A stretch of 64,000 nt of DNA from positions 1,728,001 through 1,792,000 of the forward strand of contig CAXXDV010000001.1 of the NCBI GenBank assembly GCA_963674745.2, in the 5' to 3' direction. The translations under genes and the position numbers were made by a program. Each line of letters starts with the position of its first letter. Within the stretch, counting starts at the first letter, position 1. This DNA comes from Desulfosudaceae bacterium (GTDB lineage Bacteria; Desulfobacterota; Desulfobacteria; Desulfobacterales; Desulfosudaceae). Of this stretch, positions 1 through 64,000 are shown one piece after another. The notes under the pieces are model-generated. The model searched no databases, was not told the origin of the DNA, and saw only the letters and a program-made list of their open reading frames with translations.

Positions 1-3000
1 GGCTGGAACAGGTGCTTACGGATACAGTGGCGATGGGGGACCGGCCACGGAAGCTAGATTTGAATATGTTGATGATGTCGCAATAGATAACGAGGGTAAT
101 CTTTTAATCGCAGATAGCGGTAATAATCGCATACGAAAGTTGGATGCCAGCGGAATTGTAACTACCGTCGTAGGGACAGGCGCTTGGTATTGTCTTGGTG
201 GCGACGGCGGTCCCGCAACTGAAGCGATTATTAATAGTCCGCATGGCATGGTGGTTGATAATCAGGGTAATCTGTTCTTTTCTGACACCGGAAACGAGTG
301 CATTCGAAGAGTTGACAACTGCGGTATTATTGCCACTATATCCGGGCCCGGTCCTTACGCCTACCTTGGAGACGATGACACGGCAATTGAAGCCGGGTTT
401 ATAAACCCCAGAGGCCTGGAAATAGACAGCCAGGGCAATATTTTGGTCGCTGATTGTGGCCATAACCGCATTCGCAAAATTGGCCCCCCGTCGATTTTCT
501 CAACCAGCACTAATTCCGGAGATGTCAGTTTTGCTGACGAAAACGGTTTGGGTTACATAATCGATAGTACCGGGCAACACAAGAAGACAATAGCGCTGAA
601 TACGGGCACGACACTCCTTACATTCAGTTATGATACTTTTGAGGGGCAACCCTGCCTGACGTCTATCACCGACCGGTTTAACAGGGTGACCCTTATCAAC
701 CGATATAGTGATGGGACGCCTTATTCAATTGTCTCACCGGACGGCTTGGACACGCTTTTGTCTGTTGATGCCAATAATCATCTTGACCGTATTACCCAGG
801 CGGATGAAGGAATATACGATTTTATCTATTCCGCAGGAGGCTTGCTGACAAAAAAAACCGAACCGGAAACGACTCATGTATATAATTATAGGTATAACGA
901 AAACGGCCGGCTGACAGATACCTATGATAACCGGGGAGGTCACTGGAATTTTGGCCGCTATATTGATGAACAAGGGCGGGCGCATACCCGTATCCTCACA
1001 GCTGAAAACAATTTGACAACATACGTGGATCAAAAATACTCCACAGGCCGATTTGCTTCGACCATAACAGGCCCGTCAGGCGGAACGACATACTATAACG
1101 AGTCTGCCGGGGGGTTAACGGTTCAAAAAGAGATGGATTGCGGAATGAACCTTGATTTTATTTATGATGTTGATCCGGAATACAGGTATAAATTTATAAA
1201 AGAGATGACCGAATCAACCCCATCAGGCCTGGTAAGATCAACCCAAAAAAACAAAGACTATCAGGATACCAATGATGATGAAGCCCCTGACATCATCACG
1301 CAAACGGTAACCATGAACGGAAAAACCGCACAGCAGGAAGCTGACCTGCTTGCTTCTGTCATAACAATTGACACGCCTGAAGACCGAACGTTAATCAGCA
1401 CATTTGACCCGGATACCCTGCAGACCACCAGTACCCGGACACCGGGGTTTAACCCGACCGTTTATGCTTATTATACAGATGGCAGATTGGCATCTATCAG
1501 CACAGGCGCCCGCAAGACATCGTTTTTCTATGACCCTGACGGGTACCTTGACGCCATTACGGACCCGAATCATAATACAACTAATTTTGAAAATGATAAG
1601 GCCGGAAGGATTTTGAATATTGACCGGCCGGATACAACCAGCCTGGATTTTTCTTATGATAATAACGGAAACATGATTGTATTAACCAATCCTTCTGACG
1701 TAGATCATGGATTCTCTTTCAATGAAGTCGACCTGCCCGACGCTTATGACACCCCGCTCAGCGGCAGTTATCGTTTCGTCTATGATAAGGACCGCCGGTT
1801 GATCAGGAAGGATTTCCCTTCTGGCAAGTCTATCTATTGGGATTATGCTGATCCCATGAATTCTTCCGATAAGTCGCGGTTATGGCAAATCCAAACACCG
1901 GAATACAATATCGATTATACCTATACCTGTGGCAGCAAGATAGACACCGTAACAAAGGATAACGAATCGATTAATTACAGTTATGACGGCCGACTGATCA
2001 CTTCGGAGACCCTCGCCGGTACGCTCGATCAGACGTTGGCACGCACTTATAATAATGATTTTAATCTGTCGTCCTTGACCTATGCCGGCGCAACCGAAAA
2101 TTGTGCATACGATAATGACGGCCTGCTGACAGGTGCGGGAGATTTTGTCATATCCCGGTTTAACGATCCCGGTATCAATGAAACCGGACTGCCCTATCAT
2201 GTCAGCAATGGTAATTTCAGCCTGAACAGGTCATTTAACGGCTACGGCGAAACCAGCAGTGAGAACGCTGTTGTTAACAGCCAGGATGTGTGTTCCTGGA
2301 ATGTGTTTGCCCGGTATGACGACGGCAGGATCAAAACAAAAACCGAGACCATTGGCGGGGTGACAACCACTTTGGATTACACCTATGATCCCTTGGGACG
2401 GCTTGCAACTGTCACCAAAGACGGTTCTTTGGTTGAAGCGTATGATTATACCAGTCTGCCATATGGCACTTGCACATATCAGATGAACACCCAAAGAGGT
2501 GTTGCCGGCCGCAGCCTGGATTATGATGATGAAGACCATCTGCTATCAACGGGAGGTGCCAGTTACCAGTATGATTTGGATGGTTTTTTACAGTCCAAAA
2601 CCACGATAGCAGGCACCACCGGTTACGATTATTCATCCCGAGGTGAACTGTTGAGTGTAGATTTGCCGGACGGCACGGCTATAGAATATATTTATGATTC
2701 CTTAGGTCGTAGAATTGCCAAAAAGGTTGATGGGATAATAATTGAAAAATATCTGTGGAGCGGCCTGACGACTTTATTGGCGGTTTATGACGGTGCGGAC
2801 AATCTCCTGATGCGATTCAAATATGCGGATAGTCGCATGCCGGTTGGTCTTGAAAAGGCTGGTGTGGTATATTATCTGACATACGATCAGGTCGGCTCCC
2901 TGCGGGCCGTGGCCGATGCCTCGGGTGATATCGTAAAACAGATCGATTACGACAGCTTCGGATATGTTTTAAACGATACCAACCCGGGCTTTGAAGTGCC

Positions 3001-3601
3001 GTTCGGGTTTGCCGGAGGATTGTGTGATCGGGATACAGGACTGGTCAGGTTCGGATACAGGGATTATGATCCGGATACAGGCAGATGGACCGCAAAAGAC
3101 CCGATCGGTTTTGCCGGGGGGGATAGTGATCTTTATGGTTATTGCCTGAATGATCCGATTAATCTTATTGATCCTTACGGACTTGTAAAGTGGGGATCGG
3201 TATTCCAAGGTGGCTTTGCGATGGTAACAGGAGGATTTGCAGTTTGGTTTGGCTCTGCTGCCTCGGCTACAGGGATTGGCGCCATCGGAGGGGTCCCCGC
3301 TGTCATAGGAGGAGCAGCCACATTTGGATGGGGAATGACCGAGTTTATAACCGGGTTTCTCGACTCTGAGACCGATATTGCGACCCCATGTACTGCATCA
3401 TTGACTACATTAGTTATTACAGGTGATATGGAAGCTGCAAAAAAAGCAGATTTAGCTCAAGATATAATATTTTTAGGTTGTGGTTGGGGAAATTTTCTGG
3501 GTAGCCCTCCAACAAATTCAACGTTTTTGGAATTTGGAGGGAAAATCAGTGAATCCGTATACGTTGCTGGAGAAAGCACTGTCCTTGATTCTGGCGAGTA
3601 A
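1..3601 (+). CDS. NHL-repeat + YD/RHS-repeat protein (teneurin-like polymorphic toxin), 5'-truncated by the window edge
   Basis: Frame is open from base 2 (AGTGAYGYSGDGGPATEARF...IADSGNNRIRKLD, NHL repeats), followed by many YD repeats and the RHS core motif RDYDPDTGRWTAKDPIGFAGGDSDLYGYCLNDPINLIDPYGL, then a ~140 aa Gly-rich hydrophobic C-terminal tail. Confidence 0.9.
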   Translation, partial: AGTGAYGYSGDGGPATEARFEYVDDVAIDNEGNLLIADSGNNRIRKLDASGIVTTVVGTGAWYCLGGDGGPATEAIINSPHGMVVDNQGNLFFSDTGNECIRRVDNCGIIATISGPGPYAYLGDDDTAIEAGFINPRGLEIDSQGNILVADCGHNRIRKIGPPSIFSTSTNSGDVSFADENGLGYIIDSTGQHKKTIALNTGTTLLTFSYDTFEGQPCLTSITDRFNRVTLINRYSDGTPYSIVSPDGLDTLLSVDANNHLDRITQADEGIYDFIYSAGGLLTKKTEPETTHVYNYRYNENGRLTDTYDNRGGHWNFGRYIDEQGRAHTRILTAENNLTTYVDQKYSTGRFASTITGPSGGTTYYNESAGGLTVQKEMDCGMNLDFIYDVDPEYRYKFIKEMTESTPSGLVRSTQKNKDYQDTNDDEAPDIITQTVTMNGKTAQQEADLLASVITIDTPEDRTLISTFDPDTLQTTSTRTPGFNPTVYAYYTDGRLASISTGARKTSFFYDPDGYLDAITDPNHNTTNFENDKAGRILNIDRPDTTSLDFSYDNNGNMIVLTNPSDVDHGFSFNEVDLPDAYDTPLSGSYRFVYDKDRRLIRKDFPSGKSIYWDYADPMNSSDKSRLWQIQTPEYNIDYTYTCGSKIDTVTKDNESINYSYDGRLITSETLAGTLDQTLARTYNNDFNLSSLTYAGATENCAYDNDGLLTGAGDFVISRFNDPGINETGLPYHVSNGNFSLNRSFNGYGETSSENAVVNSQDVCSWNVFARYDDGRIKTKTETIGGVTTTLDYTYDPLGRLATVTKDGSLVEAYDYTSLPYGTCTYQMNTQRGVAGRSLDYDDEDHLLSTGGASYQYDLDGFLQSKTTIAGTTGYDYSSRGELLSVDLPDGTAIEYIYDSLGRRIAKKVDGIIIEKYLWSGLTTLLAVYDGADNLLMRFKYADSRMPVGLEKAGVVYYLTYDQVGSLRAVADASGDIVKQIDYDSFGYVLNDTNPGFEVPFGFAGGLCDRDTGLVRFGYRDYDPDTGRWTAKDPIGFAGGDSDLYGYCLNDPINLIDPYGLVKWGSVFQGGFAMVTGGFAVWFGSAASATGIGAIGGVPAVIGGAATFGWGMTEFITGFLDSETDIATPCTASLTTLVITGDMEAAKKADLAQDIIFLGCGWGNFLGSPPTNSTFLEFGGKISESVYVAGESTVLDSGE

Positions 3602-3624
3602 TTTTATAATTTGCGAGTAAAATT

Positions 3625-3825
3625 ATGGATTATTTTATAGCTATCAGCTCATTAGTGTTCTCAATTTATTCTTTGCTTTTATCAAAAAGTAAAAGAAATT
3701 TTTCAAGACTTGTTGAAAATGGTGGTCATGAGTTCGCCCTAAAAACCACAAAAACATTACAGATATGTGGAACCGTCTTGTTTATATTCTCAATGGTATG
3801 GTTCTTAATAGCATTTATAGGGTAA
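3625..3825 (+). CDS. small two-TM membrane protein, probable immunity protein of the RHS toxin
   Basis: 66 aa ORF 23 bp after the RHS stop, two hydrophobic segments, AT-rich like the toxin tip. Confidence 0.55.
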   Translation: MDYFIAISSLVFSIYSLLLSKSKRNFSRLVENGGHEFALKTTKTLQICGTVLFIFSMVWFLIAFIG

Positions 3826-4063
3826 AGGGACAGTTTGTTTTTGAAACGCCTAAAACGTAAAAATGCCCTTAACTAATGACCTTATACCGCTTTGTTTTTG
3901 GGATGGCGGGCGTGAACAGATAATAAGGTGCCACCGCCGGATCCCCAGTTACATAGAGCCGCCTGGCGGGGAGCGTGGTGCCTTATGACATAATCAAAAT
4001 TATCGGTCGTTGCTGCATTAACGTTTTTTCAAACGATGCAATTGGACGGGAAATAGTGGCCGT

Positions 4064-4476
4064 GTTGACAAATTATACAAACCATCCTCTCAAGTACTCC
4101 TTCCAAAATGGATAAATGTTGGAGAAAATAATTAGAACAGGTAAATAGGAAATAAAACGATGCCAAGAGGAGCATGACTGGATGCGCCGGGCACATTGCA
4201 TCATGTCATGGTGCGTCGGATCGAGAGGCGCAAAATTATCGACGATAGAGCTCGTTTTATCTCAAGGGCCGGGGAAATTGCACTGTACACCGACAATTCG
4301 GAAGCCGCCGGCACCCGATGCCGGATTTAAGAAAAAGGCTTGCCTGGGAGTTTGTTGGGGACTATGACGTTTCGCTTGCACAGGCCGCTCGCTATCTGGG
4401 CCTGTCAACTTCCGGAGTCGCCCAGATATTGAGGAGAAATAAACATTAGTTTGTATGTTTTGTTAACAACGTTTCC
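4064..4476 (+). pseudogene. internally deleted Y1/HUH (RAYT/IS200-like) transposase remnant with imperfect terminal inverted repeats
   Basis: From ATG at 4160 reads MPRGA*LDAPGTLHHVMVRRIERRKIIDD (typical N-terminus, with a stop). The 3' piece reads LRKRLAWEFVGDYDVSLAQAARYLGLSTSGVAQILRRNKH* (HTH-like). IRs: GTTGACAAATTATACAAAC (4064-4082) and GTTTGTATGTTTTGTTAAC (4449-4467), 16/19 match. Confidence 0.7.
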
Positions 4477-4505
4477 AACAACCCTGTTAAAAAAAGGATT
4501 CTTCA

Positions 4506-4988
4506 ATGTCAGAAAATAAATCTCAAGTTACCAAAGCCTTCCAGTCCTGGGTTATCACCTTTTCAGTCTTATTCTTCGCTCTGTCAGGGACAGTTTTAGC
4601 CCTTGTATGTATATACGCATTACCAGATAAGACAGTACGTCCTTTTTTAGGCGGTTTGATTTTTTGTGGAGGCTCTTTTGTCTTAATCGCACTTCTGATT
4701 ATCCATTGGAAAAAAGATATCGCCATACTTCCAAACAATCAAATCATGGTTAAAGAAAATCTGTCCGATAAAATCCTTAAGTGGATTACAACTCTTTTTT
4801 GTTTTGGTTTTTCGTTTTGGGGACTCGCTATAGCGCTTATTTGTATTTATGCTCTGCCAGACAAGACCTTTCAACCTAAAACAGGGGCTATTTATTTTTT
4901 GGGAAGTGCTTTTGTCATAGCAAGCCTTGTTTTTGTAGTATGGAAAAACTGGAAAACAAAAATAGGGTGTCATAGCGTGAAAGAATAA
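4506..4988 (+). CDS. hypothetical four-TM membrane protein with internal duplication
   Basis: Two homologous halves, each containing ALxCIYALPDKT. Confidence 0.7.
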   Translation: MSENKSQVTKAFQSWVITFSVLFFALSGTVLALVCIYALPDKTVRPFLGGLIFCGGSFVLIALLIIHWKKDIAILPNNQIMVKENLSDKILKWITTLFCFGFSFWGLAIALICIYALPDKTFQPKTGAIYFLGSAFVIASLVFVVWKNWKTKIGCHSVKE

Positions 4989-5453
4989 GGGCCGTTCTTT
5001 TCAAAACACAAAAAATTGCGCTCATTTACACCTACGACATTTTATTGAAAATCGTTTAATCTTTGTCCTTTCACAAAGTTAGTTTCTGATGGGGGTAAAA
5101 TTGTAATATTCCTTCAAAGAAAGAGATGGTCATGGAAATAGCACAAGGCATAACCGAATCTAAACGGCCCATAAATTTTGATTTCTGAAGGAATGGTCAT
5201 AAATGAAAATTAGGGGAATAATTAATTTAATAGGGGCATTAGCTGCATTTTATGCCTCCTGGAAATTTTATTGCTACTATACCGGTTGTTTAAAATTATC
5301 GGATGAAAAATAAAAGCGGCGTCAGATAATTGTGAGTAAATATGGATGGCTTCTTGTATTAATAATTATCGTCATTTTAATTGCTGGTTTAGACCTCTTA
5401 ACATTAGCGTTTTAGACGGGGGGAGGGACGTGTAATCTCCCGGGTTTAATTTT

Positions 5454-5717
5454 TTATTTGAGAAATGCCCTGATCTTCTCTTCCAGATCCTCTGCAAAAA
5501 CGTTACATGTCGTTTGTATCTGGAGTTCCAGTTCGGCCGGATCGTTTCCGTATTCTCTATGGAGTCCGGAAGCCATAAGACTGGCAATAAAGACCGTAAC
5601 GGTATTGTAAATCAGCTGTTCATCAGTTCCATCTATATCCATGTTTTGAAACAGCTGGCCAAAGGCATTAAAGAGTTGGTCAAGGTCGATTTCAATACCG
5701 TCCATATCGATTATCAT
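5454..5717 (-). CDS. hypothetical acidic protein
   Basis: 87 aa ORF with AAGGA upstream; no recognised motif. Confidence 0.55.
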   Translation of the reverse strand: MIIDMDGIEIDLDQLFNAFGQLFQNMDIDGTDEQLIYNTVTVFIASLMASGLHREYGNDPAELELQIQTTCNVFAEDLEEKIRAFLK

Positions 5718-5852
5718 AGGGAGTCCTTTTGGTGGTTTAGTTTAGGCGTTTAGGATATAATCAGGAGAACATAGTTTGAGTAGAGATTCAAGTTAATTGT
5801 AAAGACCGTAACGCAGTTGACACTCTGAAGAAGTTCAAGGGCATCAAAACTC

Positions 5853-6146
5853 ATGGCGTGGCATATTTACATCCTGCGGAATGATAGAAACGCTCTTTAT
5901 ACCGGCGTCGCCATAAACCCCGTTGCCAGATACTACGAGCACCTTGAGGGCGGCAAAAAAGCGGCCAAATACACGAGATCTTCCAGATCACTGGAACTGG
6001 TTTATACCATTGCGGCGGATTCAAAAAGTGATGCCTACAAAATCGAATCGGCAATCAAGCGCCTGACAAAAGATCGAAAAGAATATATCGTCGCCATGCA
6101 GCCAGACCTAACGGGACTCAAAGGTATTCTTTTTACAAAGACATGA
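5853..6146 (+). CDS. GIY-YIG nuclease family protein (YhbQ-like)
   Basis: WHIYILR...LYTG...RYYEH..G..AAKYTR...AYKIESAIKRL. Confidence 0.85.
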   Translation: MAWHIYILRNDRNALYTGVAINPVARYYEHLEGGKKAAKYTRSSRSLELVYTIAADSKSDAYKIESAIKRLTKDRKEYIVAMQPDLTGLKGILFTKT

Positions 6147-6414
6147 AATCGAAACACACATCAGCTTTTTACATGAGATGGGCGTTTCGGGCGGCGCCTC
6201 CTCCCCTCCGCTCCCAGTTGACACCCCCGCCATAATCAATTATAGAAATCCTATCGGGGGATGAAAAACAATCCAATCAAAATAAGAGACAACCAAGGAG
6301 GGCGTGTTTTTGAACAGCCGGGGGGTTGAAACATTAACCATTTTTAAGTCAGTCTGTGGAAGCCCTGGTGCCCTCTGGCTGAAGACTTTCAGGAGTGCTT
6401 ATATAAAGAGAGTA

Positions 6415-7266
6415 ATGAACAAAACAATAATTACTACAACTGCTCTGCTTTTCTGTCTGAGTCTTTATTTAACAGCCTTTGCCGTATCTACACAAGTTAG
6501 GATTGATAGTGATCTTTCCAAAGGCAAACCTATTGTTATTCAGGTCTCGGTTGCTCTCGCGGATAACAAAAACCAATGGATAGTACCTGTGCCAGAAGAA
6601 ATCGGGAATGGCCAGGATCCTCGAACAAACCTTTATTGGGGTGCTCTATACGGTTTAAAAACCTATATGACAAAAAAGGCGGGCTGGAAAAAACTAGCAT
6701 CCGTTCAAGTCAATGACGAACGAATTTTGGAAAGATTGGTTCTGAAGAAGCATTTCATACGTAAAGGGAAATCAGTTCTTGTCTATCTAGTTGCTGACGC
6801 TTGGGATGGAAAATATATTGTCGATACGATCAAACAATTTATACGTTACAACGCAGGTTATGATGTGTTTAGTGTGAACGCGGATGGCAAAAAAATATAT
6901 GCTGGCGGGAAAGCACATCTAATAGTGTACATAGGACACAATGCACTAATGGATTATGGGGGGATAAAAAGCATTCTGTTTTCTGAGCAAGAATCAGCAA
7001 AAGACAATCCAGATAATGATTCCATAGTGCTGGCCTGTAAAAGCCAGCCATATTTTTCCTCTCGCTTAAAAGAAGTTAAGGCGCATCCCTTAGTATTGAC
7101 CACAGGCCTCATGGCTCCGGAAGCGTATTCACTTCATTCGGCAATTGAACAATGGATTGCCGGTGCCAGTGATGTTCAGGTCAGGAAAGCGGCTGCTGGC
7201 AGCTACAGCAAATATCAAAAGATTTCTGTTAAGGCGGCTGAACGATTGTTCGGCGGCAGGCAATAA
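6415..7266 (+). CDS. hypothetical secreted protein
   Basis: Signal peptide MNKTIITTTALLFCLSLYLTAFA from ATG 6415; NLYWGA and YIGHN motifs. Confidence 0.7.
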   Translation: MNKTIITTTALLFCLSLYLTAFAVSTQVRIDSDLSKGKPIVIQVSVALADNKNQWIVPVPEEIGNGQDPRTNLYWGALYGLKTYMTKKAGWKKLASVQVNDERILERLVLKKHFIRKGKSVLVYLVADAWDGKYIVDTIKQFIRYNAGYDVFSVNADGKKIYAGGKAHLIVYIGHNALMDYGGIKSILFSEQESAKDNPDNDSIVLACKSQPYFSSRLKEVKAHPLVLTTGLMAPEAYSLHSAIEQWIAGASDVQVRKAAAGSYSKYQKISVKAAERLFGGRQ

Positions 7267-7384
7267 ACAACGCAGGCCGGTCAGGGCAGTCGGGCAAAAA
7301 CGAATTGAAGGCTTTAAATGATGAAAAGGGCAATTTAATAAAATATTCTGCTGTTAATTAAGTGGAAGGGCTGTCTGGTTTCGC

Positions 7385-8509
7385 ATGTACAAATTCGTTA
7401 ATATTTACATTGTTTTTTTTCTGGTCAGCGGCATCTTACCCCTGGTAGAGGTTATGCTGTATCAGCTTTTCTGGATTCAGCGGTTACCGGCAATTTCCTG
7501 GACTGTGGCCCTTCTCCCCCTGATTCTTTCCTTCCCGATCTACCTTATTCTTGGCTGTATGCGCAACTTTCCTAAACGGGTTGTGTTGCCTATGGCCTTG
7601 TTCATGGCCTGGAAGCATCTCTTTTATGCGCTGCCTGTTCCGTTTTTTCTGGGCTTTAGCAATACCAATATCCTTTTGACGCTGATGCACCCTTGCCTGG
7701 GTATCGTGGCGCTTGTCCTTTTGAGATACGCCGGAGAAAACGGTCATTGGCTATACAGACGGTCGGATTTTGAACACGTGAGGTTTCGTTGGAAACGATT
7801 ATGCGGTTTCGCCGCTGCAAATGTACTTCTCATTATCCCTTTGGTCGGAGTCTATCTTGCCGTTTCTCTCAGTGTGGGGCTTTCTTATCTGTCTCATGGG
7901 TTTTTGCATTTCGGGTTTGAAGGGATCTCGGTCGAGGCCCGCACGTATCTTTATCAAGGAAAGAATATCATTCTCCTCCCCACGGCTCATATTGCCAAAG
8001 CGGATTTTTACGATAAGCTGGTTGCGTCTTTGCCTGCAGGAAACACCGTGGTGATTCCAGAGGGCGTTACGGATAAGAACAAACTGCTTGAGCATGGATT
8101 GAACTATGAAAAGCTGGCGGGCAGTCTGGGGCTTGAGGCTCAGGATAATCAAAAGATAGTAGCTGATCGACACACGAAACAATGTGATGTTGATATCAGT
8201 GATTTTTCCTGGGAGATAATCGATTGTCTTCGTTCGTTTTCCAGCGCATCCCGATACTGGTCGTCCGGAAAACGGCTGAGGGCTTTGCAGCAGTTCTTTT
8301 CCACTCCGAATCCGGATCCAGAATTGTTTTTCCGGGAATTGTTGGAACTTCGAAATCTTCGTGTTACTGAATGCATTGCTGATTGTCTGCAAGCGTATGA
8401 TAATATAGTCATTCCCTGGGGTGCTGCACACATGCCCGGTATCGAAAGAGCTATTCTGGCATGGGATGGTATTATTGCAGAGCGCAGAACAATCCTGATT
8501 TGGGGGTGA
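7385..8509 (+). CDS. membrane protein with C-terminal TraB/GumN-like domain
   Basis: About five N-terminal TM helices, then HIA..DFY, VIPEG, RN and WGAAHMPGI motifs. Confidence 0.6.
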   Translation: MYKFVNIYIVFFLVSGILPLVEVMLYQLFWIQRLPAISWTVALLPLILSFPIYLILGCMRNFPKRVVLPMALFMAWKHLFYALPVPFFLGFSNTNILLTLMHPCLGIVALVLLRYAGENGHWLYRRSDFEHVRFRWKRLCGFAAANVLLIIPLVGVYLAVSLSVGLSYLSHGFLHFGFEGISVEARTYLYQGKNIILLPTAHIAKADFYDKLVASLPAGNTVVIPEGVTDKNKLLEHGLNYEKLAGSLGLEAQDNQKIVADRHTKQCDVDISDFSWEIIDCLRSFSSASRYWSSGKRLRALQQFFSTPNPDPELFFRELLELRNLRVTECIADCLQAYDNIVIPWGAAHMPGIERAILAWDGIIAERRTILIWG

Positions 8510-8650
8510 TTCTCCCAAGGACAAGAATTGCCAAACTCACATGAGCCGCCCGGATCACGTCAACTACGAATGGTCATCCAAGACCAAAGTTTGGCTTGAA
8601 TGTCTGTTGGGCAGTCTCCTTGTTTATACCGATCCCCCCTTTTTCACCTC

Positions 8651-8686
8651 AAACTCAATATATAATAGCCATAATATATTGAGTTT
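8651..8686. repeat. 14-8-14 palindromic site, left copy
   Basis: AAACTCAATATATA-ATAGCCAT-AATATATTGAGTTT; arms are 13/14 complementary. Confidence 0.7.
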
Positions 8687-8845
8687 CGACCATTTTTTGC
8701 CGTAACTGGCTGTTTTTCGGTGGCAAATCGACAAAAAACTCAATACAAAACGATATGGTTATTTTATAGAGAATCCATAGGTCACAAAATTTGATTCTCT
8801 TCACACCTCTTTAAGCTCTGCCTAACAGGGCTATTAATAATAAAA

Positions 8846-9079
8846 AACCGGAATTAAAGAGTCGGTCTGTATAACATCCCAAATCGGCACAAAACACAGA
8901 CCGGTTGAACAATGCTCACTGTGTCAAGTGACGTTACATTTCTTATAATGGTTTGATAACAAAAGATATCGTTGATTTCTTCGAAATGATGTGATTTTAT
9001 TTAATAACAACTTTAAATCTTCACTAAATCAGAAAACGGGACAAAAGGCAGACCGACTACATAATTACTAATGTTAGGT
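8846..9079 (+). repeat. long attC-like site (or attI) heading the cassette array
   Basis: AAC at 8846; perfect IR AGTCGGTCTG (8860-8869)/CAGACCGACT (9049-9058); GTTAGGT core at 9073. Confidence 0.5.
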
Positions 9080-9088
9080 GACCAATAA

Positions 9089-9394
9089 ATGTCACTATTT
9101 TCAAAAAAGATAATACAGCAAGATGATCCAGAATTAATCGATGCCCTGCAAAAATTTGTAGGTGCATTCGAAGTTGTGTTCCGTCATGATTGGGAATACA
9201 CCAAAATAATGATTGGGGATGAAGAAAAAGGATGTAACTTTATCGAGCCCGGGTTGGAAGACGAAACAGAGGACTGGGGTGCAAGAGGAGCCTTGTTGGA
9301 AAGTTATCGTCATCTTCTCAAATTAATGTCACAACGAGAAATAGAACCCATCTTACCATTTCCAATCAGCGACTTTCTAAAATTAAATAAATGA
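9089..9394 (+). CDS. cassette 1 hypothetical protein
   Basis: 101 aa ORF between the core site at 9073 and the attC at 9398. Confidence 0.75.
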   Translation: MSLFSKKIIQQDDPELIDALQKFVGAFEVVFRHDWEYTKIMIGDEEKGCNFIEPGLEDETEDWGARGALLESYRHLLKLMSQREIEPILPFPISDFLKLNK

Positions 9395-9397
9395 ATC

Positions 9398-9522
9398 ACC
9401 TAACAACGCCACTCACACAGACTCGCAGGGGCGGCCTGCCTTAGTCTTGGCATAGTGTGGTGTTGAAATAACATTTAGCGAAGTCCGCAAACCCTGCTCG
9501 CCGGTGGTGGCGGACGTTAGGT
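9398..9522 (+). repeat. attC site 1
   Basis: ACCTAAC-AACGCCACTCAC...GCAGGG...CCCTGC...GTGGTGGCGGAC-GTTAGGT. Confidence 0.9.
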
Positions 9523-9528
9523 TCCAGA

Positions 9529-9849
9529 ATGGAAGAATCGGAAAAATTTTTTGCGAGAATCATCTTTGGATGGACATGGCGTAGGTTTCTCACCTTATGC
9601 TTTACCATTAGCGCTATAGCTATATTGGTTTTCGCTACGTTTTCCCTTTTACCATCCGAATCTCATAAAACGACAAGTTGGAAAGAGATTCTTTTGCTTT
9701 CGCTACTCTTGGGGCCATTGGTGACAACCACCATTTTTCTATATTTTCGTTTCATCAAAGGCCCAATTTTATTATCGAGGCTGCAATCGAAAGGCAAAAC
9801 TGATACTATCGAGTTTTGTAATGAATTAATCAATAAAAACGGAACCTAA
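9529..9849 (+). CDS. cassette 2 hypothetical two-TM membrane protein
   Basis: 106 aa; stop codon lies within the attC R'' box. Confidence 0.75.
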   Translation: MEESEKFFARIIFGWTWRRFLTLCFTISAIAILVFATFSLLPSESHKTTSWKEILLLSLLLGPLVTTTIFLYFRFIKGPILLSRLQSKGKTDTIEFCNELINKNGT

Positions 9850-9966
9850 CAACACCATGCACTTGACTCGCAGGGGCGGGCTGCTTTTCAATTATCGAGG
9901 TTCGGTGTTAACGTGGCTTTGCAAAAGTCACCTTTCCCTGCTCCCAAGTGACGGTGGACGTTATGT
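9844..9966 (+). repeat. attC site 2
   Basis: ACCTAAC-AACACCATGCACTTG...GCAGGG...CCCTGC...CAAGTGACGGTGGAC-GTTATGT. Confidence 0.9.
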
Positions 9967-9981
9967 GTATGAAAGGTTCGA

Positions 9982-10335
9982 ATGGATATAATCTTTGAAG
10001 CGAAAAAAGTATCCTATAATGAAGCCTTAGGTGGAGATATTGTCCAGATTTCATTTGACCAAGATGATCATGATGACATCCTTGAAAATCCGTATAAATA
10101 CCTTCTTATCTCTATCAATTATGAATTCCCTCCATTTGAGCCATCATTTGAGTGGTATGACGGCACTGAGTATGATGGCGGTGATGAAATCAAAAATTAT
10201 TCTTTTCAGCCTGATCATTTAATGATGCAATTGGAAAACGATTTGGTTTTTGATATTTCTTTTAAAATCGAAAAACCTCTTTTCGAAAAAATAGATCAAT
10301 TTTTTAAAAAGGTATTTAAAAGATTAAACACATAA
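9982..10335 (+). CDS. cassette 3 hypothetical acidic protein
   Basis: 117 aa, AAGG RBS, stop within the attC R'' box. Confidence 0.75.
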   Translation: MDIIFEAKKVSYNEALGGDIVQISFDQDDHDDILENPYKYLLISINYEFPPFEPSFEWYDGTEYDGGDEIKNYSFQPDHLMMQLENDLVFDISFKIEKPLFEKIDQFFKKVFKRLNT

Positions 10336-10390
10336 CGAACAAGGATAGATCGTGCGAGGTAACGAGCCACGATCTTATCCGGGGTTGAAC
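10330..10390 (+). repeat. attC site 3 (short 61 bp type)
   Basis: ACATAAC...GGATAGATCGTG/CACGATCTTATCC stem with one unpaired base...GTTGAAC. Confidence 0.75.
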
Positions 10391-10584
10391 AAGCCCGCTG
10401 AACTTTCACTATAAGAAAATATTTAATTTGGGATAGAGGGCAAAAGGCGTGAACCTGGAAAGTGCTTTTTTTGCAGGGCGCAGGGATCCCTTAACCTGAA
10501 GGCAGGTTTTAAAAAGACAATTTTGTTCATGGGTGTGATTGCCTCCTGTTTTTTGTTGTGCCGGGTCATAACCGGGGCAGCGTT

Positions 10585-11640
10585 TTATCCCGGCTTCCAG
10601 GCCGCGTAACGGAACCCTTTGATGACCATCGGGATGTGGCAACGGGGGCACTTTACAGCAGGTCTCGGGCGTTGGATCTTTATTCCTAGCCGGACATGCA
10701 GGATCAATTGCACCAGTTGCAACGTCTTTTTGGCGTTGCCGTGGAGGAACCCGTAATCACGTACCCTGCGGAAGCCCTTGGGCAGGACATGCTGCAGAAT
10801 AAGCTGGAGAAAATTTTCTCCGTCAAGCGTGCGATAACGGGTATGGCCGGTGTTGCTTTCCGTGTATCGGAAGGTGACCCGGCCATTTTCATTGGCCACG
10901 ATGTTCTTTTCACTGATGACGCCCCGGTATAAGTACCGGGACAGGTACTTTATGGCCGGGAGCCCGTTACCGACCTTTTCACAATCCACGACCCATTTTG
11001 CAGGTGTATTTTTAGGCACATAAAGGCCGGCTTTTCTTAAAGCGGCCAGAAAACGGGCACGAAAGACCGTGGCCAGGTTAAACTCATTAAACAGATATTT
11101 TCCTTTTTTCTTTTTCCATTGTCGCCGGCGCTTATCAATCCCGCCGCCGGGCACCACCACATGGATATGAGGATGATAATCCAGACTTCGGGTGTTCGTA
11201 TGCAGAACCATGGTCAAACCGATTTCTGCGCCCATTTGCTTCGGGTTTAAGCCAAAATCCTTGAGTGTTTCGGACACACAGGAAAAGAAGATTGAATATA
11301 CATCCCGCTGATTGTTCCAGGCCAGCGGACGGAGTTCAAACGGCAGCGTAAACGTCGCCATAAAGTAAAGCACCGGAAGCAGTTTCTCCTGCTGCCGGTC
11401 GATCCACTGACTGGCCTCATGATTCTGGCATTTGGGGCAGCTCCGGTGCCCGCAGGACATTGGTTTCCATTGTCCATGTTGGCAGCCGGGGCACTGAACG
11501 TAAAATTCTCCGGAGGCAGGAGTGCGGCACCTGCGTATGGCACGCAAGGCTTTAAGATGCCCCGGCAAGGCTTTTTGGCCGTGCTTTTCCATAAACCTGT
11601 CAGCGTACTGATCAATAATTGATGCCAGTTCCATAATCAT
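10585..11640 (-). CDS. IS91-family rolling-circle (HUH, Y2) transposase with N-terminal zinc-binding domain
   Basis: CRT...CPGC...[11 protein letters not shown] zinc motif; HPHIH (HUH); YLSRYLYR (YxxxY); [18 protein letters not shown]. Confidence 0.92.
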
Positions 11641-12541
11641 ACCTTTCTAAAATCAACATGGATTGTATTTATCAACTCATTTAAGACAGTCAGGCTGTCC
11701 TGCTCCGTTATATCGCTTAGATGCGTATAACGTGCTGTTGTGGAGGGACTGGCATGGCCAAGCAGGGCCTGGATGTGACGGAGGCTTAAGCCGCGTTCAA
11801 GCAGGTGGGTGGCAAAACTGTGACGCAGGGAGTGAATGGATACTTTTTTTTAATGCCGCATTCGGCGACGACCACTTTCATGGCTCTCTGACAGCCGCCT
11901 TTATCCATAAAGTTGGTGGCCGCCCGGATGGTTTCTAAAGAACCCTTGCAATTGGGGAATAACAAATTAGGATGACGATGCTTACGCCAAAGCTCCCGCA
12001 GGCCCTCCAACGTAAGATCCGGCAATGGCAGCATTCGGTCCTTATGACCTTTACCCCGGCGGATATGGACCTTTTTGCGTTCAGCATCAATGTCCCCGAT
12101 CTGAAGGGACAACGTCTCTTCCAGACGCAATCCCATGGAATAGGTTGTCAGCAGAAATACCCGGTAACGCAATTTCTTGGTTTTGCCGATGATCCGTTCA
12201 ACTTCGGAAACGGTAAGAATGTCCGGTATGGTTTTGACTTTCGGCGGTTTGACGATCTTGATCCATTCCCAGTCCTTTCCGAGCACATACCGCCAGAAGA
12301 ACTGCAAGCCGTTACGGTCAACCCTGACCGTGCTCCAGGAATGGCTATCCACCAGCTGAGAGAAATAACCTTCCAACTGTTCCGGACGCAAATGGTCGGG
12401 ACAACAATCAAAATGGTTACGAATGCGGCGGACTGAACGGGCATAGAGATCAATGGTCCTCGGACTCATCCCCTGAAGCTTGAGCAACTCCAGGTGCCGC
12501 TCATAAAGCCGGTTGAAACGTTTTACTTCCGAATCGTTCAT
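11637..12541 (-). CDS. tyrosine recombinase/integrase, split by a -1 frameshift at an A8 run
   Basis: 0-frame: SAM-like N-terminus, [18 protein letters not shown]. After ATT AAA AAA AAG (T-run 11844-11851) the -1 frame reads [43 protein letters not shown]...DFRKV*, and its TGA overlaps the transposase ATG (ATGA). Confidence 0.88.
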
Positions 12542-12628
12542 GGTATACTCCTTTTATTGGGGGTGCCCGTAATTGAGCACGTATTGGAGTATACCTTGTT
12601 TTTTATTAATCCGCCGCGTAGCGGCTTC

Positions 12629-12752
12629 GTTCAACAACGCCACTCACACTGACTCGCAGGGGCGGGCTGCTTTTTAATTATCGAAGTTCGGGGTTAACGT
12701 GGCTTTGCAAAAGTTACCATTCCCTGCTCGCCGGTGGTGGCGGACGTTATGT
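12629..12752 (+). repeat. attC site 4
   Basis: GTTCAAC-AACGCCACTCAC...GCAGGG...CCCTGC...GTGGTGGCGGAC-GTTATGT. Confidence 0.9.
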
Positions 12753-12776
12753 TTCGAAAAATATTAGGAGGTCCAC

Positions 12777-13061
12777 ATGGGATCAGATGATATTCAAGAA
12801 CAGCGTATTAATGGAGCAAAAGGAATTATTTCAAGTGCCAATATCTTAGCAATTGACGCTGGAATTGAGATTAATGACTCCATTTGGAATAAACGTCAGG
12901 GGATTGACAATCGAGAGTTACATACACTCGAACTTGTTAGAGATGGAAAAACAGTAAGTGGTGAATTCGACGTGGAGGAATTGGAAGACTATCCGGGTAA
13001 AGTTGGAACCGAAAAGACAGATTCCAAATTACGAACAATGATCCGTGAATTAAGCAAGTAA
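12777..13061 (+). CDS. cassette hypothetical protein
   Basis: 94 aa with strong AGGAGG RBS. Confidence 0.75.
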   Translation: MGSDDIQEQRINGAKGIISSANILAIDAGIEINDSIWNKRQGIDNRELHTLELVRDGKTVSGEFDVEELEDYPGKVGTEKTDSKLRTMIRELSK

Positions 13062-13125
13062 AACGATAGAACAACAATACACCGCAACTTTTTATGTTTG
13101 ATAAATAATTGAAATAAGAGAGAAA

Positions 13126-13249
13126 ACATAACAACGCCACTCACACGGACTCGCAGGGGCGAGCTGCTTTTGTTTTGGCGTAATTTGGAGTTGAACTCAC
13201 TTTAGCGAAGTCCGCAAACCCTGCTCGCCGGTGGTGGCAGACGTTCGGA
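13126..13249 (+). repeat. attC site 5
   Basis: ACATAAC-AACGCCACTCAC...TTTAGCGAAGTCCGCAAACCCTGCTCGCCGGTGGTGGCAGAC-GTTCGGA; close relative of attC1. Confidence 0.9.
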
Positions 13250-13254
13250 CCAAT

Positions 13255-13818
13255 ATGAATCTTACTCCAGCAGACGATCTTAAAAATTTACTTAGCGAGC
13301 CGCAATATTGGATAAATAAAGCTGAAGCCCTTCGTGCGTCTGCTGGTGCAATATGGTATTGTCAACATTCCGTTCAGCATACTGATATCAATCAGGCGCT
13401 TGGCACCGATCCTCCAATTCAAATTAGCGGAGATATTTGGCAAGTTTATAGAATGTTATGTGGCATGTCTTTAGAGCTTGCCTATAAGGCCAGCCTTATC
13501 GCATTAGGCAAAGATATAAAAACAACACACAATCTAGTTTGGCTTGCTGAACAAGTTTGCTTTTCTTTAACCCAAAAAGAACACGGGTTACTCGCATTAC
13601 TATCAGAGTGTGTTATTTGGCAAGGCCGATATCCTGCTCCCAAAGATGATTTATCATTGGAATATTTTGTATATCTCCATTATGAAAATTTGTTTCGTAA
13701 GGTCACCACTGGTAATCTTACAGTCCTAAAGCCCTTAGAACCAGACCCTTTAGATTGGGAAGGTTATAATGAGCTATGGAAATCAGCAATTGCAGCATAT
13801 GAATGGCATAAATCCTAA
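13255..13818 (+). CDS. cassette-encoded HEPN-like domain protein
   Basis: Start at ATG 13255 (the tracked GTG lies inside the attC); LCGMSLELAYKA...THNLVWLA...GRYP pattern resembles HEPN. Confidence 0.6.
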   Translation: MNLTPADDLKNLLSEPQYWINKAEALRASAGAIWYCQHSVQHTDINQALGTDPPIQISGDIWQVYRMLCGMSLELAYKASLIALGKDIKTTHNLVWLAEQVCFSLTQKEHGLLALLSECVIWQGRYPAPKDDLSLEYFVYLHYENLFRKVTTGNLTVLKPLEPDPLDWEGYNELWKSAIAAYEWHKS

Positions 13819-13936
13819 CCAGAAAGCGCAAAGGACAGCCAGGGCAGGCTTTGTTGTTCAACCCTGGTAATTTGAAAGTTTAAACTATAATCAAGTCAGG
13901 TGTGGCCCTGGCTGTACTTGGCTTCAGAAGTTCTAC
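13813..13936 (+). repeat. attC site 6 (divergent)
   Basis: TCCTAAC...ACAGCCAGGGC/GCCCTGGCTGT perfect IR...GTTCTAC; 124 bp like the other long sites. Confidence 0.7.
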
Positions 13937-14063
13937 AATAAAAAAAAGGGGGGGGGTGTGATGCCCCACCGAAAGTTCTGGTTGCCGAGAAAACATAGTA
14001 GTCATAATGTATAGAAGAATAATCCATCCAGATAGAACGATAAAAATTCAAGAGCATTTCAAA

Positions 14064-14858
14064 ATGCCTACTGTCTACCTCGACCATTGGGCGTTAAACG
14101 ATATTGCCCTTAATGAAGAGTTGCGAAAAAAGTTTATTCAAGTCATGAATGAAAACGGTGGGACTTTTCGCCTTTCCGTCGTTAATATGACCGAATTGTC
14201 GAAACAAGCTGACAGATCTCAAATTGATTCAATTCTTGATATGATCAATAGCATTTTTGACTGTGGCCTCATAAATATAGATCCTAGTGAAGTAATAAAG
14301 AAAGAAAACATCTTAATAGATGATCTTGATTCAATTGCCCATGTCATGAACCCTTCTGCAGAGTTAGATTTTGTTTCAACATATCTCATGGCCCATAACT
14401 ATCCAACACATTGGCATGTTTCGGAGATAATCAAAACGGTTATCGGGGAACTACCATCAAAACGCCTTACTAAAAGCAATGAAAAATTTTTGGAAGACAT
14501 GCAGAATCTTCTTAAAATTGGCCGAAATGATTTAAGTAGTTTGAATAGGGCAAAGTCTAGGTTTCATAGACTAAAAAAAAGTGGCCCTAAGTATCAAACA
14601 GCAACAAGAGAACTCTTACAAATGGCAGTTGGTTTTGTGATGCGAAACCAGAATATGAAAATGACTCAGTACAGTGAGTGGGACGATCTTTTTCATCTAA
14701 TCGTTCCGGTATCATATTGTGATATTGTTCTGCTAGATAGACGGTGGAAAACATTTATAAATCAAACTGGGTTTTCGTTTCCTGATATTGCGATGGTATT
14801 CGATAAACGAACAATCGCTGATTGCTTTAAAACCATTTCAGAATGGAACCTAAGCTAA
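14064..14858 (+). CDS. hypothetical protein, possible PIN-like nuclease fold
   Basis: N-terminal VYLD, middle E, C-terminal DDLFH...YCDIVLLD acidic pattern; start may instead be 14007. Confidence 0.5.
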   Translation: MPTVYLDHWALNDIALNEELRKKFIQVMNENGGTFRLSVVNMTELSKQADRSQIDSILDMINSIFDCGLINIDPSEVIKKENILIDDLDSIAHVMNPSAELDFVSTYLMAHNYPTHWHVSEIIKTVIGELPSKRLTKSNEKFLEDMQNLLKIGRNDLSSLNRAKSRFHRLKKSGPKYQTATRELLQMAVGFVMRNQNMKMTQYSEWDDLFHLIVPVSYCDIVLLDRRWKTFINQTGFSFPDIAMVFDKRTIADCFKTISEWNLS

Positions 14859-14933
14859 TTATAGTTTTGTTCTGGGGTTAACTGGCGCTGGTCAAGCCAC
14901 GTATTCAGGTTAGAGGATTGAGAGGAAACAACA

Positions 14934-14969
14934 AAACTCAATATATTATTGTACATATCTATTGGGTTC
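14934..14969. repeat. 14-8-14 palindromic site, right (degenerate) copy
   Basis: AAACTCAATATATT-ATTGTACA-TATCTATTGGGTTC; homologous to 8651-8686 including the trailing TTCGA. Confidence 0.6.
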
Positions 14970-15221
14970 GATCTTCAGAAAGGGAAAGTCAGCCTTGAAA
15001 ACTTTTCGTCAAACGATATCAGCGCAGTCTTGCACCTGCCGCTAAAATCCGCTTAAATCATCATAATAACTAGCAATATCAATTACTAAAGCCCTTTTGG
15101 CTGTTTTCACACACATTTCATATTAAGTTCATAATTATTCCAAAAACATCAATTATGCTTTGGTTAAAGATGAGACGAATAAAGGGTGAGGAACCGAAAA
15201 ATTAAAAAAGTGGAGGTAATT

Positions 15222-16556
15222 ATGAATGAGAACAACATGTTAAGTGATTCGCCGGGAGAAACAAACAATTCTGTTGGTTTTAAGATGGTAATAATTTTTG
15301 TTTTGATTCTTGCCCTGTTAATTCCCTCTGCAATGGTTAAATCACTGATACGGGAAAGGGAAAGCAGAAAGCATGATGTGATTAACGAAATCAGTTCAAA
15401 ATGGGGGGAGGCTCAGACCATAACAGGTCCGGTCATATCAATACCGTACAAACATCATGTAATTGATAAAAATGGAAAAAGAACTGAAACAACAAAGTAT
15501 ATGCACTTTCTGCCGGACAGATTAGACGTGAAAAGTGAGATATTACCGGAAATCCGCTACAGGGGAATCTACGAAACAGTATTGTATAATACAAAAACAT
15601 TATTAAACGGTAGTTTTTCATATCCTGAAGTTAGCGAAATGAATGTTCCAATCGAGGACATCGTGTGGACAGGCGCGTTTATATCTGTCGGGATATCAGA
15701 TATGCGTGGTATTAAAGATCAGATTACCGCGAGCTTTAACAAAGATGTCATCACAATGAATCCCGGAATTGAAACAAATGATGTCATCTGTTCAGGCATC
15801 AGCTCAAAGATCCGTCTTCATGATCAGACAAAAGAATATAAGTTCAGTATGGCAATAAACCTGAACGGAAGCCATATTTTAAACTTCGTTCCTGTCGGCG
15901 AAACAACATTTGTGTCTATGAATTCAACCTGGCCGGATCCAAGTTTTGGTGGCGCCTATGTCCCAAATACTTATGATGTCAGCAAGGATGGGTTTAAAGC
16001 CGAATGGAAGGTCCTGCATCTGAACAGGAACTATCCTCAGCACTGGACCGGAGACAGATATAATCTGAACGCTTCATCTTTCGGCGTTAAACTATTCATG
16101 CCCGTGGATACTTACCAGAAAACGGACCGGATCGCGAAATACGCTTTAATGTTCATTGTTTTCACCTTTTTGGCATTCTTTTTTTCTGAAGTTATGAACA
16201 AACTGAGGGTTCATCCGATACAATATCTGCTGGTCGGATGTGCTATCGTTATTTTTTATTCACTCCTTATATCCATATCAGAACACATTAACTTTAACCT
16301 CGCTTATCTGATTTCAAGCTTGGCAACAGTTATCCTTATTACAGGCTACGCAAAAAGTATCCTTAAAAGTAAACGTTTGTCCAATATGGTTGGCGCTGTC
16401 CTTACGTCCCTTTACATATATATGTATATTCTGCTCCAGCTTGAAGATTACGCTTTGTTAATGGGCAGCATGGGGCTTTTTGTTGTGCTCGGCATAATCA
16501 TGCACCTGACACGCAGGATCGACTGGTATTCAATTAAACTTGAAACCAGTAAATAA
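15222..16556 (+). CDS. creD: inner membrane protein CreD
   Basis: LLIP...LIRERESR...WG..QTITGP, RYRGIY, WPDPSFGG, GF.AEW, KYALMFI, HPIQYLLVG, LLISISEH, LEDYALLMGS, TRRIDWY; GGAGG RBS. Confidence 0.92.
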   Translation: MNENNMLSDSPGETNNSVGFKMVIIFVLILALLIPSAMVKSLIRERESRKHDVINEISSKWGEAQTITGPVISIPYKHHVIDKNGKRTETTKYMHFLPDRLDVKSEILPEIRYRGIYETVLYNTKTLLNGSFSYPEVSEMNVPIEDIVWTGAFISVGISDMRGIKDQITASFNKDVITMNPGIETNDVICSGISSKIRLHDQTKEYKFSMAINLNGSHILNFVPVGETTFVSMNSTWPDPSFGGAYVPNTYDVSKDGFKAEWKVLHLNRNYPQHWTGDRYNLNASSFGVKLFMPVDTYQKTDRIAKYALMFIVFTFLAFFFSEVMNKLRVHPIQYLLVGCAIVIFYSLLISISEHINFNLAYLISSLATVILITGYAKSILKSKRLSNMVGAVLTSLYIYMYILLQLEDYALLMGSMGLFVVLGIIMHLTRRIDWYSIKLETSK

Positions 16557-16704
16557 AATGAGGACAGAACCAAATGCTTGTCATGATGTATCTACGAACT
16601 GACGAACTGTGGTCGGACCAAGCGAACATACTGATTTAAACAATACAAGTCCAAACAATGCAAAATAAGGCTTAGAATGCTCTTTTGGTGGCGTTTAGGA
16701 AAAT

Positions 16705-17196
16705 ATGAAGAATTTTCTATTTATAATCGTATTCATCCTTCCCTTTATTGCATGGGCAGAAGATGTGTTGCCTACTGCGGATAAAGTCCTGGTTGATAAA
16801 TCTAGAAAAACAATGTGGCTTATTGCGGATGGAAATCGTTACCGAGAATACAAGATTTGTTTAGGTGACAATCCTGTTGGGCACAAACAAGAGCAAGGGG
16901 ATGAACGGACGCCAGAAGGCAATTATATAATAGATTACAGAAATCCTAAAAGCAGTTACCACCTATCCCTCCACATCAATTATCCTGATAAACAAGATAA
17001 AGAAAATGCCAAAAAGAAAGGGGTTGACCCAGGAGGGGATATCTTTATTCATGGTCTTCCCAATGGATTTGGAAAAATGGCATTCATTTTTAATGGCCGG
17101 GATTGGACTGATGGTTGTATCGCAGTGACAAACAAAGAAATCGAAGAAATATGGAAGCTGGTAAATAATAACACTCCGATTGAGATACTTCCATGA
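16705..17196 (+). CDS. L,D-transpeptidase family (YkuD) protein
   Basis: Signal peptide; GHKQEQGDERTPEG; IFIHG...DWTDGCIAV. Confidence 0.9.
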   Translation: MKNFLFIIVFILPFIAWAEDVLPTADKVLVDKSRKTMWLIADGNRYREYKICLGDNPVGHKQEQGDERTPEGNYIIDYRNPKSSYHLSLHINYPDKQDKENAKKKGVDPGGDIFIHGLPNGFGKMAFIFNGRDWTDGCIAVTNKEIEEIWKLVNNNTPIEILP

Positions 17197-17340
17197 TTCT
17201 ATTGGTCACGTTTGTAGGGGAACAAACTTTGACCTGGTGCTTTCGGTGCAACAAGAATAAAAAATTATTTCCGATGACTAAAAATCTTTTTTGTTGTTAA
17301 TGAAAAATGATATACCTTTAATGAAGAATAAACAGAAAAA

Positions 17341-17826
17341 ATGGAAAAGCAAACCATGAATGAATTCAATAAAAGCCAACGCCTTAAACCAGGGAATCAG
17401 AAACCGAAGAGTCAATCGCGAGGCAACGCCCGAAAAAAACAAACAACAGACATTCCCCCTTATTTAAAATTTCTTTTGGATGAGCTGGCCCCGGCCATCA
17501 AGAACTATTTGAATCAGGCGGCGGAAAGCAAGGCACGGGTTGCAGAAGCCAGGGAAAAAAGCGCTGAGGCTGTTGAAAAACTAGTGGAAAATCTGCCTGA
17601 GATTATTCAGCAGACGGCTCCCACCAGAAGCATACCGAGCAGAAGAAAAATTAGCCCTAAAAAACAAGAGGTGCTGGACCTGATAAACAAACTCCGTGAT
17701 GAAGAAGAGATGACCTACGAAGAGGTGGCGGCCTACCTTATAGAGAACAACATCCCCACTTTTTCCGGGAGAGGTCGCTGGCATCAACAGACCATTCACC
17801 GGTTGTATATGTATCCACCTGATTAG
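17341..17826 (+). CDS. coiled-coil protein with C-terminal recombinase-type DNA-binding motif (paralog 1)
   Basis: MTYEEVAAYLIENNIPTFSGRGRWHQQTIHRL; no catalytic serine-recombinase domain; start may be 17356. Confidence 0.7.
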   Translation: MEKQTMNEFNKSQRLKPGNQKPKSQSRGNARKKQTTDIPPYLKFLLDELAPAIKNYLNQAAESKARVAEAREKSAEAVEKLVENLPEIIQQTAPTRSIPSRRKISPKKQEVLDLINKLRDEEEMTYEEVAAYLIENNIPTFSGRGRWHQQTIHRLYMYPPD

Positions 17827-17887
17827 CAAACGCCTGATATTTTCTACATATGACTCAAGGAAATTGATTGTTGGAGCAAAAAGGCGG

Positions 17888-18652
17888 TTAATCGAAATGT
17901 TCTTTTCCCAGCTTCTTTTTAACTTTTGTCCGCAGGCTGATCATTACGTTCTTATATTCCAGGGCCAGCTTGTGTAAATCTTCGGACATGCCGCTTGAAA
18001 ATTTCTGGAACAGTTTGATTTTGATGTGGGCGTATTCCTGCAGGTCCTCTTGGCTCATGTGGCCGATGAAAAATTTCAGCATTTTTTCCCTGAGCGGCCG
18101 GGATGAATTAAACAGAAGCATCAGGACCATGTTGTCGGCCATATGGGCGATGAGTTCCTGGCTTTCAAGTTCATAGAAAGCGGCCATATCTTCGTCATCA
18201 ATGTGTTCCAGGGCCAGCTCGAGAAGGTCTTTCATTTTTTTCAGGTCACGGGGAGAGGCTTTTTTCGAGGCCAGAAGGATGGCCTGGGGGAAGAAAAATT
18301 CCCAGAATTCGGACAATTCATCAAAAACATATTGATTGAAAACAACATCGTCCCGATTAATTTCCCGGGGCGCAAGGGCCAACATCCGCAAAAAGTCCAG
18401 GCCGGCGTTTTCAAGATAGTCTTTGACGTATATGCCGTCGCCCTGGCGTATTTCCAGCAGCTGCATCCCCTCGAGCTGTTTTAAGGCAACACGCAGCGAC
18501 GTTCGGTCAACACCGGTTTCCCGGGTCAGCTCTTTTTCCGTGGGAAGCTTTTCGCCGGGTTTTAATTCCCCGGTAAAAATTCTGGACATCAGCTCGCCGG
18601 CGACCACTTCATGTCGCTGCGTGTTCTTCAGCGGTTTCGATTCTTTATTCAT
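17888..18652 (-). CDS. GntR/FadR family transcriptional regulator
   Basis: GELKPGEKLPTEKEL...GVDRTSLRVAL..LE...IRQGDGIYV; probable start MNKESK at 18652. Confidence 0.9.
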   Translation of the reverse strand: MNKESKPLKNTQRHEVVAGELMSRIFTGELKPGEKLPTEKELTRETGVDRTSLRVALKQLEGMQLLEIRQGDGIYVKDYLENAGLDFLRMLALAPREINRDDVVFNQYVFDELSEFWEFFFPQAILLASKKASPRDLKKMKDLLELALEHIDDEDMAAFYELESQELIAHMADNMVLMLLFNSSRPLREKMLKFFIGHMSQEDLQEYAHIKIKLFQKFSSGMSEDLHKLALEYKNVMISLRTKVKKKLGKEHFD

Positions 18653-18735
18653 GATGTCAGGGTTCCCGGTTAAACCGTTCTTAAAGTTTTTTGCTTGACT
18701 AAATACATATGACGCCATAAAAATGAAATCAATAA

Positions 18736-18768
18736 ATTTGTTTAATCAATTTTATCGATTTGTTTAAT
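18736..18768. promoter_or_regulatory. direct repeat ATTTGTTTAAT x2, candidate GntR operator
   Basis: Copies at 18736-18746 and 18758-18768 (22 bp period) in the divergent gntR/molybdoenzyme intergenic region. Confidence 0.4.
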
Positions 18769-18829
18769 ACATTAAAAAATCAGATTTTACAATTTTTATT
18801 TTTCAGGATCAACCAATTAAGGAGGGGAC

Positions 18830-21808
18830 ATGAAAGCGATCAGGATATCCCGCAGAACATTTTTAAAGGGCTCGAGCGCCGCTGTGGCCCTGCTTTCCCT
18901 TAACTCTCTGGGGTTTTTAGGCGGCAACAGCAAGGCCAATGCCACTGAAAAAGTTCTCGAGGATTGGCAATACAGCGGCTGGGAAGACCTGCACAGAAAT
19001 GAATGGACCTGGGATAAAGTGACTTACGGCACCCACCTGGTAGACTGCTATCCCGGCAACTGCCTGTGGCGGGTGTATACCAAAGACGGCATTGTCTTTC
19101 GCGAGGAGCAGGCCGCCAAGTATCCGGTGGTCGATGCCTCCGGCCCGGACTTCAATCCCCGGGGATGTCAGAAGGGGGCTTCCTACAGCCTGCAGATGTA
19201 CAACCCCGACCGGTTGAAATACCCCATGAAACAGACCGGCGAACGGGGAAGCGGCAAGTGGAAGCGGTTAAGCTGGGACCAGTGCCTGACCGAAATCGCC
19301 GAAGGCATTGTGGACGGCCTGGACAGCCAGGGACCGGAATCGATCATTTTTGAAACCGGGCCGGGTAACGGCGGCTATGTCCACCTGTTGTCCGTCGGCC
19401 GCCTGTTCGGGGCTTTAGGCGCAACCATGCTCGACCTGGACTCCACCATCGGTGATTTCAACCGGGGTATTTATGAAACATTCGGCAAGTTCCAGTTCAT
19501 GGATTCGGTGGACGGCTGGTTTTTCGGAAAACTGCTGCTCATCTGGCATATGAATCCCGCCTATACCCGCATCCCCTCCTTTCATTTCATATCCGAGTCC
19601 CGGTACAACGGGGCTGAAGTCATTTCCATCGCGCCGGATTACAACCCCAGCTGCATGCATGCCGACGAATACATCCCGGTTGAAATGGGTTCCGATGCCG
19701 CCCTGGGGCTGGCCGTGTGCCAGGTGCTGATTGAAAAAGACTGGGTGGATTACCCTTTTGTAAAAGAGCAGACCGACCTGCCCATGCTGGTCAGGACCGA
19801 TAACCACCAGTTCCTTTCCGCCGCCGACATTGAAAAGGACGGACGGGCCGACCAGTTCTGCTTCTGGGATACAGCCAAAAACAGCGTCACCAAAGCCCCC
19901 CTGGAAACATTGAAACTGCCCTGCGATCCGGCCCTGGAAGGCACCTATCCGGTGAAACTGTTAAACGGTCAAACCGTCGACGTCCGGCCGGTATTTCACA
20001 GCATGAAAGCGCTGCTCAATCGTGAGTACACGCCGGAACAAGCATCTGAAAAATGCAAAACCAACCCCGACACGATCCGGCGGCTGGCGGAAAAATGCTA
20101 TAAAGCCAGCGGCGGGATCCAGGTACTGGTCGGCTGGAATTCTCCCAAATATTATCACGGTGATCTGATCGAGCGGGCCATGTGCCTGATTCTGTCCCTG
20201 ACCGGCAGCCTGGGGAAAAAAGGCTGCGGCATCCGGGGCTGGAACGAGTCTCTGTTTGAAGGCGCCCTGACCCAGCCCGTCAAAGAGAAAATCGGCCTGG
20301 CAACGACCACCAAGCTGCTGCCGATCATCCAGGGTATCTGGAACAAATTCAAACGGGAAGACCCGACCATTTCCGATGAAATGGCCTCCATTCTGCAGGA
20401 ACGGGTGGCTGACCGCAATATGTTCAACTCTACTATTCCCGCTTTTTTGTATTATAACCATTCCGACTACAAAAAAGCCTGGGACAAAAAAGAGTGGCAC
20501 TGCCCCACCATGAAACGGGAATTTTCGGAATATTTTCATGAAGCGGTTTCCAAGGGCTGGTGGGACGGCTTTATCAAGCCCGCTGCCGATCAGCAGCCCA
20601 CGGTATACTGCTGGATCGGCACCAACCCGGCCCGGAAAAACCGGGGCTGGACAAAAAATATTCTGGGCTCGCTGTGGGACAAATACAAGCTGACCTTCGG
20701 GTTTGAAACCCGTTGGTCCACCACCGTGCTGTACGGCGACTACGCCCTGCCATGTGCCGGATTTTATGAAAAACTGGACACCCGCTTTCCCACGCCCCAC
20801 GTGCCCTGGCTGACCCTGACCGAGGACGCTGTAAAACCGTTGGCTGAGTGTAAAACCGAATGGGAGATCAGCCGCCTGCTGGCCGAAAAGATCGAGGCGG
20901 TGGCGAAACAACGGGGTAAAACCAAATTTCCGCCCCGGGTGCCGCCTCAAGAAGAGTACGCCGCCTTTATCCGGTACTTTAGAATGATACGGGATAAAGA
21001 ATTCAATGTTGATCTTTCCAACCTGGTCAAGTGGCAGAACATGAACGCGGATACGTTTGAGGAAATCATGGAAGATGCCCTCCAGTCCAGTGTTTTGATG
21101 GGCAACCTGCCGCCCGGAACCAATCTGGAATATATGAGAGAACACGGTATTGTCCGGTTCGTCGATGTCTCCATTTTTGACCCGGTGACCATGAATCTGG
21201 CCACGGACATCAAGCCGGATGAACCCATTATCCCGCTCACCTGGCATACCGGGGAAAAAAAGGTGCCATACCCCACCTATAACCGGCGCATCACATTCTA
21301 CATCGACCATCCCTGGTTCCTGGAGGCCGAAGAAGCCCTGCCGGTTCATAAAGACAATCCCAGGATCGGCGGTAATTACCCCTTGCGCATGACCAGCGGT
21401 CATCAGCGCTGGAGCGTTCATTCCATCTGGATCGGCAACCAGCAGCTGTTAAGGACCCACCAGGGAAGGCCCTTTATGTTCATGAGCCCGGAAGACGCAG
21501 GCAAACGGGGGATCAGGGACGGCGACCTGGTCCGGGTGTTCAACGACTTTGACGAATTTAAGGTGCACGTGAAAATTACACCGTCAGCCCGGCCTGAAAA
21601 GAGCGCCGCCATGCCCGGCCAGGTCATCATTTATCATGCCTGGGAGCCGTACATGTTCCCCGGTTGGAAAAGTTACGACGCCGCCATACCGGGCATGATC
21701 AAGTGGCTGGACCTGGTCAACAATTACGGCCATCTCAGGTACTGGCGCTGGAACTGGTGCGCCCAGCCGGTCGACCGGGCCATCAGCGTGGAGGTGGAAA
21801 AGGCCTGA
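18830..21808 (+). CDS. type II DMSO-reductase-family molybdoenzyme alpha subunit (ethylbenzene/steroid C25 dehydrogenase-like), Tat-exported
   Basis: SRRTFLK Tat motif; THLVDCYPGNC...NPRGCQKG FS0 cluster motif; TIGD (Asp Mo ligand region); C-terminal HQRWSVHS; GGAGG RBS. Confidence 0.88.
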   Translation: MKAIRISRRTFLKGSSAAVALLSLNSLGFLGGNSKANATEKVLEDWQYSGWEDLHRNEWTWDKVTYGTHLVDCYPGNCLWRVYTKDGIVFREEQAAKYPVVDASGPDFNPRGCQKGASYSLQMYNPDRLKYPMKQTGERGSGKWKRLSWDQCLTEIAEGIVDGLDSQGPESIIFETGPGNGGYVHLLSVGRLFGALGATMLDLDSTIGDFNRGIYETFGKFQFMDSVDGWFFGKLLLIWHMNPAYTRIPSFHFISESRYNGAEVISIAPDYNPSCMHADEYIPVEMGSDAALGLAVCQVLIEKDWVDYPFVKEQTDLPMLVRTDNHQFLSAADIEKDGRADQFCFWDTAKNSVTKAPLETLKLPCDPALEGTYPVKLLNGQTVDVRPVFHSMKALLNREYTPEQASEKCKTNPDTIRRLAEKCYKASGGIQVLVGWNSPKYYHGDLIERAMCLILSLTGSLGKKGCGIRGWNESLFEGALTQPVKEKIGLATTTKLLPIIQGIWNKFKREDPTISDEMASILQERVADRNMFNSTIPAFLYYNHSDYKKAWDKKEWHCPTMKREFSEYFHEAVSKGWWDGFIKPAADQQPTVYCWIGTNPARKNRGWTKNILGSLWDKYKLTFGFETRWSTTVLYGDYALPCAGFYEKLDTRFPTPHVPWLTLTEDAVKPLAECKTEWEISRLLAEKIEAVAKQRGKTKFPPRVPPQEEYAAFIRYFRMIRDKEFNVDLSNLVKWQNMNADTFEEIMEDALQSSVLMGNLPPGTNLEYMREHGIVRFVDVSIFDPVTMNLATDIKPDEPIIPLTWHTGEKKVPYPTYNRRITFYIDHPWFLEAEEALPVHKDNPRIGGNYPLRMTSGHQRWSVHSIWIGNQQLLRTHQGRPFMFMSPEDAGKRGIRDGDLVRVFNDFDEFKVHVKITPSARPEKSAAMPGQVIIYHAWEPYMFPGWKSYDAAIPGMIKWLDLVNNYGHLRYWRWNWCAQPVDRAISVEVEKA

Positions 21809-21904
21809 TGTCCCATCAAAATTGACACGCAAGCGCCGACTTGCTATATATAATGGTCGAAAAAGCAGGTTCTTATCTTTGAAACCATTGGCCGGGGTGT
21901 CATT

Positions 21905-23047
21905 ATGATCAAAGCTTTAAGATGCTTCTTTTGTTTTTCGCTGATAGCGTATGTCGTTTTTCCTTCATCCCTTTTCGCAGCGGCCATCGGCGAGTTTTCG
22001 TCCGTCATCGGCACGGTCACCCAGACAAGAGGGAAACAGGTCATCAAGCCGGTTGAAACGTCTCCGATCCAGGTAAAAGACATTGTTATTACCAAGAAAA
22101 ACGCCACCGCCGAAATGGCTTTTTTCGATGACAGCACGATCAGGCTGGCCCAGAACTCGAAACTGCAAATCAATCAGTTTCTGTTCAAGAAACAATCCCG
22201 CGTGGTGTCCTTTCTTTTTTACATCGGTAAAATGACGGTCAATGTCGGCAAATTTATCGGCGGTGATAATAAATTTGAAGTTCAGTCACCGACCTGTGTT
22301 ATCGGTGCCAGGGGAACAGCCTTTGATCTGGTTGAGACCAGGGCGGCCGGCAAGACAAAGGCCACGGTCAGCTGCACGAAAGGGGCTCTGGATATATCGG
22401 CCCTGTCGGATACCGGAACCGTGGTTTCCACGGCCGTACTGGAAGCCGGCCAGATGGCCGTTATCAGCGGTGGTGTCATTACGGTTTCCCTGATCAGCGC
22501 GACCGTGGCGGCAGGAGGCGGGACAGCCGCGGCTGCGGGGGGCGGAAGCGGTGCAGCCGCCGCTTCCGGTGTCGGCCTTTCAACCGGTGCAATCGTCGGC
22601 GCCTCGGCCGCTGTGGCGGCCGGTGCCGGAGTGGCCGTGGCAGCATCCGGTGGCGGTGGCGGCGGAGGAGATGGTGAAAAGGATAAATCGGATTCTACCA
22701 CCCTATACGATGCTACGGGTACCTGGAAATGGGCCGACACTTATGAAGAAAGCAATTGCAGTGACCCTTCCGGGCCGCCCTATGACAACGGCACGATGCA
22801 GATCGTACAAACAGGCACAACATTTGCCGGTACTGACAGTGACGGCAGCAGTTTTACCGGAACCGTCAGCGGCGCTGTCTATACCTACACCGTTGTCACT
22901 CAGGAAGATTTCGGGACGATGACGGAAAATGTAACCGCCACCTTAACATCAGACACGGAAGGGACCTATACGATTGACTGGGTCTGGAGCGAAGGGTCCT
23001 ATTCGTGCAGCGGCATCACCCAGGGCACGATGACCAGGGTGCCGTAA
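21905..23047 (+). CDS. secreted FecR-domain protein with Gly/Ala-rich linker and C-terminal beta-rich domain
   Basis: Signal peptide; F.DDSTIRLAQNSKL; FEVQSPTCVIGARGTAF. Confidence 0.75.
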   Translation: MIKALRCFFCFSLIAYVVFPSSLFAAAIGEFSSVIGTVTQTRGKQVIKPVETSPIQVKDIVITKKNATAEMAFFDDSTIRLAQNSKLQINQFLFKKQSRVVSFLFYIGKMTVNVGKFIGGDNKFEVQSPTCVIGARGTAFDLVETRAAGKTKATVSCTKGALDISALSDTGTVVSTAVLEAGQMAVISGGVITVSLISATVAAGGGTAAAAGGGSGAAAASGVGLSTGAIVGASAAVAAGAGVAVAASGGGGGGGDGEKDKSDSTTLYDATGTWKWADTYEESNCSDPSGPPYDNGTMQIVQTGTTFAGTDSDGSSFTGTVSGAVYTYTVVTQEDFGTMTENVTATLTSDTEGTYTIDWVWSEGSYSCSGITQGTMTRVP

Positions 23048-23065
23048 ACGCGTTTAGTTGTTTTC

Positions 23066-23431
23066 TTATACGTCATCTCTATGGACGGTATCCGGTGAAA
23101 ATGCCGGCCGGCAAACGGCGATGTACTCGGCCCCTTCATCACCGGGCGTGCTGTACTGAACCCACTCATTCGCTTTTACGATAACGGCTTCACCCGCGTA
23201 AACATCGAGAACCCCGGATTTTGTGTTAACGCGCAGCATGCCTTTTAGTACAATGGTATACTCTGTAAATTCCGGGGTCTGCCCGGGTTCTTCCCAGCCC
23301 GAAGCGCTGACCATGCGGGCGATGCTCAAGTCCGGTGTATTGGAATTTACGGCGCCGATATACTCTTCTATCCTTTTGGGAATATTACCGGCCGCTTCAA
23401 CAATTGTCGGTTTGTTGATTTTTATCGGCAT
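23066..23431 (-). CDS. cupin domain protein
   Basis: GWEEPGQTPEFTEYTIVLKGML...AGEAVIV...WVQYSTP...PAFSPDTVHRD. Confidence 0.85.
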   Translation of the reverse strand: MPIKINKPTIVEAAGNIPKRIEEYIGAVNSNTPDLSIARMVSASGWEEPGQTPEFTEYTIVLKGMLRVNTKSGVLDVYAGEAVIVKANEWVQYSTPGDEGAEYIAVCRPAFSPDTVHRDDV

Positions 23432-23461
23432 ACGGTTACCTTTTTCCGGGTGGAACAATAA

Positions 23462-24349
23462 TTAATGTGCCCCGGTGCCTCCGGACTTGGCTAAATGCGC
23501 TTTCAAAGCGGCGGCAATTTCATTGGCACAATTTGTAATGACAAGTTCAAACCCTTTGTCCAGGCCGTTCATTACGGCAGCGTTGTATCTTTTTGTTGTC
23601 GGTTTGTTTAAAAACGCTTCGTATTCAGATAAGCTTTCTTCATCAATAGATTGATATGTATAAAGATTGGAAATCAGCACAAGCTGCTGAGCATCGTCTC
23701 TTGTCTTGGCCGTCATGGTCTTCAAGTATGCTTTGTAGGCTTCTATATCCAGTGGTTTGTCGGGTTCCCTGGCCGTTAAAACTGCTGAAAAAACGATAAG
23801 TCCGCTGAATTCTTTTAAGTTTATTAACCTGTCGGTGAGGTTCATCATCGAATCCAACCTTTTTGCAAACGCCACCCGTTTGGTGTTTTTCAGCAATTTC
23901 TGCGCGCTGTTCATCATCTCCCGATAGGCTTCTGGTTTGGCGGCTTTTTCTTCCGCTTGCGTAATCCGTTTTTTCAGGCTGGATTCATGCCATTTGAATA
24001 TTTCCTTAATTCCATCTGTACTTATTTTTTTCTCAATCGACAATCTAACCTGATCAAGGACGATAGACGGTAATATCGTTCTGTCGACGGTTTCAAGCAT
24101 TATTTGTAAATGCTCTCTGGGGATTGGCGCACCACTCTGAATGGCACTATTTATACCCGCCTTAATCAGACCGGGAAATTCTTCAACCTGTTCGGTCAAT
24201 CCGGATAATTCAAGAAGCTTATTAATGGACCCGGCTGAAGGTGTCGATGCGGATGGGTCGGAAAACATGGTAGCGGGCTCTGCTGATTCAAAAATAATCG
24301 CACCCAGGAATAACAGAACGCAGATAATTTTGAATGTATGTTTTACCAT
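23462..24349 (-). CDS. hypothetical secreted helical protein (DUF2059-like)
   Basis: Signal peptide, AGGAG RBS, LLELSGL..Q and Y..F..P motifs. Confidence 0.65.
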   Translation of the reverse strand: MVKHTFKIICVLLFLGAIIFESAEPATMFSDPSASTPSAGSINKLLELSGLTEQVEEFPGLIKAGINSAIQSGAPIPREHLQIMLETVDRTILPSIVLDQVRLSIEKKISTDGIKEIFKWHESSLKKRITQAEEKAAKPEAYREMMNSAQKLLKNTKRVAFAKRLDSMMNLTDRLINLKEFSGLIVFSAVLTAREPDKPLDIEAYKAYLKTMTAKTRDDAQQLVLISNLYTYQSIDEESLSEYEAFLNKPTTKRYNAAVMNGLDKGFELVITNCANEIAAALKAHLAKSGGTGAH

Positions 24350-24497
24350 TGTTTCTCCTTACGAAGTGGTTTTGTAAAAAGTCAGTTCCTTTTTGATAAC
24401 CGCCGTCTTCGTAGGATCCAGTGCTTATAGTTTGTGCCAAACATCAAGGTAAAAAAATATCAAAGAAAGAGGAAAACAGGCGATAGGCTCTGTCTGA

Positions 24498-24967
24498 TCA
24501 GGGGTAGTACATGTACAGTCGATGAATGGTCTGGGCATGCCAGCGGCCGCGACCGGAAAAAGTGGGAATATTGTTTTCCTGGAGATGGGCGGCAATTTCC
24601 TCGTAGGTCATGTTTTCATCCCGGAGTTTATTGATCATATCAAGAAGCTCCTGCTTACGGGCTGTGATTTTTCTTTTCCGGGGTTCCGCTCTGGCGGGGA
24701 TTGACTGCTGAACAATCTCCGGCAGGTTCTCCATCAGTTTTTCCATAGCCTCGGCGCTTCGTTCTCTGGCTTTTGCAACCCGCATCTTGCTTTCAGCTGC
24801 CTGATTCAAATAGTTTTTGATGGCCGGGGCTATTTCGTCAAGAAGGGACTTTAAATAGGGCGGCATGTCAGCGGCTTTTTCTGTGCGGGCTTTGCTGCGC
24901 GGCTGCCCTTTTTGCTGTTTCTGATTCCCCGGGTTGTTGAGCGGGGGGGGGTATTGAAATCACTCAT
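24498..24967 (-). pseudogene. paralog 2 of the recombinase-type DNA-binding protein, frameshifted in a C9 tract
   Basis: GGAGG RBS and ATG at 24967 (MSDFNT); a G9 run at 24943-24951 puts it out of frame with PLNNPGNQKQQ...DMPPYLK, which aligns with paralog 1. Confidence 0.7.
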
Positions 24968-25199
24968 GGTTTATGCCTCCACTGTTTTGATACTTTGATA
25001 ACAAAATATCAGAGGTTTTGAACAAGGCCAAGCGGAAAATGGTTTAAGTGAAATATATTTGGACGGGTAGACTACTTCATTGGGACTGGTTTATGCTTTG
25101 ATGCTGTTAATTACTTTTATCTTGTCGATACAAAGGATGGTACGCATTTGGGACGATGGCTTGATATGCAAAGCGGGCTTTGATATAAATTGATAACTG

Positions 25200-25790
25200 A
25201 TGGCAGAAAAGAAAAGCAAAAAGCGGCCAAAGGGCCGCGACGAGGTTGTCGAGGCGTTGATTAAGTCCGCCGCGGAGCTGTTCGCGGAACGGGGGGTGTC
25301 CGGCGTTTCTTTACGGGAAATCGCCGCTCACGCGGGTGTGAATCATGGCCTTATCCACCGTCATTTCGGTTCCAAGGAGAATCTGCGCAAAAAAACCCAG
25401 GAATACCTGGCCAAAAAAGTGCGGGATGATATCGGAACGCCGGATAACCTGATCGATATGTTGGCCCAGGCGGAAACCGCGGTTCAGAAACATCCGCTGT
25501 TCTGGAAAGTCATGGCCCGAAGCTTTCTCGATGGTACTGTAGAAGGCGATGTGCAGAGCGAGTTTCCTTTTGTGCGGGATTTTGTCGAATTGGTAAAGGC
25601 GGTTCAGGAGCAGGGCTTGATCATCCTCGATATGGACCCGCGATATATTGTGGCGGCAATCTGTGCCTACGGGCTTGGTATCCGGGCGTTTGAAAGATAC
25701 ATCATGGAAGCCGCCGGCCTGGGTGATGAACCGGTTGAAGAAGTGCTGGCCGAAATCCGCAACCGCTTTCTGGCAATTTGCCTGAAGTAA
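25200..25790 (+). CDS. TetR/AcrR family transcriptional regulator
   Basis: AAELFAERG...SLREIAAHAGVNHGLIHRHFGSKENL. Confidence 0.92.
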   Translation: MAEKKSKKRPKGRDEVVEALIKSAAELFAERGVSGVSLREIAAHAGVNHGLIHRHFGSKENLRKKTQEYLAKKVRDDIGTPDNLIDMLAQAETAVQKHPLFWKVMARSFLDGTVEGDVQSEFPFVRDFVELVKAVQEQGLIILDMDPRYIVAAICAYGLGIRAFERYIMEAAGLGDEPVEEVLAEIRNRFLAICLK

Positions 25791-25877
25791 ATACAGTCCG
25801 ATTGGCAACGATTTTTCCCTTTTTTCCCGTCTTGCGTTTCCGGCCGTTTGATCTGTTAATTTTTTTTGAAAAAACAC

Positions 25878-25929
25878 TTGACATAGTGTATCCATTTGTA
25901 TACAAAAAGTGTAGTCAAGCGGGTACACT
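25878..25929 (+). promoter_or_regulatory. sigma70-like -35 box with two tandem TGTA-N10-TACA palindromes (candidate TetR operators)
   Basis: TTGACA 25878-25883; palindromes at 25887-25904 and 25910-25927. Confidence 0.55.
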
Positions 25930-25975
25930 TAAAATCTTTTTAACAATTGTCGTCATGGCAATCCAGGGGGGAATT

Positions 25976-27502
25976 ATGAAAAGTTGTAAATCAATCCTGA
26001 CACGATCCGGTCTTATCGTCGGTGTTCTTTTGCTGGCTTCCGGCCTTGCTTTTGGCAGGGGCTCAACGCCGCCTGTACCGGAACCGGATTTTAACCATGA
26101 ACCCCCGGCAAACGTCTTTTTGGCGGATTCTCCCTGGCCCATGACGCACCGGAATCCATACTGCCAGGCGTCTTCGCCCTATGCCGGCCCGCAGAAAGGC
26201 GGCTTGAGCGCGGATTCAGATTTTAATCTGGGCACGCCGGGCCTGATCACCCTGGCCGAGTCAGCCCCGTATCCGGATGGAAAGCGGGTGCTGTGGGGCA
26301 GTTCCTCGACCATGGTGTTTAAAGCGGACACCGCCTTGAACTATCTGGCCGTGATCCTCAAAGAAGACCTGAAACTCACCTCGATGTTCTCCACCGATGA
26401 AATCCTTTCGGGCGCTTACACCCTTGTGGACAAGAATAATGTTTTTTATATGCCCCGATTCACAGCGCTTTATGCCTTTGGCGACGCGGTGGCCGGGGAC
26501 CGGAAATCCGCCGTCGAAGTCAAGCGGGTGTTTGAAATTCCGGCGGAAAACATCGTCGATCCGGCCGAAAAAATCGTCGGACTGACCCTGACCTATGACG
26601 GCATGCTGGCCTTTGCCACCAACCAGGGATTGGTCGGCGTCGTGTCCCGGTCTTTTGAGACGGCACATTATTACCGGTTCCCCCCGGAAGAAGCGATCTC
26701 CAACTCCATTGCCTGTGACGAGGATGGCGGTATTTATGTCGCCACCAGCGAAAAGATGTACCGTGTTCAGTGGACCGGCAGCGAACTCACGATTGACCCG
26801 GCCAAAGGCGGCTGGAGTGCCGGATATGAGACCGGCGAGGGGTCCGGGGTTCGTCTCGGGGCCGGTTCGGGTTCCACCCCGACCTTGATGGGGACGGGAA
26901 ATGAGGATAAATTTGTGGTTATTACCGATGGCCAGGATCTCATGCACCTGGTGCTTTTCTGGCGTGGTGAAATTCCGGCCGACTGGCAGCAGATTCCCGG
27001 CACAAAAAGCCGGCGGATCGCCGCCCAGGTGCCGGTTACCTTCGGTGACGCGAATGCGCAAGACACGCTGTCGGAGCAGTCGGTGTGCATCAGGGGGTAT
27101 GGCGCGCTGGTGGTCAACAACCAGTTGAAAGTGCCTCTTGACAACCAGGTTATCAGCATACTGGTTTCCGGTATCGTACCGGTTGCGCCATATGGCGCCG
27201 AGCGCTTTGACTGGGATCCGTCAACCCGGACCCTGAAAAGCACATGGGTGAATAAGCACGTCAGTTATCCAAACGGCATTCCCTGCATGAGTGCCGCGAC
27301 AAATCTGATTTATGATGTCGGCCAGAGCCTGCTGGGCGGGTGGACGTTTGAGGCCCTTGACTGGGACACCGGAAAATCGGTGTTCAGTTATAGATACGGG
27401 ACTTCGCCGATATTCAACAGCGCCTATGCCGGCACGGAGATTTTGTCCGGTCGTTGTCTGTACAGCGGTACCATGCTGGGCATGGTAAGAATGAAACCGT
27501 AG
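25976..27502 (+). CDS. hypothetical secreted beta-rich protein
   Basis: Signal peptide from ATG 25976; NSIACDEDGGIYV and GSGSTPTLMG motifs. Confidence 0.75.
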   Translation: MKSCKSILTRSGLIVGVLLLASGLAFGRGSTPPVPEPDFNHEPPANVFLADSPWPMTHRNPYCQASSPYAGPQKGGLSADSDFNLGTPGLITLAESAPYPDGKRVLWGSSSTMVFKADTALNYLAVILKEDLKLTSMFSTDEILSGAYTLVDKNNVFYMPRFTALYAFGDAVAGDRKSAVEVKRVFEIPAENIVDPAEKIVGLTLTYDGMLAFATNQGLVGVVSRSFETAHYYRFPPEEAISNSIACDEDGGIYVATSEKMYRVQWTGSELTIDPAKGGWSAGYETGEGSGVRLGAGSGSTPTLMGTGNEDKFVVITDGQDLMHLVLFWRGEIPADWQQIPGTKSRRIAAQVPVTFGDANAQDTLSEQSVCIRGYGALVVNNQLKVPLDNQVISILVSGIVPVAPYGAERFDWDPSTRTLKSTWVNKHVSYPNGIPCMSAATNLIYDVGQSLLGGWTFEALDWDTGKSVFSYRYGTSPIFNSAYAGTEILSGRCLYSGTMLGMVRMKP

Positions 27503-27532
27503 TAGACCCTTCTTACAGGTGCCAATGATGGT

Positions 27533-27571
27533 AAAAACAAGGCCGGGGGAACTCCCCGGCCTTGTTTTTTT
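27533..27571. terminator. bidirectional rho-independent terminator
   Basis: AAAAACAAGGCCGGGG/CCCCGGCCTTGTTTTT between convergent genes. Confidence 0.85.
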
Positions 27572-27574
27572 GTA

Positions 27575-28228
27575 TTATTGTGTTTTTTGCGGCGATACCG
27601 GCTGGCTGGTGGCGGGATAAACGGCCTGCTGCTTGACCCGTATGGGTTCACCGGGGCGCCACTGGCGTATGCCCAGGGCCTGGTAGTCGCGTTCCAGCTC
27701 GGCATCAAACAGCGGGCATTTATCGCCGGGACGTCCGGCCAGCTTGGAAAAAGGCACTTTCATATAATGCGTGACAGCATCCTTTCTTTTGTCCGCGGCC
27801 AGTTTTTTGCAGGAAACGAAGCGTTTGTCGCCTTTGAAGGTTACGTTCAGGTTCGACGGGTAACCGGTGGGTTCGAAGTTGATGTCCCGAATGCCATATC
27901 CGGCCTTGTAGATTCTGACTTTCGGCGGCGGCATATTGCGGAAGAAATTTCGGCCCTTGCCGGGAATGGTGAATTCGCCGTTTTCATCCGTCAGGGTCTC
28001 GAAATAATCATAATACCGTTCTTCGGGCTCGATGGTAATCCGGGTGTGCTCGGTGACCCACAGGGCCATCACCACGACACCCGCAAGGGGTTGCCGGGTA
28101 TCACCATCTATGATCTTTCCGTAAACGTCTTTGTCGTATCGAAAGTAATTGCCGGCCGATAAAGGTGTTGCAAGTGTTGCCAGAAAAATTAAAAACACTG
28201 AAACCCGAAAAAGAAAATATCGCCGCAT
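27575..28228 (-). CDS. secreted protein with carboxypeptidase-regulatory-like domain
   Basis: GKIIDGDTRQPLAGVVV...TLTDENGEFTIP...IYKAGY; GGAGG RBS. Confidence 0.75.
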   Translation of the reverse strand: MRRYFLFRVSVFLIFLATLATPLSAGNYFRYDKDVYGKIIDGDTRQPLAGVVVMALWVTEHTRITIEPEERYYDYFETLTDENGEFTIPGKGRNFFRNMPPPKVRIYKAGYGIRDINFEPTGYPSNLNVTFKGDKRFVSCKKLAADKRKDAVTHYMKVPFSKLAGRPGDKCPLFDAELERDYQALGIRQWRPGEPIRVKQQAVYPATSQPVSPQKTQ

Positions 28229-28511
28229 GATTTTTCCTCCTACCCCTGAATTTCGTGTCGTTTCGATCGTATTATGTAAAGGATTAATATTTTAACATGT
28301 TATCCGGTCAGCCCTTCCCACGGGGATATTCCGAAATCTCCCTGGATACCATTCCTTCTGTTTCCTGGTGAAAACATAACGGTGATTATCCTTTCGGCAT
28401 GCGTGATTCAAAGATTTTACGTCTTCCTTATCTTGTTTTTTTATCCGAATTATGGTTTTCTGGGCCTGCCCCGAAGGTTAATAAATCATGATACCCGGTA
28501 AAGGACTTGTT

Positions 28512-30287
28512 ATGACCATCTCGAATACCTCATCGTTCAAGGGACATCTGGCGCCATTAATCTTTCTTGTCATAATGTCCTGCGGGCTGTATGTGAATAC
28601 CCTGCCCAACGATTTCATGTGGGATGACACCAATCTTATTCAGCATAACCGGCACATTCAATCGCTTGCCAATACACCGCTTTTTTTTACCCCCCATTAC
28701 TGGAACGATCTGCATCCTTATCCCGGCCTGGGCCAGTACCGGCCCGTCCGAACGGTGACATTCGCGTTGGATTATGCCCTCTGGGGATTGGCACCCTCCG
28801 GTTATCATACCACCAATCTGTTGTTGAACATAGTGATGGTCCTGCTGGTCTATTTTTTTGTTTACCGGCTCGGAGCGGCACACAGCTTCGGCGCAGCCGA
28901 AAAGCGCCCTTTCGGCCACATGCTGCTGCCTTTGTCAGTGGCGGTTATTTTTGGCGCCCATCCGGTGCATGTTGAATCAGTGGCGTATGTGAAGAACCGG
29001 TCCGACCTGCTGGCCCTGATATTTTGTCTTTGCGCCTTTTTGTTGTTTATGGCATATCCCGGCCGGAAGCAACGGAAAGAACGCGTTACCGTTTATATCG
29101 GGGCGCTGTTCTTTTTCGTTCTGGCCCTTCTTTCCAAGGAGATCGCCGTCACTCTGCCTTTGTTACTGATGGCTTATGTCTATTGTTTTCTGCCGAAAGA
29201 GGAGTGGGCGGGCGGCTTTATCCGAACGGTCCCTTTTTGGGGCGGTGTGGCGCTGTTTTTCTGGTTTCGGCACGTTTTTCTGGAAATCCTGAGTGAAGAG
29301 AACGTCCATTTCAACGCCTTTCAACATCTGCTGGTTGTTGTTAAAACAATGGGCTGGTATTTTCAAAAGCTGATTTGGCCGGTCCACCTGAATGCCGAAC
29401 ATGTTTTTATTGTTCCCGATTCCGTTCTGGAGCCGGCCGTTTTTTCGGCTGTTATTGGATTGTGCGTTTTTGGCGCGGCATTGATTTTCGGATTGAAAAA
29501 ATCAAAATGGGTTTTGTTTGCCCTGTGCTGGCTTTTATTAACCCTTGCTCCCGTGTCCAATATTATTTTTCTGGCATCACGCCCTATCGCCGAGCAGCGC
29601 CTGCTTTTTCCCTCGCTGGGGTTCGGCCTTCTGTTAGGGTTGGGTTTTATGAAAATCATGGACCGGAATACCCGGTCGATTTATCGAGACGGCCCGGTCG
29701 TGGGGGGATTGTTGGCCATGGCGCTTTTGCTCGGGTTTTATTCCATTCAGACCGTCAGGCGGAACGCGGACTGGCAGGATCCCCTGACATTTTACTCGAA
29801 AACGGTTGCGGATTCCCCGGACAGTTCCCGCGCGCAGTTAAATTTAGGCGTCGCCCTTGCGGACCTGGGGCGGCTGGACGAAGCAATGGACCGCTATCGG
29901 AACGCCCTGAGGCTTAAGCCGGATTATGCCATGGCATATTACAAGATCGGTAACGTGTTAATGAAAAAAAATCGGTTGGCGGAAGCGGTCGAATATTACG
30001 AAAAAGCGATCAAAATAAGACCTGGTTATGCCCATGCCTACAATAATAAGGGGGTGGCCATGATGCGACTCGGCCGGATCGAACAGGCGATACCTTTTTT
30101 TTCCAAAGCCACCGCCCTGATGCCGGATTATGTCGAGGCCTGGAATAATTATGGGGCGGCACTGGCAAACACCGGTCAATACAGGCAGGCGGCGAAATGT
30201 TTTGCCAGGGCATTGGAAATTGATCCGGAGTCCAGGGAGGCCGCTGGAAATTTAAGAAAGTTGAGCGGAATTAAATTTGAAAGATAG
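28512..30287 (+). CDS. TMTC-like GT-C membrane protein with C-terminal TPRs
   Basis: DFMWDD...YRP, HPVHVESVAY...RSDLL, LALLSKE, AEQRL, RNADW, then TPR repeats. Confidence 0.85.
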   Translation: MTISNTSSFKGHLAPLIFLVIMSCGLYVNTLPNDFMWDDTNLIQHNRHIQSLANTPLFFTPHYWNDLHPYPGLGQYRPVRTVTFALDYALWGLAPSGYHTTNLLLNIVMVLLVYFFVYRLGAAHSFGAAEKRPFGHMLLPLSVAVIFGAHPVHVESVAYVKNRSDLLALIFCLCAFLLFMAYPGRKQRKERVTVYIGALFFFVLALLSKEIAVTLPLLLMAYVYCFLPKEEWAGGFIRTVPFWGGVALFFWFRHVFLEILSEENVHFNAFQHLLVVVKTMGWYFQKLIWPVHLNAEHVFIVPDSVLEPAVFSAVIGLCVFGAALIFGLKKSKWVLFALCWLLLTLAPVSNIIFLASRPIAEQRLLFPSLGFGLLLGLGFMKIMDRNTRSIYRDGPVVGGLLAMALLLGFYSIQTVRRNADWQDPLTFYSKTVADSPDSSRAQLNLGVALADLGRLDEAMDRYRNALRLKPDYAMAYYKIGNVLMKKNRLAEAVEYYEKAIKIRPGYAHAYNNKGVAMMRLGRIEQAIPFFSKATALMPDYVEAWNNYGAALANTGQYRQAAKCFARALEIDPESREAAGNLRKLSGIKFER

Positions 30288-30349
30288 TGTCATGCCACTT
30301 TGTCGGTTTTTAAAACGCTAAAAGAAAAAGTTGCAGGAAGGCAAGTCCG

Positions 30350-30793
30350 TCAGAAGGCCCCGGCCGTCATAATCAGCAGGGCATATCGAAAGGCTTTGCC
30401 GCAAATCACCCAGAACAGAAAAATAACCAGATTGAGCTTCAATCCTCCGGCCACAACGGTTAATGGATCGCCGATTACCGGGACCCAGGCAAAGAATAAA
30501 ACAGGTGAGCCCCACTTCTGAAAATGATTTTCAACATTCTGACGTTTATCGGGATTCACGGTGATATAACGTGAAAGGATAAAGTCTGTTCCGTACTTGC
30601 CGACATAATAATTAAGGACCGCACCAAGGGTGTTGCCTGTTGTGGCTGTGGCAAAGACGATGAACGGGTTGTAGCCCAGAAGCGTCATGGTGACGACAAA
30701 AATCTCAGAACCAATCGGCACCAGTGTGGCTGCCAGAAAGCTGACAATAAAAAGCCCTGCGTATCCGGACTGAAAAATCAGGTCTTCCATCAA
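30350..30793 (-). CDS. YqaA/DedA (VTT domain) membrane protein
   Basis: SFLAATLVPIGSE...GNTLGAVLNY...WVPVIGDPLTVVAG. Confidence 0.9.
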   Translation of the reverse strand: MMEDLIFQSGYAGLFIVSFLAATLVPIGSEIFVVTMTLLGYNPFIVFATATTGNTLGAVLNYYVGKYGTDFILSRYITVNPDKRQNVENHFQKWGSPVLFFAWVPVIGDPLTVVAGGLKLNLVIFLFWVICGKAFRYALLIMTAGAF

Positions 30794-30950
30794 CCCGGTA
30801 CGTTCCCTTGGATGTTGTTGAAGGCGTTATTGCTTCGGCGTTTCATGCGGACGGTGTACGTGCGTCAATAAATAAGGGCACCACTAAAAAAGTATTTTTA
30901 GAGATGCCCTTAAGTTTTAAAAGTATGTCACGGTAATGGAGTATAAGAAA

Positions 30951-31235
30951 TTACTCGCCGGTTACGACAACGGTGACTTTCTGGACAATATTAAGAAAGT
31001 TTGACACCTGGACATCGACGGTCGAGATCCGGGTAATATTCCCGTTTCTGGCGGCAGCCGGGATGTTGGCGCCCGAAGCGTCTCCGAACAAACCAAAGTA
31101 GATGTTGTCACTGGCCCGTCCGACTTTGGGGCCGAGTTCGTTTCCGGTGGCCACCATGGGAAAGGGGTACGTCGCGCAAGACGCCAGTGTAACCACCATT
31201 AACAGGCAACCGATAACTGCGATTATTTTTTTCAT
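30951..31235 (-). CDS. TRL-like family lipoprotein
   Basis: Lipobox LASC; KVGRAS...GDAS...AARNGNITRISTVD...VTGE; start at 31235. Confidence 0.75.
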   Translation of the reverse strand: MKKIIAVIGCLLMVVTLASCATYPFPMVATGNELGPKVGRASDNIYFGLFGDASGANIPAAARNGNITRISTVDVQVSNFLNIVQKVTVVVTGE

Positions 31236-31386
31236 ACTTTTCCCCTTATATTTGCGTATTGATAAAAAAATATGATGATTTTTTACTATAAATGATTCAG
31301 GTTTGAAAATACAAGATTTTATTGGCGGAATGGGTTGGTAACGGAAACGTTTTCCGGCTGTATAACAGTTGGTGAAAAAAAATCGT

Positions 31387-32979
31387 CTACAGGTAGTCAT
31401 GCCATGACCAGAGGACCCGGCCGCTGTCAAAGTGGAAGACAAAACTGTCTCTGCTTTTCGCCCATTGAAGTGCCTGGACCACCCGTGCGGCATCATATTC
31501 GGTAAGATGACAGACCCGTTCGGCCAGTGTATTCAGCAGGGCTTCTTCATCGGGCTTGTCCCCTTCGCCGATCGCCCAGGTGCCGTATTCTTCCAGCGCG
31601 GATGTCATCATCAGGTCATAGAGGATGACGGTATTTTCAAGGCCGATTAATGACCAGGCCTCTTCCTCGGTGGCGGTACCGGCTTTTATTTTTTCTTTCA
31701 CGTCACCCAGGTACAAATCGTATTCATCCTTCCACTGGCCGGCAATCCGGTCCATCAGGGCGGCGTCGGCCCGGTCGGTCTCGACAATGGCCTTGTTGGC
31801 ATGATATTCCCGCCAGTCATGGCTGAGAATATGAATGCCCAGCTCTTCGGCCCGGTCCCGGATCTCAGTCCCGGGAAAAGGCGCCAGCAGATGAAAGCCG
31901 TAAGAGGCGCCCATGGCCTTGATCTTTTCGCCGAACAGCCTGGTTTCTTCTATGGTTTCCGGGGTTTCGCCGGGAAGCCCGAGAATGAACGAGACATGGG
32001 GCAGTACATCGGCCTCGGCACAGGCCTTGATGGCTGCTTCAACCTGTTCGAGAGTAATGCCTTTTTTAATCGTCTTGAGCATTTCCGGGTTGGCGGTTTC
32101 CACCCCGAAGCTGACCGCTACACAGCCGGCTTGCTTCATTTTTTTCAAAAGCTCAGGGCTGACCAGGTCCACCCGGGCAAAAGAGGACCATTTGATGTTA
32201 AGGTTCCGCCGCAGGATCTCATCGCACACGCCAAAACAGTGCGAGCGGCTGGCGGTAAAAAGATCATCGGCGATATTGATCTGATTGAAGTTCAAGCCCT
32301 TCAGGTAAGCCAGTTCATCGACCACGGCAACCGGGTCCCGATAGCGGACTTTGGCGCCGACCATTTTTCGGCCCACGCAGAAGATGCACTTGAACGGACA
32401 GCCCCGGCTGGTGGTCATGCTGACCGGCATGTTCAGGGCCCGGTACCGTCCCAGGGGGATCATGTGCCTGGCCGGCATGGGCAGGGCTTTTACATCAACC
32501 GCGTATGGTTTGAATTCGGTGGTACGGATGGTGTCACCATCACGGAAGACAAGTCCCGGAACACGCCTCCAATCCCGATCACCGGCAATCGATTCGGCCA
32601 GTTGTACAATGGTGTCATCACCTTCACCCAGTACGATCATGTCCAGTTCCGGCAACGCGTTCAGCGTATCGTCGGCGCACATGGACACATGCGGGCCGCC
32701 CATCACCGTCACCATGGTTTCGTTTATGGCCTTGATATCGCGGACGATTATGGCGGCGTGATCAAAGGTCATGGTAACAGCAGTGATACCCACAAAGTCC
32801 GGGGAAAAGGACTTCAGCTTTGCTTCCAGAAACTCTTTGCTGTAGGGAAAAACAACGCAATCGAGCAGGTCCACTTCCACACCGGCTTGCTCCAGAACAG
32901 CGGCCAGGTAGGCCAGGCCCAGGGGCGGGGACGGGGTCTCGGAGATCGGGTAATGCGGGTTAATCAGTAAACATTTCAT
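31387..32979 (-). CDS. cobalamin-binding radical SAM protein
   Basis: PPLGLAYLAA, GGPHVS, TSRGCPFKCIFC. Confidence 0.92.
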   Translation of the reverse strand: MKCLLINPHYPISETPSPPLGLAYLAAVLEQAGVEVDLLDCVVFPYSKEFLEAKLKSFSPDFVGITAVTMTFDHAAIIVRDIKAINETMVTVMGGPHVSMCADDTLNALPELDMIVLGEGDDTIVQLAESIAGDRDWRRVPGLVFRDGDTIRTTEFKPYAVDVKALPMPARHMIPLGRYRALNMPVSMTTSRGCPFKCIFCVGRKMVGAKVRYRDPVAVVDELAYLKGLNFNQINIADDLFTASRSHCFGVCDEILRRNLNIKWSSFARVDLVSPELLKKMKQAGCVAVSFGVETANPEMLKTIKKGITLEQVEAAIKACAEADVLPHVSFILGLPGETPETIEETRLFGEKIKAMGASYGFHLLAPFPGTEIRDRAEELGIHILSHDWREYHANKAIVETDRADAALMDRIAGQWKDEYDLYLGDVKEKIKAGTATEEEAWSLIGLENTVILYDLMMTSALEEYGTWAIGEGDKPDEEALLNTLAERVCHLTEYDAARVVQALQWAKSRDSFVFHFDSGRVLWSWHDYL

Positions 32980-33008
32980 GGCATTTTCAAGTCACTGACA
33001 CGTAATAC

Positions 33009-33149
33009 GTTTCCAATCCAGAAATGAGATTTTTTTCGCAAGGTCAAGGAAAACAAGGGCTGACGCGGAGGCGTACTGTTGTACGCCGCACAAGGAAGCC
33101 CGCAGTTTGACGCAGAGATTGCGGAAAAAGGCCATTTATGGATGGAAAC
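33009..33149. repeat. ~140 bp palindromic interspersed repeat (MITE/REP-like)
   Basis: Termini GTTTCCAATCCAGAAATG/CATTTATGGATGGAAAC; central GGCGTAC-TGTT-GTACGCC. Confidence 0.65.
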
Positions 33150-33152
33150 TGG

Positions 33153-33189
33153 AAAAAAGCAGGGCCCGGGAGGTAAACCCGGACCCTGC
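33153..33189 (-). terminator. rho-independent terminator of fhs
   Basis: GCAGGGCCCGGG/CCCGGACCCTGC stem next to A6 on the + strand. Confidence 0.7.
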
Positions 33190-33217
33190 CTGTCAGCTTC
33201 AGAACAAATTCCCTGTA

Positions 33218-34981
33218 TTAGAACAGGCCGGATACCTTACCGGTAGCCGGATCAACGTCAATGCGACGGAAGGCCGGGTTGGAACCGGTTCCCGGCATCA
33301 GGCTGATGGTTCCCGCGCACGGGCACAGGAATTTGGCGCCGGAGTAAATCAGCACGTCGCGGATCGGCAGCCGCCATCCCTTGGGCACACCCTTTTTGAC
33401 CGGGTCGTGGGTAAGGGACAGATGGGTCTTGACCATCATGGTGGCGAAGTCGGCGTACTTGGGATCGTTTTCCAGCATTTCGGCCTTGGCCGTTGCTTCC
33501 GGAGCCCAGTCCACACCGTCGGCACCGTAAACTTCCTTGGCGATCTTGTCAACGCGGTCTCGCAGCTTCATATCCAGCGGATACAGGAAGTCAAAGTCGT
33601 TTCCTTCTTCACAGGCGTCGATAACGGCATCGGCAAATTCAAGGGCGCCTTCGCCGCCTTTTTCCCAGTGTTTGGACTCGGCGCAACGGGCGCCGGCAGC
33701 CTCGGCCGCCTTTTTAACGATGGCGACTTCGGCATCGGTGTCGGTGTAGAAGCGGTTGACGCACACAACCGGGTTGATACCGGCTTTGCGGATAACGCCG
33801 ATCATGTGAACCATGTTTTCCACGCCCTTTTCCACCAGTTCCAGGTTCTCTTTGGTGTAGGCGTCGTCAAGGGCTTTACCGGCCACAACCTTGGGCCCGC
33901 CGCCGTGCATTTTCAGGGCGCGGATGGTCGCGGTCAGAACGGAAACATGCGGTTTCAGTCCGGAGAACCGGCATTTGACGTTCCAGAATTTTTCAAAACC
34001 GATGTCAGCGGCAAAACCGGACTCGGTGACGTGGTAATCAAAGCATTTCAGGCCGACACGGTCGGCGATAATGGAGCTCTGACCAACGGCGATGTTGGCG
34101 AACGGACCGGCGTGCACAAAGCAGGGCTGATATTCGGCGGTGCACATCAGGGTCGGGTTGATGGTGTTACGCATGAAAGCCGCCATGGCGTTGCCCACTT
34201 CCAGGTCACCACAGGTAACCGGCTTGCCGTCTTTGGAGAAAGCCACGGTGATCTTGTTGATACGATCCTTCAGGTCGGCCAGATCGGTGGCCACGGCCAG
34301 GATGGCCATCAGCTCGGAACCAACCGCGATACCGAACTTGGACTGCATGGTGTAACCGTCGAAACGGCCGCCAAGGCCGATGACGATGTTGCGCAGGGCC
34401 TGGGCGCAGAAGTCGATGATCCAGCCGAACTCCACCCGGGTCGGGTCGATGTCCAGACGGCGCATGCCGGTCAGTCGCTGGAGTTGCTCATCATTATAGT
34501 TACGCTCATGCTGCATACGGGCGGTCATGGCGACCATACCCAGGTTGTGAGCGTTCATGATGTCGTTTATGTCACCGGTCAGACCCAGTGAAAACTCGGT
34601 CATGGGGATCAGCAGTGAGTTGCCGCCGCCGGCCGCGGTGCCTTTAACGTTCATGGTCGGGCCGCCAGAAGGCTGACGCAGGGCGCCGCCCACGTTTTTG
34701 CCACGCTTGCCAAGGCCTTCCATCAGACCTACGGAAGTGGTGCTTTTGCCCTCGCCCAGGGGGGTCGGGGTGATAGCGGTAACCTCGATGTACTTTCCAT
34801 CGGGTTTGTCCTTAAGACGGTCGATCACCTTGAGAAAGTCAATCTTTGCAAGGCGTCCCATGGGGAGCATTTCATCTTTCTGCAGCCCTAGTTTTTCCTG
34901 CCACTCTTCGGGCATGGGCATGTTTTTTTCCGCTTCTTCGGAAATCTGCCAGTCGGCCATTTTTGTTGCGTCGTAAGCCAT
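33218..34981 (-). CDS. fhs: formate--tetrahydrofolate ligase
   Basis: [63 protein letters not shown]. Confidence 0.97.
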
Positions 34982-35302
34982 AGTTCCTCCTTAATGAATT
35001 AACCTGTTGCCAAAAATAAAAACAAAAAACCTAATTTAAAGCACGTCTAAACTCCTCTAACCATCTAATATGGTTAGAACTATTTGCATCAAAGCATGTA
35101 CGGAAAAAACAACAAAAAACAGCCTACCATCCTGATTTTTTTAAAGCAATTCTTTTTTACAATATTTACGATCCTCCGGTCAGCCTTTGAATGAAAAACT
35201 GCTGGCTTTTGCCATAAAAGTTGTTATATTTTAGATGATTTAAACGTTCGTGATGAAAACCGGCCGGAAAATCCGGTTTGTATAAAAATAGTGGATCTGT
35301 TT

Positions 35303-36760
35303 ATGGCGGTTTTAAAAAAGGAAAAGGCGGCACCGGCACTGTCTGAAAACCAGAAGGCGCTGCTCAAATCGGTGCCCGGTGTCGATACCGTTCTGGAATT
35401 GTTGAAAAAAGACAGAGGACTGGATGGTGTGCCGACGTCTGTTCTGACTGAATCGGTTCGGGCCGTTGTGGCGGAGTTCCGGGCGGCGCTTCTGGCGGCA
35501 GACGGGAATATATCGGCTGAAACCTTTTCTGCGGAAAAAGCGGCCCAAAAGGCGGCGCAAAAGGCCCACCAGGCCATGATGCCGAACCTTCAGCGAGTCA
35601 TTAACGCCACCGGCGTGGTCATCCATACCAACCTGGGCCGGTCCCTGCTGTCCCAAAAAGCGGCCGATCACCTGGTGAGTGTGGCCACCGGGTATTCCAA
35701 CCTGGAATTCGATCTGGCTTTGGGTAAACGGGGCATCCGTTACGCCTGCGTGGAGGACCTGCTGTGTGAACTTTCCGGAGCCGAAGCGGCCATGGCGGTG
35801 AATAATAATGCCGGGGCGGTGCTGCTGGCCCTGGAAAGCCTGGCCAAGGGCCGGGAAGTGATCGTTTCCCGCGGGGAACTGGTTGAAATCGGCGGTTCTT
35901 TCCGCATCCCCGACGTGATGAAAAAAAGCGGGGCCATTTTAAGGGAGGTGGGCACCACCAACCGGACCCACCTGCGGGATTATGAAAATGCCATTACCGA
36001 AAACACGGCCCTGTTGATGAAGGTTCATACCAGCAATTACAGCATGGTCGGGTTTACCGCGGAAGTTTCTATGAAAGATATGGTCGCCCTGGGTAAAAAA
36101 CACGGTCTGCCCGTGATAAACGACCTGGGCAGCGGTACCCTGGTGGATTTCAGCCAATATGGTCTTGCCTATGAACCCACCGTGGGCGAGGCGGTGGCCG
36201 CCGGCGCCGATGTGGTCACCTTCAGCGGCGACAAACTGCTGGGCGGTCCCCAGACCGGGATCATCCTGGGGAAAAAGGAACACCTGGCGACACTCAAGCA
36301 AAACCCCCTGACCCGGGCCCTTCGTATCGACAAATTGACTCTGGCCGCCCTGGAAATGACCTTGAGAGATTACCGGGACCTGGACAAGGCCGTGGATGCC
36401 ATTCCGACGCTGAAGATGATTATCATGCCGGCCGGGCAGGTCCTTGAAAAATGTGAAAAACTGGCGGAACTGTTTTCTTCACTGAATGACGCCCGCCTGA
36501 AGACTGAAATCGTGGACGGTGTCTCCCGCACCGGCGGCGGTTCTTTCCCTTTGCTTGATATCCCCACCAGGTGCGTGGCTGTCAAAATCAAGGGAATGTC
36601 GGCTGCCCGGCTGGAAACCGCCCTGCGCCGTGCCCGGCCGCCGGTTATCGGCAGGATTGAAAAAGAGACCTTTCTGATGGATTTGAGAACCGTGGCTGAT
36701 GATGAAATTTTCCTGATCAAAGAGACCTTTGAACACCTTCTGAACCAATTGACGTCATGA
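35303..36760 (+). CDS. selA: L-seryl-tRNA(Sec) selenium transferase
   Basis: VINATGVVIHTNLGRS, VNNNAGAV, SRGELVEIGGSFRIPDVM, FSGDKLLGGPQ. Confidence 0.97.
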   Translation: MAVLKKEKAAPALSENQKALLKSVPGVDTVLELLKKDRGLDGVPTSVLTESVRAVVAEFRAALLAADGNISAETFSAEKAAQKAAQKAHQAMMPNLQRVINATGVVIHTNLGRSLLSQKAADHLVSVATGYSNLEFDLALGKRGIRYACVEDLLCELSGAEAAMAVNNNAGAVLLALESLAKGREVIVSRGELVEIGGSFRIPDVMKKSGAILREVGTTNRTHLRDYENAITENTALLMKVHTSNYSMVGFTAEVSMKDMVALGKKHGLPVINDLGSGTLVDFSQYGLAYEPTVGEAVAAGADVVTFSGDKLLGGPQTGIILGKKEHLATLKQNPLTRALRIDKLTLAALEMTLRDYRDLDKAVDAIPTLKMIIMPAGQVLEKCEKLAELFSSLNDARLKTEIVDGVSRTGGGSFPLLDIPTRCVAVKIKGMSAARLETALRRARPPVIGRIEKETFLMDLRTVADDEIFLIKETFEHLLNQLTS

Positions 36761-36812
36761 CCCGGCCACGTCGGAAATCACGTATATTATAGAAATACAA
36801 GGAGTTTGAACT

Positions 36813-37046
36813 ATGCCAATTTTTGAATATCAATGCCAAACCTGCGGAAAACGCTTTGAATCCATTGTCATCGGCGGTGAAGAGCCGACCACCTGTGAAC
36901 ATTGCGGTGACAAGAAAATCCAGAAACTCATGTCCGCCTGTGGTTTTCACACCAAGGACAAAAGCGGCCTGACAGTCAAGAGTTCACCGGCTGCCGCCTC
37001 ATCCTGCGCCGGGTGCACGGCCTCGTCGTGCGCTTCCTGCCGCTAG
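36813..37046 (+). CDS. FmdB-family zinc ribbon protein
   Basis: MPIFEYQCQTCGKRFE...CEHCG. Confidence 0.88.
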   Translation: MPIFEYQCQTCGKRFESIVIGGEEPTTCEHCGDKKIQKLMSACGFHTKDKSGLTVKSSPAAASSCAGCTASSCASCR

Positions 37047-37055
37047 GGGGCGCTT

Positions 37056-37988
37056 ATGTCGGCAGATGCGCAACTTGTAAAAATCGGTACCAGGGGCAGC
37101 AAGCTGGCCCTGTGGCAGGCGAATTGGGTCAAGGACAGGCTCGAAGAGAACAATCCGGGCCTGTCCGTCGAACTGGTCATTATTAAAACCAGCGGGGATA
37201 AAATCCTGGATGTGCCGCTGGCCAACATCGGCGGCAAGGGCCTGTTCGTCAAAGAGATTGAAGAAGCCCTGATGGACGGTCGTATCGATCTGGCCGTGCA
37301 CAGCATGAAGGACATGCCGGCCGAGCTGCCGGAAGGGTTGATCATCGGTGCCGTGCCCGAGCGGGAAACCCCGTTTGACGCCCTGATTTCAAGGGGTGGT
37401 ATTTGTTTTTCCGACCTGCCGGAAGGGGCTGATCTTGGCACCAGCAGTCTGCGGCGGGCGGCCCAGATTCAGCATCTTCGTCCGGACATCACCATTGTTC
37501 CCCTGAGGGGCAATATCGATACCCGGCTGGCCAAACTCGAACGCGGAGAAATGGCGGCCATTATTCTGGCCTCGGCCGGGTTGACGCGACTGGGGCTGGC
37601 CGAAAAAATAACCGAGCAACTGGATGAAACAACCATGCTGCCGGCCGTGGCCCAGGGCGCCCTGTGTATTGAAACCCGGGAAAACGATTCCGAGGTCGAC
37701 AAACTGGTCGGTACCATCAACCATGGCAAAACGCATACGGCCGTTGTTGCCGAGCGCGCTTTTTTAAAACGGCTGGAAGGCGGATGCCAGGTGCCCATCG
37801 CCGCTTTGGCTAAAATAGATGGTGAGGCGATTTCCATGGACGGCCTGGTAGCGGATGTGGACGGCAGCAAGATCTTCCGCGAACAGATCAGCGGGTCAAC
37901 CGGCGCCGCCGCCGCCCTCGGCACGGAACTGGCCGAACGGCTGCTCTCTAAAGGGGCGGATGTGATTTTGACGAAATTGATGGATTAG
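37056..37988 (+). CDS. hemC: hydroxymethylbilane synthase
   Basis: IGTRGSKLALWQA, GGKGLFVKEIE, AVHSMKD, GTSSLRR, LEGGCQVPI. Confidence 0.97.
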   Translation: MSADAQLVKIGTRGSKLALWQANWVKDRLEENNPGLSVELVIIKTSGDKILDVPLANIGGKGLFVKEIEEALMDGRIDLAVHSMKDMPAELPEGLIIGAVPERETPFDALISRGGICFSDLPEGADLGTSSLRRAAQIQHLRPDITIVPLRGNIDTRLAKLERGEMAAIILASAGLTRLGLAEKITEQLDETTMLPAVAQGALCIETRENDSEVDKLVGTINHGKTHTAVVAERAFLKRLEGGCQVPIAALAKIDGEAISMDGLVADVDGSKIFREQISGSTGAAAALGTELAERLLSKGADVILTKLMD

Positions 37989-38011
37989 TACTTGAGGAAA
38001 CGGATAAACAT

Positions 38012-39538
38012 ATGACAGGTAAAGTATATTTGATCGGGGCCGGACCGGGTGACCCGGACCTCATCACCGTCAAAGGGGTGGAATGCATCCGCAGGGCCGA
38101 CGTGGTGGTCTATGACTACCTGGCCGCGGACCAGCTTCTGACCTACAGCCGCAAAGACGCGGAAATTATTTATGTCGGCAAGAAGGGCGGGGACCATACC
38201 CTGCCCCAGGAAGGGATTAACGCCCTTATCGCCGACAAGGCCGCCGAAGGCAACGTTGTCGCCCGGCTCAAGGGCGGTGACCCTTTTATCTTCGGCCGCG
38301 GTGGTGAAGAAGCCGAGTACCTGGTGGAACGGGGCATCCCCTTTGAAATCGTGCCCGGCGTCACCTCGGCCATTGCCGCGCCGGCCCATGCCGGTATTCC
38401 CCTGACCCATCGGGATTTTACCTCTTCGGTCTGCCTGGTGACCGGGCATGAAAAACCGGGCAAGGAAACGTCCAGCATCAACTGGCAGGCCCTGGTCGAC
38501 CTGGGCGGAACACTGGTATTTTTGATGGGGGTCAAGAACCTGCCCAACATCACCGAACAGCTCATGACCCACGGTATGGCGGCTGATATGCCGGTGGCCC
38601 TGGTCCGCTGGGGCTCTACACCGGAGCAGCAGACCGTGACCGGCACCCTGGCCGATATTGTCAGGATCGTTGAACAGGTCGGTTTAAAAGCCCCCTGTAT
38701 TATTGTCGTCGGCGCGGTGGTCGGCCTTCGCGAGACCATTTCCTGGTTCGAGAACCGCCCGTTGTTCGGCAAACGGATTGTGGTTACCCGTGCCCGGGCA
38801 CAGGCCAGCAATTTCGTCAAAATGCTGACGGAAAAAGGCGCCGACTGCCTGGAGTGCCCGACCATCCGGATCGAGGCGCCGGACGATTATTCACAACTGG
38901 ACAAAAGTCTGGATAACCTGTCGACTTATGATTGGCTGGTGTTTACCAGCGTCAACGGGGTTGACTTTTTTTTTGACCGGCTGTTTGACCGGGGAATGGA
39001 TGTCCGGGCCCTGCACCACATCAGCACGGCCGTTATCGGCCCGGCCACCCGTGATCGTTTGATGGGGTTCGGTATCAAGGCCGACATCATGCCGGACAGT
39101 TACCGGGCCGAATCCGTGGTCGAGGCCTTTGCGTCCCTGGACATGAAGGGTAAAAAGGTGCTGTTGCCCCGGGCAGCCGAAGCCCGGTATGTGCTTCCAA
39201 AAGAATTGACGGCCATGGGTGCCGGGGTGGATGAGATCCCGGTTTATTACACCCGCCAGGACGCGTCGGCCGCCGAAACCCTGCTGACAGCACTGGAAGC
39301 CCGCCAGGTGGACGCGGTCACTTTTACCAGCTCTTCCACGGTAAAAAATTTCAAAGCCCTGCTGCCGGCCGACAAAGCGGAAGTCGATCGCCTGCTGGAA
39401 GGGGTCGCCCTGGTCTCCATCGGCCCGATCACAAGCGAAACAGCCGAACAGGAAGGCTTTACGGTGGCCGTAACCGCCGACGAATACACCATTGAGGGAC
39501 TGACTGAAACAATTACCCGGTTTTTCTCATTGGGATAG
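38012..39538 (+). CDS. cobA: fused uroporphyrinogen-III C-methyltransferase/uroporphyrinogen-III synthase (CobA-HemD)
   Basis: GAGPGDPDLIT, RLKGGDPFIFGRGGEE; C-terminal VVTRA..QA, FTSVNGV, FTSSSTV. Confidence 0.95.
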   Translation: MTGKVYLIGAGPGDPDLITVKGVECIRRADVVVYDYLAADQLLTYSRKDAEIIYVGKKGGDHTLPQEGINALIADKAAEGNVVARLKGGDPFIFGRGGEEAEYLVERGIPFEIVPGVTSAIAAPAHAGIPLTHRDFTSSVCLVTGHEKPGKETSSINWQALVDLGGTLVFLMGVKNLPNITEQLMTHGMAADMPVALVRWGSTPEQQTVTGTLADIVRIVEQVGLKAPCIIVVGAVVGLRETISWFENRPLFGKRIVVTRARAQASNFVKMLTEKGADCLECPTIRIEAPDDYSQLDKSLDNLSTYDWLVFTSVNGVDFFFDRLFDRGMDVRALHHISTAVIGPATRDRLMGFGIKADIMPDSYRAESVVEAFASLDMKGKKVLLPRAAEARYVLPKELTAMGAGVDEIPVYYTRQDASAAETLLTALEARQVDAVTFTSSSTVKNFKALLPADKAEVDRLLEGVALVSIGPITSETAEQEGFTVAVTADEYTIEGLTETITRFFSLG

Positions 39539-39589
39539 TTGTAAAACTTCATTTTTTTAATACGGACCAGCCAAATAAAGGGGAAACTT

Positions 39590-41716
39590 ATGGACAAATT
39601 AAACGCCATCTTCGCGCCCAAATCCGTTGCCGTCATCGGCGCTTCCACCACCCCCGGAAAGGTAGGCCACGACCTGTTTGAAAATATTTTAGACGGCCAT
39701 TTCCAGGGGACCCTTTATCCCGTCAACCCCAAAGCCGATGCCATCCTCTGCGTCAAGGCCTATCCCAGCGTACTGGCCATACCGGACCCGGTGGACCTGG
39801 CCATGATTATCCTGCCACCCGTGGCCGCGCTCAAGGCTATTGACGATTGCATTACCAAAAAGGTCAAGGGCGTGGTGATTGTATCGGCCGGTTTTAAGGA
39901 AGTGGGCGGGGAAGGCAAGCAGATCGAAGATAAGATTGCCCGGCGCTGTAAAAAAGCCGGTATCCCCCTGGTCGGCCCCAACTGCCTGGGCGTGATCAAC
40001 CCCAAGGAAAAGGTCCGCTTAAATGCCAGTTTTTCGTCCCGCATGCCCCGGACCGGCAATATTTCCTTTATTTCCCAGAGCGGGGCCCTGTGCACGGCGG
40101 TGCTGGATTTTGCAGCCGACATGGGCGTGGGCTTCTCAAAGTTTATTTCCACCGGTAACAAGGCGGATGTGGATGAGCTTGAACTGCTCAAGTATCTGCA
40201 CAAGGACAGAGACACCGACGTCATCATGATGTACATGGAAGAACTCAAGCGGGGCGGTCAGGAATTTATCGATACCGTCCGGGATATCACTTCGGGCAGG
40301 AACCCGACGCCCATTCTGGCCATTAAGTCGGGCCGGACCGGTGCCGGCGCGGCTGCGGCCTCTTCCCACACGGGCTCCATTGCCGGGTCCGAAGGCGTGT
40401 ATGACGCCATTTTTGCCGAGACCGGCATCATCCGGGTTGAGTCGGTCAACGAACTGTTTGATTATGCCGGTGCCTTTGCCGCCAAGAAATTTCCCCGGGG
40501 AAAACGCATCGCCATTGTCACCAATGCCGGTGGTCCGGGTATCGTGGCTACCGATATGACCGAGGTCAGCGGGCTGGAACTGGCCCGGTTTTCTCCGGAA
40601 ACGACCGAAACCCTGGCCAGCCACCTGCCGCCCACGGCCAATATCCATAACCCGGTGGACATCATCGGTGACGCCGACCCCGAGCGTTACCAGAATGCCC
40701 TGGAAGCGGTCATCAAAGACGAACAGACCGACAGTGCCCTGGTCATCCTTACGCCCCAGTCCATGACCAATGCCATCAAGGTGGCCAAAGTGATTTCAAA
40801 AATTGCCAAACTCACACCCAAGCCGGTTGTGTGCTCCTTTATGGGCGTGGTGGATGTATCCGAGGGTGTAAAACATCTTCAGGACAGTCACATTCCGGTT
40901 TATCGCTTCCCGGAAAACGCGGCCAAGGCCATCGGCGCCCTTTATCGATCCGAACAGTGGGTGCACCGCCAGAAGCTGGCCCAGTTCAAATTGTCGCACA
41001 ATAAAAAACGCGCCCGGGAGATCATCACCACCTGCCGCAAAAACGGTCAGACCTATATCGCGGAACTGGAAGGCAATGCCATTCTGGAATGTTATGGATT
41101 TCCGGTGCTGCCCACCGTTCTGGCTGAAGACGCGGACAAGGCAGTAAAGATTGCCGAAGATATGGGATACCCGGTGGTCATGAAAATCGTCTCGCCGCAG
41201 ATTATCCATAAGTCAGAGGCGGATGGTGTGCGGGTGGGGTTGAAAACCGGTGAAGAGGTGCGGGCCGCTTTTGAGACAATTGTTAAAAACGCGCAAGGTT
41301 ATGACCCCAAGGCGACAATTCGGGGCGTGCTGGTGCAGAAGCTGGCCCCAAAGGGTGAGGAAGTCATCCTGGGTATCAATCGTTACCCGGGATTCGGTCA
41401 TTTAATCATGTTCGGGCTGGGCGGTATTTTTGTCGAATTGTTCAAGGACGTTGTTTTCCGCCTGGCGCCCATCGGCCGGAACAATGCCGTCAGAATGATC
41501 AGGAACATCCGATCGTTCCCCATGTTGGATGGTTTCCGGGGCAAGCCCAAACGGGATATCGCGGCGCTGCAGAAGATGCTGGTCAGCCTGTCCGATATGG
41601 TCATGGACAACCCGGAAATCGTGGAACTGGATATCAATCCCCTGATTGTGCATGAACAGGGCAAGGGCGCTACCGTGGCCGACCTGCGGATCATCGTCGA
41701 TCCGCCGGCCAAATGA
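39590..41716 (+). CDS. ADP-forming acetate/acyl-CoA ligase (CoA-binding N-terminal, ATP-grasp C-terminal)
   Basis: SVAVIGAS, GPNCLG, SQSGA, SSHTGS, TNAGGPG, HKSE..GV, ELDINPL. Confidence 0.92.
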   Translation: MDKLNAIFAPKSVAVIGASTTPGKVGHDLFENILDGHFQGTLYPVNPKADAILCVKAYPSVLAIPDPVDLAMIILPPVAALKAIDDCITKKVKGVVIVSAGFKEVGGEGKQIEDKIARRCKKAGIPLVGPNCLGVINPKEKVRLNASFSSRMPRTGNISFISQSGALCTAVLDFAADMGVGFSKFISTGNKADVDELELLKYLHKDRDTDVIMMYMEELKRGGQEFIDTVRDITSGRNPTPILAIKSGRTGAGAAAASSHTGSIAGSEGVYDAIFAETGIIRVESVNELFDYAGAFAAKKFPRGKRIAIVTNAGGPGIVATDMTEVSGLELARFSPETTETLASHLPPTANIHNPVDIIGDADPERYQNALEAVIKDEQTDSALVILTPQSMTNAIKVAKVISKIAKLTPKPVVCSFMGVVDVSEGVKHLQDSHIPVYRFPENAAKAIGALYRSEQWVHRQKLAQFKLSHNKKRAREIITTCRKNGQTYIAELEGNAILECYGFPVLPTVLAEDADKAVKIAEDMGYPVVMKIVSPQIIHKSEADGVRVGLKTGEEVRAAFETIVKNAQGYDPKATIRGVLVQKLAPKGEEVILGINRYPGFGHLIMFGLGGIFVELFKDVVFRLAPIGRNNAVRMIRNIRSFPMLDGFRGKPKRDIAALQKMLVSLSDMVMDNPEIVELDINPLIVHEQGKGATVADLRIIVDPPAK

Positions 41717-41737
41717 TAATCGCCGGACAAGCAAGTC

Positions 41738-42352
41738 ATGAATGTCCTTTACCCTGTTATCATGGCCGTGCCGGAGGCGCTTGCACGATTGCCCCGCCCG
41801 GAAGCACAGCGCGCTTTGAGCCGTTTGGCCAGGCAGCCCCTGGCCTTGTCGGCGCTGAAAAAGGGCGTTCGGCTTCCGGCTGTGCTTGAAAAAAGCCGGC
41901 AGGGTGCACCCCTGCCGGCAGACGACCTTTGGTGGTCGGTAACGCACAAGCCGGAATTTGTGGCCGGTGTCGTCTCGTTTCGACAAACCGGAATTGATGT
42001 TGAAAAAATCGTCCCGGTCTCATCGGGACTTTTTAAAAAAATCGTCAGCCCGGAAGAACAATCTTTTTTTGACTGCAATCCCCAAACCGTTTTTTTCAGA
42101 TGCTGGACCGCCAAGGAAGCCGTGCTCAAAGCCGAAGGAAAAGGGCTGGCCGGACTGAACCGGTGCCGGATTGATGATGTGCTGGACGATTCATGCCTGA
42201 CGGTTACCTTTGACAACACCCGCTGGCTGGTGGAACAGTGGCCGTTCAACGGTCACCTGGCGGCTGTTGTAAAAGAAAAGACGGACCGTGTTCAATGGAC
42301 GATGCTGGACGCTGATGAAAACGAGATACGAACACTTTGTGCAAGTGAATAG
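41738..42352 (+). CDS. 4'-phosphopantetheinyl transferase (Sfp-like)
   Basis: WSVTH, GIDVE, FFRCWTAKEAVLKAEGKGL. Confidence 0.9.
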   Translation: MNVLYPVIMAVPEALARLPRPEAQRALSRLARQPLALSALKKGVRLPAVLEKSRQGAPLPADDLWWSVTHKPEFVAGVVSFRQTGIDVEKIVPVSSGLFKKIVSPEEQSFFDCNPQTVFFRCWTAKEAVLKAEGKGLAGLNRCRIDDVLDDSCLTVTFDNTRWLVEQWPFNGHLAAVVKEKTDRVQWTMLDADENEIRTLCASE

Positions 42353-42355
42353 GCC

Positions 42356-43630
42356 ATGGCCCTGACCCGACCGGAAAAAAGCTGGATTCTTTACGATGTT
42401 GCCAACTCGGCCTTTGTGCTGATCGTTACCACCACCCTGATGCCGATTTTCTTCAAGGCCCATGCCGCTTTTGATATGCCCGCGGACAAGGCCACCGCTT
42501 ACTGGGGTTTTACCGTGGCCGCGGCCTCTCTGATTGTCGCCATGTCTGCGCCTTTTCTGGGAACCCTGGCCGACTTCCAGGGCTATAAGAAAAAAATGCT
42601 GGCCGGCGCCATGGTTGTCGGGGTCCTGGCCACGTTGCTGTTCACCCTGGTTCAACCCGGCCAGTGGCTGTTCTGTCTGATATTGTATAGTGTTGCCCGG
42701 ATCGGTTTTTCCGGGGCCAATATTTTTTATGATGCCTTTTTAGTGGATGTGACCACCGACGACCGCATGGACAGAATTTCAGCCTTTGGTTACGGCTGGG
42801 GGTATATCGGCAGTGTTGTTCCTTTTTTGGCATCAATCGCCGCGCTCTTCCTGGCCAAAGGGCTGCTTCATGCTGACCATTTTCCGGCAGTGGGTTTTAT
42901 GGCTGCCTTTGCGTTGACGGCCGTGTGGTGGGCGGTTTTTTCCATACCGATTTTAAAAGACGTGCGTCAGACCCATTTTACGCCGCCTTCAACCAGGCCC
43001 TTGATCGATTCGGCGATTACCCTGACCAACACCATCAGAAAAATCGGACAGCACAAAAATATCGCCGTTTTTCTGCTGGCTTATTTTTTCTATATCGACG
43101 GTGTTCACACCATTATCAGCATGGCCCTGGCCTACGGGCTGGACCAGGAGTTGAGCCAGACCATTCTGATTGCCGTGGTCCTGTTTATCCAGATTATGGG
43201 CTGGCCCTGCGCCATCCTGTTCGGTCTGCTGGCCGCGCGCGTTTCCGCCAAATTGATGATTCTGGCCGGTATCGGGGTTTACTGTGTGCTGACGTTTGTC
43301 GGCTATATGCTGCCGGTCATTGACAATCCTGATCACAAGATCGTCGTTTTTTTTGCCATGGGTTTTTTGATCGCGCTGGCACAGGGAGGGGTGCAGTCGT
43401 TGAGCCGTTCTTTTTTCGGCCGCATGATTCCCAAAGACCGGGCCGCCGAGTTTTTCGGGTTTTATAATATTTTTGGAAAATTTGCCGCCATTATCGGTCC
43501 GGGACTGATGGGACTGGCCACACTGGTGACCGGTTCTTCCCGTTACGGCGTGCTGTCCATCCTGGCGTTGTTCCTGATTGGAGGGGGGTTGCTCTGCCTT
43601 GTCAAGAAGCCGGAAAGTCGCGGGCAGTAA
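42356..43630 (+). CDS. MFS transporter (UMF1/Atg22-like)
   Basis: WILYDVANSAF, FYDAFL, GYGWGYIG, FFYIDGV, EFFGFY. Confidence 0.9.
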   Translation: MALTRPEKSWILYDVANSAFVLIVTTTLMPIFFKAHAAFDMPADKATAYWGFTVAAASLIVAMSAPFLGTLADFQGYKKKMLAGAMVVGVLATLLFTLVQPGQWLFCLILYSVARIGFSGANIFYDAFLVDVTTDDRMDRISAFGYGWGYIGSVVPFLASIAALFLAKGLLHADHFPAVGFMAAFALTAVWWAVFSIPILKDVRQTHFTPPSTRPLIDSAITLTNTIRKIGQHKNIAVFLLAYFFYIDGVHTIISMALAYGLDQELSQTILIAVVLFIQIMGWPCAILFGLLAARVSAKLMILAGIGVYCVLTFVGYMLPVIDNPDHKIVVFFAMGFLIALAQGGVQSLSRSFFGRMIPKDRAAEFFGFYNIFGKFAAIIGPGLMGLATLVTGSSRYGVLSILALFLIGGGLLCLVKKPESRGQ

Positions 43631-43633
43631 TAT

Positions 43634-43740
43634 GTAGCGGAGGGTTTTACAGCCTGTCCTACAACGCGTCATCCCGGCTTCTCCGGTAGGGGCGACCGGC
43701 TGGTCGTCCCTGCACACGGGCAACCTTCGGTTGGCCCGTG
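43634..43740. repeat. cluster of GTAG-type REP-like hairpins
   Basis: GTAG...CTAC (43634-43662); GTAGGGGCGACC-GGC-TGGTCGTCCCTGC (from 43686); CACGGGCAACC/GGTTGGCCCGTG. Confidence 0.6.
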
Positions 43741-43771
43741 GCACCCCTTAAAGAAATATCCACAGGATACC

Positions 43772-44947
43772 TTATGGTTTCATTCCCAGCGCCCCCTTGG
43801 TCGCGGCCACCAGTCGGCCGACGTTGCCTTTTTTTCCGGCCATGATGACATCGAACATCTCTTCGGCGTTTTCAGGCGGTACGGTTTCGGCTTCTTTTTT
43901 TACCAGTTTCAGCGATTCGGTCTTGCAGGTGGTCACGCAAAGGCCGCAGCCGATGCATTTACCGACATCCAGGATCGCCTTTTTGTCCTTGATTTCAAAG
44001 GCCCCCATCTGGCATCGCCGTACGCATTTGCCGCAGCCGTTACACGATTCAGTATCGAGGGTGACATAATAGTTGCTGGCCGCGAAATCCGCCGGCCGGG
44101 GCATGGTGCGCATAATTTCCAGAATACCGCAGCAGCAGCCGCAGCACATGCAGATGAACTGGGGGTCCTTTTCGTTGGAGGGCTGGATGACGAGTCCCTC
44201 TTTTTCCGCCTGGTCGACACGCGCCAGGGCCTCTTCTTTGGAAATCGGCCGTCCCCAGCCGTTTCGGGAGTACATTTCACCGAACTCCTGAAAACCCAGG
44301 CAGGCTTCTTTCAAGTCGGTCGCTTTGCAGGGCTCGCCCACCAAATTTTTGGCCTTGCGGCAGATACATTCGGCGATGGAAATCCCCATTTTGGTGTTTT
44401 CAATGATGTTGCGGACTTCGTCATAGGTGGCAATGTTGTGTTCGGCGGTGACGCTTTTTTCAACGGGAATAACCCGCATCTGGGGGATGGCCGAAGTCAG
44501 GTATTCGATTCCCCAGATTTTGGTCACGTATTCCCGGAGGTCAAGGTAAAAGCCGGGATTAACCCTGTCAAGCTGCATTTCATACATGCCGATGATCAAC
44601 GGGTGCAGGGCATACTGCCAGACGCCGTCAACTTCCTTGGCAAAAATAATCCCCTTTTTTTCCATGCCGGACAACATCTCTTCCACTTGTTCCCGTGACA
44701 ATTCAAGGGCGTTACCGGCCTTGTTGAAAATCGTGTCCGCGGTTTCAAAATGCCAGTCCATGTAAACCGCCAGTTTGGCCTCTTGAATACTGAACATGGC
44801 TTTGAGCAGGCGCCGTTCCACACCGGAAAACGTGGCCGGCAACCCCACCGGCAGGGTGTCCAGGTGCTTCTGCAGGGCTTTATAGGTTTTGTCCCATTGC
44901 CGTAGATCGATCAGCTTGTCTTTTATCGCCGTGGCCACCTGTTTCAT
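43772..44947 (-). CDS. 4Fe-4S binding protein
   Basis: CICR, ICMCCGCCCG, CNGCGKCVRRC, CIGCGLCVTTC; GGAGG RBS before MKQV. Confidence 0.88.
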   Translation of the reverse strand: MKQVATAIKDKLIDLRQWDKTYKALQKHLDTLPVGLPATFSGVERRLLKAMFSIQEAKLAVYMDWHFETADTIFNKAGNALELSREQVEEMLSGMEKKGIIFAKEVDGVWQYALHPLIIGMYEMQLDRVNPGFYLDLREYVTKIWGIEYLTSAIPQMRVIPVEKSVTAEHNIATYDEVRNIIENTKMGISIAECICRKAKNLVGEPCKATDLKEACLGFQEFGEMYSRNGWGRPISKEEALARVDQAEKEGLVIQPSNEKDPQFICMCCGCCCGILEIMRTMPRPADFAASNYYVTLDTESCNGCGKCVRRCQMGAFEIKDKKAILDVGKCIGCGLCVTTCKTESLKLVKKEAETVPPENAEEMFDVIMAGKKGNVGRLVAATKGALGMKP

Positions 44948-45416
44948 GCTGCCTCCTGTGCTGGTTTGATCTTTAAAAGATGTTTCTGATATTTTTACAG
45001 CAAACGATGACGGTTGTAAACAACCCCCGTATTTATCGGGCAGGGAAAACAATTGGCCCGGAGGGACAATATCCGGGTTAAGGCCGATTTTATATGGTTT
45101 CATATGAATTGACAAAAAGTATTGGAACAGGTAAAATAAATAAATATAAACAGTTGTATGTTATTTCAGCTTTCAATATTTTTTCATACTCAATAAGCCG
45201 GTCATTCAAGAAGCGTTTCATGAAAAGAGAATGAAAGCATCTCGGTCACCATGAAACTTTTTGTCGGCTTAGGTCGTACTGAAAGCCCTGAACGACGCTT
45301 TGCAGACAGCTATTGTTGAATTTGTCAACGTTCAGGCACTGGTTGAATGATATAATAGATGGGTAATCGCGGACGCGCGGGAAATCGACGCACAGGCACC
45401 TCAAGGGGGATTGAAA

Positions 45417-45941
45417 ATGAACGACACCAAAGAGGCCCGGAGCAACACCTATTTAACTTTTTATCTGGATGAAGACCTGTTCGGCCTGAACATTCATCTG
45501 GTTCGTGAGGTGCTTGAGTATACGGCCATTACCAGGGTACCCATGACGGCCGATTTTATGCGCGGGGTGATTAATGTTCGGGGACATGTGGTGCCGGTTG
45601 TGGACCTTCGCCGGAAATTCGGTCTGGAAAAAGCCGAACAGACCGTCAACACCTGTATTATTATTGTTGAGCTTGAAATTGACGGTGAATCATCAACCAT
45701 GGGCGCGTTGGTAGACGGTGTGCAGGAGGTTTTGAACATCATGCCCGAGCAGATCGAAGCCACTCCACGCCTGGGCAGCCGAATCGACACCCGGTTTATT
45801 CAGGGCATCGGTAAACTGGCTGAAAAATTTGTGATCCTGCTTGATATACAGACGATTTTCACTATGGATGAATTGAACATGCTGGCGGATATGCAGCAAC
45901 AGGAATCATCCGCCGAAAACGGGGCCGCTGTATCGCCCTGA
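45417..45941 (+). CDS. cheW: chemotaxis protein CheW
   Basis: YLTF, VREVLE..ITRVP, GVINVRG.VVPVVDLR, LVDGVQEV. Confidence 0.93.
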   Translation: MNDTKEARSNTYLTFYLDEDLFGLNIHLVREVLEYTAITRVPMTADFMRGVINVRGHVVPVVDLRRKFGLEKAEQTVNTCIIIVELEIDGESSTMGALVDGVQEVLNIMPEQIEATPRLGSRIDTRFIQGIGKLAEKFVILLDIQTIFTMDELNMLADMQQQESSAENGAAVSP

Positions 45942-45986
45942 TTTGAGATTCGATTGAAATTGTCATTATCGGTATCTAGACCATAA

Positions 45987-47270
45987 TTATTCGTCGATAT
46001 TAAACAGCTTTTTGACGGTATCCAGATAAAGGTTCCGGCTCTTCTTGTCAGCCTTGTTTTTCAGAAACATCGTCGGGTCGTGCATGATTTTGCTGACGAT
46101 GGCCTCGGTCATTCGTGAAACCGCTTCACGGTCCTGGTCGTTCAGTTCTTTTAAAACACCCAGCGTCTTTTCCGCTTCAGTCCGGGTAATGGCCCCTATT
46201 TTTTCCCGCAGGGCCACTACGGTCGGTATCACATCCAGGTTGTCATACCATGACCGGAACTTGATGACGGATTCATCTACAATCCGTTCTGCTTTAACCG
46301 CTTCTTTGCGGCGCTCTTCCAGGTTGCCGTCGATAACATCCTTTAAATCGTCAATGTCATATACGTAGGCATTTTCCAGTTTATTGATGTCCGGATCGAT
46401 GTCCCTGGGAACGGCGATGTCAATGAAGAACAGCGGCCGGTTTTTGCGGCTGCGCATGACCCCTTTGACCTGGTTCCGGGTGATGACCAGGCCGGGGGCG
46501 CCTGTGGAGCTGACGACAATATCTACCGATGCGAGCAGGTTGGGGATCTCTTCAAAGCTGACGGCGGTGCCGTTAAACGTTCTCGCCAGGGTTATGGCGC
46601 GTTCCAGGGTCCGGTTGGCCACCCAGATGTTGTCCGCCCGGTTGCCGGCCAGGTGCTCGACGGCCAGTTCCGCCATTTCGCCGGCTCCCACCAGCAGCAC
46701 TTTTTTTTCTTCCAGGGAACCGAATATTTTCCGGGCCAGTTCAATGGCCGCGTAGCTGATTGAAACCGCGCTGTCGCCGATTCCGGTTTCGCTTCGGACC
46801 CGCTTGGCCACGAAAAATGTCCGGTGTATCAGCCGGTTCAAGATGACGCCGGTCGTGCTTCGCGTCACGGCCTGACGGTAAGCTTTTTTTACCTGGCCGA
46901 AAATCTGGGGTTCGCCGACAACCATGGAATCAAGCCCTGAAGCCACCCGAAAAAGATGCCGAACAGCCGCGTCTCCCTGGTGATGATATAAAACCGGTGC
47001 CAGCTTTTCTTCCGGTACCTTTTTTAATTCGCAGAGGTATGAGATCACGGCGGCAGTTGCGGCCGCCGCGTCGTTTGTTGAAAAGAGGATCTCTACCCGG
47101 TTGCAGGTGGAAAAAAGAATTACCTCATGGATCAGGTCCAGCTCAATCAGGGCGTCCAGGGCCGACAACACGTCATCATCCGCGAAAGCCAGTTTTTCGC
47201 GTATCTCCAACGGCGCAGTCTGATGATTGACGCCTGCGAGGATTATGGTGTCGGTTTTTTTATCTTCCAT
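45987..47270 (-). CDS. hemA: glutamyl-tRNA reductase
   Basis: STCNRVE, HLFRVASGLDSMVVGEPQIFGQ, GAGEM, IDIAVPRDID. Confidence 0.97.
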   Translation of the reverse strand: MEDKKTDTIILAGVNHQTAPLEIREKLAFADDDVLSALDALIELDLIHEVILFSTCNRVEILFSTNDAAAATAAVISYLCELKKVPEEKLAPVLYHHQGDAAVRHLFRVASGLDSMVVGEPQIFGQVKKAYRQAVTRSTTGVILNRLIHRTFFVAKRVRSETGIGDSAVSISYAAIELARKIFGSLEEKKVLLVGAGEMAELAVEHLAGNRADNIWVANRTLERAITLARTFNGTAVSFEEIPNLLASVDIVVSSTGAPGLVITRNQVKGVMRSRKNRPLFFIDIAVPRDIDPDINKLENAYVYDIDDLKDVIDGNLEERRKEAVKAERIVDESVIKFRSWYDNLDVIPTVVALREKIGAITRTEAEKTLGVLKELNDQDREAVSRMTEAIVSKIMHDPTMFLKNKADKKSRNLYLDTVKKLFNIDE

Positions 47271-47294
47271 TTTTCATATCGATAATTGCAGTCG

Positions 47295-48128
47295 TCAAAC
47301 TTTCGTAAACACCCCGTGGTGACCTTCCAGCAGAAAATTTACGCCCAGAAAGGTAAACAGCAGCACCCCCAGCCCGATAATGGCCATGATCGCCGCCCGG
47401 CGGCCACGCCATCCCACCACCAGCCGTTCATGGAGAAGTGCGGCATATACCAGCCAGGTGATACCCGACCAGACCTCCTTGGGGTCCCAGGCCCAGAACC
47501 GGCCCCATGCCAGGCCGGCATAAATAATGCCCGTGATTAACCCCACCGTCAGCATGATGAACCCCAGTACCAGGCAGGCATATCCGGCGCTGTCCAGCAA
47601 TTCCAGGGGCGGCAGCCTTTTGTAGAAAAAACCCCTCTTTTTGTGTTTGATGGCCCGTTCCTGGATCAGGTAAAAAACGCCCACACCGCCGGCCAGGGCC
47701 AGGGCGGCATCACCGACAAATATGGTGATAATATGCACGATCAACCAGGTGTTACCGGCCAGGCTTTTCAGGTTGGCCACCGGCTCCCCGGAAGGCTCGG
47801 GCAGCAAAAGTGCTGCCAGCACAGCCAGCAGCACCATGGGGGCAACGTAAATGCCGAAAAATTTCAGGTTTAATTTGCGGTGCAGAACCAGAAAGACACC
47901 GGCCAGGGCCCATCCCGAGATAAACAGCGCCTGGGCCAGCGTAAAGGCCGGAATATGGCCGAGGGCGGCTATTTGAATTCCCAGAAGAATCGAATGAAAC
48001 AGAAAACCGCCGGTAAAGGCGTAACGGCCGGCATTATAAAAAGGATCCCGCTGCGCGATCAGATACACGAAATATAACACCATGCTGATGCCATAAGAAG
48101 CTACCATGAGAATCGCCGCAATGTTCAT
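47295..48128 (-). CDS. ccsA: cytochrome c biogenesis protein CcsA/HemX-like
   Basis: Multi-TM; WGRFWAWDPKEVWS.ITW..Y. Confidence 0.88.
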   Translation of the reverse strand: MNIAAILMVASYGISMVLYFVYLIAQRDPFYNAGRYAFTGGFLFHSILLGIQIAALGHIPAFTLAQALFISGWALAGVFLVLHRKLNLKFFGIYVAPMVLLAVLAALLLPEPSGEPVANLKSLAGNTWLIVHIITIFVGDAALALAGGVGVFYLIQERAIKHKKRGFFYKRLPPLELLDSAGYACLVLGFIMLTVGLITGIIYAGLAWGRFWAWDPKEVWSGITWLVYAALLHERLVVGWRGRRAAIMAIIGLGVLLFTFLGVNFLLEGHHGVFTKV

Positions 48129-48140
48129 GCTTTTTTCCCT

Positions 48141-48803
48141 TTACCAGTGAAATCCAAGCTCATCGATTGAGAAGCCTTGTCCAAGCGTTTCAGACAGAAT
48201 CCGGTCAATTTCCGATCTGCGTTTATTCCGGATCAACTCGGGTAATTCGCTGCTGACCAGACGTTCAAACAACGGCTTGTGCGCTTCGGGTGCATGTTCC
48301 TCCGCCAGCAGTCTGTTCCGGATCAGTCCCATCAGCCGGAGAAAGTCGCCATACTCGCTGCCGAAAAGCGCCTCCAGGTTTTTCCTTAAATGCCGTGCAA
48401 AGGCCGGGCTTCTGCCTGAAGTGGAAATGGCGATCTGCAGGTCGTCACGCTGGACCACCGATGGCAGGATAAAATTACATGCCTGCGGAAAGTCGGCGAT
48501 ATTGCACAGAATACCCCGGTCTTCGGCATCCCGGCTGATGCGGTTGTTTAATGTCATGTCGCTGGTTGCGCCGAAAACCAGGAAAATGCCCGTCAGGTCG
48601 GCCTCGGTATAAGGCCTTTTTTCCAGAAGGATGGACCCTTGAGCAGCCATTTCTTCCAGTTCGGCGGAAGCGGTCAGGGCCACCACCTGGACTTTGGCGC
48701 CGCAGTCCACCAGCGATTTTACCTTTCGTGTGCCGACGGCACCACCGCCGACAACCAGGCAGTTCCGGTTTTTGATATCCAGACATACAGGATAGTATTT
48801 CAT
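48141..48803 (-). CDS. precorrin-2 dehydrogenase/sirohydrochlorin ferrochelatase (SirC/CysG N-terminal)
   Basis: YYPVCL, VVGGGAVGTRK, CNIAD.P..CNFILP, IAISTSGRSPA. Confidence 0.92.
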   Translation of the reverse strand: MKYYPVCLDIKNRNCLVVGGGAVGTRKVKSLVDCGAKVQVVALTASAELEEMAAQGSILLEKRPYTEADLTGIFLVFGATSDMTLNNRISRDAEDRGILCNIADFPQACNFILPSVVQRDDLQIAISTSGRSPAFARHLRKNLEALFGSEYGDFLRLMGLIRNRLLAEEHAPEAHKPLFERLVSSELPELIRNKRRSEIDRILSETLGQGFSIDELGFHW

Positions 48804-48833
48804 TTAAAGGTTATCCTTCAGCTTGCTTGTCCG

Positions 48834-49607
48834 TTATATTTCAATACGCAGCAGATCTTCGGCCAGAATAATCTCGCCACTGTATGTACCGGCGCATTGC
48901 TGTCTGATATCCACCTTATCACACTCCGGATAAAAATGGGTCAGAACCAGACGCTTTACTTCGGCCTGCTGTGCGATCTCTCCGGCCAAAGAAGGCGTCA
49001 AATGGCCTTCTGTTTTTAAATCATCCGGCAGGGCTGATTCACAGATCAACACGTCCGCCCGGTGTGAAAGCCGGATCAGGTTTTCACTGACATCGGTATC
49101 TCCCGAGTAAACCACCGAAGTGTTTCCCACGGTCACCCGGAAAGCCACGCTTTCCGGTCGATGGGCAACCGGTCGGGTGGTTACCGAAAAATCACCGGTG
49201 TAATAATTGTCCGCTTTATCCGTGTCAAATTCTTTCAATACCAGTAAATCGTTGTCCAGATCAATCCATTCACCGTAAACAACCCTTAATCCGTTGAAAA
49301 AATCCAGCAGGCCTTTCCCGCCGGCCAGTGTCAGTGGGGTTGTTCGTTGCGGAGGAAAGGAATATTTATTTGCAAACAGAAGTGATGCCAGTTCACCGCT
49401 ATGATCAAGATGAAAATGGCTTAAAAAAAGGTGCGTCATCTCAAAAATGGTAACACCGGCTTCCAGCATTCGTCTCATGGTGCCGGGACCGCAGTCAAAA
49501 ACCGCTTTCGCCCCGCCGGCTTCTAATAATAATGAACAGGCGCTCCGTTTGAGTGACGGTACGCACGTCCCTGAACCGAGAATGGTAATGGTAAGTCGGT
49601 GATTCAT
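48834..49607 (-). CDS. MBL-fold metallo-hydrolase (RNase Z-like)
   Basis: LGSG, DCGPG, SHFHLDH, YSGDT, GHLT, LTHFYP. Confidence 0.9.
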   Translation of the reverse strand: MNHRLTITILGSGTCVPSLKRSACSLLLEAGGAKAVFDCGPGTMRRMLEAGVTIFEMTHLFLSHFHLDHSGELASLLFANKYSFPPQRTTPLTLAGGKGLLDFFNGLRVVYGEWIDLDNDLLVLKEFDTDKADNYYTGDFSVTTRPVAHRPESVAFRVTVGNTSVVYSGDTDVSENLIRLSHRADVLICESALPDDLKTEGHLTPSLAGEIAQQAEVKRLVLTHFYPECDKVDIRQQCAGTYSGEIILAEDLLRIEI

Positions 49608-49871
49608 GTTTATGGATAAACCTGTTCGAAGTTTGTCGGCACCGGCAGATAAACGCTATACCCGGTTTCAAGCAAGCCGATCATACAACAAACCTGGTTG
49701 CCATTCAAGTCCGACCGGCAAGTCCATAAATTGTTGACATGTTGCTTCAATTTCGCTATAAATTAAGGTGATTTTTTTTCGGTATGGTGCCGCTGGCTTG
49801 TCTCGTTTTAACATATTGATTTTTTAATAAGTTTTTAGCTGAGAGTGCTTTTTGACTCGGGTGAGGGCGTA

Positions 49872-50555
49872 ATGATGACAAAACGAGAAATAGAAGATAC
49901 GGTAAATTTTGATCAGGCCGACCTTGATTTTATCCAGGATGAGAAGATTGAAGTAGGAAAAGACCTTCTTTATTCCGGCCGGGGCAAGGGTTCGTTTGTT
50001 GTTTTTACTACCGGTGCTGATAAAGGTAACGTAATACCGATCAATAAAGACAAGGTGGTTATCGGGCGTGACAAGAGTGCGGATATTGTTATCGCTAAAA
50101 AGTTTGTCTCAAAAAAACATGCCAAGATCGTTACCCGTGAAAACAAGGTGGAGCTTTTCGATTTCGGGAGCACCAATGGGACGTTTGTCAATGACGATCA
50201 GATCGACCGGGCCGAACTTAAAGATCAGGATGAGATCAGGATCGGCGATGTCATTATCAAATATTTTCGTATCGATCTTGATGATGGCAGCCTGGGTCAG
50301 AGCCTGCCGGTAGATCAGGGCGAAACCGTTTCCGATTTTTATGATCGGATTTTTGAAATTCTTAAACCCAGTTTTGGCCAAATGACCAACCGGTTTTTAA
50401 ACAGACAGATCACAGCCCACGTGGGCAAGACACCTTATACGATTTCAGTTTCGGATAAAAAGGCCCTGGCAAAATGGGTGAAAATTTCAGCGGGCCTTTT
50501 GCTGGACGAGGAAATCGCTGCCAGGCTGGCAGATGAAATTTTATCTTTAAAGTGA
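49872..50555 (+). CDS. FHA domain protein
   Basis: IGRD...VSKKHA...GSTNGTFVN. Confidence 0.9.
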   Translation: MMTKREIEDTVNFDQADLDFIQDEKIEVGKDLLYSGRGKGSFVVFTTGADKGNVIPINKDKVVIGRDKSADIVIAKKFVSKKHAKIVTRENKVELFDFGSTNGTFVNDDQIDRAELKDQDEIRIGDVIIKYFRIDLDDGSLGQSLPVDQGETVSDFYDRIFEILKPSFGQMTNRFLNRQITAHVGKTPYTISVSDKKALAKWVKISAGLLLDEEIAARLADEILSLK

Positions 50556-50717
50556 TGGCGGTATCTTTTCAAGGGACGGTTTGCTCCGTATCGACTGTTT
50601 GCCCTGCTCCCTGAGACGGCTTTCAGGGTAAGGCCCCGATCAAAAGCCGCGACAACTGTTTTTCCCGCTGATAACACCAATTACACCAGCGGTCTTAATG
50701 TTGTTCAAGAGATCAGC

Positions 50718-51614
50718 ATGTCTGCTATTAAGGAAATAGACCTGAGTCATCTGGTCGGCCAGGAGGTCGGCACCGCGACCCTTTTAAAGGAGTTGGGCCG
50801 TGGCGCCATGGCCGTCATCTTTATTGCCTATCAACGGACATTGAAACGACAGATTGCGGTCAAGGTTTTACCTCGGTCTCTGATGACATCTGTCGCCGCA
50901 GAACAATTTCAACAGGAAGCCGAGCTGGCCGCCATTCTTTCTCATCCCAATATTATTCAAATTTATGAAGTGGGTAGCACGGATGAATTTATTTTTTTTT
51001 CCATGCAGTTGGTCCAGGGGCGGCCTTTGTCCTATTATATCGCTCTGGCCCAACAGCATGTCATTCCTTCCAAGCGCTTCGTCGGCATGAAGACAGCCCT
51101 TTCCTTGAGCAAGGCCGTTCTTGACGGGTTGGAATACGCTCACAGTCAGGATATTGTCCACCGGGACATCAAGCCGGCCAATATAATGATTGAAAAGCAT
51201 AACAAGCGGCCGATCATCATGGATTTCGGGATCTCGAAAAATATCCGGGCAAAAAGCGGCAAGGACGAAGAGGTGTTGGGTACACCGGTTAACATGGCGC
51301 CGGAACAGCTTCTGAACAAAGACCTGGATAACCGGGTGGATGTTTACGCCGCCGGCGTCATGTTGTTTCAAATGCTGGTTGGAGATTTGCCTTATACACC
51401 GCACAAATCAATCAAGGAATTGTTAAAATTAAAGGTCCAGGGAAAATGGCTGAACCGGACGCCTTCAGAAATGAACCCCGCTGTTAACGAAGAAATGGAT
51501 CGGATCGTTTTGAAGGCCATTGCCCGTAATCCCGATGACCGTTATACCACCTGCCGGGATTTCCAGCAGGATCTTCAGAAATATGCGGAAACATTTCTAA
51601 AATCAGGGCAGTAA
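50718..51614 (+). CDS. Hanks-type Ser/Thr protein kinase (cytoplasmic)
   Basis: LGRGAMA, AVK, HRDIKPANI, DFG, GTPVNMAPEQ, DVYAAG. Confidence 0.93.
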   Translation: MSAIKEIDLSHLVGQEVGTATLLKELGRGAMAVIFIAYQRTLKRQIAVKVLPRSLMTSVAAEQFQQEAELAAILSHPNIIQIYEVGSTDEFIFFSMQLVQGRPLSYYIALAQQHVIPSKRFVGMKTALSLSKAVLDGLEYAHSQDIVHRDIKPANIMIEKHNKRPIIMDFGISKNIRAKSGKDEEVLGTPVNMAPEQLLNKDLDNRVDVYAAGVMLFQMLVGDLPYTPHKSIKELLKLKVQGKWLNRTPSEMNPAVNEEMDRIVLKAIARNPDDRYTTCRDFQQDLQKYAETFLKSGQ

Positions 51615-51624
51615 GGAAACAGAG

Positions 51625-53874
51625 ATGGCAAAAGGTGAACTGAACAAGCAGGATTATGACCGGGTTGCCCGGGTCCTGTTCCTTTTGTTGAACCGGGCCA
51701 TGATGTATCAGGCCGATCATCCGCACATCCAGAGCGCGATCACCAATCTAAAACAGGAGCTCGGAGAGGTGTTGCCGGGTTCTTCCAGTATGGTTCTGAT
51801 TTTGAATCGGGACCAACTGTTCCTCGATGAAGAACCGGTGGACTCGCGTATAAATACCACTCGAATTGTCCGTCTGTTCAAGAAAACGGGCGTTCAATCC
51901 ATATCTTTTCTCTCGGGTATCAGCGAAGAGGAGCTTCAGACCCTTATTGTCATTTTAACAACGCCACAGAAGTTTACCGATAGTGAAAAAATGATAGAAG
52001 AGCTGAATTTTCAAGGCGTGCAGAACCTAAAGGTCAATCATGTTTTTTACAAAAAAGTGACCAAAGACGATGAGGTTATATCCCGTGGGGACAAGACGGA
52101 CAACCCCTCCCCTTTTGCGGGAGGTGAAGCCGCCGGCATCTCAGATCAGTTTATGAAAGTGCTGGTGGAAGGCCTTTTGACGGAAGAAACGGAAAAGGCG
52201 CTGTCCATGAAAAACCTTCTGGCCGATCCTGCGGGCCTTACGCAAAATATGCTGGAAACGGAGAATAAAAGCATGCAGGCGGTCGCTTCCGGTAATGTTC
52301 CCGCCGGTGCCGCCCAAGGGGGGCCTACGCCGGAAGCCGGGTCTTTGCCGCCCGGCACGACCCTGCTATACCAGATTCAAGCCTTGAGTGACGATGTAAC
52401 CCAGAAGCTTGAATCCGGGGCGCAGGTCGATATGATGGACGTGGCCGACGCTGTAAGTGAAATGAAGAAACAGCTCAACCGCGGTATTGAAGCCCAGCGG
52501 GCGATTAATCAAGCCTTTGCCAATGAAGAACAATTGCTCAGCCAGATGGATGAGCTGACGGATAATGTGATTGTTCAACTAATTAAAAACGAATATCAGC
52601 AGGGACAAATTACAACCTCCCGATTGGCGCAGATTCTCCGACGCCTGGTGCCTGAGGCCGGTGGGCTCAAGCGACTTTTGCCGAAAATTAAGGCCGCCTT
52701 GCTCGCTGAAGGCATGCCCATGGCCGATTATTTGCAGCTTGTCCAGCACCTGGGCAAGGAACTGGAAAGCGATGAGCTGTCGCTGATTATGGCTGAAGCC
52801 GCCGAGTCGGTAGGCATGGACGGCGAAGACCTGATCGAAGAAATTCGCAAAAAACCGGAGCGGGCCGCGGAGTTGATAGCCATTGCCGCGGAAATACGTA
52901 GCGGCACTGGAGACGAAAAAGCATTTACGGAGATGCTGGTCGATTATGTCGAGCAACTGGGCGCCAGCGTTCAGACTGAAACAGCCGCATCAGGTGACGG
53001 CGAAGAAGGCACAAACGCGCGCCAGATGATGTCAGACATCGGTTCGGGCCTGGTCGCACAGTTGAAAAAAATGAATTTCAGCGGCGAGGCGCTGCTGGGT
53101 ATGGAGCAGCGGATCAATGACCGTATTGAAGATGTTCTGGGCAGGCTGGCCTCAAACACTGCCGTGCTGACGTCTACACCCGCGCAGAAACCTTCGAAAG
53201 AAAAAACACTGTTACAGATGATGGAATATGGCCTGGGGGATAATGAAGCGTTAAGAGGCTACCTCCGGGTCGTTCGCGCCAAAGCCAAGGCCGGGGAGAT
53301 TGACGAGAACAGTTTTGAGCAGATTTTTCTGGATTTAATAGAACAGGAAAAAATTTCTCGGGAACAGGAGGAAAAGCGGCAATTACCTCCCGGGATTCTT
53401 AAATTAAAGGAGTTTAGATTCTATCTGGAAAAAGAACTGTATCGGGCCAAACGGCATGATCACTGCCTGTCGGTTTTACCGATCTCCATTCTTAAGGCCC
53501 GTCTTGTGGATTCGGATAAAAAGAAAGCGGCCAAAGGGCTCGACAAGGCCGATTTGTGGGATGCGGTTTATCGTCAGCTGATGGGTTTCATCAGAGTTTC
53601 GGATATCATTGGAGAGTTCAGCCATAACGCTTGTGGCATCATTATGCCGATGGCAGAGAAAACAAATGCCGACCTGGCTTGGAAAAGGTTAAGCAAATTG
53701 CTGAGTGATCATGTTTTCGAAGCCAATGACTTGAAACTGAAGATTGTTTTTGCCGGGTCCGTCGCCTCTTATTCGCCTGATATCAAACCGAATTTTGATT
53801 CGTTTGTGAAGACGATCAGCTTTGAGCTGGAACATGTTGTGTCACGTCTGAAGTATGTTCATCGCCTAACCTGA
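51625..53874 (+). CDS. large helical hypothetical protein with C-terminal degenerate GGDEF-like domain
   Basis: N-terminal MYQADHP; C-terminal LEKELYRAKRH..LS...IRVSDIIG without an intact GGDEF motif. Confidence 0.65.
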   Translation: MAKGELNKQDYDRVARVLFLLLNRAMMYQADHPHIQSAITNLKQELGEVLPGSSSMVLILNRDQLFLDEEPVDSRINTTRIVRLFKKTGVQSISFLSGISEEELQTLIVILTTPQKFTDSEKMIEELNFQGVQNLKVNHVFYKKVTKDDEVISRGDKTDNPSPFAGGEAAGISDQFMKVLVEGLLTEETEKALSMKNLLADPAGLTQNMLETENKSMQAVASGNVPAGAAQGGPTPEAGSLPPGTTLLYQIQALSDDVTQKLESGAQVDMMDVADAVSEMKKQLNRGIEAQRAINQAFANEEQLLSQMDELTDNVIVQLIKNEYQQGQITTSRLAQILRRLVPEAGGLKRLLPKIKAALLAEGMPMADYLQLVQHLGKELESDELSLIMAEAAESVGMDGEDLIEEIRKKPERAAELIAIAAEIRSGTGDEKAFTEMLVDYVEQLGASVQTETAASGDGEEGTNARQMMSDIGSGLVAQLKKMNFSGEALLGMEQRINDRIEDVLGRLASNTAVLTSTPAQKPSKEKTLLQMMEYGLGDNEALRGYLRVVRAKAKAGEIDENSFEQIFLDLIEQEKISREQEEKRQLPPGILKLKEFRFYLEKELYRAKRHDHCLSVLPISILKARLVDSDKKKAAKGLDKADLWDAVYRQLMGFIRVSDIIGEFSHNACGIIMPMAEKTNADLAWKRLSKLLSDHVFEANDLKLKIVFAGSVASYSPDIKPNFDSFVKTISFELEHVVSRLKYVHRLT

Positions 53875-53876
53875 TT

Positions 53877-55397
53877 TTATGGTTGTAAGCCAGAATTTTT
53901 CCCCCATATGATTTCAGCCACCAGGTCGGCACAATCCATACCGCTCTGGCAGGCCAGTTCCGTTCCCACCCCCCGGGCCGGACCGGCGCAGTCTCCGGCC
54001 AGGTAAAGCCCTTTTACCGGTGTTTCATGAGACAGACGCCGCGTGCCTGTTTGGGCCGTGTTCTGGGCGGTTGAAATAGCGGCGCCGCTGCTTTTTCCGA
54101 TCCAGGTGGCCAGGGCCCGGACTGACCACCTGTCGCAGAAAATCATGTTCTCTTCCAGGCCCGGAATCAAGCCGAACAGGGCCTTCATCATTTTATCCAT
54201 CCAGATATTGGCGTGATCCTCAAGCGGCACGTCCAGGTTGGGAGAGCCGGCCACGGCCGTGATCAGCTGGCAGCCTTCAGGCGCCAGTTCCGGGTCGAAG
54301 TTGGTCGGCACAGGGATGTAAACCGGAACATAAGCACTGGATCGTCCCTGCATGGCTTCGTGGTATAGCTCCCGCATCAGCGCTTCGGTGATTTCACCGT
54401 CCAGCCGGGAAGGGTAGACACCCACCAGTGAACCGGCTTTGAGCAGCTTTTTACGGATGCCGATTTTGGCCTGAAAAGCGGTCATGGATGCGATCTGTGA
54501 CCGGATGGTACGGATATAGGTTTCAGGAAAATGTTCTGCCCCGGCCATGTTAAGAACGGTGTCTTTGGCGGCCGAGGTTGAGATAACCGCCCGGGCGGTA
54601 ATGGCTTCATTGTTTTTAAGGACCACCCCGGTGACCCTGCTGTTATCGATGGTAATGCGTTTGACCGTGGCGTTCATCCGGACGATAGCCGAGTGCTTTT
54701 CAGCACCTTCAAGAAATGTGCGGGGAATGGCGACCGCCCCGCCTTTGGGATAACACACCGTTAAACCCCGGGCCGCCATTTTCTGGAAATTCCAGATGGA
54801 TTCTCCGGCTGACGCTTCCCAGATGGGCAGAACGAAATACAGGCCCATCAGAAAACCGAACACGGTCAACACCTGGATGTTGATGGTATAACGCTTCATG
54901 AAATCTTCAATGGAGATGGTGTCCAGGGCTTCGATGTCCTGCGGTTTCATGCGCAGGATGTCATGAAACATGCGCAGCAGGGCCGGATATTCCCGCATGG
55001 GGATGTCGGCCTGGTAAACAAAACGCAGCACGAAGACCAGCTTGGCAGCCCACCCGGCTGGCAGGGCGATGTCCAGGTTGAAGCCGCGCAGATGGGTGAC
55101 CGGGTCGGCCGTGATGAAATTGATGGCCTCGCCCATGCCCAGACGGCGGGTACATTCGCCAAAGGGGCCGTCGTTGCCGCGGATAAACAGGTGCGTGCCG
55201 GTATCGACATGAAAACCCTGCTTGAGATAGTACGAGCATGACCCGCCGGGCCGCGGGTTTTTTTCCAGGATCAGGGTCTTTAAACCATGTCTGGCGCAAA
55301 TGGCCCCGGCCGCGGAACCGCCCATGCCGGTACCGATGACGATGACGTCAAAGTCGGGCTGCTCAACAGCGTGTTTGTCTTCTGATAACGTACCGAT
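53877..55397 (-). CDS. phytoene desaturase-like FAD-dependent oxidoreductase
   Basis: FDVIVIGTGMGG Rossmann motif upstream of the first ATG; LEKNPRPGG; TPVKGLYLAGD; probable ATC start at 55397. Confidence 0.85.
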   Translation of the reverse strand: MGTLSEDKHAVEQPDFDVIVIGTGMGGSAAGAICARHGLKTLILEKNPRPGGSCSYYLKQGFHVDTGTHLFIRGNDGPFGECTRRLGMGEAINFITADPVTHLRGFNLDIALPAGWAAKLVFVLRFVYQADIPMREYPALLRMFHDILRMKPQDIEALDTISIEDFMKRYTINIQVLTVFGFLMGLYFVLPIWEASAGESIWNFQKMAARGLTVCYPKGGAVAIPRTFLEGAEKHSAIVRMNATVKRITIDNSRVTGVVLKNNEAITARAVISTSAAKDTVLNMAGAEHFPETYIRTIRSQIASMTAFQAKIGIRKKLLKAGSLVGVYPSRLDGEITEALMRELYHEAMQGRSSAYVPVYIPVPTNFDPELAPEGCQLITAVAGSPNLDVPLEDHANIWMDKMMKALFGLIPGLEENMIFCDRWSVRALATWIGKSSGAAISTAQNTAQTGTRRLSHETPVKGLYLAGDCAGPARGVGTELACQSGMDCADLVAEIIWGKNSGLQP

Positions 55398-55498
55398 GTC
55401 GTATCCCTTGATGTTTTACATTTTATTGATTTGTCGGGGTGAATATAGCAGAGGATTTAAAAGATTTGCAAAAAGTATCGTTGCTCGCGTTTTGACCC

Positions 55499-55556
55499 TA
55501 CCACCTAACCACCTAAAACTCTAAAACCTTAACACTTTAAAACCTAAACCGCTAAA
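55499..55556. repeat. degenerate 8-bp tandem repeat
   Basis: CCACCTAA CCACCTAA AACTCTAA AACCTTAA CACTTTAA AACCTAAA CCGCTAAA. Confidence 0.55.
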
Positions 55557-55696
55557 GTCACAACAGGACAACGGATGCTTACAGAGTTGACTCCAAGCCG
55601 TGTCCGGCTGCGTCGACCCACCCGTATTGACATCTGCCGGTTTCGTTCTTACCATTGGGATCTCATATTTTAATTTTTTAACAAGACAGGATTACT

Positions 55697-58486
55697 ATGA
55701 ATATATTACCGCCGGACGCGCGTTATGTCATCGGCATTGACCTGGGCACTACCAATTCGGCCGTGTCATACGCGTGCACCGACACGGCTGATGGCAAAAA
55801 ACCGCCTATCAAAAAGTTCGAAGTACCGCAGCTCACCGGTAGCGGCGAATTTTCCCGCCAGCCCGTATTACCGTCATTTTTGTATATTCCGGGGGAACAC
55901 GAAATAGCGGAAACGGCCATTGATCACCCCTGGCGCATGCCGACCAAAAATTTTGTGGGAATTTTTGCCAGGGATTTCGGTGCCAATATCCCGGCCCGGC
56001 TGGTCTCATCGGCCAAAAGCTGGCTGTGTGAGAACAGCGTCGACCGGAATGCCGATATCCTGCCCTGGGGCGCGCCGGCAGGGGTGCGCAAGATCTCTCC
56101 GGTGGCGGCATCGGCCGCTTACCTGAATCATATTCGCCAGGCCTGGAACATGACCCGCGGCGACGAGGAAGAGGAGTACCTTGAGCACCAGCTGGTGGTG
56201 GTGACCGTTCCGGCCTCGTTTGATGAAGTGGCCCGGGACAAAACGCTGACGGCCGCATCCCTGGCGGGATTTAAGCACGTTATTCTGCTGGAGGAACCCC
56301 TGGCCGCGTTTTACAGCTGGCTGGCCGCACATGAGAACGACTGGGGCGATGAGGTCAGTCCCGATGAGTTGATCCTGGTCTGCGATGTGGGCGGCGGAAC
56401 TACGGACTTCACCCTGATTACCCTCAGTGACGCGCACGGCTCCCCTCGTTTTGAACGCATTGCCGTGGGTGACCACTTGATTCTCGGTGGGGATAATATC
56501 GACTTGGCCCTTGCCCGGCAGGTCGAGCAGCGGCTGAAACAGACCCTGGACGCGGACCGCCTGAAAACGCTTTGCCACCAGTGCCGCCAGGCCAAGGAAA
56601 ATATTCTGGAAAGCCGCTCGGAGCAGGAACGTATGACGCTGATGGGCCAGGGCAGCGGGCTGATTGCCGGGACCCTGTCCGCCGTTCTGGAAAAGGCCGA
56701 GGTCCACGAAACAGTCCTGGAACAGTTTTTCCCGCTGGTGGATGAAGACCGCGTCAAATCCGAATCGACGGAAAAAGTCCGGTCCGCTTTCGGTCTGGCC
56801 TATGAAAGCGATCCGGCCGTGACCGCTCATTTAATGCGGTTTCTTTACCGGCATACGTCGGATACAGCAGCCGGACGGTTACAAGCCAGGGTGCCGGACC
56901 TGATCCTGTTCAACGGCGGCGCCCTTAAACCCCAACTGGTCCAGGAACGGATCCGAGAGTCCTTGCGGCAATATTATAGCGTCAGTGACACCGGTCTGCC
57001 GCGGGTACTTCACAATCCGACCCATGACGCGGCGGTGGCCATCGGGGCCGCGTATTACGGTCTGGTCAAAGCCGGTCAGGGGGTGCGGGTCGGCAGCGGC
57101 AGCCCCCGTTCTATCTACCTTGGTATCACGACCGCCGACAAACCGGAGGAGGAAACACAGACGGCCATCTGTGTTGTGGAGCGGGGTGTTGAAGAGAATT
57201 CCCGCATCGACCTTCCCGAAAAAACGTTTGACGTGATTGCCAACCGCAAAGTGCGTTTTGATGTTTTCAGCTCAAGCTTTCGTTCCGGAGACAGGCATGG
57301 CGATATCATTACCATAGACGACTCCGTCACCCGCCTGCCGCCGGTGGAAACGGTCATCCAGTTCGGTGAAAAAGGGGCGGCCCGGAATATCCCGGTGCAA
57401 CTGGAGGTGGAGTATACCGAAATCGGCACCCTGGTGCTTTGGTGCCGGTCCATGGTCAGCAATCATCGCTGGCAGCTGCAGTTTCAACTGCGGAATGTTG
57501 ATGCCGGCCTTGATATTCCCGATGCCGGACAGGTTCTGGATACGGCACTGGTCGAGACCGCGCGTGATAAAGTGGTGGAAGTGCTGTCGGTCAAGAAAGT
57601 TGGGCAGGCGGAAAAAAAGCAGCTTTCCGGCCTGGTGCAGACCCTGACGGGTATCGCGGGGATGGGAAAGGACAAGTGGCCGGTATCGTTTTTGAGGGCC
57701 CTGGCCGATCGCCTGATCGAGATCAGGCCGACGCGGCAGATTTCCGCCGATCATGAAACCCGCTGGTTGAACCTGTCGGGTTTTGCCGCGCGTCCCGGCA
57801 TCGGCGACGGGTTTGACGCCCAGCGTGTCAGCGCCTTGTGGAAGGTGTATAACCAGGGGCCATGTTTTAAGAATAACGCCCAGGTCCGGACTGAATGGTG
57901 GATATTCGTTCGCCGTATCGCCTGCGGTCTCAAGCCCGGGCAGCAGCGGCAATTTTTTCAGGATGTCTCATCGCTGATTCTGCCTGGAAAAGCAGGCAAC
58001 GCAAAGATTTCCGATCAGGAACGGGTAGAGATCTGGATGGCCCTGGCCAACATGGAACGGTTACTGGTGAAAGACAAGATCACCTGCGGCCGGGCATTGC
58101 TGCCCCGGATTACGTCAAAAAACTGCAAGCCCCAATACCTGTGGGCGTTGTCCCGCCTGGGCGCCCGCGAGCCGCTTTATGGTTCGGCGGATCGGGTCGT
58201 ACCGCCGGCGGAAGTCACCAAATGGGTGGAAGCGATTATCGGTGTTCAATGGCGTCGTCCGGAAGCCGCGGCTGGCGCTGCCTGTCGCCTGGCCAGGAAA
58301 ACCGGCGACCGGACGCGGGACATTGACGACGCCCTGGTTGACCGCCTGCTGGGGTGGCTGAAGGCGGACAGTCTGGACGATGCCTTTGCCGCCCGGATAA
58401 CCGAAGTCAAACCGGTTGAGCAGCAGGAACAGTCGCTTGCTTATGGTGAGTCGCTTCCGGCCGGGCTGGTTTTACGAGATGCCTGA
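55697..58486 (+). CDS. Hsp70-family protein with long C-terminal extension (DUF3731-like)
   Basis: IGIDLGTTNS, TVPASFD, EEP.AA, DVGGGTTD, LGGDNID, LFNGG; terminal GESLPAGL. Confidence 0.88.
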   Translation: MNILPPDARYVIGIDLGTTNSAVSYACTDTADGKKPPIKKFEVPQLTGSGEFSRQPVLPSFLYIPGEHEIAETAIDHPWRMPTKNFVGIFARDFGANIPARLVSSAKSWLCENSVDRNADILPWGAPAGVRKISPVAASAAYLNHIRQAWNMTRGDEEEEYLEHQLVVVTVPASFDEVARDKTLTAASLAGFKHVILLEEPLAAFYSWLAAHENDWGDEVSPDELILVCDVGGGTTDFTLITLSDAHGSPRFERIAVGDHLILGGDNIDLALARQVEQRLKQTLDADRLKTLCHQCRQAKENILESRSEQERMTLMGQGSGLIAGTLSAVLEKAEVHETVLEQFFPLVDEDRVKSESTEKVRSAFGLAYESDPAVTAHLMRFLYRHTSDTAAGRLQARVPDLILFNGGALKPQLVQERIRESLRQYYSVSDTGLPRVLHNPTHDAAVAIGAAYYGLVKAGQGVRVGSGSPRSIYLGITTADKPEEETQTAICVVERGVEENSRIDLPEKTFDVIANRKVRFDVFSSSFRSGDRHGDIITIDDSVTRLPPVETVIQFGEKGAARNIPVQLEVEYTEIGTLVLWCRSMVSNHRWQLQFQLRNVDAGLDIPDAGQVLDTALVETARDKVVEVLSVKKVGQAEKKQLSGLVQTLTGIAGMGKDKWPVSFLRALADRLIEIRPTRQISADHETRWLNLSGFAARPGIGDGFDAQRVSALWKVYNQGPCFKNNAQVRTEWWIFVRRIACGLKPGQQRQFFQDVSSLILPGKAGNAKISDQERVEIWMALANMERLLVKDKITCGRALLPRITSKNCKPQYLWALSRLGAREPLYGSADRVVPPAEVTKWVEAIIGVQWRRPEAAAGAACRLARKTGDRTRDIDDALVDRLLGWLKADSLDDAFAARITEVKPVEQQEQSLAYGESLPAGLVLRDA

Positions 58487-58510
58487 ACCTGAAAATCTGG
58501 TCCATCTCCC

Positions 58511-58543
58511 TTGAACCCTCGACCCCTTGAGCCCTTGAACCCT
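58511..58543. repeat. degenerate 8-bp tandem repeat
   Basis: TTGAACCC TCGACCCC TTGAGCCC TTGAACCC. Confidence 0.55.
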
Positions 58544-58553
58544 GCGCACCATA

Positions 58554-60731
58554 TTACAGCCTGCCCTCGCGTTTCAAAAAACGGGTGTAAACATACATTT
58601 TGGCCAGAGACTTTACCGCCCGTTCCGGGGTGGGAAAGAAAACCCCCTTGTACCGGGCACCGTCGACTTTGTAAATGGTCTTGTCCTCGGTTTCGTCGGT
58701 GACAATGTTGACACCGATGACCGGTTTTTCATACGTCTCCATCAGGTTGACCACATGGGCGATATACTGCTCTTCGAAGTCATACATGGCCTTGACCACC
58801 GTGTCGAAAAAATTCTGGTCATAGTTGGGATCCACGGCGCATGTCTGAACCAGTCGCTTAACGCTGTGCTTTCTGCCCAGGATACCGAGATTCAGGACCA
58901 TGTCGCATCCGTCCCAGCGGATCAGTTTTTCCAGAACCCGGACCGGAAAGGAATTGTCCCGTTCGCCGACCAGGTCGACCGGATTGGCGTGGCTCCAGTA
59001 GGGCGGAAGAATGCCGTTGATGGTGTCGATCAGTTCTTCGGACAGTTCCGGCACCTCCAGGTTGAAGCGCGCGCAAAGGTCTGACGCCACCACACCCCAG
59101 CCCCCGCCGAGGGTCATGATGGCCACCCGTTTGCCTTTGGGCAGGGGCAGGGATGACAGGGCGGCCGACAGGTCAAGCATGTCCATGGGCTGGTCGACTT
59201 TGATGATGCCGGTTTGACGGCAGACCGCGTCAAATACCCGGGCGTCCGAGGTCATGGCGCCGGTATGACTGGCCGCGGCCTTGCTGCCGGCTTCGGTCTG
59301 ACCGCCTTTTAAGAGCACTATGGGCTTTTTCTGTGACAGTCGTCGGGCACTTTCCAGGAATCGTTTGCCGTTTTTAACGCTTTCGATATAGAGCATGACG
59401 ATTTTTGTGACATCATCAATTTCAAAACCTTCCAGATAGTCTTCGATGGTGACCATGGCTTCGTTACCGGAACCGCTGAAGGCCCGGATTTCAATGCCCT
59501 GCTGCTCGGCGAAATAGAGCAGCTGCCCGCCCATGTTACCGGACTGGGCGACAACGGAAATACCGCCCGGATCGGGCCAGACCAGGGACCCGGTGCAATA
59601 CAGCTTAATGTGCGGGTTGATGATGCCCATGGTATTGGGCCCCACAATCAGGATTCCGGCTTCCCGCGCTTTTTCCATGACCTGCTTTTCCAGTTGTTTG
59701 CCCTCGGGCCCGGTTTCACCGAAACCCGAGGTGATCAGCAGCATGCTCTTGATCCCCTTTTCTTTGAGGTCGGGAATCAGGTCACAGACCCTGGCGGCCG
59801 GGACCGTAACTACCGCCAGGTCAACCGGGCCGGGAATATTTACGACGGACTTGTAGGTTTGCCGACCCGCGATCATGTCGCGGGCGGGATTGACCAGGTA
59901 AATCTCACCCTCGTATCCGTTGCTCAACACATTGGTAAACAGCATGTGCCCCCATTTGCCCAACTGGCCGGAAGCCCCCACAAAAGCCATGGACCTGGGC
60001 GCGAAAAGTTTTCCCAGGGCCCGGGGGTCAACCGGCGGGAGGGTTGCCGCTGTCTGCTGACGGGCGCTTTTAATAACCAGGGCGTCAACCGCGCAAACCC
60101 GGCCGTCGGGCGAAACAATCAGCGGGTTGATATCCACTTCTGAAATGTCGGTTTCCGTCTGCCCGATTTCTGAAAGCCCCATCAGGGTGTCTACGAGCTG
60201 CTGCCGGTTGGCGGGCTTTTCGCCCCGGAAAGCACCCAGCATTCGGGCTGACCTGATATCATCGATCATTTCCTCGGCATCGGCCCGGGTCAGCGGGGTG
60301 ACGCGAAAGCTGACATCCGCCAGGGCTTCGGTAAAAATACCGCCCAGACCGAACATGACCACCGGGCCGAAGACCCTGTCATGAAACAGCCCGGCCACGA
60401 ATTCTCTCCGCCCCTGTATCTGGGGTTGGACCAGCAGCCCTTCCAGGGCATCGCCGGCGGTATCTTTTATTTTCCGGCAGGCCTCTTTGACGGCCTCTTT
60501 GTCCGATAAATTCAAGTGGACAATACCCGCTTCGGTTTTGTGCATCAATTCGGCCCCCATGCCCTTGATGACCACCGGATAACCATACTGTTCGGCGGCC
60601 GCAACCGCGCTGTCGGCGTCGGTTACCACGGATTCCGAGACAACAGGAATGCCATATTGGTTGAGAACTGTTTTTGAAGCGTTTTCTGAAAGCGCTGTTT
60701 TATTGTCGGGCATAATAACGGCGTTGCTCAT
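58554..60731 (-). CDS. ADP-forming acyl-CoA ligase (ATP-grasp N-terminal, CoA-binding C-terminal)
   Basis: HKTEAG, VMFGLGG, EVDINPL, then GPNTMG, AQSGN, ASHTGA; AGGAG RBS. Confidence 0.92.
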   Translation of the reverse strand: MSNAVIMPDNKTALSENASKTVLNQYGIPVVSESVVTDADSAVAAAEQYGYPVVIKGMGAELMHKTEAGIVHLNLSDKEAVKEACRKIKDTAGDALEGLLVQPQIQGRREFVAGLFHDRVFGPVVMFGLGGIFTEALADVSFRVTPLTRADAEEMIDDIRSARMLGAFRGEKPANRQQLVDTLMGLSEIGQTETDISEVDINPLIVSPDGRVCAVDALVIKSARQQTAATLPPVDPRALGKLFAPRSMAFVGASGQLGKWGHMLFTNVLSNGYEGEIYLVNPARDMIAGRQTYKSVVNIPGPVDLAVVTVPAARVCDLIPDLKEKGIKSMLLITSGFGETGPEGKQLEKQVMEKAREAGILIVGPNTMGIINPHIKLYCTGSLVWPDPGGISVVAQSGNMGGQLLYFAEQQGIEIRAFSGSGNEAMVTIEDYLEGFEIDDVTKIVMLYIESVKNGKRFLESARRLSQKKPIVLLKGGQTEAGSKAAASHTGAMTSDARVFDAVCRQTGIIKVDQPMDMLDLSAALSSLPLPKGKRVAIMTLGGGWGVVASDLCARFNLEVPELSEELIDTINGILPPYWSHANPVDLVGERDNSFPVRVLEKLIRWDGCDMVLNLGILGRKHSVKRLVQTCAVDPNYDQNFFDTVVKAMYDFEEQYIAHVVNLMETYEKPVIGVNIVTDETEDKTIYKVDGARYKGVFFPTPERAVKSLAKMYVYTRFLKREGRL

Positions 60732-60876
60732 ATTTAACTCCCTGTTTTTATATGTTTTTTCAAGCCAATCGGCCAGGCCGACAGGCGGAGATATCATTAA
60801 CGCTTACGTTAAGGTTAATTTATGATAGGCAATCAAAAATCAAAAGTCAAGCAGCTCTTGTCAATTGTAAACAGGC

Positions 60877-60904
60877 TTGACATAAAACACTGTTTCGGTA
60901 TAAT
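60877..60904 (+). promoter_or_regulatory. consensus sigma70 promoter
   Basis: TTGACA (60877-60882) - 16 bp - TATAAT (60899-60904). Confidence 0.7.
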
Positions 60905-60922
60905 TTTAAAGGTCAAAGGATT

Positions 60923-61150
60923 TTGATTGTGGGAGAAAAAAAACAAACGACTCAACTGGTCTGGGGCTTGTTACTGATATTCGCCGGGGTCGGTGTTTTT
61001 TTCAGATTTCATTCTCTTGAGTCAGACCTGAAAACCCTTGCGGGGCAGCCATCTACCGCGGTCTTCATCCGCATCTGCTTTTACGTCATGGCCATCCTGC
61101 TGATCGGCGGCGGTATCAGAAAAGTTCGAGGGTACTACAAGAAAAAATAA
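60923..61150 (+). CDS. small two-TM membrane protein
   Basis: 75 aa downstream of the promoter; start uncertain. Confidence 0.65.
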   Translation: MIVGEKKQTTQLVWGLLLIFAGVGVFFRFHSLESDLKTLAGQPSTAVFIRICFYVMAILLIGGGIRKVRGYYKKK

Positions 61151-61186
61151 TCATTTCATCATTCATCACCAATAAGGACGTTTAAT

Positions 61187-63484
61187 ATGGCCTTAACAGC
61201 TTCTCAAAGCAAAAAAGCGGATACGGCAGAAGAGCGCCGGCAGAAAGTGCAGGTGCTGAACAAAAAAATATTTTCCGCTTCCAACCTGGATGAAATCCTC
61301 ATTGACTTGAAGGATGATATTCTCGGCCTGTTCGATGCCGAACGCATCACCATCTACTTTGTTGACGGTGTCAAGCGTGAACTGGTGTCGCGCTTCAAGA
61401 CGGGAACTGAAATCGAGGAGATCCGGGTACCGCTTGCGCCCAACAGCATTGCCGGTTTTGCCGCTTTCAAGCAGACGCTGGTAAACATCAAAGACGTTTA
61501 TGATCAGCGAGAACTGGTCAAGATAGACCCCGGCTTGAGCTATGATGACAAGTGGGACAAGCGGACCGGTTTTACCTCCAAGCAGATGCTGGTGGTTCCG
61601 ATTATTTTCAAAAAAATGCTCATCGGCGCCATCCAGCTGATTAATCATAAAACGCAGAAACAGTTCTCAGAAGAGGATGAGAAGGCCATCAGGGAACTTG
61701 CCGACACCATGGGTATCGGCCTTTACAATCAGAAAAAAATGCAGGCCGCCAAAAAAGGGCGGGGAAAATTTGACCTGCTGCTGGAGAATCATATTCTGAC
61801 CCAGAAAGAGGTCAAGAATGCCGCAGTTATGGCCAGGAACCAGGGGAAAGCCATCGAGGAAGTGTTTATCAAAGAGTTTAACGTGCCCAAAGAGCAAATC
61901 GGTGACTCCCTGGCAAAATATTATGATACGCCCTACCGGCCCTATGATGCCAACACACCCATACCCGGTGAGCTTCTGGCCGGTATGAAGGTGCCGTTCA
62001 TGAAGAAAAATGTCTGGGTGCCGCTGGGAACGACCACCGACGGCGTGGTCCAGATCGCCATAGACGATCCCTATGATGTCGGGCGTACCAACGAGATCAA
62101 AGCCCTGTTTTCCGGCCGCACATTGCGTTTCTGCATCTCTTTTAAAGAAGATATTTTTGATTTTATCGAGTTGTTCACTACCGATGACTCGGAAACGTCT
62201 TCCATTGATGATATCCTGTCCCAGATGCAGGCGGAAGATGAAGAGATCATGGAGGCGGAGGCCGGTCTGGATGAAGAAAGCAGCGCCATTGTGCAGCTGG
62301 TCAATAAAATCATCATCGATTCATATAACCGTAACGCCTCTGATATTCATATTGAGCCATATCCGGGCAAAAAGAACACCGAGGTCCGTATCCGTATTGA
62401 CGGTGCCTGCACCCTTTACCAGACCATTCCCTATAATTACAAGGCAGCGGTTGTTTCCCGTCTTAAGATCATGTCGGGCCTGGATATTGCTGAAAGGCGC
62501 AAGCCCCAGGACGGAAAGATCGCTTTTAAGAAGTACGGCGGCCTGGACATCGAGCTTCGTGTGGCGACCTGTCCCACCCAGGGCGGTGTGGAAGACGTGG
62601 TCATGCGTATTCTCGCCGCGGGTGAACCCATCCCATTGGAAAAGATGGGCTTTTCCGAAAACAACCTGAAGCGGTTTCTGGACTGTATCAATAAACCATA
62701 CGGTATTATCTTTGTCTGCGGTCCGACCGGTTCCGGTAAAACAACTACCCTGCATTCGGCCCTGAAAAAGATCAATAAGGTTGAAACCAAAATATGGACC
62801 GCTGAAGATCCGGTTGAAATCACGCAGGTCGGGCTGCGTCAGGTTCAGGTTCAGCCCAAGATCGGCTTTGATTTTGCCGCGGCCATGCGCTCTTTTCTCC
62901 GTGCCGACCCGGACGTCATTATGGTCGGCGAAATGCGGGACAAGGAAACCACCCATATTGGTATTGAAGCGTCTCTGACAGGCCATCTGGTGTTTTCCAC
63001 CCTGCATACCAACAGTGCCCCGGAAAGTATCACCCGTCTGGTTGATATGGGTATGGATCCCTATAACTTTGCCGATGCCCTGTTATGCATTCTTGCTCAA
63101 CGTCTGGTGCGGACACTTTGCAAGGACTGCAAGAAAAAATATCACCCCACGGAAAAGGAATATGACGATCTGGTGCACGCCTATGGCGGGGAGGAAGTGT
63201 TTAAGGCCGGCTTGAACATCCCATACAACGGAGACCTGGAACTTTACAAGCCGGGCGGATGTAATGCCTGTAACAATACCGGATACAGGGGCCGAATGGG
63301 GATCCACGAACTGCTGGTCGGTTCGGATGCGGTTAAACGGTCGATCATTGAGTTGAAGAAGGTGGAGGAGCTAAGAGCTCTGGCCATGGAAGAAGGGATG
63401 AAAACCCTTCTCCAGGACGGTATCGAAAAGGTTTTCGCAGGCCATTGTGATTTGCTGATGGTCAGAAAAGTTTGTATCGCCTGA
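61187..63484 (+). CDS. GspE/PulE/PilB-family ATPase with N-terminal GAF domain
   Basis: GAF (SIAG...NIKDVY...IGAIQLIN); ASDIHIEP, DIAERRKPQDG, GPTGSGKTTT, LRADPDVIMVGEMRD, CxxC...CxxC. Confidence 0.93.
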   Translation: MALTASQSKKADTAEERRQKVQVLNKKIFSASNLDEILIDLKDDILGLFDAERITIYFVDGVKRELVSRFKTGTEIEEIRVPLAPNSIAGFAAFKQTLVNIKDVYDQRELVKIDPGLSYDDKWDKRTGFTSKQMLVVPIIFKKMLIGAIQLINHKTQKQFSEEDEKAIRELADTMGIGLYNQKKMQAAKKGRGKFDLLLENHILTQKEVKNAAVMARNQGKAIEEVFIKEFNVPKEQIGDSLAKYYDTPYRPYDANTPIPGELLAGMKVPFMKKNVWVPLGTTTDGVVQIAIDDPYDVGRTNEIKALFSGRTLRFCISFKEDIFDFIELFTTDDSETSSIDDILSQMQAEDEEIMEAEAGLDEESSAIVQLVNKIIIDSYNRNASDIHIEPYPGKKNTEVRIRIDGACTLYQTIPYNYKAAVVSRLKIMSGLDIAERRKPQDGKIAFKKYGGLDIELRVATCPTQGGVEDVVMRILAAGEPIPLEKMGFSENNLKRFLDCINKPYGIIFVCGPTGSGKTTTLHSALKKINKVETKIWTAEDPVEITQVGLRQVQVQPKIGFDFAAAMRSFLRADPDVIMVGEMRDKETTHIGIEASLTGHLVFSTLHTNSAPESITRLVDMGMDPYNFADALLCILAQRLVRTLCKDCKKKYHPTEKEYDDLVHAYGGEEVFKAGLNIPYNGDLELYKPGGCNACNNTGYRGRMGIHELLVGSDAVKRSIIELKKVEELRALAMEEGMKTLLQDGIEKVFAGHCDLLMVRKVCIA

Positions 63485-63583
63485 TTTTCAAAAAACAGAT
63501 TTCAGCTGTTTTGTCTTGTCCGGTATTAAAACGATTGGGTTCCCGTTCCCTCCTGGCATAGAGGTTAATCCTGCGCTAAAAAG

Positions 63584-63620
63584 AAAAGCGGTCGGATTTT
63601 TGATGCGGCCGCTTTTGTTT
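63584..63620 (+). terminator. probable rho-independent terminator
   Basis: AAAAGCGGTCG/CGGCCGCTTTT followed by a T-rich tail. Confidence 0.55.
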
Positions 63621-63744
63621 GTCTTTGCTTATCCTGCTTTTCACAGAATTTGTCCGCTTGACATCAAGGCTGTCATGTCATAAATGTTGATAAATTTTGT
63701 CCTCTTAACAAAACCCATTTTGGAGCGGGACATTTTTGCGAGTC

Positions 63745-64000
63745 ATGGTTTACCCGCTGACGGTTGAAGGCATTGATCTTTTATGGACAAAAAAACGGCT
63801 GATAGTATATTCCCTTGCATGTCTGCTGCTGGCCGGAGCGGTTATTTACGGTGTGGTGGTGCTGACGGCCGGAAAACGGCCAATACCTTTTGACGGGCAG
63901 GTTGCCGATAAAACACCACAGAATACACAGGATGTTTATCTTTATTTCGGGTCAATGACGGATACCTTTCTGGTAGGAGAAAAGCGGACCCTTTATGGTG
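63745..64000 (+). CDS. probable GerMN-domain protein, 3'-truncated by the window edge
   Basis: Open frame with a TM segment then VYLYFG...FLVGEKR; start uncertain. Confidence 0.5.
   Translation, partial: MVYPLTVEGIDLLWTKKRLIVYSLACLLLAGAVIYGVVVLTAGKRPIPFDGQVADKTPQNTQDVYLYFGSMTDTFLVGEKRTLYG

Follow-up and report, generated by a model that had tools for sequence, protein, structure and literature searches.

The 64,000-nucleotide stretch of DNA analysed here (the window) carries at positions 10337-12635 an insertion sequence of the IS91 family, which belongs to the subgroup in which a gene for a tyrosine recombinase precedes the Y2-HUH transposase gene and is one of four copies in the genome. 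The explanation we favour as a whole, with a probability of roughly 0.55, is that this is an IS91 element homing to attC sites by means of its own recombinase, and that it would move along a pathway leading from the HUH enzyme through a circle to the recombinase, with slippage controlling the supply of the latter.

Extent of the element and the attC it interrupts

The four genomic copies are 96.4-100% identical, and their comparison defined the extent of the element common to all of them (Table 1). Because AAC is common to the element end and the target, each boundary is ambiguous by 3 nt, and 10334-12632 is equally valid. The shared stretch includes the site that an earlier sequence-only reading had called attC3 and excludes the one it had called attC4. 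Each of the three other copies is followed by a different attC4, and each copy lies in a different attC. The supposed attC3 is a terminal hairpin belonging to the element itself, and the 7 bases at 10330-10336 make up, with attC4, a single attC, that of the upstream 117-aa cassette, which has been split by the insertion.

Table 1. Coordinates of the element, its parts and the interrupted target in the window.
Feature	Position	Strand	Remarks
Whole mobile element	10337..12635	-	2,299 bp; extent shared by four copies
R'' box (ACATAAC) of the interrupted target attC	10330..10336	+	holds the stop codon of cassette ORF 9982-10335
Rest of the interrupted target attC (attC4 of the sequence-only reading)	12636..12752	+	L''...L', R' GTTATGT at 12746-12752
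oriIS-side terminus (attC3 of the sequence-only reading)	10337..10395	.	spacer GAACAA; 12-bp stem with one bulge (10343-10354 / 10368-10380); GGG; GTTGAAC (10384-10390); AAGCC; conserved in the related loci with the tnpA-downstream flank examined
terIS-side terminus	12542..12635	.	conserved in the 54 related loci with the int-upstream flank examined
terIS-side inverted repeat	12542-12551 / 12586-12595		GGTATACTCC/GGAGTATACC
terIS-side small hairpin	12613-12625		GCCGC-GTA-GCGGC, then GGCTTC, then box GTTCAAC (12629-12635)
tnpA, IS91-family Y2 HUH transposase	10585..11640	-	351 aa; profile matches
Recombinase, zero-frame ORF	11786..12541	-	251 aa; SAM-like N-terminal domain and first catalytic part, without HxxR, H and Y
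Recombinase, C-terminal part in the -1 frame	11637..11843	-	...GHAS...RYTH...; TGA overlaps tnpA ATG
Slippery run	11843..11851	-	coding strand A8 then G: ATT AAA AAA AAG, giving an in-phase A_AAA_AAG heptamer

The point of insertion is immediately 3' of AAC in the R'' (inverse-core) box. The crossover falls at R'' (AAC|) rather than R' (G|TT), and relative to the cassettes the element is inverted; its genes run antisense to the cassette ORFs in all four copies and in a relative from E. coli. The sequence to the right of the element is homologous to the uninterrupted attCs at 9398-9522, 9844-9966 and 13126-13249, and an empty-site paralogue of the target attC is present at C1:2273597. Deleting the element in silico restores an attC in which R'' ACATAAC matches R' GTTATGT, and the reconstructed site folds with R'' and R' paired. 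There is no target-site duplication: in the uninterrupted paralogous attCs of all four target types, xxTAAC runs straight into the right-flank bases, and the sole identity between element end and target is AAC. Insertion 3' of xAAC is also obtainable by IS91-type HUH chemistry alone. Local GC skew of the leading-strand type is seen on the cassette (top) strand at only three of the four copies, which is too few to be meaningful; a top strand with this skew is read here as the lagging-strand template. The top strand of attC is the one that integron integrases avoid.

Taken literally, the sequence-only reading makes 10384-12635 plus attC4 a true cassette, sitting in array orientation between two resident attC sites and moved by ordinary integron recombination between attC3 and attC4. 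The GTTGAAC and GTTCAAC boxes on which it relied are real, and they are complementary like the ends of the neighbouring cassettes; the rule itself holds at five neighbouring cassette junctions read by eye. But the limits of the unit as drawn are wrong. The repeated unit contains attC3 and stops before attC4, which differs from copy to copy; removal of the element leaves an intact attC with matching boxes, of which an uninterrupted paralogue is known; and one of the two supposed resident sites is the inverted element's own end. The four-copy comparison refutes a true gene cassette at this place, and we regard ordinary cassette exchange as very improbable.

True intI genes are found 12-14 kb from two of the copies, which lie in arrays of the expected orientation; the other two occupy arrays without a nearby intI. 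In the copy comparison, flanking sequence beyond the ends was common to none of the three other copies. Mobilisation of cassettes by read-through was considered and rejected on this ground. The same result, together with the three intI genes of the genome, speaks against the earlier suggestion of a two-gene machine that moves neighbouring cassettes in place of IntI, whereas the other suggestion made at that time, a self-mobilising unit that targets attC, turned out to be essentially right.

Joined ends and the target rule among relatives

Around GTTCAAC/GTTGAAC the two termini show about 12 bp of complementarity to each other, and a conserved bulged hairpin lies between the complementary parts when the ends are joined. 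The predicted joint reads ...CCTTGTTC|GTTGAAC..., in which the terIS-side end pairs with 10384-10395 in an attC-like fold of -20.3 kcal/mol. The joined (circular) form would carry an attC-like site behind both genes, which would make it a cassette-shaped element that is inserted in inverted orientation. The cassette layout is found in the element's own orientation (TTGAAC...genes...GTTCAAC-hairpin-...G, with the first box complementing the start) and fails for the unit as originally drawn. For one relative, L061, the assembly gave a 2,312-bp circle closed at exactly the predicted joint.

We compared 37 distinct joined ends. The variable pair of the boxes is T-A in 24, C-G in 7 and a C-A mismatch in 6, and five stem pairs have changed on both sides, as compensatory changes do. 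Covariation between the termini could instead mean a shared protein-binding site rather than base pairing. The terminal box on the terIS side is absent from one of the 54 loci, L051.

An attC-like joint raises the possibility that the host integron integrase inserts the circular form and that the element's own recombinase serves something else. This would suit the three IntI genes in the genome, with two of the copies in their arrays, and joined ends that follow the cassette rule (R'' GTTCAAC versus R' GTTGAAC). IntI, however, uses bottom strands at R' (G|TT), so that cassette orientation would be expected, whereas all four copies and the E. coli relative are inserted at R'' and inverted, and the other relatives share this junction consensus. 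Moreover, two copies lie in arrays without intI nearby and the family keeps its recombinase gene throughout. We consider dependence on IntI improbable.

Altogether 80 related loci were collected, and junctions were counted over distinct sequences. IS91 itself targets a tetranucleotide, GAAC/CAAG (GTTC/CTTG), abutting its oriIS end. Among 56 distinct right junctions, A occupies position -3 in 56, A position -2 in 54 and C position -1 in 54, and the bases upstream fit RYYTAAC. The 45 distinct left junctions continue downstream with A (35) and A (41), followed by C at +5 (27), T at +8 (35) and A at +11 (37). TAAC is found at 37 of the 56 junctions and GAAC at 6. An IS91-type tetranucleotide does not describe these sites; what is conserved is the 7-base R'' box and about 11 bases downstream of it. 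A 55%-identical relative on an E. coli IncC plasmid lies antisense in the attC of aadA1, at GTCTAAC|AATTC, its host array being a clinical class 1 integron. At 31 of 49 junctions the cassette strand has an open frame, 50 codons or longer, that ends within 45 nt. These alignments show that the relatives obey the same rule of position and orientation at the level of sequence.

Hairpins were scored at reconstructed targets, 13 of 32 of which beat the 5th percentile of 1,500 control AAC sites (1.6 expected) and 8 of which beat the 1st. The test is crude: it requires a GTT 36-140 nt downstream and 28-nt arms, and it misses short or atypical sites (L055, L016, L065), so that 13 of 32 is a lower bound and not a rate. 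Most of the 13 passing targets have single-base bulges on the 5' arm, a mark of the top strand. The remaining 19 failed, and the target of L046 looks by eye like coding sequence, which indicates that non-attC sites are also used. As to the expectation that the ends of related elements abut attC sites, AAC in an R''-like context is found at 54-56 of 56 junctions, but hairpin support extends to just 13 of 32 targets. The 19 failures and the 6 mismatched box pairs count against our preferred explanation.

The two enzymes and the frameshift

The tnpA product matches PF04986 (1.6e-47) and PF14319 (1.5e-27) in Pfam and scores 387 bits against NF033538 (cut-off 125), covering profile positions 1-353 of 356. 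HPHIH and YLSRY, which we take to be the IS91-type HUH and Y2 transposase motifs, are visible in the translation. These minus-strand matches agree with the sequence-only reading, which had recognised an IS91-family Y2 transposase antisense to the cassettes. It had also noted an ATGA overlap correctly, the recombinase stop overlapping the first tnpA ATG. The family-conserved ATG is the third codon (11634-11632), and the conserved layout of the junction is stop-NN-ATG, the ATGA overlap being found only here and at one other locus. An SD-like sequence precedes tnpA in 12 of 12 relatives examined. With an SD-like sequence of its own, tnpA would not require coupling to the shifted frame, and the idea that the shifted frame gates tnpA translation is weakened.

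The tyrosine recombinase upstream on the same strand matches PF13495 and PF00589 in Pfam. It had been described as a protein of about 301 aa; a tyrosine recombinase is indeed present, but not as one ORF. The zero-frame ORF of 251 aa stops ahead of HxxR...H...Y, and 69 codons in the -1 frame follow, which match PF00589 at profile positions 127-169 (4e-15). The best NCBIfam match of the recombinase is the integron-integrase model. Its TIGR02249 scores are 89.7 bits for the N-terminal part and 53.5 bits for the C-terminal part against a cut-off of 265, with positions 180-258 unmatched. When two IntI proteins of the genome were aligned with the recombinase and its in-frame relative, about 31 alignment columns filled in IntI were gapped in both the recombinase and that relative, in agreement with the earlier impression that the IntI-specific insertion is missing. 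The recombinase is Xer/IntI-like and, judged from this alignment, devoid of the IntI additional domain. Its gene lies inside the arrays as part of the repeated 2.3-kb unit, with no attI or Pc context. No intI was found in the window, where the only TIGR02249 matches are the two halves of this recombinase. The description of the array as lacking intI holds for the window but not for the genome, in which three intI genes exceed the cut-off (415-429 bits versus 265).

The sequence-only reading missed the -1 shift, which falls on a run of eight adenines. The A8 run is present in all four genomic copies and is crossed without an indel by contigs of three public runs. Among 59 related loci, 50 need a -1 shift, 5 are in frame and 4 need +1. 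Each of the 50 loci that need -1 has a run of 8-9 A, the run is interrupted in 5 of 5 in-frame relatives, and it is one base shorter still in 4 of the 59 loci. The -1 state spans the tnpA tree with the in-frame tips nested at three places (support values not considered), and the longest A run of the in-frame outgroup does not exceed 5. Among distinct relatives, stops were found in the -1 frame in 0 of 41 and in the zero frame in 41 of 41. The shifted C-terminal part has a median dN/dS of 0.10 at a dS of 1.44 over 513 pairs, and it is under purifying selection.

Artefacts of one base are common in A runs, and the 4 of 59 loci with a shorter run could be viewed in the same way, so that decay or a homopolymer sequencing error, leaving the recombinase a pseudogene, had to be weighed. 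Against it stand the same state in all four copies, its recurrence in 50 of 59 loci taken from independent assemblies, the contigs of three runs that cross A8 unaltered, the low dN/dS with a -1 frame free of stops in 41 of 41, and the interrupted run of all five in-frame relatives. We judge such an origin extremely improbable. Because 50 of 59 loci conserve the shift and dN/dS downstream is 0.10, the split recombinase gene is best described, from sequence comparison, as programmed recoding and not decay. No consensus structure was detected in the 80 nt downstream (mean z-score 0.16), and an SD-like motif upstream of the slip site was present in just 2 of 53 sequences. Contigs assembled from two public RNA runs contain 6-7% of the words, and the A run falls outside the coverage of the contigs examined.

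Proposed movement and relation to known systems

From the geometry described above we infer a two-enzyme mode of movement. The HUH enzyme would peel off or copy out the strand antisense to tnpA to give a single-stranded circle, and folding of its ends would produce an attC mimic. A single-strand exchange at AA/C between this circle and the folded top strand of a resident attC would then be carried out by the element's own recombinase, with replication completing the insertion. Slippage of the ribosome or of RNA polymerase on the A run may keep the full-length recombinase rare, the main product presumably being the 251-aa protein, which has a SAM-like DNA-binding domain and no catalytic tyrosine. 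We put forward this pathway, with an HUH-made circle pasted by the recombinase and A8 slippage setting the supply, tentatively, as a possibility that may well need revision.

A simpler scheme has the Y2 transposase cut and join 3' of xAAC in single-stranded DNA with the recombinase as an accessory. Perhaps mainly in its truncated 251-aa form, the latter would bind attC to guide or regulate insertion, or would resolve by-products. Such a scheme would account for an element end and target that share only AAC without duplication, for GAAC, the target of IS91 itself, at 6 of 56 junctions, for insertions outside recognisable attCs (the 19 of 32 targets that failed the hairpin test), and for the expectation that most translation should yield a recombinase lacking its tyrosine. 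It sits badly with a target consensus that spans -7 to +11, agrees with the left half of attC and goes far beyond a tetranucleotide, and with strong purifying selection on the catalytic C-terminal part; nor do attC-like ends have an obvious use for a pure HUH element. We think it rather unlikely that the HUH enzyme acts alone.

Integron arrays are the main store of mobile genes, resistance genes included. To our knowledge, only IS1111-attC elements and group IIC introns have been described so far as homing to attC; the present family would be the third such group. Environmental bacteria carry it widely, as the 80 loci collected indicate, and it has already reached a clinical class 1 integron. 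If the two-enzyme pathway is true, the family would make up a third, mechanistically distinct class of integron parasite, and, since read-through at the terminator end is possible for IS91-type elements, it may also offer an IntI-free route for moving cassettes. The element is a cassette look-alike equipped with a single-strand DNA nuclease as well as an integrase-like recombinase. It would provide a natural test of attC hairpin recognition and strand choice in an enzyme without the IntI-specific domain, suggest what the integrase gene of some IS91 members, long unexplained, may be for, and extend the set of genes under programmed slippage by a tyrosine recombinase. There is a practical side as well, in that copies will be annotated as pseudogenes, as array-internal integrases or as additional attC sites, as happened in the sequence-only reading. 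We found no description of the target rule or the recoding in the literature searched, which did not extend to ISfinder and TnPedia.

With the IS91 family (IS91, IS801, IS1294 and the ISCR relatives) the element shares a Y2-HUH transposase with a zinc-binding N-terminus, the absence of target duplication, insertion beside a short fixed sequence and a structured end downstream of tnpA. The recombinase gene upstream of tnpA places it with the ISfinder subgroup of IS91 elements that carry a phage-integrase-type ORF in this position, such as ISShvi3, ISSod25 and ISAzo26. It departs from the family in that it targets the attC R'' box (RYYTAAC|AA...) and not GAAC/CAAG anywhere, has termini that mimic attC, and needs -1 recoding for its recombinase. 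IS3 and IS1 families use programmed -1 frameshifting or A-run slippage at A_AAA_AAG. The in-phase A_AAA_AAG within an A8-A9 run is of the same kind, with a truncated DNA-binding product and a shift that would yield the full enzyme, but here recoding affects the tyrosine recombinase that an IS91-type element encodes instead of a DDE transposase, and no stimulatory structure was found.

Two other groups are known to invade attC sites. The IS1111-attC group of the IS110 family, attC-specific insertion sequences reportedly described by Tetu and Holmes in 2008, resembles our element in its orientation-specific insertion at one fixed attC position in arrays. Group IIC-attC introns target attC near the inverse-core end. 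One article mentions ISShvi3, the invasion of attC by IS1111 elements and the insertion of group IIC-attC introns opposite to the cassettes (PMC9229058). The present element differs from the IS1111-attC group, which has a DEDD transposase, in its HUH transposase and tyrosine recombinase and in the attC position used. With the introns it shares attC homing, an orientation antisense to the cassette genes and a site near the inverse-core end, but those are retroelements (ribozyme and reverse transcriptase), whereas it is a DNA transposon; the only Pfam domains in it are Y2_Tnp / Zn_Tnp_IS91 and phage integrase, with no DEDD transposase or reverse transcriptase. Like an integron cassette, it starts with TTGAAC, followed by genes and an attC-like site, and its crossover shares only AAC/GTT; unlike one, it is autonomous with two enzymes of its own, and it is inserted at R'' and inverted. 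Its recombinase in turn is set apart from IntI by the missing additional domain, a score far below the IntI cut-off and a location away from any attI or Pc context.

Boundaries and insertion site of the element

The element lies among plus-strand gene cassettes, a small array of short ORFs with an attC behind each, and its genes run antisense to the cassettes. Profile matches to PF04986, PF14319 and NF033538 bore out the IS91-family Y2 transposase proposed by the sequence-only reading, and PF13495 and PF00589 matches placed the tyrosine recombinase it had named upstream of tnpA, on the same strand. Both terminal boxes it had reported are present (table), and its complementary-end rule was seen by eye in the neighbours, where the cassette start complements R'' of its own attC at 5 junctions. 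The array had also been described as lacking intI, with a whole-genome search suggested. The description stood for the window, where the integron-integrase model matches nothing but the recombinase of the element itself, in two halves, but not for the genome, in which three genes exceed the cut-off (415-429 bits vs 265 bits).

Features of the element and its array (window coordinates)
Feature	Position	Strand	Remark
GTTGAAC box	10384-10390		read in the sequence
GTTCAAC box	12629-12635		read in the sequence
tnpA, full-length IS91-family Y2-HUH transposase	10585-11640	minus	PF04986 1.6e-47; PF14319 1.5e-27; NF033538 387 bits (cut-off 125 bits)
Uninterrupted attCs near the element	9398-9522; 9844-9966; 13126-13249	plus	plus-strand array
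Interrupted target attC	10330-10336 + 12636-12752		attC of the cassette upstream (117 aa); ACATAAC contains the stop codon of that cassette
Long attC-like site	8821-9079		R'' GCCTAAC 8821-8827; R' GTTAGGT 9073-9079; arms 8852-8869 and 9049-9066
GTTGAAC box in the long site	8904-8910		
A8 then G9 homopolymer tract	13928-13950		between an attC-like site (~13814-13936) and cassette ORF 14007-14858

In the genome with the three integron-integrase genes, one attC sequence class is repeated more than 80 times, in at least 8 clusters (contig C1: 1480-1531, 2106-2115 and 2267-2285 kb; contig C3: 31-37, 1821-1850 and 2331-2347 kb; others). One array of ~50 kb adjoins the GC-skew minimum, the presumed origin (C1 ~1.2-1.5 Mb). 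In the window, an unusually long attC-like site (~259 nt) encloses a small hairpin and a GTTGAAC box, like the element's own terminus, and may be a remnant or a miniature relative that inserted into an attC.

A blastn search of the whole genome with 10200-12900 returned three further copies, of 98.7, 97.2 and 96.4% identity. The stretch common to all four aligned copies is exactly 10337-12635. The unit had been placed between two sites labelled 'attC3' and 'attC4'; the alignment contradicts this, as the repeated unit includes 'attC3' (hairpin 10343-10380 plus GTTGAAC) and ends at GTTCAAC, leaving 'attC4' outside. With these limits, it is very improbable that the unit is literally a gene cassette. 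Each copy is preceded by xxTAAC and followed by the remainder of a different attC, and for all four right flanks the genome contains at least one uninterrupted attC in which xxTAAC runs directly into the same bases, at least 16 of them. Because the flanks match such uninterrupted sites, the element is inserted right after the AAC of the R'' box, without duplication; its limits are uncertain by 3 nt, since AAC also forms the end of the element itself. True intI genes lie 12-14 kb from two of the other copies, whose arrays have the expected orientation; the remaining two copies, including that in the window, are in arrays without a nearby intI. Insertion of the element by a host IntI fits poorly and is improbable, since IntI would be expected to act at R' and in cassette orientation.

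Contigs assembled from two public sequencing runs (X1 and X2) reach 3-4 times the depth of the element body over the region of the terminal hairpin (window 10287-10460, 10397). Several diverge from the window just after GTTGAACAAGCCC, with differing continuations. These patterns suggest that the samples contain further elements, or fragments of such, that end in the same way.

Target rule among relatives

A transposase scan of one genome per species gave 101 relatives, of which 80 loci (46-78% identity) were kept. Desulfobacterota MAGs supplied most of them, and Gammaproteobacteria, Omnitrophota and Spirochaetes a few others. Several loci share one MAG, and distinct counts were obtained by dropping duplicates by sequence identity only. 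Both termini are strongly conserved. All 56 distinct right junctions have A at -3, 54 have A at -2 and 54 have C at -1; further out come T at -4 (37), a pyrimidine at -6 (49) and a purine at -7 (47). The 45 distinct left junctions continue with A (35) and A (41), and farther on have C at +5 in 27, T at +8 in 35 and A at +11 in 37. The consensus fits the left half of an attC rather than a tetranucleotide.

Compared with 1,500 control AAC sites in a hairpin test that is crude and blind to some short or atypical sites, 13 of 32 reconstructed targets beat the 5th percentile (1.6 expected) and 8 the 1st percentile. Most of these 13 have their single-base bulges on the 5' arm, the mark of an attC top strand. 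The other 19 fall below the threshold, some being short or atypical sites beyond the reach of the test. One relative (L046) is inserted at CCCAAC|AAG in an ORF that by eye appears to be of TnpB type; because at least this non-passing site looks coding, sites other than attC are also used, L046 being a secondary target. As to the suggested check of whether related pairs abut attC sites, the rule holds among the relatives, though not at every locus. At 31 of 49 distinct junctions, a cassette-strand ORF of 50 codons or more terminates no farther than 45 nt away, against 17/49 in a crude opposite-strand control. On an E. coli IncC plasmid, a relative of 55% identity lies between aadA1 and qacEdelta1, antisense, in the aadA1 attC at GTCTAAC|AATTCGTTCAAGCC.

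Three relatives carry partial tandem duplications of the hairpin-side terminus (L017 ~1830-1870, L024 ~1400-1460, L047 ~4290-4320), in which the last 7-40 nt are repeated ahead of the flank. They may be traces of events that aborted, or that recurred, at one and the same attC. In L065, L082 and L088, other short insertions lie between tnpA and the terminal hairpin.

Identity and recoding of the recombinase

The top NCBIfam match of the recombinase is the integron-integrase model, with 89.7 and 53.5 bits, far under its cut-off, and profile positions 180-258 unmatched; its archaeal XerA score is about equal. Alignment with two of the genome's IntI proteins revealed ~31 missing columns at the IntI additional domain, in agreement with the earlier impression that the IntI-specific insertion is lacking. 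The nearest solved structures by sequence are XerA (4a8e 1e-29, 5hxy 7e-29) and IntI4 (2a3v 7e-24), followed by XerD. Given the low score, the missing domain and the XerA structures, the recombinase is IntI/Xer-like and not an IntI.

The recombinase had been taken for a single protein of ~301 aa, and a frameshift was missed: the zero frame (...GGC ATT AAA AAA AAG TAT...) stops after 251 aa, and the HxxR, H and Y residues (...GHAS...RYTH) are encoded in the -1 frame. The A_AAA_AAG motif is in phase for a -1 slip, to which one added A in the mRNA would be equivalent. A8 is present in all four genomic copies, and contigs of three public runs span the A run with no indel. The frame was compared at 59 related loci with both recombinase halves present and adjacent; the other 21 of the 80 were left out, mostly because a contig end cuts them. 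Of the 59, 50 need a -1 shift, each at a run of 8-9 A. Another five, all with an interrupted run, are in frame. The last four have a run shorter by one base and need +1; two of them (L028 and L030, from two different MAGs) are near-identical. Over 66 codons past the run in 41 distinct -1-type sequences (513 pairs), median dN was 0.146, dS 1.44 and dN/dS 0.10; stops occur in the -1 frame of 0/41 sequences and in the zero frame of 41/41. In a FastTree transposase tree (48 tips, rooted on the E. coli relative, read for topology only), the -1 state spans the whole clade and in-frame tips are nested at three places; the longest A run of the in-frame outgroup is at most 5. These comparisons identify the frameshift as conserved recoding rather than decay. 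That the recombinase is a pseudogene is hardly credible given the low dN/dS, the stop-free -1 frame and the number of loci needing -1. No downstream structure or SD-like stimulator was found near the slip site; slip efficiency is therefore probably low, and the main product would be a truncated protein keeping the SAM-like N-terminal domain.

attC-like ends and a proposed insertion route

In its own gene direction, the element starts with GTTGAAC-GAAGCC, followed by the recombinase gene and tnpA, and ends with GGGCTT-GTTCAAC, 3 bases, a 12-bp stem with one bulge, and TTGTTC. When the ends are joined, both boxes and the adjoining bases form ~12 bp of pairing that encloses the hairpin, with raw predicted folds of -20.3 kcal/mol for the tnpA-antisense strand and -19.5 for the other. 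The 41 loci that retain both ends yield 37 distinct joints, of which 24 have T-A at the variable box pair, 7 have C-G and 6 a C-A mismatch; five stem pairs have changed on both sides. Such covariation fits base pairing between the ends, and also a single protein-binding site present twice. One relative (L061) occupies a whole contig of 2,453 nt whose 141-nt terminal overlap gives a 2,312-bp circle through exactly the predicted joint, which hints at a circular or tandem form. The tnpA-antisense strand, presumably the one displaced by rolling-circle transposition under the IS91 model, has the bulge on its 3' arm and the joined box on its 5' arm, a layout like the bottom strand of a real attC.

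Beyond the identity, boundaries, target rule, inverted orientation, attC-like ends and recoding, which sequence comparison establishes, we propose a route to which, as a whole chain, we assign a probability of roughly 0.55. The HUH enzyme would make a single-stranded circle, whose ends would fold into an attC mimic; the element's recombinase would then carry out a single-strand exchange, at AA/C, with the top strand of a resident attC in its folded form, and replication would complete insertion. Cassette insertion by IntI offers a parallel. The sole identity between the partners is AAC, which fits single-strand exchange and not the classical two-strand exchange, where a matching spacer is needed. 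Possibly, though we doubt it, the HUH enzyme alone inserts 3' of xAAC, much as IS91 inserts at its tetranucleotide, with the recombinase as a targeting or regulatory factor.

IS91 members with an integrase-type ORF upstream are ISfinder entries. In the openly accessible papers searched in full text, we found neither an attC target rule for this integrase-carrying group nor a description of recoding in its recombinase. Whereas IS91 targets a tetranucleotide, the element's target matches the left half of an attC; and whereas IntI contains the additional domain, the element's recombinase is missing those columns.

Follow-up and report, generated by a model that had tools for sequence, protein, structure and literature searches.

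The window analysed here, a 64,000-nucleotide stretch of Desulfosudaceae bacterium DNA, carries on its minus strand a mobile element of about 2.3 kb (10331..12635), the boundaries of which were set from its four copies in the genome. The copies are 96-100% identical and have identical ends and different flanks. The left end is GTTGAAC (12635..12629), as in a relative on an E. coli plasmid, and the right end (10398..10331) includes GTTCAAC, a hairpin with imperfect pairing, and CCTTGTTCG with TTATG after it. The target of the insertion is a host integron attC site (12629..12751, plus strand, repeat families D2 and D3) whose first core box has been replaced by the element end, and neighbouring attC copies lie at 9398-9521 and 13126-13248. 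Members of the element family occupy attC sites of integrons, among them attC(aadA1) in a class 1 integron of clinical origin, and the present element lies upside-down in such sites. IS91 elements are defined by rolling-circle ori and ter ends and by a GTTC/CTTG target. The right end does hold CTTGTTC and a hairpin, and the element junctions are equally compatible with site-specific exchange at G|TT.

The element encodes a tyrosine recombinase and an IS91-family (HUH, Y2) transposase. The 0-frame ORF of the recombinase (12541..11786, minus strand, 251 aa) comprises an N-terminal SAM-like domain, most of the catalytic domain and an out-of-frame tail of 19 residues. It crosses ATT AAA AAA AAG (minus-strand context GGC ATT AAA AAA AAG TAT, with A8 at 11851..11844 and the G at 11843) and stops 19 codons further at a TAA (11786..11788) made of a Leu codon TTA and the A of the next Ser codon of the -1 frame. 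The heptamer A_AAA_AAG (11849..11843) is in phase with the 0 frame. The -1 frame (11843..11637, minus strand) adds 68 aa and a stop, and it alone supplies HSLRH (the HxxR motif), LLGH and ARY (the tyrosine). Translation thus bore out the earlier note, which had read the 0-frame end as lacking HxxR, LLGH and the tyrosine, the -1 frame after the run as holding them, and the -1-frame stop as overlapping the transposase start: the TGA (11639..11637) overlaps the first ATG (11640..11638) of the transposase ORF (10585..11640, minus strand, 351 aa from this ATG). The transposase scores 387 bits against NF033538 (IS91 family transposase, cut-off 125) and also matches PF04986 and PF14319. The start that is kept in relatives corresponds here to the ATG at 11634..11632, two bases past the recombinase stop, and a Shine-Dalgarno-like AGAAAGG (11642..11648, minus strand) lies upstream of it within the last recombinase codons. 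This junction, a stop and then an ATG, is conserved, with an SD-like tetramer at most 14 nt before the recombinase stop in 75/77 unique loci. The A8 run by itself is ordinary in the window (18 observed, 15.1 expected); what exceeds chance is how well it is conserved, and in which frame context, among relatives.

The two frames code for colinear halves of one domain, since the 172 positions of PF00589 (Phage_integrase, cut-off 27.1) are covered from 3 to 124 by residues 109-231 of the 0-frame ORF (52.0 bits) and from 128 to 169 by the -1 piece (55.9 bits). PF13495 matches residues 12-92 of the 0-frame ORF, and the -1 piece, with its three motifs, aligns with the XerC-like PDB chain 4a8e (residues 225-266) and with IntI4, 2a3v (residues 264-313). 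GLRLEE and GKGHKDR are invariant in the alignment (A2) and are candidates for the box I Arg and beta-hairpin Lys segments. The curated family that scores best is the integron integrase IntI, and its solved structure (2a3v) and those of the Xer relatives (1a0p, 4a8e, 5hxy) are colinear with both halves; IntI acts at a G|TT core, and the element may recombine at such a core as well. Unlike IntI, however, the recombinase falls far under the cut-off of the profile TIGR02249 (89.7 bits for the N part and 52.6 bits for the C part versus 265), and the true IntI genes of the same genome score 415-429 bits. By this score it is not an integron integrase. Public annotation names the 251-aa ORF a complete 'tyrosine-type recombinase/integrase'.

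All four genomic copies have the A8 run and intact ORFs of 251, 68 and 351 aa. Compared with the window copy, they show 36 synonymous and 3 non-synonymous changes in the N-part, and 7 synonymous and no non-synonymous changes in the C-part read in the -1 frame. The earlier note had proposed to align homologs and would have taken uniformly in-frame close ones as a refutation; the outcome was the opposite. Among the best 120 protein matches from JGI, ENA, Logan and NCBI (70-98% identity) HxLRH was in frame in none, and 100 were exactly 251 aa long. One protein of 300 aa (P0111) was considered as an in-frame allele and rejected, the KKK break being kept and a second indel removing HSLRH. In 88/94 related DNA loci from many environments the C-terminal motifs are kept in the -1 frame, with the break at the same position. 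Decayed copies were also seen, one of them an A short (L016) and two with further lesions (L081 and L118).

The break is accompanied by a constancy of the run. The A8 core has an entropy of 0 over 76 unique homologous segments, and the slip-site codons of the 80 unique main-clade loci are AAA AAA AAG (69), AAA AAA AAA (10) and AAA AAA AAC (1). The first two Lys codons are therefore AAA in 80/80, whereas AAG makes up 593/1831 Lys codons elsewhere in the same genes. Over the 89 main-clade loci with an A-run the length was A8 in 67, A9 in 21 and A10 in one, and never below 8, as read from metagenome contigs, whose consensus sequences conceal any minority lengths. Upstream of the run the most variable codon position is position 3 of the 0 frame (1.1-1.3 bits), and downstream it is position 3 of the -1 frame (1.0-1.3 bits), with the switch exactly at the run. 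As judged from these substitution patterns, purifying selection acts in both frames and changes frame at the run. The 0-frame stop is found at the same codon in 78/80 unique loci, and it stays in place because of a skewed choice of the Leu codon that forms it: TTA in 56 loci, CTG in 13, TTG in 8, CTA in 3 and CTY in none, as against CTY in 429/815 of the other Leu codons of the C-part.

More distant relatives, at around 50% identity (45-57%), have the recombinase in frame and no A-run, and the fused product predicted for the window has the same seven residues from Gly to His as they do. Six loci escaped classification by motif pattern: translation places two of them (L021 and L022) in frame at the site, and the other four (L114-L117) have open frames of 303-387 aa. 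One in-frame relative (L112) carries an A7 run. Searching a plasmid collection gave 393 records, none of which reached 60% identity, and did not recover the frameshifted clade; the six best plasmid matches (52-57% identity) each align in one piece and hence in frame. The slip device is thus dispensable for this type of element, as in-frame relatives work without it. A second clade of four loci has A_AAA_AAA in phase in 4/4, displaced by one base relative to the register of the main clade; its runs are A7-A8 (A7 only in L111), and a -1 shift is again needed. A single and a separate origin of the two frameshifted clades were not separated by the tree, which came from a 'quick' search and left 19/37 inner branches unresolved.

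The invariant run, the -1 layout of the related loci and the selection that switches frame at the run support the earlier note's reading of recoding at A_AAA_AAG, and we consider it very likely from the sequences that the recombinase is expressed by programmed -1 recoding at the conserved A-run. Standard decoding would give the 251-aa protein, which retains the DNA-binding (core-binding) domain at its N terminus and some of the catalytic domain. As HxxR, the second His and the nucleophilic tyrosine are missing from it, this form would not cut DNA. In a minority of events a shift to -1 at A_AAA_AAG would give the full-length recombinase of 300 aa, and the output would be mostly the truncated, catalytically dead form with a little full-length enzyme.

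Ribosomal slippage is the favoured machine, and tandem slippage of the Lys-tRNAs on the ribosome is the mechanism we would choose for it, with slightly better than even chances of being right. The G that closes the run in 69/80 loci speaks for the ribosome, as polymerase slippage would prefer a longer A run, and bacterial ribosomes are described as shifting more readily on AAG in the A site (Sharma 2014, PMC4066793). The same preference for G also gives Val instead of Ile in the fused protein. The conservation of the phase does not discriminate, any phase of an A8 run yielding a valid heptamer. No conserved structure was found in the 125 nt downstream of the site (RNAalifold, 71 sequences: -2.83 kcal/mol, 6 pairs, 0 covarying), the fold of the window sequence downstream of the site had z = +0.41, and no SD-like stimulator was noticed by eye upstream. 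Because a conserved stimulator was not seen, the shift is probably infrequent and the active recombinase rationed. For IS1, -1 ribosomal frameshifting at A_AAA_AAC is given as proven without an established stimulator, and the best heptamers without stimulators are reported to reach about 0.3% in E. coli (PMC4066793); the recoding output here may be very low, or a stimulator may so far have gone unseen. Only shifted ribosomes would end two bases before the transposase ATG, the unshifted ones stopping 146 nt upstream at the conserved stop, so transposase translation may be partly tied to the shift. The earlier note had proposed that active recombinase is rationed, that a truncated protein able to bind DNA is made and that translation of the transposase is coupled. 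All three may apply, as they match the conserved 0-frame stop and the conserved junction of stop and ATG, and the short form may have a regulatory role.

The same two isoforms, and the same full-length protein, could come from another machine. In programmed transcriptional slippage, a variant of the recoding reading and not exclusive of it, RNA polymerase would add one A on the A8 run and the in-frame mRNA would be decoded normally. This is possible but doubtful. The main-clade run is at least 8 in 89/89 A-run loci (A8-A10), within the 'An, n > 7' class listed as prone to polymerase slippage (Antonov 2013, PMC3711429), but the known programmed cases cited in the same paper use A9-A10, and here the run is mostly closed by G and not extended. 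The first Lys codon is invariably AAA, though only its last base belongs to the heptamer, and the search for an RNA stimulator was negative, both of which would suit a slipping polymerase; against it, the second-clade locus L111 works with A7 and an A7 run is tolerated in the in-frame relative L112.

Switching could also occur in the DNA itself, with the A tract as a contingency locus whose replication indels turn the recombinase ON or OFF in subpopulations. Such phase variation is very unlikely: homopolymers are mutable, L016 has lost an A and the runs vary from 8 to 10, but the differences in length are all frame-neutral, the added A's replacing a neighbouring T or G, and the ON frame was seen in 0/89 A-run loci and 0/120 best proteins, where both states would be expected. 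Sequencing error in the homopolymer, or recent inactivation of a dying element by a deletion, which the earlier note had rated as equally possible, is rejected on the homolog frames, the invariant run and the frame-switching selection, and its probability is close to nil. Although both classically leave just such a one-base break in a homopolymer, none of the best proteins is in frame, the 88 loci mentioned above need the same -1 shift, and the same break recurs in the four genomic copies, which have diverged, and across many projects in 80 metagenome loci, with purifying selection in both frames, an invariant slip site and a conserved 0-frame stop. The synonymous-site pattern and the A9T and A10T variants in the same frame relation speak against a systematic undercall of A9 shared by all of them. 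It is also quite unlikely that there is no recoding at all, the 251-aa protein being the sole product or the C-terminal 68 aa coming from an internal start and the pieces assembling. Database annotation does treat the 251-aa ORF as a complete recombinase and the 0-frame stop is under selection, but so, strongly, is the -1 frame, with its catalytic motifs intact, and the -1 frame has a TAA directly before the run in the window and in all ATT variants. By eye, no conserved ATG, GTG or TTG was seen in the alignment between the run and HSLRH (a GTG in L025 only), and no SD.

Programmed frameshifting is textbook for the DDE transposases of IS1 and IS3. The present element resembles IS1 and the IS3 family (IS911, IS3, IS150; OrfA/OrfAB) in its A-rich heptamer, which is A_AAA_AAG in IS911 and IS3 and A_AAA_AAC in IS1, in a 0-frame stop soon after the site, and in a short product that keeps the DNA-binding part while enzyme activity belongs to the rarely made transframe protein (as described for those elements in PMC4066793). 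However, IS1 and IS3 recode the DDE transposase itself, and in the present HUH (IS91) element it would be an accessory tyrosine recombinase; the break falls inside the catalytic domain and not between two domains, and the shifted frame runs out where the gene of a second enzyme begins. IS911 is reported to have frameshift stimulators (PMC5009743); neither a pseudoknot nor a stem-loop of this kind was detected in the present element. With dnaX the system shares the slippery sequence and an ambiguity as to whether ribosome or polymerase slips on an A tract, the E. coli A_AAA_AAG being ribosomal and the Thermus A9 transcriptional (as given in PMC3711429). The dnaX shift truncates the protein with an efficiency of about 50%, aided by an SD and a hairpin, whereas here the shift would complete the protein and a stimulator was not seen.

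There is also a likeness in layout with IS91 elements that have an in-frame upstream recombinase (for instance on E. coli IncC plasmid NZ_LT985243.1, and ISShvi3-type). ISfinder lists a recombinase-carrying IS91 subgroup. These relatives have the two-gene layout, the GTTGAAC left end, a recombinase stop that overlaps the transposase ATG, 52-57% protein identity and an insertion in or beside an attC, as is described for ISShvi3, which adjoins one (PMC9229058); their recombinases differ in being encoded in one frame without an A-run at the site (ECNIHKAISPHSLRH). Full-text literature searches, with ISfinder and TnPedia outside their scope, found no programmed frameshifting in a tyrosine recombinase or in the IS91 family, and two supplement files of Antonov 2013 gave 0 matches to an integrase cluster, though the cluster tables may still hold one.

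Hundreds of database entries treat the 251-aa ORF as a complete integrase or the gene as broken. The recoding site would allow the roles of the short and the long form to be told apart cleanly, and it offers a handle on what the extra recombinase does in these IS91 elements. Tentatively, a widespread IS91 family that mimics integron cassettes might invade attC sites upside-down, with recoding that yields abundant dead DNA-binding protein and rare active recombinase, with the recoding ribosomes alone reaching the start of the rolling-circle transposase, and with a device that at least two clades evolved or retained. If this is true, one slippery run would set the balance of two DNA-mobility chemistries.

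The tyrosine recombinase of the IS91-family element is encoded on the minus strand in two reading frames. The 0 frame is an ORF of 251 aa (12541..11786) with an N-terminal Phage_int_SAM_4 domain followed by positions 3-124 of the 172 of the Phage_integrase profile. It contains a run of eight A's (A8, 11851..11844) in the context GGC ATT AAA AAA AAG TAT and closes at a TAA (11788..11786), 19 unrelated residues beyond the run. The -1 frame continues from G11843 with positions 128-169 of the same profile and ends ...FRKV at a TGA (11639..11637) that overlaps the ATG of the 351-aa IS91-family transposase, whose NF033538 score in a profile search was 387 bits (cut-off 125). The solved single-chain recombinases 4a8e, 5hxy, IntI4 (2a3v) and XerD (1a0p) align colinearly with both halves. 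When the ORFs, the run, the -1 motifs and the transposase overlap were re-read, this layout agreed in every detail with an earlier note made from the sequence alone, which had proposed either a -1 frameshift at A_AAA_AAG or a sequencing error or recent deletion.

The error or fresh deletion is rejected, since the same break is found in the four genomic copies of the 2.3-kb element and in its relatives. The copies are 96-100% identical; A8 is present in every one, and the ORFs (251, 68 and 351 aa) are intact throughout. Compared with the window copy, their C-terminal piece shows seven synonymous and no non-synonymous changes in the -1 frame; three of the five changed codons of the copy L004 would be non-synonymous if read in the 0 frame. 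Among the best 120 matches (70-98% identity) from a search of 5.8 billion proteins (JGI, ENA, Logan and NCBI), 100 have a length of exactly 251 aa, 116 read C[GSR][IF]KK[KR] and then a variable tail, and none has HxLRH in frame. The 251-aa proteins are publicly named plain 'integrase'. The sole 300-aa match ending in the catalytic frame, P0111, was discarded as an in-frame allele: it keeps the break, and a second indel regains the frame and removes HSLRH.

At the DNA level we compared 94 loci, namely the window, three further genomic copies, 10 loci from species genomes and 80 metagenome loci (the best 80 of 549 confirmed relatives). The catalytic end lies in the -1 frame in 88, in the +1 frame in one (L016, tract one A short) and in frame without an A-run in two (L018, 51% identity; L020, 41%); the motif pattern missed it in three (L081, L021 and L022), the last two being distant relatives that are in frame at the site. 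The run reads ATT-A8-G in 64 of the 89 run-bearing loci, ATA-A8-G in 12, ATT-A9-T or ATC-A9-T in nine, and A10-T, A8-C, A8-T (L016) and CT-A8-G (L017) in one each, the differences in length being frame-neutral because extra A's stand in for the neighbouring base. Besides the conserved form there are decayed copies: one A is missing from L016, the C-terminal part of L118 is interrupted by an in-frame stop, the protein P0111 carries the second indel described above, and an internal deletion has removed the HSLRH-LLGH region of L081, where the run and the -1 relation are kept. Phase variation of the A tract at the DNA level is unlikely, because an in-frame allele was never sampled in 89 loci and 120 proteins. 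That the C-terminal piece is made separately, as one part of a split protein, is also unlikely: in the ATT variants the -1 frame meets a TAA just ahead of the run, and no conserved start codon beyond the run was seen by eye in the downstream alignment.

The entropy of 76 unique segments (from 85) is zero in the A8 core. Upstream of the run the most variable position is the third of the 0-frame codon (1.1-1.3 bits versus 0.4-0.6 for the other two) and downstream it is the third of the -1-frame codon (1.0-1.3 versus 0.05-0.7 bits); purifying selection therefore switches frame at the run. All 80 unique loci have AAA as their first and second Lys codons, while AAG accounts for 593 of the 1831 Lys codons elsewhere in the same genes; the third Lys-site codon is AAG in 69, AAA in 10 and AAC in one. 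In 78 of the 80 loci the 0-frame stop occupies an identical codon position (TAA 57, TGA 21). It is formed from the Leu codon of E-R-G-L-S and the next A, and this codon is TTA in 56 loci, CTG in 13, TTG in 8, CTA in 3 and never CTT or CTC, with CTY at 429 of the 815 other Leu codons in the C-terminal part. Judged by these alignments, the loci retain the slip site, the two coding frames and the early stop of the 0 frame, the direction being unambiguous though the counts are phylogenetically non-independent.

The protein product is identical whether the ribosome or the polymerase slips. Passages of PMC4066793 place A_AAA_AAG among the best bacterial heptamers, yet at only ~0.3% without stimulators, and describe IS1 as a proven frameshift without an established stimulator. 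No conserved RNA structure was found in the 125 nt downstream (RNAalifold, 71 sequences: -2.83 kcal/mol, six pairs, 0 covarying), and folding of the window sequence was no more stable than that of its shuffled versions (z = +0.41). A tracts with n > 7 serve polymerase slippage too, as stated in a portion of PMC3711429. We lean towards the ribosome, because 69 of 80 loci have a G closing the run and in one locus A7 suffices; this stays a lean, since any A8 phase is a valid heptamer and the G also encodes Val.

The frameshifted clade is represented by a single 251-aa cluster in a library built from 50% representatives. The relatives that follow (45-53% identity), of 300-308 aa, are in frame, and their alignment to the query stops at about residue 233, the slip site. 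They read GI-x-K-x-x-S/T-x-H, with seven residues from Gly to His, a spacing that the -1 product restores exactly. Out-of-frame tails past G[ILF]KK were found in some lower-identity clusters. A quick tree of 40 N-terminal parts holds a main frameshifted clade of 14 rows (SH-aLRT 98), a second of four (SH-aLRT 99) and one further frameshifted row adjoining an in-frame row, and needs at least 2-3 state changes. As 19 of its 37 inner branches are unresolved, the tree is compatible with a single origin of both clades, and they may share one. DNA of the second clade was searched for in 401 genomes, of which 15 had a match. Its loci L108, L110 and L124 read xxA AAA AAA AGA (A8) and L111 reads TTA AAA AAA GAA (A7); a -1 shift is needed in all four, with A_AAA_AAA in phase and the register one base off that of the main clade. 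L112, 64% identical, is in frame. Nothing stated here depends on the unpublished genome G142.

An integron cassette array (9398-13248) surrounds the element, with small ORFs between attC sites of ~120 nt. On the plus strand, the sites at 9398-9521 and 13126-13248 are repeats of the array and the one at 12629-12751 abuts the recombinase-side end of the element. Two copies, 74% alike and 6.3 kb apart, of a 35-nt AT-rich palindromic sequence (8651-8685 and 14934-14968) flank the cassette region. Three integron integrases of the genome score above the TIGR02249 cut-off, and attC-type repeats number in the dozens, grouped in several clusters; the element copies L002 and L004 each lie 14-15 kb from an integrase, and all four copies have attC-like sequence at the recombinase-side end. 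A 117-aa cassette ORF (9982..10335) has its stop (10333-10335) within the split attC core box 10331-10336 (ACATAAC on the plus strand), so the insertion parts this ORF from its own attC.

The element starts with GTTGAAC (12629-12635), and its end (10331-10398) holds GTTCAAC, an imperfect hairpin and CCTTGTTCG, after which comes TTA. This arrangement is consistent with a G|TT exchange between the element and the host attC's first core box, the element being oriented the other way round from the cassettes. The element also carries an attC-like site of its own, made up of GTTCAAC, an imperfect hairpin that has one additional base and, upon circularisation, G|TTGAAC. On the metagenome contig L028 (74-87) the right end CTTGTTCG is joined straight to the left-end TTGAAC, a junction that a circular or tandem form of the element would produce. 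On the E. coli IncC plasmid NZ_LT985243.1 (L103:2234-2460, 4473-4745), an in-frame relative with 57% identity is inserted alike in a class 1 integron, at attC(aadA1), between aadA1 and qacEdelta1. Since the two share an upside-down insertion at the first attC core box, the family looks attC-targeting or cassette-mimicking, by way of either the recombinase or the HUH transposase. A passage of PMC9229058 reports that the IS91-like ISShvi3 adjoins an attC in Shewanella.

Of 77 loci, 75 have a -1 ORF of 65 codons, counted from the His. The recombinase stop is followed by two bases and the ATG in 69 of the 77, overlaps the ATG by one base in six and is arranged otherwise in two; an SD-like tetramer lies within the last 14 nt of the recombinase in 75. 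The window start that matches the start in relatives is the ATG at 11634..11632 (minus strand), and the ATG at 11640 makes the ATGA overlap. As ATGA is likewise present in the in-frame plasmid relative, coupling would be a family trait, and the frameshift would decide which ribosomes arrive. Conservation of the early stop and of the stop-ATG junction suggests that translation of the transposase, too, is modulated by the shift.

Outside ISfinder and TnPedia, the accessible portions of the full-text literature, including the recoding review PMC5009743, Antonov 2013 (PMC3711429) and Sharma 2014 (PMC4066793), yielded no frameshift for either a tyrosine recombinase or IS91. Within that scope we found no such site described for this type of gene or for this IS family. 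By its conservation across loci, the A-run is very probably a real recoding site that belongs with the programmed frameshifts of insertion sequences. Most translation would yield the 251-aa form, with the DNA-binding domain and without HxxR, the second His and Tyr, and a small fraction would yield the active 300-aa enzyme. The short form may act by competing for the recombination sites or by organising them, and the two forms proposed here would mirror the OrfA/OrfAB logic of IS1 and IS3.
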